Below are positions 1 to 64,000 of a stretch of DNA of 64,000 bases, in pieces; the stretch's first letter is position 1; each line of letters begins with the position of its first letter. Origin of the DNA: Eledone cirrhosa. Lineage: Eukaryota. Below the pieces are notes generated by a model that searched no databases, was not told where the DNA came from, and saw only the letters and a program-made list of their open reading frames with translations. A program made the position numbers and the translations under genes. The stretch covers positions 304,606,001 to 304,670,000 of the forward strand of contig OZ024742.1 in the NCBI GenBank assembly GCA_964016885.1, in the 5' to 3' direction.

Positions 1-1
1 T

Positions 2-407
2 AATCGCTGCTTTCACCCTTATAGGGATCTTCTGAAACTAACAAAGTCAATCTGTGAACGCAGAAGTGAATATTTCAAAAAACGTATTTTCTTTGTAGAA
101 ATATTTAAATGTTGTTTCTGCATGATGAATATAAGTCAATAGAGTGCTCAACCGAGCATATTCATTATGCAGAAACATCTGAATATTTCTACAGAGAACA
201 TACGTTTTTTCAATATTCACTTCTGCGTTCACAGATTGACTTTGTTAGTTTCAGAAGATCCCGTTAAGGGTGAAAGCAGCGATTCTTTGCTTAAACTTTA
301 ATCTATTATTTCAATAAATATTTGCTCTACGGTTCTTATATATTTGATATATATTTATCCTTATCGAGCCCTCTTTGGATTTTAGTCTTCAAATTTATTA
401 TTATTAC

Positions 408-408
<1 letters not shown>
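2..408 (+). mobile_element. PLE-type 3'-end cassette (family A) with ~140-bp fold-back 5' arm; left arm runs off the window edge
   Basis: 2-~140 is the near-perfect reverse complement of ~160-284 (aatcgctgctttcaccctt...gaatatt / aatattcacttctgcg...gaaagcagcgatt), centre tgctcaaccgagca; ends in (TA)n. Other copies at 1397-1519(-), 50141-50295(+), 50515-50636(-). Confidence 0.7.
247..297 (+). ncRNA. Hammerhead-like motif, variant core (CAGAAGA, U4A)
   Basis: agttt-CAGAAGA-t-ccc gttaa ggg-t-GAAA-gca..tgc-TT-aaact: stems I, II and III pair; one core position deviates from CUGANGA. Confidence 0.4.
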
Positions 409-472
<64 letters not shown>

Positions 473-473
473 C

Positions 474-525
<52 letters not shown>
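409..525. repeat. (TA)n microsatellite
   Basis: Direct reading. Confidence 0.95.
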
Positions 526-526
<1 letters not shown>

Positions 527-528
<2 letters not shown>

Positions 529-1230
529 TATGAAGAGAGAAGAAACATTTAGATATAATTAGTAATAAAATGTATCATACCTAAACTGTTCCTAAATTCC
601 TCGACTACGTAGTTTCGTGGCATAAACAAAAACAATATATCAAAGATATAGAGTCCTTGCGAGGTCTGCCGACTTATCAAGAGGATACCTCATTTTACTA
701 GTCTCAAGAACGCGTCTACACGACGTGAGAAAGAATCCCAAAAGGCGGAGGGGGAGATAGTCACGCGATATAACGGTCGAGAAACAGAGCTAAGCCTCCT
801 ATAACCACGAAAAAAATACCACGGAGGCGGAAGGGGCATTCATATCGAGGCCGTAGAAGAGGTAGTGAAGAAGGCGAGAAGTATGAGTAATGGAAGCTTT
901 CCAGTTGTCCCCACACTTCAAAGATTGCTCGACCAGAGGGAGTTATTAATACATTTAGAAACACACAGATACATGCGGACACACACATATATACATGAAT
1001 GCATCCGCACCCAACTGTGAGTTAAGGGTGCCAACTTCACCGATGTTGCTCAATGAATGACTGGGACAGACCAATTCAGTTTGAACCAGACTGAACCAGT
1101 ATCAGAGTTAAAAATACATTATGAAGAGAGAAGAAACATTTAGATATAATTAGTAATAAAATGTATCATACCTAAACTGTTCCTAAATTCCTCGACTACG
1201 TAGTTTCGTGGCATAAACAAAAACAATATA
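527..1230 (-). mobile_element. Non-coding HHR-bearing element (family B) with ~115-bp terminal direct repeat, inserted in (TA)n
   Basis: 527-640 is repeated at 1117-1230 (cattatgaagagagaag...aaacaatatat); GC-richer non-coding interior; (TA)n on both sides. Confidence 0.7.
598..685 (-). ncRNA. Type I hammerhead ribozyme, U3-A8 variant, long stem II
   Basis: Minus strand: tcctc-TTGATAA-gtcggca...tgccac-GAAA-ctacgtag-TC-gagga; 5-bp stem I, palindromic stem III, GUC site. Confidence 0.7.
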
Positions 1231-1234
1231 TATA

Positions 1235-1281
<47 letters not shown>

Positions 1282-1286
1282 ATATA

Positions 1287-1519
<233 letters not shown>

Positions 1520-1899
1520 TCTTGATAATTTCAATGATGCCGCCCCACTGTTATACTAAATCACTCAATGTAAATAATTAAGAACTCTTCCATCGAAATG
1601 TGAACTAAAAAAGATGACTTAACAGTTTACAAAATATTCATTGTAATACTTTTATATTTTAAATAATAATTGTTACTATTTAACTAGTTATGTCAAGAAC
1701 ATTAGCAATGATATCAGAGATGCATATGAAGTAGACAATGATGATGGTAAGTATTATAAAGATTAAGATATCATAATGGTCAAGACGGTGACAAAGACGA
1801 TGCGTAATCATATTTCTAATGCTTACTTTTATAATAATCAGACGACGATAATAAATAAGATACTTATGATAATGTTAAGAATAGTCAGTATAATCAATC

Positions 1900-1909
1900 A
1901 TAGGGATAT

Positions 1910-1943
<34 letters not shown>

Positions 1944-2590
1944 AGGAAGGCGTGGGGAATTTGGTGAAACATAATGAGGATGGATGATGACACCTGCTAA
2001 GAAGAGGATGATATGATGGTGAGGAGAATGAGAATGATCATGCTGAGGATTTTTATTACTATTTCAACAACGTCGACAATGTGTATGATGACGACGATGA
2101 TGATCGTGATGAGGGAGTCGGAGCTGGTAGTATTGAACGTTATGGTGGTGGTATTAGAAGTTGGTGGTATTTGTTGGGATGAGGGTGATGATGATGACTG
2201 TGTCAGTGGGGTTGTAGCTGATTATGAAAGTGTTGATAATGATGATCGTGATTGTGATGGTACTGTTGGAAGTTGGTGGAAATGGTGGTGGTGATAAGTA
2301 GAAGGATAGTGGGGATGATTATTGTGGTGGCATTTTGTGGTATTGGTCGGGGATATAATGATAGTAGCCTTGGTATTGGTAGTGTTAGTTGTGGTGTTGT
2401 TTATAGTACTAGCGATGTTGTTGATGATCATGTTGGTGGTGCTTCTGACGTTGCTGTTGATGATAGGGTTGGTCGTGGTGCTGATGTAATGATGATCGTG
2501 GTCGTTTTGATTGTTTTGGTGGGGGTGAAGGAGAAGACGACAACTGTGATGGTGTTGTTGTTAACGTTGATGATGGTGGGGATATTTGTC
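1900..2590. repeat. Cryptic (GAT/GGT)n low-complexity tract
   Basis: gatgatgat and ggtggt runs; ORFs here are compositional artefacts. Confidence 0.85.
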
Positions 2591-4322
2591 AGTGTCGATA
2601 TTGACTTATGAGATTGGCGAAGGTGGAGTGAAAAGAATGTGCTGGAAAGAAGAGATAATGGAAGTAATTAGAGGTCGTCACGCTGTTAAACACCGGAGAG
2701 AGGCTTGCTGTTGTCACGAACTCGTGCTTCGAACCTATGCAAGAAGAATCGCCTGTTAAAGCCATCGGCGGATTCAATGTCTTTTTTATGAACGAATCTT
2801 ACGCTCGCAAACATATGTGTGTTTCTACGTGTAGAGAATGTGTGAGATAGGCTGGTAGCGAGGTGGGAGAGATGGGGAAAACAAAAGGAGAGAAGAAAAG
2901 ATAGAAGAAGTGAGACGAAAGAGGGAAGATAGCAACATTTATAAATTTGTATGAAGCGAAGTGGAAGTGGAAGTGAGAAAAATGGAGACATTGAAATTGG
3001 GATGGTTTTTGATATAACTATGGAGAGAAAGAGAAGGAAAAACTAAAGAATCTGAGTGTTAGTGAGATAGATATAAAGTAAGTGTGTACATGTGAGTGAG
3101 AAAGACAGAAAAAAATTCGATAACGATGTGAGAAGGATATTAGTATTAAGAGTGTGAAGAGAGAATATGAAGAAAATGAAAGATTCATGTTTGTGTGTGT
3201 GTGTGAAGGGGGATGAGGCTGAATGAGAGGTTCTATGTGTTGAGAGAGAGGAAGAGAGAGTAGTTAGAAAATACAGGCACAGGTGTTTGTGTATTTGAAA
3301 GAAGTATGGAGAAAATGAAGAGAGCACGGAAATGGTAAAGAATAGACTTGAGAGAGAAACATAATGTGAATAACAAAAAAGTACTAGAAGTAGATATAGC
3401 TAAATAGATAGATACATAGATATGGATGGATAGATGAATGGACAGAGATGAAAAGATATGGAGAGGGGAAACACTCCATGAGGAGTAGATAGGAATAAAA
3501 GCTACAAGAGGAAAAGAACAGCAAGGAAATGAATGTATAAAGGAATATTTGAAAACGTGAAGTAGAGCCCGAGAGTTTAGAGATTTAAAAGAATAATATT
3601 AGAATGCGAGAAGGAAACTACAGCAATAACAAGAGGGAGAAAGTGAGACGGAGGAACTGTATTTGTACGTGATTAGCTAAATTAGCCGGTATTTAAACAA
3701 GATGTGCCTGAATTGTGTGTACATGTGAATGTGGTTGAAAAAGAAAAGTTAAGTTGACCTAAAACAAAAAAGGATGATGTGAGTAGATGAGTATGGAAGG
3801 ACCATCCTAATTAGATCATAATATAAGCGGGTATTGAAGCTTCTGATAAGTAACCCAGAGCACAACGTCTATGTTAGTGGCAGGCTATTGGTTGTTCTGA
3901 TGAAAACTATAAGACAGACACGCACAGGACGACGCACGCATTTAAAAACATTTCTACAGAAACTCTAACTATATATAATTATAGATTAAGTGCAAATATA
4001 CACACACATAATATACATAAAGGTAACATGTTTGCATATACACACATATAAACATGTATATGTGCATGTATATATACGTATGTGTGTGCGAATGTGCGTG
4101 TACACATTTCCTATTTCTTCTTCCCTAACATTTATTCTGTTCTTCTTTTCTTCTCTCATTTACCTTACAGCCTCTTTCCTCTACTTGATTTTCTATTCTA
4201 TTTCAACTTCATGGTCTTCTGTTCGATCCTAATGCAAGGCACGTTGCTCATTTTTTCCACTACAGCCTTGGATTCGCCAATAACATGAGAATAATTTGTT
4301 AGATACATACAACTCAGCAGAA

Positions 4323-4620
4323 TTATATTAGAAAAATATTAGGCAATAAAATATTAACAAATTCTGCCTCTTTACCCGTTTGGGGGCAATATAATTTCAA
4401 TCCCCATTTCATATACCGGTGCAATATTTGATTAAGGGTATATTGCATGGCTAATGAGGCTTGGCAATATTTTTGTAAACAAAAGTTCATTATTTTTATA
4501 TCTGTCCTTTTTTTTAATTCCTGAAATGTTACATGAAATATCATCTAAACCACAATCAATTCATCTTTCTGGACATCCTCCAAAGCCGTTTCGTCAAACA
4601 CATTTTGGATATGTAAAAGA
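4323..4620 (-). pseudogene. Remnant of the C-terminal Cys-rich region of the putative VLIG pseudogene
   Basis: ttt gga gga tgt cca gaa aga tga att gat tgt ggt = FGGCPER*IDCG, resembling VLIG GCxxxCPFC; later RYMKWGL. Confidence 0.35.
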
Positions 4621-6956
4621 TAGGTAATTGAACCACTCACTGTGCAAATTGTCCGACAATATCGATTAAATGTTTCGACTATGAATTTCAATGGATAGAT
4701 TTTTGCAAGATAATATGCTCATCCTCATATCTTACACAACATTTTAGTATGCCTTTATTATTTTCTAACTTAAAATTATCATACATGAAATAAGGACCTT
4801 TCTAAATACTAAGGAACTATCGTCGGTGTGTCATTGTATGGCTTGTGATATTTATTCTGTATCATGTTATACAGCGCTCAAATCATGCTGTGGTATATTT
4901 GAGTGATTGCTGTAATCCGTAGCCTGTTCGTTGGGTGACATTAACCTTGCCCAATCTGTTATAAACATTCAGAAAAGGTTTTTGTTATAGAGATACACTT
5001 CTATTTCTATCTCAGTGGCATTACCGGGGGCTGGCCATTTACAATAAGCGAACGACTGTCCCTCTCTCATTGAAGAGACAGGACCATTTTTTATCTTGAT
5101 ATTGTTATTTTTATTCGCTGAGTCTATAAAATAAAATATCAGTTAATATCTGTGTGAAGATATTGAAAACATTATCAAGGTAGAAATAGTTTGCATGTGT
5201 GTCAGTTTCGATTCCCGATTGTAACTATTCCACTTTACCATCCATGCTTTTCAATAAAGCCCATACTTCTTCCCGTTTTTAGTTTTATTTATTTGTGAAA
5301 ATGTAAGTAATTAATCTACTCTGCTTTGCTTTTTAGTAAAAATCAATTGACTTCTACTTGAAACCATCTAAACGTTTATACATATAACCCTTCTCTATGG
5401 CCAAGTGTGATATATCACTCGGTACTAATTAAATGTATAAATGTATTTATGTCTTTTTGGATATTATTACACCATTCTAATATTAGGAAACAACCAACCC
5501 TGAACCACAGAATTATATGGATTTCTATAAAATCTTTTCAGAGCTTAAAAAAAGGGGAAGAAATGAAACTTTCACATCCAATACAATTTCCATACTTGAT
5601 AAGGGATTAACTAATTTAGTTTTAGAAGCATTAATGAACGATTGTTGGAATTCAAATTTAAACATAAACAAAACAAGTATAAAGCAGTTGGAACTTCTAC
5701 AAAAGCTGGCTGAAGGGAATCAAAGTGCGATTTCTATAGAGAACTAGATAGAGGAGAATATGAATGGGTTAAATGGTGCTTTAATTAACTGCTTTTGTCA
5801 CTGTAAACATTTGTCATGTTTGTTATTCCGTAAAGAATGCATTGGAAAGAAGTTTTCATGTTGTATTCATGAATGGTGAGTATATTCGTGTGCTGGTGTC
5901 ATCTTTACGTGGACGTTTCATAATTATGCTTTAAAAATACGTGGCTAATTATGTCATTGTATATACTGTTTAATGTACTAATCATTTAATATAAATTTAC
6001 CGACATAACTGTCTAAGCACATTGCGATAATGTCTAATAAAAATCTAATATGCTAGTAGTTATGCTAACTCTACTCCGAGTGATGAAATTCATTATTCTT
6101 ACGTAACAAATTCCTTACAAATCATTCGGCATGTTAAATAATAATTTGTGCGTCACTGATTGTTCTTACAAACAAACCATGTTTCTGCCAGTACGTGGAA
6201 CCCCATTTGCTCACCATACAGAGAGAGGGCGAGGGCGTGAGAGATGGTGGCGATGACAGTGGGAGTTCGCCTCTTCCATATCCTTGTTGTTATAATATAT
6301 ATTTATTATTTATATACATACTTAGCAACCTAAAATGTGTAATGAGGTGACACGTTTTAGGGAAAGAGCTTGCAATGATGTGTTGCACCTCTCTTAATCC
6401 TTTCAATACCATATGTCTAATGAGATACCTTGCTTATGTGTGTATGTTTTACAATCTAGATATGCCATGATAGATGAAATATATCTTTGTTGAAGCCATT
6501 ATACTGAATCGTATTGTACTGTCACATTAGACCTTGGTTTATAAATACACAAAATTCCAGCCAGACAGGATTTTGCTCACTAGAATATATAGGTTATAGG
6601 TGTTGTAGGGATAATGTCGAATACTCTTTCGTATGTCCCTGACACTATAATAGGAGGAACTGCATTGCATGGGTATCACCGACAGAAACTGTAATAGTAA
6701 CAAACTTTCTATAATTTCGAATTTAATATTTAGCATTCAAATCGTGATTTGAAATATATAATTATAAATAGAGATCAAGAATGTATTTTCGTAAAAATTG
6801 TACGAGAAGGCTCATTAGACGAAAGTACGGTTAGAGAGATATGTAATAAACTATATAATGGGAACGTAAGAAATAGAACATCGAAATTTGAATATCAAAA
6901 TAAAATACATGTTGTTTCTCTGGGCACACTTATCTTAGTGGGTTAGTCACAAAACT

Positions 6957-7436
<480 letters not shown>

Positions 7437-8698
7437 CACATTCAGATACATTTACGTGTGTATATATATTCTGTTAAAGCAAGAGTTGAGCAATTTGATG
7501 AAAGTAAGGAATCACATGTTGTGCATGCAAAATATTCTTGTCAACTTAAAGTTAGTTTAATGAATATTGCTGATTTTATACGAGACCTATTTCTCTTAAA
7601 AACGCACGGAAGCGTGTCTTTGATATTATTGCTTACATTGATTTGAAGCCAACATCAAGAATGACAGACTGTAGATAAAACAAACACACATTACACAGAT
7701 AGAAGGGAAGAGAAAAGGAGATTGAAAAGCCAGTATAGAAGTGTAGGAGAGACCACCACCTAGTTTCGATCACTGTCAATTTCTAATCAGTGAAAACAGC
7801 CGGCATCTTGCTGATGGAGTGACGTTTGATTATTGATCTTCATGACATTCGTGCCGCCATATTAAAATATAAATGAGAGTGGTGCAAAAACTTAAAATGG
7901 ACGTTTCAAGATTTGTTGTGACTAAAATTCTTCCGAATATCGTGACACTCCCAACTTGCCTTTTATCGCTTTTCTTTCTACTCACATGTCTCACACGACA
8001 TTACATCAAGCAGAATCGATTGCTCAAAGGTAGCGCGGAATCGACCGAAAGACTTGTGTAAGAGTTATGTGTATATCAGAAACTATCAAATGTAGACACA
8101 GATGTGAAGATACAGTTATATACACGTTACACGTTACACACACACACACACACACATACATACCCCCCCCCCCCCACACACACACACACAACACACACAA
8201 CACACACAACACACACGTTCGCATGCACCTATTTATTGATTAATCAAAGCATCAATCATCTGCCAATAAAATGTTTCCTTCTACACATATACCCGCTTAC
8301 ATATTTATTACAGGTACGATCCTTTTGACATATGCCCAGGATACCACACACACACACATGCACACACAGGCGCGCACGCACGCACACACACAAACACACA
8401 AACGCACAAACACACACACACACCAGTCTGTCTCTGACTATCGCCCCTCTCTCTATCGGCCTCTCTCTCTATCACTCTCTCACGCCCTCTTTCCCTTACT
8501 CTCTCTCTACTTATATACAAGTTTCTCCTCTCTTTCTATATATGTGTATGTACCTATCTATCTATCATGTGTGTCTCTTTCTAACTATAAAATAAATATT
8601 GAGGTTACCTCTTCCTAGGATATATCGCAGGATATCTTGATGTTTTATGAGACCATCTCATCCAAACTTAATTAGTCACGTCAAAATAAAAAAAATGT

Positions 8699-8755
8699 GG
8701 TGCCCCAGGATGGCCTCAGCCGGATGGCTAGAACAGGTAAAAGAGTAAAAGAGTA
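8699..8755 (+). mobile_element. Short 3' end of a SINE/LINE with (AAAGAGTA)n tail
   Basis: ggtgccccaggatggcctcagccggatggctagaacaggtaaaagagtaaaagagta; reverse-complement copy at 24168-24225. Confidence 0.65.
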
Positions 8756-10202
8756 GAGAAGGAATATGTACATATGTATGTTTCACGTTGCTATAAACTA
8801 CTCAGCTGACAACGATGAGCTGTACCTGTAATTCTATTGGGCAGGCTTGTCACACTGTGGTAAGTTGATTTTCATTGAGAACTACTTTAAGAGTACACAT
8901 GTCATTGGAATGCTTAGTCACTTCGCGTCAGCCTATTCCTTTGTTCGATCAACTGGAAGATTAGTCTTCTGAAGCAGCAGAAATCCGACATCAATAATAT
9001 ATATACATATATGACCATTTCACCTAACCTTATTAATGTGCTATATAGATGATTCCTCGTTCTTCTTTTAGTTCTTGTGAGCATATAAGGTACAACGGTA
9101 CTGTCTGAAATATCATTGATGAGCTGCAAGTTGTACTGTAATTTAGTTTGGTATCTTACATGCTTCAGGACAGATATAGCAGTGGGAGACTTCGTTATAC
9201 ATTCAGATAAGCTCTTAGTAATGTACTTCGAATCAATCAATAAAATTGGCCTCTTTTCCAGATAAAAACATATCAATATTTGCAAGGGCAGTGGAATGCA
9301 TAACGAATATTAATAGGTAGAATACTATATATAGTATTGATGGCATAGTTGATTTGGTGGTATATTGGTGGTACTGAAGATAGTATCCATGAAGTTTGAG
9401 GTGATGAGGGGTGTAGTCTCTACTTGTTGGTGAAACTAATCTTGTCAACGTCATGAGTATGAACATCGTCGAAATATATTCACGTAAGAGAAGCTATTCT
9501 AAGTAGATTAAGTTCACGTAATCCCCTTGAGTGCAACTGGGAATACACATTACTATAGTATTCCCCGCAATTTCTATATACTGACATTAACTCACTTTTG
9601 CACACAAACACACTTTTTCCATGTCGCTTTCACATACAAACGTTTATGGAACGCGAATGTATACATGCACACACAAGCTAAGTAGCATTTCCAGGCGCAC
9701 CCTCCTGTTTCCCCGCTCACCTAATAACACATGTAGATAGAATATTCAGGTTGTGCAAAGCAAATAGCAAAGAAAAATAACTTAGATAAATCTGTTATAT
9801 ATTTATTTATTTATGTTTATTTTTTTCTTTGACATAGATGTTTCTCAGCCGAGCATTTATATATAGACAGAGACGAGAGAGTATAGGTCAGAATGCAGGT
9901 TCACTTGGTTTGGCAATAGTATGAATTATGTATCTATAATTCCACAAATTCTGGAGTAAAATATGAAAATATCAGCCATATCAATATCAAAAAAACATGT
10001 TGGAATATGCACTCAGAAAGAACATTGGTTTTCGCAAATATGCTTTGCATAACCGTATGTAAATATGCCACTTCCACCTGCAGGGAATCCACTATGGGAT
10101 GCTCTCTTTTAATATGCCCTCTATAAGACGTACACAGATAGGAATTAATTTCAACGCATATAATTTTCTATTGGAGAAGATATCATATAATATAATCAAC
10201 AA

Positions 10203-10233
<31 letters not shown>

Positions 10234-11455
10234 TCTACTTCAGATCAGAGAACGACAGTTTCCTTCTCTTCAATTGCTTAAAATCAAAACCCTAGGGAGA
10301 ATATGTGCATTAGTTGGCTTTGGCTTTTCACACATGGGAGAAGTTCATTTTTACCTCGAATACAAAACACTAACGCGGAAAGGTGGATTCGAAATTAAAA
10401 GCATTGTAATATTACATTTACCGAATATTTTCTAATAAACCTTGAAAATGTTCAATTCTAGTAGACAAGTGAATGCTTCGAAAATATTAAATTTCTATTT
10501 TTTCTCGGGAATGATGAAAATAATGTCACTCTTCAAATTGTTAAAATGTTACTCGAATTTCAATGCAAGGAAATTAGTAGACACATTTAAAAGCTTTACA
10601 GGATTAAATGTCCTACGACTGCATTCTGAATCAAACTTTCTTAGGATTTATTTGCATTTCTTCTCATAAAAAGACGAGAAAATAAGTACTACTATTATAC
10701 TGCAGGCTATTTAATTTTCAATATAAAGGAAGAGCTATTTAATGGCAGACACATGAATATATGATTCTTGGAGAAAACAATTTTATATTTAAGCTATATT
10801 TGCGTCGTTAGAGGAGGAACAGTACTGCCCACTTGTGCTTTTCAGCCCCTCCCTCCATGTCTAGGGCATATAAGAAAGGAATAATTATTCGATTATACGC
10901 CTTGCTCAAATGCTTGCAACAGAATGGAGTAAAGTGGTAAGGGCACGCAAAATGAGTGTGTTGTTGTTAAAATCACGTGAACCGTCCTACAGGTGAATGT
11001 AAATCACGTTAAACGTAAAGATGACATAATAGTTAAAGTGTGTGCTTAATTTATGTGCATGAATGTATTTTAAATATTTAAACATGTGCGAGATATTGAA
11101 TGTGCAATATAAGTATTGTATATCAAATATCTGCACTTCAAACGATCAGAGACAATGATTTCTTGTCTAACTGCGTCATAAGGGGAAAACCACAAGCCGA
11201 AGTCTGTTCTGAATATTAATCTACTCTCTAATGAATTAAGTGAGATAAGAAATTTTAATTACTTTAATTGCATTGATTGTGAACAGTAACGTTGCCTTGA
11301 CTAAATCTGGCAAATTAAGACAAGGGAGGTTAACCCGAATTTAATTTATAAAGGAAAAATTCACATTTGTGCAGAGTTATTCTGATATTTAGCAGTAAAT
11401 GAAGTACCCACAGTGTACTTCATTTACTCCAGCTTTGCTCAAACCTTACATACTA

Positions 11456-11502
<47 letters not shown>

Positions 11503-11719
11503 TATACTTAAAATGCAGTGGGAATACGAAGAAAGCAAGAACGGGGGCCGGGGGAGTTTTCCTCATCAGTTGTCTACTGGGGGTCTCGGATATTTCTACG
11601 CTTTAAAGACAAGATATCTCATCCCAGGGCGTCAATAACTGGATAAGTTATTGGGAAAACGGAGGAGGAAGGGAAGGAAAACAAAAGGGAAGAGAAAACA
11701 GTAAACGATGTTTATTGTC

Positions 11720-12020
11720 AATTTGAAGGGGAGGGGAAAGTCGATGAAATCGACACCAATGCATTACTGGTGCTTTATTATCGACCCCGTAAGGATGAAA
11801 GGCAAAGCTAACCTCAGCGGGATTTGAACTGAGAACGTAAAGGGCCGTAACTCTATGCTGCGAAACATGTTGCCCGACGCTCTATCAATACTGCCAAATA
11901 ATAATTGTTTCTACTTTAGGCAGAAGGCCAGCAATAACCCAGTACATTACTGGTACTTTATTTTATCGACCCCGTAAGGATGAAAGGCAAAGTTAACCTC
12001 GGCGGGATTTGAACTCAGAT
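11720..12020 (-). mobile_element. Two tandem tRNA-derived SINE copies (long variant 11720-11899; short, 5'-truncated variant 11900-12020)
   Basis: Both contain ttatcgaccccgtaaggatgaaaggcaaag.taacctc.gcgggatttgaact; minus-strand B box GTTCAAATCC; (ATT)n tail on the short copy. Confidence 0.85.
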
Positions 12021-12889
12021 TAATGGAATGATGAAAGGAGAAATATATTTTAAAATGGGCCTGCTATATGAACATTGATTGAGTGGTAGTAAATTACAGG
12101 GGGAAATTCACGATAAATCTCTTAGGTGAGTATCAGCCAACATTAACTTCGAGCGTAGGTTACCATATTCTTAAATTTAAAAGGCATTATTATTGTGCAA
12201 ATAACAAAAATCAAAATCTGAAACTTCCCACAAAGTATTTAAAAAAAAAAAATGACAAACAGTCAAACAATCAAACATACGCAAACAACTATAAGTATGT
12301 ATTTATGTACGCGTATGTGTGTGTGTGTGTGTACTTATATGTCTATATTTGTGTAACTATTTGTATCCAGATGCAAATGTCATGTCGCAAACCCTTCCAG
12401 TTGTCAACTCTCCTACGGGCAACACTATATTTCGATATGTTTATATATATATTATTTTTCATATTATTTTTTACCTATCTACTTATAATACATACACACA
12501 CCATACACGCGTATGTATTCACATAGATACAAATGCTTTCTTTTATACATTTCATACAAATAAACACACTAAATATGCCTAAAAAATACAAATAAATATT
12601 GGTTCAGGGATTAATATACAACCCACCTCACCATTACCATACCAACCTTACATTTATACATTTTTCCTTCTTTTTCTATCATTCTCTGTCGGTCTTTTCC
12701 TACCTCTCCTCGTTCTATATGCTTATGGGAATATTGTCAAAGAAAGTAATAGAAAATAACAAAATAGACTGTCTCTGTGTGTACGCCTGGGTGTATGAAT
12801 TCATGCCTCTATGAATCTCTGTATCTATGCATGTCTGCGTATGTCTCTCTTTTTCACTCACCCTCATTCTTTATTCCTCTCTCTCTCTG

Positions 12890-13214
<325 letters not shown>

Positions 13215-13769
13215 CTTTTACCACTTCTACGATACAGAATGCTGTAGTTGACAGCTCCAATATTTTTTTAGTTTTTCAACATCTATCATCGTCAGTTTCT
13301 TAATATCTTCCTACAGGTTTTAGAGTATCATATTGACTGTGTGTATATGTGTATATACAGTTTGTACACACGGTCTTGTCTAATATTGCAAATGATTGTT
13401 ACTGTCTCTACGTATATACGGGAATGTGTGAGTGCGTGTGTGTGAGTGTTCATAAACACACACACAGTTAGATGGAGAGATATGTATTACTTATAGAAAG
13501 TTAGCCACATACAGTTTAGACACATTCATGTGAATATGAAATTGTTTCTGAATATAAGTAACGTGTATGGAAGTAATACGTGTGTGTGTGTACGTTTTTG
13601 ATATGTATTTTGAAATTTGATGCAAACATTCTGGTAATGTAGGTTATTTAATAATTTCGACTGTACTATGTATGAAAATAATATAATTTAATCAACATAT
13701 ACTGATTAAATATATCATTGCAATACATAATTGCTATTCTCCAATTTAGCTGTTGTCTTATTTTCTGCA

Positions 13770-13925
13770 AATGCCAGTCCCATCAATGTACCCCTTTTAC
13801 CTTCATCGATGTGTATAAACACATCATGCACTCTGGTATTGTTATGTACTAAAATTCTGCTCGCAGTCACAGGCAGTAGGTTTCAAAGCGATTCGCGAAC
13901 ATGACACGACTGAAGGTATTTGCCG
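13770..13925 (-). mobile_element. Ancient hAT transposase dimerisation-domain remnant
   Basis: IPSVVSCSRIALKPTACDCEQNFST...LMGLAF resembles the hAT C-terminal motif PxTSxxCERxFS...RLxGLA. Confidence 0.35.
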
Positions 13926-16900
13926 CAGTAACAAGTATTTCATCAACGTTTAAATGAAACGTGTCGAATTATGTTTAGAAGTTGTAACGCAAAACAATTT
14001 TCCTGAAATTAGAAATAGAACCTTTCGCCTTATTTTTTACTAAAGAAATTTCAGCCTGATAGTGGGGCTTACAACCCTCTTTTTTTCTATTTCTTGGAAG
14101 GTTCTAAACACCACTATCAAGCTAAAATGTCTTAAGTCAAAAGATTCTGTGAAAACTTCTATTTCTAATTTCAAACTCGTTCGCTGTTTCAAAAAATTTA
14201 ATTTTACCTGAATTATTTCGAAAACGTTTAAAAGAATATATAGTAAACTGATATATTTTTCCGTGTAATAACCTGTTCCTTCCTTTGAGCGGAGTTCGCT
14301 TCACAATCGTTAAATCCAGGGTTTGATCCAATTCAATAGCATCATGTACTTTCCCAGAGCTCTGAGTCAACCCTTGCATTGTGAGTAAAATTGAGTACAG
14401 GGAATGTATTTGGAATCTCGGCGGATGAACTGTCTTTAATTCAAAGGCACAACCTTGATATACACGTTGAACCTCTGAAAATTAAGCCAAAGCTAAACAT
14501 GACTTTGGAATGCTCAATGCTAATTTCTCGAACTGGCTGTTCCGGTAATCTAAGAAATGGAAAGCACGTCATCAAAAACGATGGTAGTTCATTCTATATG
14601 AGCTGGAATTTGGCAAGAATATGACTTAAAGTATTTAGTTGCGCCTGCAGATTTGATTCCAAATTTCGTTGATATCGACTTAGGTTTTCGTCATGCCGAG
14701 TGTTGAGCTCACTGTAATCGATTATAGCCTCCCACTATAGTTGAGAAATGTTGTCTGTTAGAAAACACTATATGTTGTCTGATTGTATTTCATTTGAAGA
14801 GGCTTCTTGTGTAAACCACCTTGTAGTTATTACATGTTTAGTGGTTGGGAAGCACATTATTCAAAGCCAGAAATATATACCTTGACTAAACATTTCAGAA
14901 ACTAAATAATGGATCCAAATTTGATTTGACACGTTTGAATATATGCGATATGTTTGAATATAAACAAATATACACAGACACGTACATTTCATGCGGAGAC
15001 ATGATGTTAATTTAAGAAAGATATGTATAACTTGATCGTCCCATAATATAAAGTAGATTAGACGTTTGTACCTAAATGTTTTCAATCAGCGAGTATGGAA
15101 TTTATTTAAATATACAACGCAAAGTATCGGATAAACGCGAAATTGTCCTTTATTAAAGATTCTGTGAAAAAAACTCTGTTATAGCAATACAAATAATATG
15201 AAGCTAGCGGGAACATAGTTGGAATTGAATTCCCTACGCCTGGTTAATTCGTAAGTGTATTAAATTTATACAACCGGACTTTAGGTGATATGCAGTCTCC
15301 TACAATCTTACACGTGCCTTATCAAGAACTTCATGTCAAACTCTCCTTCTCAAAATTAAACTCTATATTTCCGCATGATATAAAACATTTTACACCTGTC
15401 TATCAATAAACACACCGGAAATGGATTTCTTTCTCCCAATAATGCACCGTTTGGTTGGTTACGCCTCTTGGTCGATCCAATTAATTTAAGTATGGCATAT
15501 CTTTCCCAGTTATATTTTATAATTATTTCTAGCATATACAAATGCATGCACAAAGTAACACCCACATGCGATCACGCGCGAGCATTCCTTTTCATCGTAA
15601 ATTATTACATTATTATATGTAAAACATTCGTATATTAGTGAAAGCGAGAAATAGGAAAGGGAACTCCACAAAGCCTAATAGATTGAATTTCTTAGAAGGA
15701 AGTATCTCCTAGAAGATGTGAGTGAAAAAGTGAATTCTATCGTTATGAAATGGACTCCTGTCACTTTTCACGATGAGTGCTCCAGTTGTTCGTTGCATAA
15801 TAATAACGTAACCATGACAGATATGAGTCAAGAAATGAAAATCTGGAAGGGGCGTTAGTGTCAAGTCGGTGTATTGTACACAGTATGTTCAAATAAAGAA
15901 ATATCATCATATTACAAACGATTGTAGGATACGTCATTACTAGACTAGAAGCTGTAGTTTGTTGGTGATTAAGACGGTTACGGTTGCTATTGTAGACTCC
16001 ATCGCAGATAATTTAGTAGCATTATAGTTTAGAAAATAGTTTCTCTCCATGAGGCTAGCCGATATTTCTGACTGAAATATTTTCCAAGGGAAACAGTTCT
16101 TTTGAAAGCATAGATATGTTAAGAATGTGTTGCGAAAAATACACCTGTTTTGAAATGAATCCTATCTTCGCAAGTAAATGTGGATTATCTGTTGGTGTCA
16201 TGTCATGTGAATGTGCGTGTTGGTACGGAATATCATAACATAGGTAAATGAGCACTATAATATCAAGATCAATAGAAGATAATCATTAGTGGATGTTTTG
16301 TCCCCAAAGCCCACACATAGCTGTGTGGAAGCAAGCAATTCCAAGTAGTATTGTCAAATATTTGTGTTTCAGTGACTGTGATGAGAACCGAATTATTGAC
16401 CTTGAGCAGTACAAACTTGAATTCTAAAAACTAAAGCAGTTGGCTCTTAGCTACTCTTATTTATGATGTTGATTATGGTACTAAATTAAAATTGCACATT
16501 CTTGATATTATGGTATTTATTGTTGTCAATATTGTTTCTGTTTAAAGATAAACATAACAGATGGTCATGAAGTTCAAATTTTTTTCTGAATGACAGAATC
16601 TCATAAGATAATAACTTATCCTGGCTTCTTTGGCATTAAGCTACCGATAGTACTAGACGTCGAAGGCTTAATTATCAGCTACAGTATGCGATTTTAGCTG
16701 AAGATTGAGGCAAGGATATATTGTCATACTGGAGCAAGATACCACCATACGTTTATAAAATCGAACCAACCCCCATCGCCAATATGGTGTTGGTAATGTT
16801 GGCATTGATTTTGGTCAAGTTATTAGTGTAAATATTTTAATATCAATTCTGGTAACATTACCAAACATTTTTTGTACTGATGTTGTTAGGGTAGTCTTCA

Positions 16901-16967
16901 GGGATTCTACTGTGGTCGGGAATATTACAATAAGGATACTGTTGCTACAACAGCAACAACACAAATA

Positions 16968-17113
16968 TCTGTATCTATATTTGGCACAAGATCAGTAATT
17001 TCAAGGGAAAGGCAAAATCGATCAAATTGACCCCAGTGCGTTAGTGATGTTTTATTTTATTGACCTCGTAAGGATGAAAGGCAAACCTAACCTCGACGAG
17101 ATGTGAACTCAAA
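16968..17113 (-). mobile_element. Diverged 5'-truncated SINE (long variant)
   Basis: ttattgacctcgtaaggatgaaaggcaaacctaacctcgacgagatgtgaactca. Confidence 0.75.
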
Positions 17114-17998
17114 TAATAATAATAAAATATTAGTTGGGTGGAAATATTTGAAACTGTAGTTATTGTGATTGGAGTTTGAAGTTATTTTGTATCTTTAATA
17201 TGTTAGCATTGGTATGGAGTATAATTTGTTAATGTTAATATTGACGACGGAGACATTACTATTGTTGTTAATGGTTGTGATAATAGTGGTGAGGTGGATG
17301 TTACAGATTTTGGTCATGAAATGAATTGTAAGAGCTACTATAGAAAGATTATCGATCTTCTCTAGGTCACAACACTAAGCTGACCTGGCTTGATGAGGAA
17401 TACAGAGAAAGATTGAACATGAAATATAGTGAACACGAAAGGGTGACAGGGGGAAAGAGAGAGAGAAAGAGAGAGATAGAGAGATAGAGAGAGAGAAAGA
17501 GAGAGATAGAGATAGATAGATAGATAGAGAGAGGGGGGGAGAAAAAATGTTGGTATATGTTTCTCTGTGAGTCTGCATATGTTTGTGCGTGAGTGCATCT
17601 CTTTGTGCGTATTTGTATGTGAACAAGTTAATGGGAGTCTCAATATAGGCTTGTATATCTGATAAATGGATTGAAAAAAAAATATAAGGTTTGATGACGG
17701 AGGGTTGCCAGACATTAATGAGTGAACAATGAGGAGTTTGGGATGGGAATGTCTCGTCAGGGATGGAAGTTGCTAAAATGGAATAAGATATCTGAGGAAG
17801 TATGGAAAACAGTTCATATGATAGACATAGGAAATTTATGTATACATGTACCTGTGAATGTGTGTGTATTCTCATCGACGTAAAGTAGATGTATGTGTAT
17901 ATAATTATTTTACAGAATTAATAATAGCTGTTTATTGTATACAGGTATAAAATAAACATTTCCCGATGTGTGTGTGTGCTTGTGTGCGTGCATGCATG

Positions 17999-18075
<77 letters not shown>

Positions 18076-18193
18076 TTCTTCTCATGTTTTTATATATATA
18101 TATTTATATTTATAACATAATATAAAATAAAGTTATATCTGTATACATACAGAGTGATGAAACGAGAATGTGCCAATGTGTATGTAAATATAC

Positions 18194-18953
18194 TCAGACT
18201 CAGACTCAGAAGCTCCCGCGTCTTGCGACGCGTTCGGTCAGCAGCCAGTTGCACAGCGTCCCGCCATTGTCTGTTTGTCGCTCGCAGGTCCCTCTCAACT
18301 GTCTGGCGCCAGTTTATTTTGGGTCGCCCTCTCCGTGTGCTTCCCTGCGGACTCCATGTAAGTACTTGGTTCGCCAGTCTCTCCGAGGGAAGTCTCAAAG
18401 CGTGCCCAAACCAGCCCAGGCGTCGCTTGCAGATGGTAGAAGAGACTAGCTGCTGGTTGGTGCGGTTCCTGACTTCCTGGTTTGTTATGTGATCACTCCA
18501 TTTAATCCCCAGGATCTTTCGCAGACACCTGGAATCGAATGCGTCCAACTTCTTCTCTTGGCTGGTCTTAAGGTGCCATGTTTCACTTCCGTACAAGAGT
18601 GGGGACAGCACGTTGCTGTTGTAGAATCTCATCTTTGTTTTGAGGGTGAACTTCCTGCTCTTCCAGATGTTGTCAAGCTGGTTAAATGCTGCTGAAGCCT
18701 TTCCCATTCTACATTGCAATTCACTGTCCATGGCGCCCCCATTGTCAATGGAGCTTCCTAAGTAGGTGAAGTTGTCCACTATCTCCACCTCCCCCTGTTC
18801 AATGAAGACACTAGTTGGTGATGGGTGTGTCCCAGATAACATGCTTTTGGTCTTCTTAGCACTGATATTGAGACCTAAGCTTCCTGCTTCGACATTGATA
18901 TTGTTCATAATGATTTGCAGGTCAGCTGTGCTCTCTGCAAGTGCAGCAATATC
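18194..18953 (-). mobile_element. 5'-truncated RTE-clade LINE (RT C-terminal half)
   Basis: ORF 18090-18965 contains DIAALAES, GLNISAKKTK, FTYLGS, LLYGSETW, RCLRKILGIKW, RRLGWFGH and RGRPK; (TCTGAG)3 tail; 10-bp TSD GTAAATATAC at 18184-18193 and 18954-18963. Confidence 0.93.
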
Positions 18954-19404
18954 GTAAATATACACATTTTCAATATACAGATTTCTGTATATACCAGAAC
19001 AATGGATTTTCGGAACGGCTTATGTCTTCATCAGAAGGTATGTATATCAGTTAAACAACCACAGGGAAACACGGATTTGATGGGCTTATATATCTAATCG
19101 CTCATAATATTATTCAGAATAGACGTACAATATAAAAAGGGGAGACGGCAATACCTAAAGTAGCATCCGACAAGATGTGAGTTTCTGCAAATAGCACACA
19201 GATTCTAACTATAGAGTGTGGAGAATCTTATACTCTTCTAAGACAATACTTGCAATGTGGGTTTCATAGTTAAGAATAGTCTTAAGTTAGTGAAATATAT
19301 TCCACACATTCACAGGCGCGCGTAATTACGTGTATATATATATTTATGCACTCACTCTGTCTCTCTCTATCTCTCTCTATATATATATAAATATATATAT
19401 ATAT

Positions 19405-19615
19405 ATAGGAAAAAGTATGACCCCAGCGGCAGAGCGCAAGCCGTTTCGACGGCTATTTCTGGACTAAATTCCAATTTAGTCCAGAAATAGCCGTCGAAAC
19501 GACTTGAGCACTGCCGTCGGGGTCATACTTTTTTCCTATTTCCCACTCTACTACTCTAAGTATTGATTACTCTGGTGCGTTATGCTCCATCTGGTTCCAT
19601 ACCACATTTCCTTTG

Positions 19616-19616
<1 letters not shown>
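19405..19616 (+). mobile_element. Fold-back cassette (family C) with HHR 3' half, in (TA)n
   Basis: 19405-19539 is a near-perfect palindrome; contains GAAA-cgac..gccg-TC-gggg; its tail cccactctactactctaagtattg is homologous to 24353 onward. Confidence 0.7.
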
Positions 19617-19646
<30 letters not shown>

Positions 19647-19661
19647 CACTCTCTCTCTCTA

Positions 19662-19711
<50 letters not shown>

Positions 19712-20293
19712 GTGTTCACGTTGAGTATGTTGAAATATGTTTGTGTCGACGTGGGCGTCTTAGAAAAGAGGTAGAATACACAATTATAGACAAATTATAT
19801 ATTAAAAAATCCTATTTTTTATTGTAGATTTCGCAATGGTGTATGTTTTATTACCACAGGTAAAATGCAGGCGAACAGTGATTACTGTTCTCGGTTTGCA
19901 ATAATCTTACTTGGTTTATTAATGACCAAAGGAAAAAACTGAACCTCTCATCATCTACGATTACCACCTATACAGAAAATTTACTGGCCTGTGTTTATAT
20001 GAGAAAGCAATTTTCTGATGCCTACATACCTCTATATATTCAGACCTACACACATACATTCATGCTTGTATGCTAACGTCCAAACATTCATTAACTACAT
20101 ACAATGTCTACATACGCACTTTCTATGTCTACATACATAAATACGTACGTATATGCACACATCAATATAACGCTACACCTATAAACAGATTCATACCTAC
20201 CTATCTACATACATACATAGATACATGCGCACCTACATAAATAAAACACACACGCATACATACGCACCTTCATGCGGCGTGCATGCAAACATC

Positions 20294-20343
<50 letters not shown>

Positions 20344-20552
20344 CGTATAATATTCAATTCATTCTCACATACGCAACGAGACAGAGACACTCACAGATAG
20401 AGGCTTGCATACATGAGTAATGCTATCAGCATAAGTCGGAGTTTTAATGTTTAGCCCTTTCCTATCTGCTCTATCTAACTACACGTGTATATGTATGTAT
20501 GTATACGTATTGTTTTGTAGACAATTCTATTTATTTGCTTCTCGTTTACATT

Positions 20553-20648
20553 AAATCTGCTATAGTTTCGGCGACAAACCCATCGAAGAACAGCCGATAC
20601 CTCGAAGGCTAGACGATATCCGGTTGTATCGAAGCCATATCAGGATTT
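20553..20648 (-). ncRNA. Degenerate hammerhead motif at the 3' end of a CpG-rich non-coding insert (~20520-20960)
   Basis: aaatc-CTGATAT-ggc...gcc-GAAA-ctatag-CA-gattt: all stems pair, stem III is palindromic, core and cleavage triplet are mutated; AATAAA downstream. Confidence 0.5.
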
Positions 20649-22417
20649 GTTGCTGAAATCATTAGTTTGCTACTAGAGAAGGCATCATTGCATGATGCGT
20701 CACAGTTAAATGCTTATCAACACGGAACCGAAAGATCGTGATACCATCGGGCTTTCTGTCGTCCCCTTGTTTCAGCCACACAGACAGATAAAGGAAGGAA
20801 GACCTGCAGCATAGAATCCACGAGTTATGATAGTCTTTAAGTTAGGTATGGCGTGGGAGAGAGGTAGCAGGTACTCTAGTGGCATGATCGGGATGAAGGC
20901 CAAGAGAATTCTGTATATTTGTGTGGTATTATACCAACAAACATAAACTTGTGAAACACACAAAAAATGTTTTCAGTAATTTTGGTATGTCCGAACCGGC
21001 ACTGCTGGTTGCTTAAGAGGAATATCATTTGGCGCAGTATAGGTACCAATGCTCAGTTTCCGAATTAGTTAGTGGGTTTTATGGAAGGAAACGTTTTCAC
21101 TTCAGCTCAAATTAAAATGCAAACAACCCTTTGACAATAATACATGGGAAAATAGTGAACATGCACACAGCTTAGGTTGTTATTGTTTAGCTGCAGGTCA
21201 CATTCCAACAACTAGAACTATAGTCAATGGTCCTCAAGCCATGACTATTCTGACTATTTCTTTAGATTTGTCATTTTGTCGATGTGCTGTAGTGTTAGCT
21301 CCTTTAGAATTCCTCGGTGGTTGTTTATTGGTATTTATGCATTTATTATTAGAGAAACTGTCTAGGGCGGTAGATTAGCAGATTGATATGACATCGGAGC
21401 AATGTTTTTGCATTCTGAGGTCAAATCCTGCTGAGGACTACTTTGCATTTCAGCAAAGCAATAATCTCATACTTGGCTCGTTTTACTCGAACACCACCAA
21501 CACCCTCCGTAAAAAATTCTGATCCTTTGCTAAAATCTGAAACAATCATTATAGACCATAATATAAAGAAGGTGAATGATTCCAATCAGATACCACACTG
21601 TATTATTTGCTTTATAGTTATTGTATACCACTCTATTGTATACCACAATATACATTTATGAATATTACCCATGCAACTCTAATATATCCCCTGCATTGTG
21701 TTCCACGAGATTTTGCAAAGTTCTAATTTAACTTACTCTGCAACAGCATATCATCTGGGAAACGTTTAGTTTGATGGAGAACAGGAAAGAAATATGGGTA
21801 GAGTCACATGGTGGAGAGATGTCCCATGTAAGTCACATAGCTGTCTCAGGCAAATCGGAATTGAAAATATATGTTATATCCAGGATAGGTGAAATGTAAT
21901 TACTTGAAATCAGCCCAATTATCGAATATTAACGACTATAGAGTTCGCCAGGTTAGAGAAAGTATAGACATTAGTTGGAACATTTTATGTGTACAGATAA
22001 GATACTGTAACTACTTGTAACGTTAGTTCTCTATAACCCAATATATATGTTAAAGACAAACAGATAATCATAAGAGAAGGGGAAAATGTGGAGTGCATGG
22101 AAAATTGGTGTGGTACAATTACCAATAAACTGAGCTCGAAGCAAAATAATATTGGAAAGGTCCCATTTATACTTTCGTTCTTTATTATTTTCATAAGAAA
22201 CATTGAATATAAATGGACATATGGTAAATGTTTGGGGACTGGAAAACGCGAAGGTAGTTCTGAATATTGATTGAATTATACAGGTTTGTGTAGCCATAAC
22301 AATGTATTCCAAATACAGCAGCATGCTTCTTCCTATAAGGAAAACAATATTATAAAATGAGGTAGAACATATCTGCATATCTCTCATACCTTTCTTTCCT
22401 TCGCTCCTTTTCTATCT

Positions 22418-22419
<2 letters not shown>

Positions 22420-22514
<95 letters not shown>

Positions 22515-22590
22515 ACACTTTCTCTCTCTCTCTCTCTCACTTTTGCTTCTATTTCGCTCTTCTTAGTCGCTGTCTCAACGGTCAAACACA

Positions 22591-22664
<74 letters not shown>

Positions 22665-22786
22665 TTCTCTCTCGCTCACTCTCTCTCTATCTATCTCTCT
22701 CTCCACACTGTCTCCACAAAGAAGCTGTCGCTCTCTCTTTCGCTCTCTCTATCCTATCTTGTTCTACTCTCACTATATCCTCAAGG

Positions 22787-22880
<94 letters not shown>
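22420..22880. repeat. (CT)n and (TA)n microsatellites
   Basis: Direct reading. Confidence 0.95.
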
Positions 22881-22883
<3 letters not shown>

Positions 22884-23381
22884 AGCATCTCGCTCTTCTA
22901 TTACATTGTCGCTACAAACAACATGCTCTCTCTCTCTCTCTCTTTCTTTCTCTCATTCTTTCTCTCTTCTTCCCTCTTCTACTTTTCTCTCTCACTCTCT
23001 CTCACACATGTTTGCTTATCTATACATAAGAATGAGAAAATATTAACCGTCGCTGAATTTAGCCGATCATGGTATCCATCATAGCAATGGGGTTATGTTT
23101 GTATCAATAGAATGTATTTTTTCGAATTATATAAGCCCGTAAATCTTCCGTCTTCTGTCGGCGTCTACTTCGTTTGTGTTTCAACAGCTAATGACGTTAT
23201 CTATACGTTGCCTATGGGGATGTTTCTACGAATGGGACATCGTTTTGTAAACAGCTAAAAGTTTGTGTTTTTTTATCAATAAAGCTACTTACTAACCTAG
23301 ATAATTATTGACATTAAAACGAAATTATACATATAAATATGAGTAAGAATACACAGACACATACACTCACACATATGTATG

Positions 23382-23422
<41 letters not shown>

Positions 23423-23445
23423 ATGTGTATATATATATTTGTGTA

Positions 23446-23494
<49 letters not shown>

Positions 23495-23529
23495 ATATAT
23501 ATATGTGTGTGTGTAAATATATTTGTGTA

Positions 23530-23579
<50 letters not shown>

Positions 23580-23593
23580 TATATATTTATATT

Positions 23594-23625
<32 letters not shown>

Positions 23626-23797
23626 CGCACACACACACACACACACACACAAATATATATATATAAATATATATATAAATATACTATACGCGAGTCCTTT
23701 GCTCTGTTATTTTTACTATATATATATATATATATATATATAATTTGTATAATATGTAACCCATGTGCAACCACGCAGTATTCCTCTTTCTTCTCAT

Positions 23798-23842
<45 letters not shown>

Positions 23843-24167
23843 CAAACACTTATGCCTTTACATTCATACATACAATCTATTCTATATACATCAATGGATG
23901 TTTCTATATGCATATATTGTGCAGGACGACTGTATGTGACCGTTTACGCCCGTCTTAACACTGATGACTACATATGCTCGAATTATGCCAAGTAAATATA
24001 TTACATATTTTAAAATAGAAACATGTATTTTTCCTTCTACATTGTCATCCACACACATATACGTACATACACGTATATATATATGTGCGTGGGGGGTGGG
24101 GTGGGGGTGAGTTTGTGTGTGTAAGTGTGTGTGTGTGTATATACATACATATATATATATATATATA

Positions 24168-24225
24168 TACTCTTTTACTCTTTTACCTGTTACAGCCATC
24201 CGACTGAGGCCATGCTGGGGCACCT
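24168..24225 (-). mobile_element. Short SINE/LINE 3' end with (AAAGAGTA)n tail
   Basis: Reverse-complement homolog of 8699-8755, truncated at the same point. Confidence 0.65.
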
Positions 24226-24234
24226 ATATATATA

Positions 24235-24430
24235 TATGAAATATTCGGGACACCGAAGGCTGAGCTCCAGCCGTTTCAACACCTTGATCCAAACGCTGAT
24301 CTAGCTGTTGAAAGGGCATGAGCTCAGCCGTCAGAGTCTCGAATAATTCATACTACCCACTCTTTTATCCCAAGTATCGAGTATTCTTGTGAGTAATGGT
24401 CTAACTAGTTTTTACTGCATCTATTCTGAT
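24235..24430 (+). mobile_element. Fold-back cassette (family C, diverged)
   Basis: tatgaaatattcgggac...tttcaaca is inverted to tgttgaaa...gtctcgaataattcata; contains GAAA.ggc..gagctca.gccgTC. Confidence 0.6.
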
Positions 24431-24473
<43 letters not shown>

Positions 24474-24502
24474 TGTATATATATATATAGTTCAGACTAT
24501 AT

Positions 24503-24695
24503 ATATGTGTTTGTGTCTATATTGTATCTGTATTTTTGACCGTTGGTCAGTCAATGGTAACATTGAGGACCGAATAAATTAAATTAACCGATATAAAAGA
24601 CACAGAAGCGAAAACCAACCAAACAGTGAGTGTATTCTGTTATTAATTCTGGTAATATTATTCCACAAATATGATCCTCCCCAAGTATAACAATA
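24503..24695 (+). repeat. Dispersed repeat family D (partial)
   Basis: Matches 41717-41910 (atgtgtttgtgtctatattgtatctg...ccccaagtataacaat). Confidence 0.8.
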
Positions 24696-25863
24696 TATAT
24701 ATATATATATATTTACACACATATACATATAATCATATCTATGCTGCTAACAACACATGTTTCTATGACACTGGCCTGGCCATAGCAATGCTACCTTGCA
24801 CAGTCACTTATCGCTAATATGTTTATATACGTGTGTATTTGGAAAATGCAATATACTTCATCGGGAAACTGTTTAATTTACGTACAATCATTGAATTCAG
24901 TATATGTTACACAGACGCACATAAGGATGCATTACCATATACATACATCCTTGTATATATATATATCGAGAGGGGAGGGGGGTCGTGGTCCTGTTATGTT
25001 TTGTCATTGTGCGTATCAACGTGTTTTTATCTTTAAATATATATCTGTGAATATTCTCTTTTACACTCACTATCTTTGCACACATACGCACACACACTCA
25101 TATACATACATGCACACACATATATACACGCACACACATATACATATATATACATGCACACACATACATACATAAACGCACACACTCACGTATATATATA
25201 TTCAAGCATGTAGAAATTGATGGGAATTTCAACCCTGTAAACCACAGACATACAAGTGTAAACTAGCGTGGACGTATGCGCACACTGCCAGAAACTGTTC
25301 TACACAACTAGGCACGTAGACAAGTAGGCAGCACGTACGCGCGTGCGCACGTTCCCAAAGGCGCGAGAATGCGTGAGTGCACGCACATGCGAACATGCTC
25401 ACGCGTGCTTCCTTGCATACAGGCTGATGTGCTTGTGTGTATTTCAGAACGCAGTGAATACGTACATATTTGTGCGTGTGTGATTGTGTGTGTGTGCGAG
25501 CGTGTGCTCTACTGCATGCTTATGTACGCTTGTTTAGTAGGAAGGTGCCGTCGCTATCGTAGCATGCACGCAGCGGCATGTAATTCTATGAAAGCAGCAA
25601 AGAAAGATTTCTCGAGTTGGCCTGCCTGACTGTCAGACTATTACTTCTTTCGTGTATGGAAAGATGTCTTCTAATACGGTTGGCTGGCTAGTCGGATGGT
25701 TAGTCGGCTGGCTCGTTGTTTCTTTGGTTAGTTGGTTGGCTGGTTGGTTGGTTGGTTGGATTGGTTACTCAGTCGGTCGCCCGTTTCTTGGATTTATTTA
25801 AATTATCATAATATTATTTGCATCTCACGTGATTCTATGCTTGCTCAACTAAATACCTATCGC

Positions 25864-25867
<4 letters not shown>

Positions 25868-25928
<61 letters not shown>

Positions 25929-25969
25929 ATATGTATATATATTTATATATATATATACATATTTATATG

Positions 25970-26018
<49 letters not shown>

Positions 26019-26031
26019 TTATGTAAATGTA

Positions 26032-26082
<51 letters not shown>

Positions 26083-26093
26083 TTATGTAAATG

Positions 26094-26137
<44 letters not shown>

Positions 26138-26277
26138 CATATTTATATATATATATATACATATTTATATATATGTTTGTATATATATATATATATACAT
26201 ATTTATATATATGTATGTATATATATATATATATACATATTTATATGTATGTATGTATGTATATGTATGTATGTATG

Positions 26278-26349
<72 letters not shown>

Positions 26350-26370
26350 CATATATATACACACATATAT
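25868..26370. repeat. (TA)n-derived microsatellite
   Basis: Direct reading. Confidence 0.95.
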
Positions 26371-26499
26371 GTTTGTAGAGAGTGAGAATGTTGTTATTAA
26401 TTAAGTGTATAAAAAAAAAACATTATTCAAATTAGTCTTCCGTACTTAAGGACAGGAGAATTTTGATACTGGGTTTCCTCTTCCATAGCAACAGCAATG

Positions 26500-26901
26500 A
26501 TAATTGTTTCTGATTTAGGCACAAGCCCAACACTTTTTTGGCGTAGGGAAAATCTATTAAATTGACCCCAGTGCGTTACTGGTACTATATTTTATCGACC
26601 CCGTAATGATGAAAGATAAGCTAGCAACAGCAGGATTTGAAACCAGAACATATAAGGCCTTAACATTGCCACAAAGCATAGTGTGCAACCCTCTGCCAAT
26701 ACTACTACTAATAATTGTTTCTACTATTGGCACAAGGCCAGCAATTACCCAGTACATTACTGGTGCTTTATTTTATCCACCCCGTAAGGATGAAAAGCAA
26801 AGTTAACTTCGGCGGGATTTGAACTCAGAATGGCAAGGGCCGTAACTCTATGCGCCAAAGCATGGCGTCTGACCATCTACCGATACTGCCAATTCACCGC
26901 C
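26500..26901 (-). mobile_element. Two tandem SINE copies (long 26500-26700; full-length short 26708-26901)
   Basis: Two core motifs; head GGCGGTGAATTGGCAG at 26901; possible TSD ctacta(a/t)taat. Confidence 0.85.
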
Positions 26902-27732
26902 CTACTATTAATAGTAAAGATTTCTAATTGGCCAATACGCATAACATCTGTATAGAGAGGATGTGGAAAAGCAAAGGCAGAAAACTGGCTAAGAAGCGCC
27001 AGGCTAAAAGCCGAGACTGAATTATGTCTAATTCCTGCACAAGCTCAACACCTCTCGACTAAAGATTTCCAAAACCCTATTATGAATCAGAACACTGTAA
27101 CTGTTGAATATGTTATGATAGGGGAGAAACAATTAATATTTGCGAAGAAAACTCATTAGCCATCCATTTAAATACATACTCTCTCACACACATACACATG
27201 TGCAACTGTCTTTCACCATAGACTCGGTTTTGCAATCCCGTTGTCTCGACTGTGTCACACACACAAACATACATACTCCCACACACGAACACACACACAC
27301 AATTATACACACACACACACACACACACACAAGTATACACATACACATACAGACAAATATACACACACACATATATAGAGTATTTTGTTTTGGGGATGCA
27401 TATGTGTTTTCAGAAACCAAAGAGAATGAAGTCTTAGTGAGTCAGTTGGATGCGAGGATCTGAATTAATAGATTTATACAAAGGGTTTCGAATCACGTGA
27501 GGAAACATTGCACCAAGTTACAAAAAGGAAGATATAAGCAATATATCAGCTTAGCAAAAGAAAGAACATTGTTATTCTGGTAAACAACGGAATCTCAACT
27601 GTCACTCAAACTGCTAAAAATATCAACCAGATGTTGCGAGAAATACGCCTCAGCGTCTTAAAAAAATAAATGTCTAAGATTATATTGGATTATGAAGTAT
27701 TATATATCTGTGTGTGTGTGTGTATTCATTTA

Positions 27733-28134
27733 TTATGGCTAAGTAGTGATTCTAGTTCCTGCGGAGTTTCACATGTGCAGTCACAGGTTAATAAGTGTTG
27801 TCTCGTGACACTATAAGTGCACAGGTGAAACTTCAAATAACACGACTCACTACTTAGCACCCCCCCCCCAAAAAAAAGGGAACATTTAAAATCTACTTTG
27901 GTATTGAGTATATTTTTCTCACGTCCATCAACATTATACATATATCCGCGTGTAGTTGATGTACTTGAGAAATGTGTACTCAATACCGACGCAGAGTTTA
28001 TATTTTCATTTTTTGTGGTTAAGTAATGATTCTTGATATTTGGAGTTTCGCCTGTGTGCTTACAGGAACACCGGACAAGACTGTGAGTGTGCAGGTGAAA
28101 CTCCAGAGTAATATGAATCGCTACTTAGCCATAA
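27733..28134. mobile_element. MITE-like element built from two ~125-bp hairpin units
   Basis: Perfect terminal IR ttatggctaagtag / ctacttagccataa; diverged internal copies at ~27820-27860 and ~28014-28050. Confidence 0.55.
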
Positions 28135-29739
28135 CATACATATATTTAAATATTCGGCTTAATAAGTTATATATATATATATGAATGCGCAAAAAGTAAA
28201 GATGGTCGTGGGTGTTATGATTTAGATCATAGATCTATAAACAACTGTTATTTCTGTGGTTAAACAACAATCACAGCAACAGTGTTTTCTATTCGTCTTC
28301 TCTTGTTTATATTTTTAGGGTATATCATATATTTTCATTTCGTTTCAGATTTAGCTTAATAAATATTCGACGAAATGATAATATATTTTGTTCTTATTGA
28401 TTAGTCCAAGTATATCTCTCATGTAGATATGTGTTAAAGAAACGAGCATTTCGTGACTAATCAATGTATTATTTTTCATACCTTCTACCGTTACCTTTTC
28501 CAATAATTTCGTTTTTAAGAGAGTAAAGCAAGATTTGAACAATGTTTAATAACAAGACATAGTAATCACAAAAATGGTACATAGTGACCCGGTAACTCTA
28601 GCATATGTATGAGAGAGAGATAGCGAGAGAGAGAGAGAGAGAGCGAAGTGGCTTGTATGCATATCTGAAAAGTGCAAGACAGTCCACTTGTGTATTGTGT
28701 GTAGGCATATGTAAACAGAGAGAAAAACAACGCATTCTTATACGTTCGCACATACATATAACCAAAACATCTAAATATACATACAATTACAACTTAGACT
28801 CATGTCTAAAACTGAAAAAAAAAATGTTTTGAAATTGTAAAAGTATTGATCGGACACACAAACGAAATAATCGCACACGTACACACGCACGCATCACACA
28901 ATTATTACACACATATATTCAAACACGCACACACGCACACATGTATAGAGATTCGTAGCTAGTTAGATAGTTAGCTATGCATAGTACCATCCCAAACCAG
29001 TGTTATATTGATTTTTGTTCGTCTTCAGCAGGTCTCCAACGACAGTAAACTTCCTTATACTTCTTGGCCTGTATTCTCTCTAGCCTTCTTTTTGATAAAC
29101 AAAGAATTCTTGTCTTGGACGGCTTCGATGCAGATAAACACGTTCACCTTAGACAAAAATACATGCAAACACTCACAACTATACATATACATATTCACAC
29201 TAAAATACTTACAATCACTCACAGCTGTACATGCAGATATTCATAAAACCATGTTTGCAGTCACACATACTTATGCAAAAGCTCGGTTGTATGTATATAC
29301 ACACTGAAACAGAGACACGCACAAATCTAAAATTACATTTTTATTATTTCCTTTTTTTTTTTCTTTTTACCTTTCTCCTAGTTTCACGTTGTTTTTGTTC
29401 TCTTTCCCGTTACTTTCTTGTAATTCTCTGCTTGTTTTAGTCTCATTTCTTACACCATGTCTCGCTTTCGGTTTTCCTTTCACCTCCACTGTTTTAATTT
29501 TCAGTATATATTTCTCTGTCTCTATGTTGCTTTTTTATTTCCTATTCTCATTCGTGATTAAATAAATTCTATTCAAATTCCTTAGTTATATATATAGTTA
29601 CCATATCCCATTCTATTTCCCAATTTCTTCTGATTTTTTTGCGCTCTCAATCTATCTTTTGTGAATCTTTCTTTCTATATATTCCTCTAGGTTTACCTCA
29701 AGCTTTAGTCATTACTCTCTTTCTCTCTCTCTCTGCATG

Positions 29740-29805
<66 letters not shown>

Positions 29806-29876
29806 CTGTTAGGCCGCGTGTGATTCAAGTTTTGGTCTTTTCTTCTCAGCACCTGTCTATTTTCGTGTCTTTAACC

Positions 29877-29947
<71 letters not shown>

Positions 29948-30059
29948 TATCACCTTGTCACTATTTAAGCTATCTTTACCCTCTAGATAGTCACCCACGC
30001 TTTGCCATTTATTTGTTTCATTCCTTTATTCTTCTTTAATATTTATTCATTCTGAAATA

Positions 30060-30775
30060 TCATTCATTGTCACCACTATCACAACCACCAACATCACCGT
30101 CACGAACAACTTTATCAAAACAACCATCACCATCTCGACCATCACAAAAATCCCCGTCACCAACAACATCATTACAACCACCACACACCAACTCTACCAA
30201 TATCATCACCACCAATTTCATCACTACGAACGCAACCTTCATCAGTATGACTACTACTGTCATCACAACGACAACCGCCATCATTTCCATGATAACTATT
30301 ATCATCATCATCACCAGCATCATTATCACCTTCTCAACAGCTACCATCTTCCTCTCCACCGCCATCGCCATCTTCACCATCACCATTACCATCACCATCA
30401 CCATCTCCAGCTCACTTAACACCACAACCACCACGTCCATCACCAGCACAATCACCAGCCCCACCTCAATCATCAACACGAAAATAACCATAGTCATCAT
30501 CACCACCCCAACCCCTACCCCACCACCGCCACCACCACCATCACCAGCTCCCCGTCAATCATCATCACAACAATCATAGTCATCACCGCCACCACCACCA
30601 CCACCACCGACGCTGCCACCACCATCACCACTCCCATCACTAGCTCCCCCGCAATCATCATCATGACAACAACCATAGTCATCACCACCATCACTAGCTC
30701 CCCCTCAATCATCATGACGACAACAACAATAGTCACCATCACCATCACCACCACCATCATCTTCATATCTATTAT
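30060..30775. repeat. (CAC/CAT)n low-complexity tract with a degenerate ~50-95-bp minisatellite
   Basis: atcac(c/t)agc(t)cccc..caatcatca...atagtca recurs at ~30450, 30539, 30635 and 30689. Confidence 0.8.
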
Positions 30776-33700
30776 ATTTTCATAACCACTAATGCTTTCA
30801 CCTCTTTTTTCTCTTCTCCTTTCATCTTACTATCATCCCATCTCTTTCTCTACTCACTTCCTTATTCATTTCACTTTGTGTTCCTTTTTCGTTCTCTTCC
30901 TTTCTCTTCTTCATTTCCTGCATGAAAAAATTTCATTCTGCAAGCAATGTTATTCTTCATTCAACGGACAACTTGCCTATGTACATAAATCTTTAATGAG
31001 TGTGTCGGTCTATCTAGCAAGCCCTTTTTTTCACTTCCCCTTCCTCTGTGAAATTGTTTTCTCTTTCAAGTTATCAACTACTTTTTTTTTTTTGTCTTCT
31101 CTCTTTTTATCTATCTATATATTTATTATGTGTTGATGTATTTTTCGTCTCTTTCATGTTATCATTTATTGGGAAAATATCATTTTCAATATTTTATTTT
31201 GAATAAATTTTCCATCCCTGCGGGAAGCAAGATAGTCTGAGACATACGTTACCAGTGAGACAGATTTGATACTCAGTTTTGATACTCAGTCAATTCACTT
31301 ACTGGGATATTATGCCTTTGGGATAGGGCATGCACCTTAACAATGGCATTCCATTTTTTCCTGTAAATTGTGGAATATTCAAAATTCCCCTCAAATATTT
31401 TTTTCTTCTTGAAATAAGTCATATTATTGTACATACCATGAGAGTTATAGGAATAAACCGAACGTCAAATGACATGAAATCGTGACCCGGTTTCTCTCCA
31501 ACTGTGTCTTGTATATCATAAATATTTCAACATCCCAGTTCCTCTTTCATATAAATTTCGGTGTTTGTTCAAAATTCAAAATATATCATTATTGTTTTTA
31601 CTGCTATACTTTTCTCTGAAATATTTCTTAACCTATACTTATCTATAAATTACTGTTGTTTTAGAGGCAAATTACATCAAAATATCCCCTTGGTTGGAAT
31701 GTAATCTTCATTTCATCTATTCACTGCCAGATTTCTCAATGAAATACATAGAGAATACAATGATATGCACTCTGCTGATGAAATTATCGTTGATGCAAAC
31801 TTGTGCAAGCTTTTGTCGAGTAGCTTCGAAATTATTATTTACAATATTTTAAACTATATGTATCTATTATATTAGAATTTATTTAATTGTATTTATTGCT
31901 ATTTTCGTTTAAGGAAGGGTTTGTGATTTTGCGACATGCATTATATTTTCTAGCTACAGAAATGAAATAATTTATTTTCCTTTTCAATTCAAAGAAGACT
32001 CAAATATTCGAAATGTCCTACTTTCCTTTTACCTTAAAATTTAATGAAACTAATGAAATATAATATTAGTTTATTCATATATAATTGGCCGTTGATGCGT
32101 TAGCAATGTTTCTATTTGATAGCCTAGTATACTCTAAAACAGACCTATACATATTAGCCTGTACCGCTTGTGTAAGCTAATTAAGGTGTAGATACATTGA
32201 GATGTTGTGAACAGTTTTTTTTTTACAGTAAGCCCAAACAGAGAAGTTCAACCCCACGGCGTGGCATTTTGAGCAAGTCGCATTTATCAATAGCTTCGAG
32301 CAGACCCATGCAAAATGAGTGAGACAGAGTAGAGTGAATCTGTTTTGAAACCCGTAGGATAGACTGTGCCTGTAATTCGAAGGGCAAAACTTGTTAGGTA
32401 CTATAACACTGAATTCGCATGAGAATTATGTTAAGGATACACGTAGCTATGGAATACTGATCTAGTCACATGTTAATGCCATGTCCATGTAGATCCACTG
32501 ATCGATCAAATGGAACATTTATCGAAACCGACGTAGGTTCGTCGATAACTAAGCAGGTCTTAATAGTGGTAATTGGGATTTGCGACGTTTATGTGATTCT
32601 TAAGAATTATATTATCGCCTTCCAAATGTAAAATATTGACTTACCTTAACGGGTGCTAGCTTCTTACTCGACAACTTTTATCACCTATCCAATACAACAT
32701 ATTGATTTCTATCAATGACGCAAAGCAGTGTACGCATAGGGGTGGAGATGGGGGTATATTTGATTAAATCGATATCAAAATCAAGCCTGGTAATTATTTC
32801 CTTGATTCCAATGTGACAAAAAACAAAGTTAACCCCCCAGCTGAATTTGAAATCAAGACACAATGGAACCAGCTAAATGCCACAAACAATTAAGTCGAGA
32901 GCTTCTGTCACTAAAATGCCTTCAACCAACATATACTTACACACACACACACAATAAACACACACACACACACACCACACACACACACACAAACACACAC
33001 GCACGCACACACTCTATAATACGCATATTTATGTATATATCTATATATAGACATGTGTGTGAGTGTGTGTGTGTGTTTGTGTGAGGAGAGGTAGAGGCAG
33101 AACGAGTTTTCAGAGACAGTTCATTTATATTTTTACAAATGAGAGAGATGGAGAGAAAAGAAGCAATAAACAACACATTTTATTTATTCTTTATTTATTT
33201 ATCATGTCCAATTTTGGAAAATAGAGCGAAAACGTCATTAATAAATAAATATCATTTGAAGTTAGTAAAAAAAGTCCCACCTCCCTTCCCAGACTCAAGT
33301 TTTCTTCGTTCTCTTTTCATTTTGTTTTTGTTTTTTACAAAAACGATGTTATACAGTACGTGTCATCAATAATTCTAGAAGGAAGCGTGTGAATTGTTGC
33401 TGTCTGCTAATTTAAGGAACGTTGACAAATGGATGTTTTCTTAGTGGCTAATTCTAGTTTCTATATGTATCCTTACTTCTTTTGACTCTGTTGATTTTTG
33501 TATTTAAATGTTAGCTCTTACCAATTTACTGTCTATCTTAGAAAACTGTGTTATTATACATTTGTAACTTAAAACATGTCTCTCTCACACTTTTTCTACA
33601 CTCTTCCCCCTCATTCTGTCTCCCTGCCTATTCATCTCTCACTCCCCTCCATTCATCTCTCCATTCCTCTAATGGGTTACTGGCATACAGGCCCACTAAA

Positions 33701-34924
33701 CCCGTTTGCAGATTTTCTTGTTTGACGATTGCTGCATAAGGGTTTTTTAATCTTCTCACCCGCTATAACATTAGTTCGTCCAAGTTATCACACTATAGAG
33801 TGACCACGTATGCAGGTCCTTTGTATGATGGGAAAACGGAAGAATTAGAACCTCAAAAGAAGAAAATATATTTCCTTAAATCTGGTACTATCCGTTGGTA
33901 ATTAGAGAAACGACAACGTAATTTTATAGGTCAAATTTAGTGACAAGATTCTCAGCTTCATAATGCTTGTAATAGCTATAAGAGGCTGCTTCTATTTCGA
34001 ACAAATTCCTGAATATTACTTAGAAAGTTATATTTTCCTTCGAATATGATCAATGTGTTCTCCGAAAATTTGTTCGCTGGTATTGCTAGTATGAGATATC
34101 AAAGAGCTAATAATATTAGCATCTGCCTCGTAACACTCGCATTTTGGAAAAATATAGGAATTGGCGTTTTTGGCAATTTTTCATGAGATTTATTGGGAAA
34201 GTATCTTAGCCTATCTCCGAATTCACTCTTAGTCTTTCGATGACAGACTTTCTTTTCCTTATATTGATATAACTTTTATTAGTAATAGCTTTAGTTAAAG
34301 CTTCAGTATTGAATATATCATGGGATTTTGCTATAGGGTGTATACAGGTAGGAAAACGCATTTGCTGCTAAATTGTCTATTCCTTAAATTTATTTTAGTG
34401 ATCACACCTTTTGATAAGAACATCATATTTCTTTTTTAATTCTAAGAGTGATGTTTGATGCTCTGTTTGATGCTTTCTCTGCCGACGGTCTTTCTATTTA
34501 ATCAATGTAAGACTATTATTCTTTAATTCCTGATATGCTTTATTTTTCTAGAGATATTTAAATGAACTTTGGGCTTCCTCACATTTTGTTCACAATCATA
34601 ATTTACCAAGGATTCAAATTTACGTTTCATTCATCTGCGATCTATAAAATACACACCAGTGATGTTTTGAGCTAGATAAATGATTCCGTATGCCATATCA
34701 TTAATTAAATGGGGATGGAGGAATAGGAAAACACTGGATTGGATGAGTAGAAATATGTAGATACGCCCAACAGCGTTCGGTGTTCAAATGTCATTTAGTA
34801 TACTGCCTTGTTAGAGAGATGTGAAGATCTATCCTTCTTCCTTAACATGTTAACATTAATACCGACTGGAGATATGAAGTGTAAATACGTAAATTGTATT
34901 ACATCAACGAACGATTAGGTAATT

Positions 34925-35044
34925 ATAATTGTTTCTACTTTTGGCACAAGGCCAGCAATTACCCAGTGCATTACTGGTACTTTATTTTATCGACCCCGTA
35001 AGGATGAAAGGCAAAGTTAACCTTAAAGGGATTTGAACTCAGAT
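34925..35044 (-). mobile_element. 5'-truncated SINE (short variant)
   Basis: Core motif present; ends gatttgaactcagat as at 12020. Confidence 0.85.
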
Positions 35045-35158
35045 CATTGCAGTTCTATTGGTATCATTTTATGCAAATACATTTTGATTTATACTAGTTA
35101 AGTAAATAAATATTCATTAATAATTTACTAATCTCAACAGAAATGAAGCATGTCTTAC

Positions 35159-35450
35159 ACAATGATCGAGTCCTTCAAACTCGGAAAACATAAGAGCAGA
35201 CGTCATAGAGAACATTAGAACTTGCTATCAGTCAAATTCGTATTCAATTTTCTGGAATTGAAACACATTTTTAAGGCCCCGATTTTATAACAGATTGTCG
35301 TTGCTTTGATTAATAAAATATGGCTATTGTAACGTTTCATCGGTATATTTGTTGTTCTGGATTATTTTTAGTTCAACGTCAACAATGGCCAAGCAAACCT
35401 ATTCAGCAAATGCGTTCTAATTATAACTTAACAGTATCAAGAAATATACT
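35159..35450 (-). pseudogene. Exon remnant, putative VLIG GTPase-domain region
   Basis: HLLNRFAWPLLTL...Q*PYFINQSNDN resembles ILQIVVHAFLRMK...PxCxFVHQNV; donor tgt|gtaaga. Confidence 0.3.
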
Positions 35451-36351
35451 TATCATTCTAGTGTTTAAAAGACACCATAAAGTTGTTAGAGATATGTAAA
35501 TGCTATTTTCTATCAAGGTCTGCTACTGCATAGAAGGCTCAGCCCTGTAAAACGTATGGCTTTTAGCCACTCGCAATTTTAGAGAGAAAAGGCTTAGCCA
35601 AGGTGTTAGGGTGTTTAACTCACGATCATAAAAGACATTTTATTTCATGATATTTAGGTCTACTCAGCTAGAAATATTGAGTTGCTCCTCTAATTTTAAA
35701 GGTCAATCTTGTCACACGGTAAATCACACGCTGAATCACCCTTCGAACTAAATTAAGGCTACATATATGTCTCCAGAATACTATGTCGCTTACAGATTAA
35801 TTTGTGAAGCTGCCTGTTCCGCTGGTCGAAAAGGTGGAACACTCATCGTCGATTCCGACGGAGGTTCATCATATCAACATTTATGGATCTCTGTGTCGAA
35901 GAGCAAACACTTCATTTGTTTGTTTGTTTAATGTTGTTTATTATTTAATCGGATCTTGGGATGCTCTCTGTCTGATTGCTAATATTAATACTTTTGTTTA
36001 GTCACATATATTTTTTCTTTTCTTTCAGTTTTCTCATCATTCTCTTCTCTATCCCTACTTTACCCTACCATTATTTCTTTCTCGCTTTTCTCTATTCCTC
36101 TACATCACGTTCTCTCACTCATCCTCTCATTTTTCAATTTTCGATCAAATTTCTCTCAATATGCCGGCTGTATTTTGTTTTTCTTAATTTCTCAATGTCT
36201 TATATTATTCTTGTCAACTCTATTGAAGTTAAGTGTATAAATAATACGTTTTTATTTTTGTATCTGAAACGCAATAGTTCAACATACTTCGAAAGTATGA
36301 ATGTATACATGCAAATAAAACAGGCTCAATAATAAAAATGTACATTCGTAT

Positions 36352-36429
<78 letters not shown>

Positions 36430-36732
36430 GTTATGTATATATATATATATGTACTGTGTGTGTGTATATGTGTGTACAATAAAGTGGGAAGTGCTTTTAC
36501 TCCAGAAGATATGTGTGGGCATGTAAACGTGTGCAAGGATTATAACTGTCATGTCCATATGTGTGTACAGATTATGTTTGACAACGAGCAATCAATTCTT
36601 TACATTTTTGACTATTGATTGGAAAATCAAACGCTGACTGGTGGCTTCATATCTCCAATGTTGACAATAAAACAATAATATATATGTATCTATGAATGTA
36701 TGTATGTCTATAACTATATATATGTATATACA

Positions 36733-36780
<48 letters not shown>

Positions 36781-36822
36781 GTATGGATATATTTGTATGT
36801 ATGTAATATATATATGCATTTT

Positions 36823-36853
<31 letters not shown>

Positions 36854-36971
36854 ATATACATATATATATGTAAATGTATATATACACATATATAAATGCA
36901 TATATATATTACATACATATAGATATATATACATATATATAGATGGATATATATATACATATATATAATAT

Positions 36972-37031
<60 letters not shown>

Positions 37032-37070
37032 CTGTGTGTGTGTATGTATGTATATATATATACAAATATT

Positions 37071-37101
<31 letters not shown>

Positions 37102-37114
37102 AAATATATACATA

Positions 37115-37153
<39 letters not shown>

Positions 37154-37227
37154 GTATATATATATAAATGTATATATATATATACAAATATTTATGCGTG
37201 TATATGTATATATATATATATATATAT

Positions 37228-37390
37228 AATTATGTAATAAACATCACAAAACAATTATCCCATTCACGAAAGGTTTCGCGAATCGCATATCATTCTGACG
37301 AGAAATTTCAGACGTCTGTGTTGAGCTGGTCTGTCTCCGTGAAACCTTTGGTAAATGGAACAATTGTCTTTTGTTGTTTATTACATAGTT
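37228..37390 (+). mobile_element. Fold-back HHR cassette next to (TA)n
   Basis: 37228-37281 is inverted to 37337-37390; contains the HHR at 37291-37357. Confidence 0.6.
37291..37357 (+). ncRNA. Type I hammerhead motif with canonical core
   Basis: catt-CTGACGA-(cagac/gtctg stem with imperfect base)-GAAA-cc ttt gg-TA-aatg; GUA site. Confidence 0.6.
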
Positions 37391-37427
37391 GGATAGCCCT
37401 GTAGTATAAATAGAATACATGCTTTCA

Positions 37428-37634
<207 letters not shown>

Positions 37635-37711
37635 GCAAAAGTTTAATTTAGATTGTTGGGATCCAACAAGCAAATATTATTATAACTGATATAAAGCATT
37701 CGATTCATTTT

Positions 37712-37799
37712 ATTTTTTATTAGATTTGTTTTTATTCTGATAGCTTCTCATAATTTTTATTAGATTTATTTTTTTATTCTGATAGCTTCTCATAATTTT
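37712..37799. repeat. Tandem duplication of ~45 bp
   Basis: tttttattagattt..ttttattctgatagcttctcataatttt occurs twice. Confidence 0.8.
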
Positions 37800-38996
37800 C
37801 AAAAGTTTGTCCTCTCAATGTCTTGATAAAAATATACGTAAGATAAATTTCTATGCTAAATATATTAAACATATTATTTTAACTTGAAATATTCTATAGT
37901 ATTTTGGGATATTTTAGTATTTTGATGTTTGTAGAATTCGTTTGCCTTTTAAGTTATATTGATATAATTATAATCCTTTTGTATTTTATATACTCAATTG
38001 TACTATGTTATATGTTGATGTATACTTATGTTTATGTACGGCTTATGTATCTATATGTGTGGGTTGACATACATATACATGTTATAGGTTTTTTGTGATT
38101 ATATGTCTGTCTGTATATATGCATGAGTGACGCGTGTATACCAATTGAAGATGCACACACATATCTATTCATGTATAGCTAAGAATTATGGGTGTGAATA
38201 TATATGCTTACACATGCAGTTTTTGATTGCAGATATACATAACTTAACAGCCATAAATGCAGAAAAGTTAATCCTATATATTTGTAGATATATACTAAAA
38301 ATGTTTAATTAATAACACAAGGAGTGTATAGCAATAAATAAAAAATCACTTATGCTTTGTATGTATACATTGTGTGCGGGAGTAGATATAATGTGTATCT
38401 CTGAGTGAGTGAGTATATATATATATATATATTTATGTACCTTTGTCTATGTATATGTGATATACGATAGATAATTTATTTAGCAATATATTTATTTTGT
38501 AGTGTTTAAATTCCAATTTTTAATATATTGATCTCAATGTTTAAACTAAATATATAATCATAATTAAACAATGTGTAATTTCTCATATTATATATCTATA
38601 TTCCATTCACGAATATTAATATTTCTAATTTTATTTATTCATTTCATCTCAATTGTTAACTCAACTTAATATGACATAACATAAGGTTTTCGTTCTCTCC
38701 CCCCTCTTTCTATCTATGCATATCTCTCTCTTGAGCTCTTTCTCTGTCTGATGTTTTGATATCTCCCCGTTATTTTTCCTCTGTTCTCTTTTCTTTTTGC
38801 TTTCTTCTTTTTCTTTATCTATCTTTCCCTTTCATTTCTCCACGTTTCTCTCTCTCTCTCTCCATCTTTTTACTTACTCTTAACACTATGACTTACTCAA
38901 GTAAACAAACCACTATCCGGATGGCCTCCAAAAACAACGGTCACCTTTTTGAAAGGGTATGTCAATTATCTATTTGTAAAACTGTTATATATTGTA

Positions 38997-39258
38997 TTTT
39001 GTCTGATGAAGGCATACCATGATTTAACTTGGTATCCTTGAAATATATATAATTGTTTCTACTTTAGGCACAAGGCCAGCAATTACCCAGTACATTACTG
39101 GTACTTTATTTTATCGACCCCGTAAGGATGAAAGGCAAAGTTAACCTCGGCAGGATTTGAACTCAGAATGTAAAGGGACGTAACTATGCTAAAAAGCATG
39201 GCGTCCAACCCTCTACCGGTACTGCCAATTCACCGCCCTTGAAATATATATAATGAAA
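38997..39258 (+). ncRNA. Type I hammerhead ribozyme interrupted by a SINE
   Basis: With the SINE removed: ttttgt-CTGATGA-aggcatacca..tggtatcctt-GAAA-tatata-TA-atgaaa. Confidence 0.7.
39054..39236 (-). mobile_element. Full-length tRNA-derived SINE with 18-bp TSD
   Basis: TSD ccttgaaatatatataat at 39036-39053 and 39237-39254; A/B-box-like motifs TGGCAGTACCGG and GAGTTCAAATCC on the minus strand. Confidence 0.92.
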
Positions 39259-39297
39259 TAAATATGGTTTTATAAATATAGTTTCCATTTATTAATA

Positions 39298-41712
<2,415 letters not shown>

Positions 41713-41716
41713 CTAT

Positions 41717-41968
41717 ATATATGTGTTTGTGTCTATATTGTATCTGTATTATTTTTGACCGTCGGTCAGTCAATGGCAACATTGAGGACCGAGTAAGTTA
41801 GATTACCCATATAAAAGACAGCGAGAAGCGAAAACCAACCAAACAGTGAGTGTGTTCTGTTATTAATTCTGGCAATATTACACAAATATGACCCTCCCCA
41901 AGTATAACAATATTTGTTTCGACACACGATTTCATATAAAAAACCTCGCAAAACTAATTCATCGCCGC
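41717..41968 (+). repeat. Dispersed repeat family D (longest copy)
   Basis: Shared with 24503-24695 and 51573-51761; ends catcgccgc(TA)n. Confidence 0.8.
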
Positions 41969-41990
41969 TATATATATATATATATATATA

Positions 41991-43410
41991 TAGAAAAGAT
42001 GAATATAAAATGAAAGTGCTTTTTTAAAAAAAAAAAGGAAATTATTAGGTATTGACATATGTTCCTGTAACAGACGGAATACCTATGTATCGCTGCTTGC
42101 GTAATCATACAATGTTAGCAAGTATTCGATAGCAAATGTATAATCAGTTGTCACTTCTCAGAGATTTTGGATAAATTGGAAAATATCAGAAAAATTGAAG
42201 TATTTATATTAGTTGTAATAGAGGAAGAAGAGAGGGGATAGTATATGACAGATGGTAATTCAATTTACTGCTAAACAAGTATATAAAGGGTTTCTAATGT
42301 ACTATCGAATCGGATAGACAGAAGTGGTACTATGTGGGGTCTACAGCCACCTCCTTCAAATCACGCCTTTATAGACATCGTTACTCGATAAAACATGAAA
42401 ACCAACGTTATGTAACAACACTCGCAGACAAGGCTTGGCAGCTGCGTGAAAATAACCAACAATTTAACCTAAAATGGGATATAATAGCAGATGCCCCTCC
42501 ATATCCCACGGACAGGAATTTTGTAAATTATGTAATATGGAATTATTTTGTATTATGAAATCCAAAAACATTTTATTAAATAACAGAATAGAGCGATCGT
42601 TTATACTGTAACCATCGCTTAAAATCTACATGTTCATATTACAAATACTACCAGGATTGAACGCCTGTCTCCATCTCCGTTTGATTGTCAAAATACATAT
42701 GAACATTCTCTATTAGTCTTAATTCTATCAACTCTTCTATTATTTACCATTTAATATAAACTGCTATAGATAAAATGAGATTTCTTAATTCAATTCCCTA
42801 ATGCATATACCAGCTGGCTACTAGCATTGATGTTATCGAAATTGATGTAGTCGAAATCTCCCCCTTCCTTAATTGACACTTTATAATTAATACTACTACA
42901 CAAAATGACCAGCCCTGTCCATTGTTCAATTGGTCAAGTATAGATTAAAATAGGCACTCCCAAAAATTCTTATTTAGATAAAATAAACCATTTACTCATT
43001 GTATTCTCATTAGAAACCCTTTATATACTTGTTTAGCAGTAAATTGAATTACCATCTGTCATATACTATCCCCTCTCTTCTTCCTCTATTACAACTAATA
43101 TAAATACTTCAATTTTTCTGATTTTTTCCAATTTATCCAAAATCTCTGAAGAAGTGACAACTGATTATACATTTGCTATCGAATACTTGCTAACATTATA
43201 TGATTACGCAAGCAGCGATACATAGGTATTCCGTCTGTTACAGAAACATATGTCAATACCTAATAAATTCCTTTTTTTTTTAAAAAAAGCACTTTCATTT
43301 TATATTCATCTTTTCTACATTTTCTCCGGAATATAATTTATACTCGTTGAGCAAACCTACACGTACGCTGTTCATCTCTAACGTAACGATATATTATCAC
43401 TACATTATTG
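41991..43410 (+). mobile_element. Truncated PLE (GIY-YIG C-terminal fragment plus 3' UTR) with ~309-bp inverted 5' arm
   Basis: WYYVGSTATSFKSRLYRH..TTLADKAWQLRE..LKWDII, then CKLCNMEL..LLNNR after a frameshift; 41991-42299 is the reverse complement of 43008-43317. Confidence 0.85.
43146..43254 (+). ncRNA. HHR-like motif with long stem II; stem I not evident
   Basis: CTGAAGA-a-gtgaca...tgttac-a-GAAA-catatg-TC. Confidence 0.45.
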
Positions 43411-43854
43411 ATAACCTGAAATTTTATATACACAGACATACATATATACATATATATACGTACACACACGCACACACACATGTATATGAAAACATATACA
43501 CACACACATATAAACACATATACAATATTACATACACACTCGTACATTTACGTCAATATAGTTCAGTAGCTGATTAAGCAGGCAAGAAAGAAAAATATAA
43601 AAAATAAATAAATAAATAAATAAATAAATAAAAACAAATGTACGTTTGCACGCGCATGCGACGTAGTTATAAACACAGTGGTGGTCAAAAAACAAGAAAA
43701 TGAAAAATTAAACAAATTAAAACAATTGTATATATATACGCACACACACATACACACACATATAGTTAGGTTCACGCAAACACATGCATATAAGAATAAA
43801 TATACACTCACAATTACATACATATGCACATATATATATATATACATACCTATT

Positions 43855-43941
<87 letters not shown>

Positions 43942-44026
43942 TACAATTGATATTAAATACATGGAAACTATATTTATAAAACCATATTTATTCTATTATA
44001 TATATTTCAATATATTGAATACTTAC

Positions 44027-44095
44027 TCCAGCCATCTTTCGAGTGCTTTGAATCAGTTGTAAACATCTATATTTGTTGGATTTCCAACAAATTAA
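44027..44095 (-). pseudogene. Exon remnant, possible decayed P-loop
   Basis: gtt gga aa- tcc...atg ttt aca act gat resembles GKSTLLNxMF only if frameshifts are allowed; donor gga|gtaagt. Confidence 0.25.
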
Positions 44096-44286
44096 ATATC
44101 TCTTAAATATCTCTTATACATATATATAATATATTTCTGTTTCTTGTAAACAGATTTTCGTTTCATCCCGGCATCACTAGCTTGGGTCCACGTGTGTTTT
44201 GTTATTTTAATTCAACGCGCTGTTCACATGCCTGCTTTTAAATTGCCCTCTGGCATCTCAGCAGTGTAATTTTGTTAACGTAGTGA

Positions 44287-44352
44287 GCACTACTGATGAA
44301 CGACCCCGAACTGAAAAGTTTCGTGAAATAGTCTTTTTAGACTATATAGTGC
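44287..44352 (+). ncRNA. Intact canonical type I hammerhead ribozyme
   Basis: gcacta-CTGATGA-acga..tcgt-GAAA-tagtct tttt agacta-TA-tagtgc; 6-bp stem I, 4-bp stem II, 6-bp stem III, AUA cleavage after 44346. Confidence 0.9.
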
Positions 44353-44854
44353 ACTTGCAGATTTCCCCAAATTGACGGTTAAGATTTTATTTTGAGTTAA
44401 GATTGTATTGGTTTTTCCCCCAACTTACACAAAGTATGAGTATAACATTTTCTTCTTGACTTGTTTTGAATTAAGATTGAATTATTTATCCCATATCTTA
44501 CGTTAAAATGTTCATCTTGATGTAATAGTCATTTATATGTCTGAATTATTGTCGGCTTTTTGCTTTTTGCTTTCTCTATTTTCATATATATATATATATA
44601 CACGTACAAGGACATATTTATACAAACATACGCACACATATACATACATACCTATACACATGCACATATATATATATATATCTATATACACTTATAAGAA
44701 TTTTTTTTTCTATAAAAGATACTACATTGGTTCCACACATGATCCAGACATTTATTTAAACATCCAAGATTTCGGAATGGTTAAGTTGGTCTCGAATGCT
44801 TTCATTTTGTTAGAAGAAATCCCCTGTCTTTTCTTTCTCTCTCTCTCTCTCTCG

Positions 44855-44898
<44 letters not shown>

Positions 44899-44899
<1 letters not shown>

Positions 44900-45087
44900 A
44901 TTGTTACTACTTTTGGCACAAGGCCAACCATTAATCAGTGTATTACTGGTACTTTATTTTATCGACCCTGTAAGGATGAAAGGCAAAGTTAACCTCGGCG
45001 GGATTTGAACTCAGAATGGCAAGGGCCGTAACTCTATGCGTCAAAGCATGGCGTCCGACCCTCTACCGATACTGCCAATCCACCGCC
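44899..45087 (-). mobile_element. Full-length SINE (short variant)
   Basis: Core motif and GGCGGTG head. Confidence 0.88.
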
Positions 45088-45212
45088 ATTATATATATAT
45101 ATAATGAGAGGTATATATATGTGCATACATACACATGTATATATACACATTTTTGTTCACAAGTATGTGAGATTGTGTGTTGTCGACCTTAACGAGTGTT
45201 GCTCTATGATTA

Positions 45213-46662
45213 CACCGTGTAACATATTTTTTATTATCCGGTTCTAAGTGTCATTTACTGGTTTGTTATATCCCATTATTATTTTAAAAAAACACTATTA
45301 TTTAATCAGAAGTTTGGGTTTGTGGTCAGGAGTTTGATATTTCGAAATTTTCATATATCTTTCAAGAAAAACACATTTAAAAAAAAATTTATCAGTTCAT
45401 ATAATTAAATCAACAGAGTATATATTTATTTTATTACACAAGCTTATGAAAAGCAAACAAGTAAAAACAAATAACACTTATAAAGCAACTTATACACGTC
45501 AGAAATGACTGGATTTCCCTTATTGGAGAACTCGGTAGACTCAAACACCTTCTTTATCTGAGTTCCAACAAAAATTCCACCTTTGATTTTGGCATCAGAT
45601 AACTTGGGGAAGAACTCAAGAAGGTACTTAAAAGCGGCTGATTCTTGGTTGAGAGCCTTCACAAACTACTTCATCAACCCCAACGTAATGTGCAGTGGCG
45701 GCATGAGCCCAATCCTGGGATCAACCAGTGGCTCCCACATGACGTTCCGGGTCCCAACTACAAATTCTGTTCGCTGCTCCCAGTTCTTTCTTTTGTAATG
45801 GTCAGAGGTGGCTCTGCTGTACCAAAGCATAGGAAGCATTGGAATTTGATAAAGCCTCCTTAGAGTCCTAGTAGGAAAGCCACCATCTTGAAGTCTCCAA
45901 TGATTTCCCAATTGTACTGGTTGTATTGCAGAGCTTCCAAGAGGACTTTCACACTGTAGTAATGTTCCTTCAGGCAGACTTATTGAGCTATGGGCAGTGT
46001 TGGGAACTTGTTTCCATTGTGGAGGAGGACAGCCTTCAAACTTGTGGTGGAGCTGTCTATAAATAGCCGCCACTACTTGGGCACAAACGGCACCCCAATA
46101 ACGTCAAACAGTCTAGGCACGTCATGGCAGAAGCAGAGGCCATCCCTAAGAGTGTAAAAACCTGAGAACGGTTCGTGTCGACTTCTCTGACTTGTCACCT
46201 GCACTTCCTCCTTGACCAAGTTCCACTGCTTCATCCTGGAGACGAATAGCTCTGCATTGGACTTGGTCAGACCCATATCCCTTACCAAGTCATTGACTTC
46301 TTTTTGGTTTGGGAAGTGAGGAACTTTTTCTCGAACCCCGGTGTCAATAAATCTCTTTAATCCACTTTTTAACAATGTTATACTTTATTGCACTTTTATA
46401 ATTTTCTTTAGGTATTACTCTTTATTTTATAATTTTAATTTAACCTGAAACATATATAAAAAAAAATCATTTAATATAAGCAAATTAAACTTACATACAA
46501 TGTAAAATCCAGGATACAAATAACTCTAGTGAATAGCTTAGAATGTTTACAAATCCAAACTTTTAGCTGTTTAATAGCACTTTTTTTTATTATTTGGGAC
46601 CTAAGCAACGCAAACAAGTGATTACAAGCCAGGAACAGAGAAAACAGTTTTTTTACACGGTG
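45213..46662 (-). mobile_element. Chapaev3-type (CMC superfamily) DNA transposon, internally deleted, dead transposase
   Basis: TIR CACCGTGTAA at both ends; TTA TSD at 45210-45212 and 46663-46665; NDLVRDMGLTKSNAELFVSRMK, WRLFIDSS..SLKAVLLHNGN, PPLHITLGLMK, KLSDAKIKGGIFVG with stops and frameshifts. Confidence 0.88.
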
Positions 46663-46719
46663 TTATGAGGGACAAGATAATCGAAATAATTATCTTTGAC
46701 TCGATATCAGATCTATGTA

Positions 46720-47409
46720 ATCTGGGAATGATGGAAGGCAAAATTGATCTCGGCGCAATATGAACTCAAAAAGAAACATAATTAAATCTCGCAGGGCATT
46801 TTCCCTTCAAACTAACGAACTTACCAGTCTAGCAACCGTAACAAAACTATTATTAATCGAAAGGATTTCAACTACAGCCATCTCATTATATTCTATATTA
46901 AAACATGTGTAAATGCGTTATTGCTTTCGGTTTAAACAGTTCAATATGGTTTGATAGAGATTTGGCTATATATATATACATATATATATATAAGCTGGCT
47001 TACCCACAACAATGTTACATCTCTATGATATAAGATTTTTGCATACTGATCAGCGAAACTGTACAGTCGGGACATTGAAGAAAAAATAGGTATATATCTG
47101 TGTCTACTATTTCTTCTTACTTTATAATATGTTATATATATATATGTATGTATATATATATAGCCAAATCTCTATCAAACCATTGTGAATCGTTTAAACC
47201 GAAAGCAACAACGCATTTACGCATGTTTTAATATAGAATATAATGAGATGGCTGTAGTTGAAATCCCTTCGATTAATAATAGTTTTGTTAGGGTTGCTAG
47301 ACTGGTAAGTTCGTTAGTTCGAAGGGAAAATGCCCTGCGAGATTTAATTATGTTTCTTTCAGAGTTCATATTGCGCCGAGATCAATTTTGCCTTCCATCT
47401 TTCCCAGAT
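46720..47409. repeat. ~250-bp inverted duplication (46720-46968 / 47161-47409) of SINE-containing DNA
   Basis: The arms are reverse complements; only the right arm continues into the rest of an old plus-strand SINE (to ~47505). Confidence 0.9.
46992..47131 (+). mobile_element. Short HHR cassette truncated within the catalytic core
   Basis: (TA)n-a-gctgg...tcagc-GAAA-ctgtacag-TC-ggg; palindromic stem III; flanked by (TA)n. Confidence 0.6.
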
Positions 47410-47509
47410 CCATGAAATAACGTACCTGTCAAGTACTGCGGTCGATTTAATAATCTTAAGCTTCCTTTGTCTTCCTGGCCTTGGGTCTATATTAGAAACC
47501 ATTATCACA

Positions 47510-48036
47510 GTTGTATTCATCTTCGTGATAAATGCCATAAATGGCGTGTGCCATTTTAGAGATTGGCAGTTTCATAACTTCGTAATATTTTCTGCATGAG
47601 CAATGTACATTTGAGTCTGTAAACAGAGACATTGTTGTTAATTATTTAACGTTTCTATGTCTACAGCAACTAACAACACTTCTCTTTGCGGTAATTGCAT
47701 GTCAACGTACACCTACAGCAATATGAAGGCCGGTCAAAATAGTTTTTCATTGTTGATATGTTTGTTGTCGATGTTCATGTTCTTCTTCACGGTAATGCTC
47801 AAAATATTCATGTCGGTTAAACTTTACAAGAGCTGCAGCACAGATGGATCTGATTTAAAGTATTCGAGCAATTGTTTGAATGGGGACATGTCATCACTTT
47901 ATTGGAAAGGAGCTGGTGTATGATATAGTTCTTGTTGATATGTCCGCCAACGAAAGGATGCTGTTCATTTAGGTTTCGTCTTAATATATGCCTTCTGGAA
48001 CTTGAATGAAGGGCATCCCTTCCATACTTGACATAT
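47510..48036 (-). pseudogene. Two exon remnants (47717-48036; ~47510-47616) separated by a 100-nt GT-AG intron
   Basis: Acceptors tttttttcgttttag and ctctgtttacag, donor gtaggt; stops in all frames of the 47717-48036 exon; EKLF*..TQMYIA..LP resembles VLIG EHFFRExGQxYEA..LP. Confidence 0.45.
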
Positions 48037-48457
48037 CTAAAACGAAAAAAAGAGGGGAAACTTTGTATACATATTCAGCACATGCCTGACGACAGCGCAT
48101 TTAATAGCTATTTCATAATGACATTTTAATGTCTTTCAAATGTACATCATGTAAGAATATATATTCTCCGTCTAATACCTTATGGATGGCCATTACGTTG
48201 GATAACAAAGTAGTTTATTTCTTCTATCAACCAACAGGAATTATTGTTAATGTGTAGATTTCTATAAATGCGAGAACTGGACCCCGTAAGAGTGGCGGAG
48301 GATTGCCTTGCAGTATATCTTCTGTGATTTGCGGCAGCTGAAGTGAACTTCAGTCGGTTTCGATAAATGAAATACTTATACTCTACCAAGAATTCGTGTA
48401 TCTCACTCTCTCTTGCTTTCCAGAAATATCGACAGATTGAGCAAAGTACAATATATA

Positions 48458-48607
<150 letters not shown>

Positions 48608-48625
48608 TATATATGTATATATATA

Positions 48626-49341
48626 CAGAGTACGAGAATAGACCTAGGAAAAATAGATCCCGTCGCATTATATGGTATGACCCACCATATAATATGGAGG
48701 TGGCCACACCTTTAGCTAAGATCTTTCTCTCCCTTATGAAGCATTTCCCCCCAGCACATAAATATAGTAACATTTTTAATAGAAATACCATTAAAATTTC
48801 TTACTCTATGACTCCTAACCTTGCACATAACATCACACCTTCAAATTTAGCTAAATTACCTAGCCGTAGGAACACGTGCAACCCTGTAGCTAGTACTAAC
48901 TCTAATTGTAGAAATAGGGTTGACTGCCCCCTATTCGGGAAATGCCTCTCTAGTAACATTGTCTACAAATGTAAGGTTGAAACACCCACGTCCCGTAGGG
49001 CCTACATAGGGTTAACCGCCAATAGATTCAAGCAGCGTCTTTACATGCATACCCATTCTTTTCTTAACCCTCTAAAAAAGAATATGACGTCACTTTCAGT
49101 TTATATCTGGAGTCTAAAAGACAACCACACCCAATATAATTTACACTGGGAGATCCTAGTTGAGGCTAGATTGTATAACGGAAATAAAAGACCATGTGAG
49201 CTCTGCGCCGCCGAGGCCCTGGAAATACTCTACGTCAAAGACAACATCTTAAACAAAAAATCTGAGGCAATTCCGGTTTGTAAACATAAATTACACAAAA
49301 CTTTCCTGTATTACAGCCCCACATTATACTCTAACGGATAG
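48626..49341 (+). mobile_element. PLE fragment (Hydra-like group): open linker + GIY-YIG endonuclease ORF, no RT
   Basis: [80 protein letters not shown]; stop at 49341; starts at (TA)n. Confidence 0.88.
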
Positions 49342-49839
49342 TACGAACTATATGCGGATATTTTACGTCTTGATGTGGTAGCTAAGTATATGTTCTGTTA
49401 ATACCATTACTTATTCGTATAGGTAAGTATATATTACCTGTATGTTTTGTGAAGGTACGTATATCTTCTCGTACATATATTGCTTGTATATGTTATTGGC
49501 GTATATATTATATATACTGGTACATGTGCATTTGGTTATGTGATTACGGGAGTTTTGCATCTGTGTGAATATGCGGGTTCGTACGTATGTAGGGTGTGTG
49601 TATGTGTGTACTTTGTGACGTAGGTCCGCGAACATATGTGTCTTTACATGTGGGTGTGTGTGCGCGCGCGTTGTATACGTATTTAAGGGTGTATATTTAT
49701 ATACGTTTATTTAATTATGTATACACGCACGCACACACACACACATGTATATATATATATATATATGTTTTTATTTATTTTTGTATGTGTATTTGGTGTA
49801 TACGTTCGTATGTGTGCGGTACAGGCTTTGCGTGGGTTC

Positions 49840-49882
<43 letters not shown>

Positions 49883-50140
49883 GTGTGTGTGTGTGTGTTT
49901 TTCTTCTTTTGTATACGTGCTTGTATGTGCATACCCATGGGAAGTGGTTTCGCGTATGCTTGTGTATGTACGTATATGGATACGCGTATGTATATATTTA
50001 ATTTCAATTATCTCTGTATTTTATTTACTTTATTCTTAACTCTGAAGCTGAGAATCATTCGGTTTCCTAAATAGAATTTTAGTCTACGACTTCAGTTATA
50101 CCATTTACGTGGTTTTGTCTTTACGTGTAATTGTTCTCGA

Positions 50141-50295
50141 TGATCCCGTTAAGGGTGAAAGCAGCGATTCTTTGCTTAAATTTTAATCTGTTATTTTAAT
50201 AAATATTTGCTCTACGGTTCTTATATATCTGATATATATTCATCCTTATCGAGCCCTCTTTGGATTTTAGTCTTCAAATTTATTATTATTACTAT

Positions 50296-50378
<83 letters not shown>

Positions 50379-50481
50379 TTTTAATATAGATGAGATTCTA
50401 CAGGACTAGAACTGTTTCATTCATTAGAAATCATTGAGTACCTTACTTACTGTGGTTACCTCCGATTCAACCCGGAATAAC

Positions 50482-50517
<36 letters not shown>

Positions 50518-50636
50518 TTATTTATTAAAATAACAGATTAAAGTTTAAGCAAAGAATCGCTGCTTTCACCCTTAACGGGATCTTCTGAAACTAAAAAAGT
50601 CAATATGTGAACGCAGAAGTAAATATTTCAAAAAAC
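50141..50636. mobile_element. Family A copies facing tail-to-tail (50141-50295 +, 50515-50636 -) around (TA)n and a family H cassette (50377-50483)
   Basis: Matches 257-408 and 2-80; the H cassette (gaactgtttcattc..gagtaccttac) recurs at 52132-52270. Confidence 0.75.
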
Positions 50637-50889
50637 TTTGCAACCGGAGGAAGACAGGAAGACGATACTTTGGTTCGTGGAAACGTTCCCTGGCAAAGAA
50701 CGGAAAAAACGAAGATAATACGTCATTTTATATATATATATCTATCTATAAAGATTTACATATACATAAAGTCACAGATATATATGTGGCAACCGTTCAC
50801 GATGTGGCTCAATGAAGAATTAATAAATTAAATAATCAGAGCAATATATTATAAATCATGTCCTTAGAATCATTAGATAAAATATATAT

Positions 50890-51235
50890 ATTTCCTCTCC
50901 CAATTAGCATAATTAACCATATAAAAAATCAATTAGACCAGGCTATAAGAATAAAGGCTCCTATGAAGATATATTTGATAAAAAACCGAAAGCAGCCTCT
51001 TCGCGGTTGACCAAAATGGAGTATTTACCCAACATTTCAACAGCATGTAGAAACTGACCAAATATACCGTCAACCATACACAATTAGATATAAATTTAAA
51101 GTTAGAAGAAATGTGTACATACCGTAATTATATCTCTACCATGGTTTCGTCCGTATTTTGAGATATCCTCTTAAGGATAAATCTCGAGTATCGAACTCAT
51201 CAGTCTATCCTTAATAGGATAACTCAAAATACGAA
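50890..51235 (-). mobile_element. HHR cassette family G with inverted 5' arm; partial second copy at 51331-51545
   Basis: 50945-51128 is repeated at 51330-51512; the 5' arm 51206-51236 is inverted relative to the HHR stem II. Confidence 0.7.
51131..51203 (-). ncRNA. Hammerhead core, canonical, 5' strand of stem I lost
   Basis: CTGATGA-gttcg...cggac-GAAA-ccatgg-TA-gagata. Confidence 0.65.
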
Positions 51236-51572
51236 CATATTATATGGTGGGTTATACCATATAATGCGACGGGATCTATTTTTCCTAGGTCTATTCTCGT
51301 ACTCTGTATATATATACATATATATATATATAAGAATAAAGGCTCCTATGAAGATATATTTGATAAATAACCGAAAGCAGCCTCTTCGCGGTTGACCACA
51401 ATAGAGTATTTACCCAACATTTCAACAACATGTAGAAACTGACCAAATATACCGTCAACCATACGCAATTAGGTATAAATTTAAAGTTAGAAGAAATGCG
51501 TACATACCGTAAAACGAGTAAATCAGACAAAGTTGGAATTCCTTTTATTAATATATATATATATATATATTT

Positions 51573-51760
51573 TTATACTTGGGGAGGGTCATATTTGTGT
51601 AATATTGCCAGAATTAATAACATAACACACTTACTGTTTGGTTGGTTTTCTGTTATTAATTCTGGCAATATTACACAAATATGACCCTCCCCAAGTATAA
51701 CAATATTTGTTTCGACACACGATTTCATATAAAAAACCTCGCAAAACTAATTCATCGCCG

Positions 51761-51761
<1 letters not shown>
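51573..51761 (+). mobile_element. Family D copy with fold-back arm
   Basis: 51573-51621 is inverted to ~51650-51700; flanked by (TA)n. Confidence 0.75.
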
Positions 51762-51821
<60 letters not shown>

Positions 51822-51916
51822 TATATTGTACATTGCTCAACCTGTCAATATTTATGGAAAGCAAGAGAGAGTGAGATATTATATTTGCACCATTAACGCA
51901 CTCGCAGAAATATATG

Positions 51917-51964
<48 letters not shown>

Positions 51965-52079
51965 GGGGGGGGGGCGTGTTTGTGTGTGTGTGTGTGTATG
52001 TATGTATGTGTATATATAAGACTGTGTTTGCATCTCTGTGTTTGTCTCGTTTATTATCCTTTTCTGTATATATGTATAT

Positions 52080-52126
<47 letters not shown>

Positions 52127-52454
52127 GAAAGGGCTTATACAGAACTAGAACTGTTTCATTCGATGGAAATCATATGTTTTGAGTACCTTACCGATTCAAC
52201 CCAGAACAGCTAGATCCGAACTGCTGCGCTATGGCCTACCTGGTATCTTACCACACACTTTTTGTTATATGTATGAATAAAAATATATATATATACATAT
52301 ATTTCTGTTAGTGCGTTAATGGTGCAAATATAATGCACGTGAAATCTAGGGAATACATCGTGTGTAAAATTATTTTTACAGAAGTAAAATGGAATAGACA
52401 AAATATTACACAAACACAAATACACAAAAAATTCTATTCATTCAAGAAACCTAC

Positions 52455-52650
52455 ATTTATTCATGCATCCTCACAGATTTTTTATTAATATATTGCTTTC
52501 AGATCTTCGATTTCTTTTCTCGATTATTCTCCCATTCTTCTAATTTACTCCAGTGTTTCCAATATTCTTGTCCTTATAATTCATACTTAAAATAGTTATA
52601 TTCATTATTTTCTTTCCTTTCTCCTTCATCATTGGTGGACACAGCATGGT
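52455..52650 (-). pseudogene. Exon remnant, putative VLIG
   Basis: FKYEL*GQEYWKHWSKLEEWENNR resembles LPLQGxxWKxWSKLEKExxR; donor aat|gtaggt. Confidence 0.5.
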
Positions 52651-53890
52651 CAAATATGTAAGTGGTTCGCTTCGCATGATAAGGAAATGTTGTTTTCGAT
52701 AACTTTGTATTCACTCATTATTTAGGTAAACATTAACTGTTTAGAAGCTCTTTGTGTGGATTGTACATATAACTCAACGGTTGAGCCCTGTCACACACTC
52801 CGTCACCTTGAGTTTCTCTGATAGCGACTTTCAACGTCGACGAATGTATAGAATTCTCAACCTCTTATATGTTTTGAGTCGGATCTTCTCTTGATTGAAA
52901 AGATGGAACATTTATTGTCGAAAGCCAGGGATGACCATTGACGTCGTATTCGACCTCCCACTTTTTCCTGCAACCTATTTATACTTTCTACCCACACTCG
53001 TCCTTTTTTGTAGTGATTATTATATATTTCATCCTCTTCCAATGAACTTCATTATGAAAATTATTTACACATTTACTTCTTCTTTCCTTGCCAAGCTTAT
53101 TGTCGTTAAGATAAATGTGGATTAAGATGTGGAACGTAATATTCCGCAGAGTATACATTTACATGAGATTTAGTTTTTCCTCACCACGAAGTGTCATTAG
53201 GTCGGAGCTTATCCTGGTTTCAATGGCGTTAAGTGACTTAGAGCTAATGAGTCCCCAATGGACATGTCACCAGGCCATTCCAGGTTTAAACCCCTACAGC
53301 CGCTGCTACTCATCTTCTGTTGAATTCACAGGAGCAAAGTACAATGAGGTTTTTTCCAATAACGTAACGTACTTTTAAATCTAAGTATCACACACACGGC
53401 ATTACATTCATAAATACAATAAGCTAAGCGTAATCGTAATATTTTAAAATAAGTATTTTAGAATATGTATTTTAGAATATGTATTTTAATAATACATACA
53501 CAACTGTTCAAATAAATATTCGAAGAAATCTAAACGTAAAACCAATATTTTATGCATTATGTAAAATAAATGTACTATCAAAATCCTAACACGAACTAAC
53601 AGTCACCTTGTATATGTTAATTGTAGGTCAAGCACCTATTTCTTTTTCTTTCTTTTTTCATTTTTTTTTCTTCTTCATTTTTTCTTGTTTGATTTTTTCG
53701 TATCACTGATCCTGAAATTCTCTGTGAAATGACTGAAAAAATGTAGATGTTAAGATTGAAATGTGTTTATTTCCCAATATTTTAATAAGCTTCTTATTCT
53801 TGTCTGCTTTAAAGCGGTTTTACTACATGTGTTTTCACATTATAATCATACAAATATATATATATATAAAGTTGAAACCTGGTATCTTAC

Positions 53891-54026
53891 GTCCGCATCA
53901 TGACTAAATCCATAACTTCAGCGACTCAATTCAATTATTTGCGTTTTCTTTCCTCGTATTATATTTCAAATTCTATCCAATGTTATATAATCTTTTTATT
54001 TCTCTATAACAGCCAATCTTCTTTTT
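53891..54026 (-). pseudogene. Exon remnant
   Basis: tattcttag|...|gtaaga; KEDWLL*RNKKII*HWIEFEI*YEERKRK with several in-frame stops. Confidence 0.4.
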
Positions 54027-54137
54027 CTAAGAATATATGACCGAGAACAGCTACTTCTAAAATTTAAAGATTTTAAATTCTTATAAACATATATTTGTAT
54101 AATAAATATATTCAGTATTATTATTTCATATACTCAC

Positions 54138-54415
54138 TTGAAGGTATATCTCTCTTAAACTAAACTCAATCGTCAATGGTAAATATAACCGTTGAAATGA
54201 TAAATTCGTTTGAACTTCAGTGGAGATATCTTGTAGTTTCTATTCCGGCTATTTGCGATTTCGATTCAAATCCGACTATGGATTATTTCGGGTGTAGATT
54301 CAAACCACTGCATACAGATGGATGCCTTAGCTGAGATTGCTCTGTTTTACGCATCCTGTTGACGATGGGGAACTCCCTCCATGCTACCCTTGTCGATGAT
54401 CCTCAAAAAAACGTA
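54138..54415 (-). pseudogene. Exon remnant, putative VLIG
   Basis: Strong acceptor and caa|gtgagt donor; FFEDHR..GG..RAISAKASICMQWF..FSLR resembles FFHRxxxGG..RxISxGLVEIxWY..NLRGD. Confidence 0.45.
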
Positions 54416-54559
54416 CTAGCAAAAGAATTGAAAAAAAAAACAAAATGGAAGACAAACGTGTCGAAATAAAAAAAATCAAAGACGAAAAATTACATAAACA
54501 ACTGAAAATTAAAAATACAATCTTGTTTTTGTTGTTTATCATATGACATAATAAAAATT

Positions 54560-55092
54560 TCCATTCGATATGAGTTATAAAGTCTACAAATCGAAGAATA
54601 ATATTAGGAAAGAAAATTATGTTGATGTATTCTTGACAGGAGCACTTAGAGATTTTATAAATCTCGTAGTTTGTTTGCGTAAGATCTGTGGTTTGTTGTA
54701 CGTCATAATAAATTTCTCGATTTTATATCTGTATATACATTTTATTGCGTCAAATACCCTGTCAATATATGGCTCTATTTTATGTGTGTATTAAATGCGT
54801 TAGGAGTAGAGGGAAAAGCCATGTAAATTCATGTTTTTCTAAATTAATGTTAGCAAGATAAATTCCGATTTGTAGATATAAACTATGTTGAAATCCTATC
54901 ACATACTAGGTATATCTCTGGTATCGTATTGTTCTCGGAAATGTGTGAAAATCTTCAGGAATATGTTATTAATTGGTGAAGATTGATTATAATATCAACT
55001 TAGTTATTGTGAAGTTTTAATGTTTCAATAGCAATATAAACTGGCGTTGCCTCTTTTAAAAATATTTTCCACTTTTCTTTAATCCGACATAC
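54560..55092 (-). pseudogene. Exon remnant, putative VLIG N-terminal region
   Basis: Acceptor ttttgtttttcag; FLKIFTH..TRD and NMNLHGF/PLLL resemble FLxKLM..AR and KMSxCQFAVPLLLP. Confidence 0.4.
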
Positions 55093-56186
55093 CTGAAAAA
55101 CAAAACCGAATTGATTGTTAATGATCAAACAATCAAATATTACTCATTTAAATTAAACATGCTTGAAATGGCATTTTTTTTTTACAACACGTGGTTTTCT
55201 TAGAATCGCATATTACAAGACAATATGTATTCAAAATCCTCAGATTTAAGCCACAACCTTTAGAAAAAACAATGCTCTATTTTAGAAAGACGACCAGGTT
55301 TCCCTTCCCCGCTGCACGTTACTATGTCTTATGTCTCCTGTCGTATAAATCTGAAGTTCTATGCCTATGTAGAAAAATCAATATCTTCGTGAATTTAAAA
55401 TTTAATTAAATACAAAAAAAAACATCTTAAATTAGAATAGTGCTTAAAGGCCATTATTCTTCTATAGCTTTGGAACTGGAAACTGGCAGCTTTGTTCCAA
55501 GTAAAGTTTCTCTGAATATAATTGTTTTATTTTAAATAACGATCTCACAACCACTACGCACATATATACACGCACATTTCCCAGTGAATCGTTTCTCTTC
55601 TCAACATTATTTATTCTGGGTGGCGTGGGTATAGAGGTTTTGCTTCATCTCTTTTGCATACTTCTTTCTCTACATTGGTAAATCGAATTAACAGAATCCA
55701 TAATGTCATAAACGGTATTAAATATTCTTCAATATGATTTTGGTCCTTCATCCGCTCCAAACAGTAATATTAGAAATAAGTTCTATCTGCTCATACAGAA
55801 AGTCAAAAATAGACAGACATGAACATATATATAGAAATAACACACATATAAATGTACAAATCCTTATAACCATACAGGAAAATAAATATAATAAAATTAT
55901 GTATAAGAATTCAAAGCCAAATAAAACATACATACAAGGATGTTTAAAGACACACTGAAATACATCACACGTATAGCGTAAATGCGTGCACATGTGTATC
56001 CGCATAGAGGAACACATACATTTTCACATAATTTTTCACTCTCACAAATTTTGATGTCTTTGCATAATTACCCACATACGCACACACAAACACGCATAAA
56101 AACATACATACACATTAAAACATAGACGAACACATATTGTAACTTATGCAAAATATGAATATGCAAATATTAAGTTTTTAACCTAC

Positions 56187-56441
56187 CTTCACAATAAAAA
56201 TAAAGGAATCTTTTGAAACGACAGGTTTATATTTTAAATAGGCTACATCTCTTCGTTCTGAATTCTTTTAAGTCTCATACACATCCGTATGAAGAAATCA
56301 ATTATTAAGCTGTAAAATTTTATGGCATTTGCTGTTTTCACCAAATGAAAGTAACTTTCGTCTCAACGGTGCGTAAAAAACTGTATAATGTAATTCAAAA
56401 TCTATTGTTGCTTTTTCTTTGCTCTTTCATATTTTTATAAC
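56187..56441 (-). pseudogene. Exon-like segment with strong splice sites and stops in all frames
   Basis: tctctgcag|...aag|gtaggt; no motif recognised. Confidence 0.25.
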
Positions 56442-58499
56442 CTGCAGAGACTCAAACCTTAAACCGAAATGGATTTCAATAATCTACAATCAGATATCAG
56501 TACTTCATTATAAATTCAAACATAGATTTCTAGTTCTGAAATCTGGTAATAAACATTCCCCTTAAAATAAAGGAAAAAAATGAACTTTCATTTCACTTGA
56601 AACTGAAACGGAATTTTGTTGTACAATTTTTCAACGTTATTGTGCTGAGGAAAACATTTCCGATAAGATATAATAGTCGATTACCACCGTATATATTCTA
56701 ATCGGCTAACAATGTGGCTTTCAATACGCAACACAGTTATATATATCCTAGCACTTGGAAATAGGCAAACACGCTCAGAAGCTTTTTCAGACTTTAGACA
56801 TATCTGGATGAGACAAAGGGAAATAGCATAGACCCACCCTTAGAAAATCGAAATAAATAACTTTTATAGGATGAGCTGAAACTGTCCTTCACATGATTTT
56901 GTTGAAATGTAATCAATAGTTTATATCTAATCAGATTTGATTATGTAAGAACCACTTTAAAAAAAAAAGAGCTACCAAACTTCAAACCAGTAGTTCTTCG
57001 CATTCATATCAAAGAGATTTTACTTGCTGCAAGTTTGAATTAGAATTTCTTTTTCCAAGTAAAAAAGAATTTGACTTCAATATTCAAAAAATATGTTTAA
57101 AGCTTCGAAATTGTATCTACATTTAGAATGCAAGATAACTTGAAATATTTATTTGTGGAGAAAGATAACTTCTGCTACAAGTTTATACAATTAGAAATCT
57201 ATGCTTCAATTTAAAATCATTCCTTTTGAAGAAGTAATATAATTTTCATATGACTTTTTACAGCTGACCGTTTTATGGGGTTTCTATAATTTTATTGATT
57301 TTATTTCGATTATTTAAGGACTAGAAATTACCGAGGAGTCGAAATGAGATAAAATAACGTTGTTATATTTAACAACAATTCATATAATTAAGTTTTATAA
57401 CTATATTTCGCTCAGAACTTACATATTTCCAAATAAATTAATAATTTAATAATGATAGTAATAATAACAGAAATATTATTTGCCTGGAGGTTGTGTATGT
57501 TACAAACATGATAAGGATGATCCATGAAGTTTTAAATGGTTTTATCCAGCATTAGAATTTAGGCGAGTACTAACTATAGAGTGAAGAAAGATGACACACC
57601 TTCATATGGGATATAGAGAAGATATGCCATCAAGCATTATATTATGTGTTGTAATTACTTGTTCCTCAGAATGTATGTACTCCAACGGGTAGCAACATTC
57701 TTAATAAACGTGTGTTAGAATTTACAATCGAAATGTACTAGCAGAAGGCAACCGTTAGTAAGAATGAGAAAAGTATTTTGAAATATATCAGAAGCAGTCA
57801 CCTCAACGGGAGTAATACTAAAAATTATTTTCATTCATTCCAAACCAATATCAATATTAGGCTCAGTACTCTATCTATGATCCTTTGTGTTTGTTATTTA
57901 CCTGTGCTTCAAATAACTTCAGAGGTCACTCACACTCATTAATGCCACAGAAGAATATGGCCCATCGCCTCTGCTAATAATTCGTTGCCAAAATATTTAA
58001 CTCTCTAGTCAACTGAGAATAAAGGCAGCAAAATATTGATTATATTCCTTCGTTATTCTACGCACATTGCAATTGATTTCCTGTTAGCCGAAGAAGAAAT
58101 TCTCTTATCAAGATGCCAGTAGAAACAGAGATCGTTCAGAAACTGAAATATCAAATATAGCCTTTTACTCGAGTCAGAGAATTTCACCTCTTGGTCATTT
58201 CAAATGTTTCTGATTGCTTTATGACCTTAACATTCTATTATATTTGGGGTGTGCTTGTGTGACCAAATGACCACGGTTGAACGATCTCAAGGTACATTAT
58301 ATAGATAATTTGTGTGCATGAGTGTGTATGTGTGTGTATGGTTTATCATTGAAATATTTCGCTTTTTATATTGGTCTCACCTAGATGTTTGAACACTGCA
58401 TACAGTGTTGCCTGCTATCTCAAATATTCTCAAACAATTCAGTCTCCATGCATGTGGGACCATGGGAAAAAACTTTCTTAAATTCTATTCAGAAATATT

Positions 58500-59100
58500 T
58501 GGGCGTCAAGATAGTTTTAGGTACTCTAGTAATTTCATGTTCATGCGTAGTTTCTCCCGTACTTTTTTCATCTTCCATTTTTCTCTACGCTATGTATCAA
58601 TTTTACCTAAATATTTTCTGAGCTGCGTTATATCTCTTTTGAATGTCATCTTCCACCAGTCTTTCTTATATTTCTCCATTTCAATTTGCTTGATACGTAA
58701 TCCCTCACACACCAGAAACTCTGCAGTACTGATTAACCTTCTCAAGCCAGTGATATCATTGGTTTCTATTTACATGCTTTATTTGGATGGTTCGCTTGGT
58801 AAACGCTTTCACTCTATATCCCAAAGATTACGCGGCGTCTTATTGATTCAAGAATCATTAAAAAATATGTGACTCTTTTAGTAATCAATCTTGTTCCTCC
58901 CCTTTCTTCATTTTCATTCAAACTTTCACTGTCCACATCATCAGTCACTTGACGTTCCACTCACCCCACATTTATTGGTTCATCATATTCTCACTTATCA
59001 AAATTTTGGTAGGCTAATTCTTCCTCAATTGATACATCTTCATTATGATCTGTATATCTCCCACTTTCCACATTCGCAGCACTCAGTGCCCTCTGTGATG
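58500..59100 (-). mobile_element. Degenerate R4/Dong-like non-LTR retrotransposon N-terminal fragment
   Basis: 58590-58766 reads ETNDITGLRRLISTAEFLVCEGLRIK..WWKMTFKRDITQLRKYLGKI, resembling TxxITExNxLIYAxAxVVxExLG..WxxRLxxxIxxLRxDL; outer limits approximate. Confidence 0.55.
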
Positions 59101-61319
59101 AGCTGTTGCCAACTCCACTCATGCCACTTACTCTGTCCGACGGCTTCACCTCTGGTTATTTCCAAAAGGCTCCCTTCAATATTTCCACTTCCATGCCAAT
59201 TTGAATTCATATATCTTACCTGCTTCATTTTCATGAGATATACGGTTGTGCATCTATCAGGGATTCTTTTTTGTGTGCACCACAAGAAATATCACCAACC
59301 AAAGCTAAAGACCCCTACCGCCCATTTCTGTTGTTGTTTCCGCTGTTACCGTTGCCTGTTCCAGCTATCACTAATGCAGTGACGGTAGCGGTACTGACTC
59401 GCAACTGAGAATAATACATGTCTAATAGATTTGAATAAGCTGTTCCAAATATAAATTATCTGAAATAGAGGTAACCAAAATGTTGCAACTAAAAAAAGAA
59501 ACAATTTATATGACAATAGGTGCTTCTGAATGATTAAATGCAAATGGACATATACATAACCAAAATCCCAGATATTGTGCTCACATATAACATTGCCGGG
59601 GACTGCACACACATGAAAATATTCTATTGTACTACCACTATAATCGGACTAAAATAATACCAAAACAAATCACTGTTTAAAGCTAAGGCACACAAAGATA
59701 CGCTCGGTGGTTCAGAGAAAACGAGCAATAAAAATAAGATTAGTGATGATGATGATGATGATGATGATATTAATAATAATAATGTAATGAAGAAATTGCT
59801 GTTTTCTAAAAGGTATCCGAAAGTTGGAAAATATAGTATTTCATTTCTGTGAGCACGGTTTCTTTTTTTCTTTTTTTTCTTTTTTCTTTTTTCTTTTTTC
59901 TTTTTTCTTTTTTCTTTTTTCTTTTTTCTTTTTTCTTTCTTGCTTTCTTGCTTTTATATTAATTCTGGATATCATATATTGGAAAAGAGAAAAATGAAAG
60001 CGGTGAGGGAAAAGAGAAAGTGAGAGAGAGCGAAAGAGAGATAAGAATGGAGGAGAAAAAGATAGAGAAATGAATAATTGAAAGAAGTAGAAGGAGTGAC
60101 ATATGACAATATTCTTTCTGTAAACTAGATAGATATCTTCCAACTTGCTGTCTTTTCCATATGATCGCATACTTTTTTCACTGTGTCCGCTTTGCAAAAT
60201 GATCTGAAACAAACTATATATATAAAATAAAATATATAAAAGGAACAAATAGAAAAAAAGAAATAGAATAACAGCATCGGGGAAAACAAAAGCTATGAAT
60301 GAAATACCTTAACGCTGAGATGATTTTTCTTGTTGAGCAAGTGGCAAAATTATAATACGTACATAGCAACTAAACGTTACAATGAGATGAAATAACGGCA
60401 AAGAATGCCATTTTAACCGCACCAATATTTAACTCTAATTTCCTTATGCTCTATTTCGCATAAAAATTAAATCTAGCTAGACATGAACGGTAACCACTGT
60501 TCTCCAGCGTCTCAGAAACCAGCAAATAATCAATAAATCACTTGTTCGAAAGGAAAAAGAAGAAAGAAATCAATAGATATAATTTTTTTATTTTTATTTT
60601 TATTTAAATAATTTTATTTATTTATTGTATTCTCAAACAATCATCATCATCGTTGACACTAGATATTCCATTATTACCACCCTCACCACCACCAACATTT
60701 CTCTCAAAATAACCATAATCATCAGTACTATAACTACAACCGCCATTATATCAACTAACTACAAACAGCGTAATCACTCTCGCTAACCGCCACAAGCACA
60801 AGCTCTACAAAAATCCAAAACCTCCATCATTAACATTACCACTACAACCACTATGGCTATCACTCACATCACCACCGCTCAAACAAATGGAAACCCAACT
60901 TCATCTACCTGCACCATCTGCAATACCATGAGTAACATCATCACTGCCACTTACAGAGCCACAACCAACATCTACCACTAAACAGTAACATAAATATAAT
61001 AAAATACAAAACAAACAAAAGGCGCAACAAAATGACAAAAAAAAAAAAAAAATTCAAAACATCAACTGCTTCCATAGTCACCATCGCCATGCCATTTCTT
61101 TAAATCAATATTCTCTTACTTACTTCCGACTTCAAAAAGAATGTACCATTTTAGAAAATTAGTTCTGCTAAATTACAATATGGCAACCTTTTCAGAGTTT
61201 TGTCCATCGATAACAACTGATTGTTTGTCTTAGTATGGGAAGAAAGAAAGATGTAGGGGAAAAGACAGAATCGATTTGTTGTCACGAAATGTCATGCACA
61301 CACTTACACATAAAGGAAT

Positions 61320-61828
<509 letters not shown>

Positions 61829-61975
61829 AGAAGTGGAGGGATTCATATCCCGTTAGTTGTTTGAGTGACGACTATATCTAATTTTATTCTGATCTTGAAT
61901 GTAGTCATATCTCTCTCTCTCTATATATATATACATATATATATAAATATATACCATTGATTGGTAGATTTATCC

Positions 61976-62013
<38 letters not shown>

Positions 62014-62434
62014 GTGTGCGTGTGTGCATGTATATATCTATAGATGTGTGTGTGTGTGAGTAATGAAATGAAAGAAGGTGGGAGTGGAGAATAAATGTCG
62101 GAGCTGGAAAACCAAGTATTTTGTATTTATTCCATTTCGAAACAACCGAAATTCAAGTTATAGAGGAATTTTATTGACATTTTTTTTACGTATTCATCGG
62201 CTTAATTTCTCTCTTCCTTACCATTTTCCTGCAATGTGTGACCGGAATGAGATGTTGTGCTTTCTCTGTCATATAGGGCCCGACCTTTGGAAAATGTTGA
62301 CTCGAATCAAAGATTTCAACTTTTACGTTATTGATTAAATGGACTGGCCTGGTCTCTCTCGCTATGTTTTCTCCCTCTGCCACACAAGGAAAGCTCCCTC
62401 TCTCTCTCTTCTGTCCTTCTCTCTCTCTCTGTCT

Positions 62435-62550
<116 letters not shown>

Positions 62551-62885
62551 AAGTTTTAAATGTGTGGCTCCTAAGGCAGATAAACATAATAAAGTCAGTC
62601 ACTGTGTTTCTGTAGTGAATTCTTTCAGATGTTTCTACATATTTCTTTTTTTAGGGGGGGGCGTGCAACCCGTCCACTTACAGTTCCTTTCCATTTCTTA
62701 AGAAGTAGACTGTGTATGAGTTCACATATTTGAATCTCCTCACCTAAATATTCGTTCTGACGGAAACGTATGACCACTTATCTCCATACTATATACGTCT
62801 TCTTAATGGTATTAGTAAACATTAAGATCAACACCGATAACATTCACAAAGCTTCTATGTAATATTTGATCTAGTTGCTAACATG

Positions 62886-63300
62886 TATGAGGGGCGGGTT
62901 AAAATTATCATTAAACATATGGACACTTTGAAAAAGTTGTGCAGTGAAATTGATAAAAGTGATATGTTCAGATTTAGTTGTTTTTAATGATGAATATTTG
63001 AGCATCGTTTGGTATTTGATATTTTGAATGTGTGTATTAAACGGTCAACAGTCAGCCAATATCATTTGCATTTGTTTGTAAATTCAGATGAAATCGGCAA
63101 CGTTGGAGGGATGAAGAGCGTGAAAATTTTCGCTGCCCGTCTATCAAAATTTTGACCTTTGTTTTGAACTCGTTGAAGATTTAGATGCAGGATGGGGGGC
63201 TCAATATTTGCAGATGATTAACTCACTGTCTATAGAGATCATCCGATTTTCACTCTCGCAGCCATTATGAAGTCACATTAATAAATTGAAGCCTTCACAC
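62886..63300 (+). mobile_element. Possible ancient mariner remnant
   Basis: tatgaggg start resembles a TACGAGGG TIR; FR*NRQRWRDEER and ELVED resemble the mariner HTH linker. Confidence 0.3.
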
Positions 63301-63781
63301 GTTTGTGATTAGAAAAAATTAAAAAAATTGCAAAACATAAAATAGTTATTCATTAATAAATTGCTGCCACCAAATTATGGAAACTAAGATCCTTACTACT
63401 GGCAGTCCACCCAATTTACAAATATGGATGATAAGCTCACAGTGATGATTAGATGGGATTATGAAGTAGTGATATGGCCTGTATATTGAACAGACATGGA
63501 AATGGAATTCATGAAATTTGATTTAATCACTTCTGTTCGAACCCAGCTTACACTTTCAGCCTGGTATGTTAAATGGGATATTTTGATTGGACTGGTGTAA
63601 ATGTTAATGCTTCAATGACTACGACACTCTAGTTTTATAAGGGCAAGGAATTACCAATTTTTATCGTCCGAGTTGAAGGTAGCCAAAGAATGATGAAATT
63701 AAAATATATTTCTCTCACACACAAGCACGTGTGTGTGTGAGAGAAAGAATCTCTCTCCCTCTCCCTCTCCCTCTTCCTCTC

Positions 63782-63910
<129 letters not shown>

Positions 63911-63920
63911 GTAGAAAACT

Positions 63921-63985
63921 GGAATCTTCAGCTCAGTTCGAGCTGAAGATCCGCAAGGTGAAATGTTTATTCTCGGTATGGTGAA
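63921..63985 (+). ncRNA. Degenerate HHR-like cassette with short fold-back, next to (TA)n
   Basis: atcttcagctc/gagctgaagat hairpin; CTGAAGA-t-cc gcaa gg-t-GAAA; stem III and cleavage triplet degraded. Confidence 0.4.
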
Positions 63986-64000
63986 CTAACTGTTGTGTTC

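Follow-up and report, generated by a model that had tools for sequence, protein, structure and literature searches.

The hammerhead motif found in the window, a 64-kb stretch of Eledone cirrhosa DNA (64,000 nucleotides), belongs to an abundant repeat family that is a non-LTR retrozyme, a kind of element for which coral, mussel, and axolotl examples (PMC7229834) as well as vertebrate ones (bioRxiv 10.64898/2026.07.22.740005) have been published. What sets the family apart is a long helix pairing the 5′ leader of the ribozyme with its loop II, together with a mapped internal start site. It is very probable that the family is a non-autonomous hammerhead retroelement moved by a Penelope-like element (PLE). 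No published description of this family was found in the open-access literature on cephalopod hammerheads, Penelope ribozymes, and retrozyme targeting.

By direct reading, the motif at 44287-44352 of the forward strand was a type I hammerhead that fits the consensus core CUGANGA/GAAA/UH, with three helices and an open stem I. Its parts are as follows.

44287-44292/44347-44352, forward strand: stem I, 6 bp, read from the letters
44293-44299, forward strand: CUGAUGA core, read from the letters
44300-44303/44321-44324, forward strand: stem II, 4 bp, closing a 17-nt loop
44325-44328, forward strand: GAAA core, read from the letters
44329-44334/44339-44344, forward strand: stem III, 6 bp, with a UUUU loop
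U44345 and A44346, forward strand: part of the triplet AUA, predicted cut 3′ of A44346

The predicted fold of the isolated 66 nt was exactly the hammerhead shape, at −15.3 kcal/mol (z = −3.17), and equally good folding was obtained in 2 of 200 shuffles. When both strands of the window were scanned with a structural descriptor, 44287-44352 was the single match, while in 100 third-order Markov shuffles of the window the mean was 0.01 matches with the most permissive setting and 0 with the two stricter ones. The canonical core and three paired stems claimed in the preliminary description were thus confirmed by direct reading, by the fold of the 66-mer, and by the descriptor against shuffles. The check that it had proposed with the Rfam hammerhead models gave no match to the motif, at either the gathering or the E-value level. 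The motif is a real type I hammerhead, its cleavage being a prediction.

The 3.0-Gb genome was searched with 44135-44583 as the query, which yielded 2,185 candidates; the 40 that were scored had 79 to 87% identity over the length. Copies were then counted by exact patterns, so that the numbers are lower bounds: at least 1,258 cores of the ribozyme (6 with the reversed control), at least 2,642 3′ regions of the repeat (control, 0), and at least 712 head-to-tail junctions in which the unit is joined to itself (control, 0). The unit is 620 to 636 bp long (∼630 bp), with a GC content of 32 to 33% in four units and a longest ATG-initiated open reading frame of 37 to 69 amino acids in ten. ARAGORN detected no tRNA-like head in four loci with full units, although diverged heads might escape it, and the tandem layout showed no paired terminal repeats enclosing a distinct interior. 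Circular folds of four units were only modestly stable, being 57 to 60% paired, with z values of −0.65 to −3.15 (25 shuffles each). One tandem array contained 14 full units of 91 to 100% identity. The copy number and tandem arrays, which the preliminary description had singled out for checking, together with the ORF-free unit and the stem covariation described below, bear out its proposal of a retrozyme-like, non-autonomous element. Its ∼450-bp segment at ∼44135-44583 is indeed non-coding; it starts at 44137, though, and is a truncated piece of the ∼630-bp unit.

Several further observations were made on the organization of the family. The array running from L091:6419 to L092:6425 (G000:C1:82.128-82.138 Mb) comprised about 16 units, then a partial unit, and then an inverted partial unit. 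Some array units were near-identical in alternating pairs, which points to later duplication at the DNA level. At L093:5396-8868 (reverse strand), three near-identical full units lay ∼1.4 kb apart, a local duplication that included the flanks. Two contig sets from one sample also held copies of the family, a result that is uninformative on expression, and a metagenome scan with the loop II-stem III pattern gave 0 matches.

Across 148 distinct copies, conservation of the 12 core columns was 0.95 to 1.00, and N7 (0.61) was the only core position that varied across the family; core and stems were intact in 119/148 copies. As 34% of the columns outside the domain fell below 0.9, the rough chance of a 12/12 conserved core is 0.007. 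In stem I, pair 3 was U-A in 106 copies and A-U in 37, and pair 6 was A-U in 83 and G-C in 56. On a tree constructed from 426 columns outside the ribozyme, each of these pairs underwent one compensatory switch at a subfamily boundary, so the support amounts to two covariation events, not dozens. An absence of stem covariation, which the preliminary description had named as counting against the ribozyme, is excluded by these two switches. In a subset of 49 copies, the hammerhead structure showed 53 double changes compared to 21 in shuffles (0/500 shuffles) and was 93.5% paired in register, compared to 30 to 36% when the structure was slid, a test in which the structure derived from the same sequences and was thereby favored. 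Helix III was 99% paired over five pairs in the 49 copies. Stems II and III were near-invariant and therefore uninformative for covariation; the first pair of stem II was U-U in 47/147 copies. RNAalifold recovered stems I and III, gave an alternative to stem II, and did not predict the leader helix. A distal extension of stem I (columns 17 to 21 with 134 to 138) displayed one covariation, but its central pair was unpaired in 34/146 copies, and it was not adopted.

Loop II is ∼31 nt long in the family and is complementary to the 25 nt 5′ of stem I. The pairing opens with 5 bp and continues, beyond an internal loop that is hypervariable (conservation 0.47), with 7 bp and then shorter runs. One of its pairs passes through A-U, G-U, and G-C along the tree (39, 38, and 62 copies, respectively; 139/146 paired), while the adjacent pair changes from U-A to A-U in a small clade and then to U-U in 50 copies. 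The duplex had a median energy of −14.1 kcal/mol, compared to −8.9 kcal/mol with shuffled leaders, and in 93/144 copies it was better than 95% of the shuffles. This helix crosses stems I and II, and in 50/106 core-intact copies it was part of the minimum-energy fold, where it displaced both stems. With nested folding of the same 106 copies, which excludes pseudoknot energy, the hammerhead lay a median of 7.7 kcal/mol above the free ensemble and came within 1 kcal/mol of it in one copy. In structural terms, the helix could either act as a pseudoknot brace, of the sort reported to accelerate other hammerheads (PMC3088659), or block the ribozyme by forming a nested hairpin. A geometric estimate suggests that its outermost 5 bp are incompatible with stem II, which would give two states.

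The insertion footprint was determined from a non-random sample, the matches that came first in the list, each of them on contig C1. For loci picked by the ribozyme pattern, 81/87 segments had their 3′ end at the unit end, ∼256 nt downstream (nine duplicate or array loci excluded), and for loci picked by the 3′ anchor, the proportion was 84/89 (90 loci minus one duplicate). In the latter set, (TA)4 was present downstream of 81/89 segments and upstream of 67/89, against a background of 0.12. The 5′ ends, however, were scattered: 35 fell short of the cut, 35 extended across it within one unit, and 19 went beyond one unit, such that 54/89 segments spanned the cut site and 70/89 amounted to one unit or less. 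Of 52 junction-bearing insertions, 45 finished at the unit end and none started at the cut, and a 5′-end pile-up at the cut was likewise absent from the 89-segment set. Six of the 52 started 11 to 26 nt 3′ of the cut; a 5′-end cluster 7 to 27 nt downstream of it (13/89; positions 385 to 405) was represented by only those 6/52 in this overlapping set and was not relied on. By this footprint, the points at which reverse transcription terminates are scattered and often lie at TATA-like bases. The RNA that was copied was therefore usually continuous across the cut site, either as a ligated circle or as an uncleaved tandem, and the lack of a pile-up fits both equally. Two copies within one insertion had an identity of 0.966, compared to 0.960 to the best other copy (closer in 17/26), and within-insertion identity, providing no separation, was discarded as a discriminator between circular and linear templates. 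A 3′ end that is fixed within (TA)n, combined with scattered 5′ ends, fits PLE retrotransposition.

GIY-YIG matches in the genome numbered 10,595 candidates, of which 150 were scored, and 20 loci revealed several PLE families with ORFs of 636 to 1,096 amino acids that combine a reverse transcriptase (RT) with a C-terminal GIY-YIG nuclease. A CX4CxxC motif precedes the nuclease, which is the Neptune/Nematis layout; the Neptune clade is defined by its position in RT phylogeny and by a C-terminal GIY-YIG preceded by CX2-5CxxC, a motif that Nematis shares (PMC8557442). Named relatives of the PLE protein were bivalve proteins or mollusc-symbiont-labelled entries, at 46 to 49%. Two frames were uninterrupted, namely, L153:1775-5062 (forward strand; 1,096 amino acids) and L151:2809-5622 (reverse strand; 938 amino acids), and are candidates for recent activity. 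PLE families A and B carry minimal hammerheads in which the core is U3-A8, a variant known from PLEs (PMC4209133), and helix III is a palindromic CCGG. Seven loci of family A were inspected for a long ORF, and none had one. The loci of these two core-variant families were L151, L152, L160, L162, and, for family A, L061 to L088; family B has the junction TTTTC-TTTATA...ACTCGTG and a longer tail. Hammerhead-core-like strings in other repeats (L070, L083, L087, and L154) suggest several more minimal hammerhead families. The hammerhead repeat, with its canonical C3-G8 core and stable helix III, differs from families A and B and lacks the helix III of 0 to 2 bp with a palindromic loop that characterizes the minimal dimer-type PLE hammerhead, a distinction that the preliminary description had drawn and that holds against the PLE families of this genome.

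The end of family A reads CCCTGTTTTC-(AT)n-CCTAACTCGTGTGCTTCC, with 247 genome matches, and leads into its start codon in 3/30 loci. The junction of the hammerhead repeat reads CTCTATTTTC-ATTTATATAT-TTAAACTCGGAGCTTTCC. The likeness between the two was scored, with location masked, against other TA-run flanks. For L011, a copy of the window subfamily, 9/5,647 right and 118/4,601 left flanks were as good, while for three other copies it was weaker (right side, 265 to 337/5,647); the likeness is short, was spotted before scoring, and is clear in one of the four copies. At the sequence level, it suggests that the repeat and PLE family A have a common start signal.

Taken as a whole chain, a non-LTR retrozyme that spreads by a self-cleaved and re-ligated RNA circle, copied by the RT and endonuclease of a PLE, is the reading we favor, with some reserve. 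Its starting point is the ORF-free tandem family itself, in which the 3′ end is fixed in (TA)n, the 5′ ends are ragged, and the ribozyme is conserved and covarying. When a copy with two hammerheads is transcribed, the RNA would cut itself to release one 630-nt unit. By analogy with retrozymes elsewhere, this unit would be circularized by a ligase of the host, for example RtcB; cleavage and circles have been reported for mussel and coral retrozymes (PMC7229834). The PLE endonuclease would then nick (TA)n, and the RT would start at a single internal position, the junction UUUUC-AU(U)UAUAU, which lies ∼256 nt 3′ of the cut. Copying would pass the cut site, often exceed one unit, and end at scattered points, as recorded in the footprint. 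Finally, the leader-loop II helix of the family may set the timing of the ribozyme cut.

A less likely alternative, which still carries real weight, keeps the same family and PLE helper but makes the template an uncleaved linear tandem. The leader-loop II hairpin would hold the ribozyme mostly off, cleavage would serve another step, such as trimming or a late protein-assisted cut, and a circle would be unnecessary. Read-through of the cut site without a 5′ pile-up agrees with this, as does the displacement of stems I and II by the leader-loop II helix in the minimum-energy folds counted above. A parallel is offered by an anole PLE. Its protein introduces nicks in AT-rich DNA and begins copying at an internal point of the element's RNA; unprocessed RNA was the dominant substrate, cleavage required protein, and hammerhead cleavage was dispensable for insertion in vitro (PMC11167929). 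Against the linear template, 5′ truncation in each round means that multi-unit sources would need to be rebuilt in all of the junction-bearing subfamilies, whereas a circle would supply them directly. The stable 6-bp helix III, moreover, is like that of circle-forming invertebrate retrozymes and unlike the minimal PLE motifs as described (PMC7229834 and PMC4209133).

A more specific version of the circle model is offered tentatively. The family may carry a built-in RNA switch in which the inner leader-loop II pairing braces stems I and II, while the full ∼20-bp hairpin keeps the ribozyme inactive and thereby preserves the circles. In addition, the RNA would mimic the internal priming junction of a resident PLE, and thousands of genomic copies would record a start there and run-through of the sealed cut.

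It appears improbable that the unit is instead a solitary pseudo-LTR, the terminal repeat of an autonomous PLE that escaped detection. The fixed 3′ end, 5′ truncation, partial tandems, and TA targeting are PLE traits (PMC8557442), and animal retrozymes have been described as related to pseudo-LTRs (bioRxiv 10.64898/2026.07.22.740005). Nevertheless, the ≥712 junctions join the unit to itself, and PLE-like coding matches were present in 10/120 repeat loci. In the two close, co-oriented cases examined (L114 and L119), the coding match was parted from the unit by its own 3′ end and a TA tract. No repeat flanking an RT/GIY-YIG ORF was found in a sample of 50 of the >150 GIY-YIG matches. The profile of the repeat unit had 0 matches in 20 PLE loci, and comparison of the unit with 30 GIY-YIG loci gave a match at the terminal motif only, with no longer homology.

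Still more doubtful is a role for the window copy as a working monomeric ribozyme retained in a host transcript, in an intron or untranslated region. The layout of this copy is as follows.

44120-44134, no strand: TA-rich 5′ flank, the tail of the adjoining repeat
44137-44583, forward strand: 5′-truncated copy of the ∼630-bp hammerhead repeat, profile positions 150 to 634
44262-44286, forward strand: 5′ leader, partner of loop II in family copies; here most of the partner is deleted
44304-44320, forward strand: loop II, 17 nt, compared to ∼31 nt in the family
44380-44385, forward strand: second deletion site, 12 nt, after 44382, relative to the two closest copies
44570-44583, forward strand: fixed 3′ end of the family, ending TTTTC; putative reverse-transcription start point
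44584-44599, no strand: (AT)8 run, putative target microsatellite at the 3′ junction

Neither the core nor any of the three stems shows a flaw, although the copy has diverged by about 7% (93% identity outside gaps to two of the closest copies), which would suit retention by the host; this intactness is, however, to be expected because 119/148 copies are similarly intact. The copy also has private deletions. Loop II has lost 14 to 15 nt near 44307-44310, and short-spacer (short loop II) patterns gave only 16 genome matches, each different (reversed control, 5), out of the total of at least 1,258 cores; since these are so few and all different, the compact loop is a private deletion. Within its flanks, other folds are favored: the predicted probabilities were 0.01 for stem I and 0.06 for stem II, the hammerhead fold was disfavored by a predicted 5.0 kcal/mol, and the leader-loop II duplex that is left amounted to only −2.9 kcal/mol. 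In addition, among 22 long open frames scanned, one had a Pfam match, to DUF6451. Of the preliminary description's suggestion that a “perfect” hammerhead could cleave as a monomer, helix III and the modeled fold of the isolated 66-mer speak in favor, while in context cleavage is doubtful, with the leader-loop II pairing lost and stems I and II rarely formed in the prediction. The leader-loop II helix of the window copy was probably lost after insertion, leaving a passive relic, and this single copy is by itself ordinary decayed repeat DNA.

Other repeats and frames were noted in the window. Directly upstream of the copy, 43917-44010 (reverse strand) and 44012-44125 (forward strand) are inverted remnants of a second hammerhead-bearing repeat, with the 3′ half of the motif only. 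The intact motif of this second repeat is of the minimal type, with a palindromic TATATA helix III; it had 5,446 exact genome matches (control, 0), often as inverted pairs 100 to 200 bp apart. At ∼44900-45090 (forward strand), a short interspersed repeat, presumably akin to a SINE, was found that also flanks many loci (e.g., L020 and L063). A weak PLE-RT-like fragment lies at 39557-39838 (forward strand; 24 to 29% identity, E about 1e-5), and the open frame with the DUF6451 match lies at 18093-19019 (reverse strand).

The possibility that AT-rich repeat DNA resembles the hammerhead consensus by chance, with which the lack of an Rfam hammerhead match would agree, can be dismissed, as shuffles predict at most 0.01 matches per window and the compensatory stem changes alongside a free N7 across the family refute it.

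The retrozyme family can be compared with several known systems. With the non-LTR retrozymes described from coral, mussel, and axolotl (PMC7229834), it shares a type I hammerhead with a full helix III, ORF-free, low-GC head-to-tail repeats, thousands of copies, and co-occurrence with minimal-hammerhead PLEs. It differs from them in its unit of 620 to 636 bp (about 170 to 400 nt in those elements) and in consisting mostly of dispersed copies at or under one unit. The conserved leader here pairs with loop II, whereas the ribozyme is predicted to be free in most of the animal retrozyme circles treated in that report; expression and circles were demonstrated there and are a prediction for the present family. 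Dispersed monomers, few multimers, and a proposed dependence on PLEs are shared with the vertebrate non-LTR retrozymes derived from PLE pseudo-LTRs, and the unit size is within their reported range of 51 to 972 bp (bioRxiv 10.64898/2026.07.22.740005). Here, unlike there, the host is an invertebrate, and the likeness to a PLE that was found is restricted to a junction of ∼45 bp. Neptune-like endonuclease PLEs (PMC8557442; mechanism, PMC11167929) have in common with the repeat a fixed internal RT start, 5′ truncation, partial tandems, microsatellite targeting, and a hammerhead about 200 to 260 nt from the 3′ end (PMC8557442), but the repeat has no RT/GIY-YIG ORF. As in the pseudoknot-stabilized hammerheads described in PMC3088659, the distal ends of stems I and II are paired, replacing loop-loop contacts; the pairing here is far longer, up to ∼20 imperfect bp over the leader and loop II, and is also able to fold as a nested hairpin, which is incompatible with the ribozyme fold.

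Two questions are raised by the published work on retrozymes (PMC7229834 and bioRxiv 10.64898/2026.07.22.740005): which enzyme copies animal retrozymes, and from which template, and what prevents the ribozyme from reopening the circle. Both are testable in this family, which offers a fixed (TA)n start site resembling the end of a resident PLE, a genome that also contains nearly intact PLE ORFs, and a helix whose covarying pairs can be disrupted and then re-formed.
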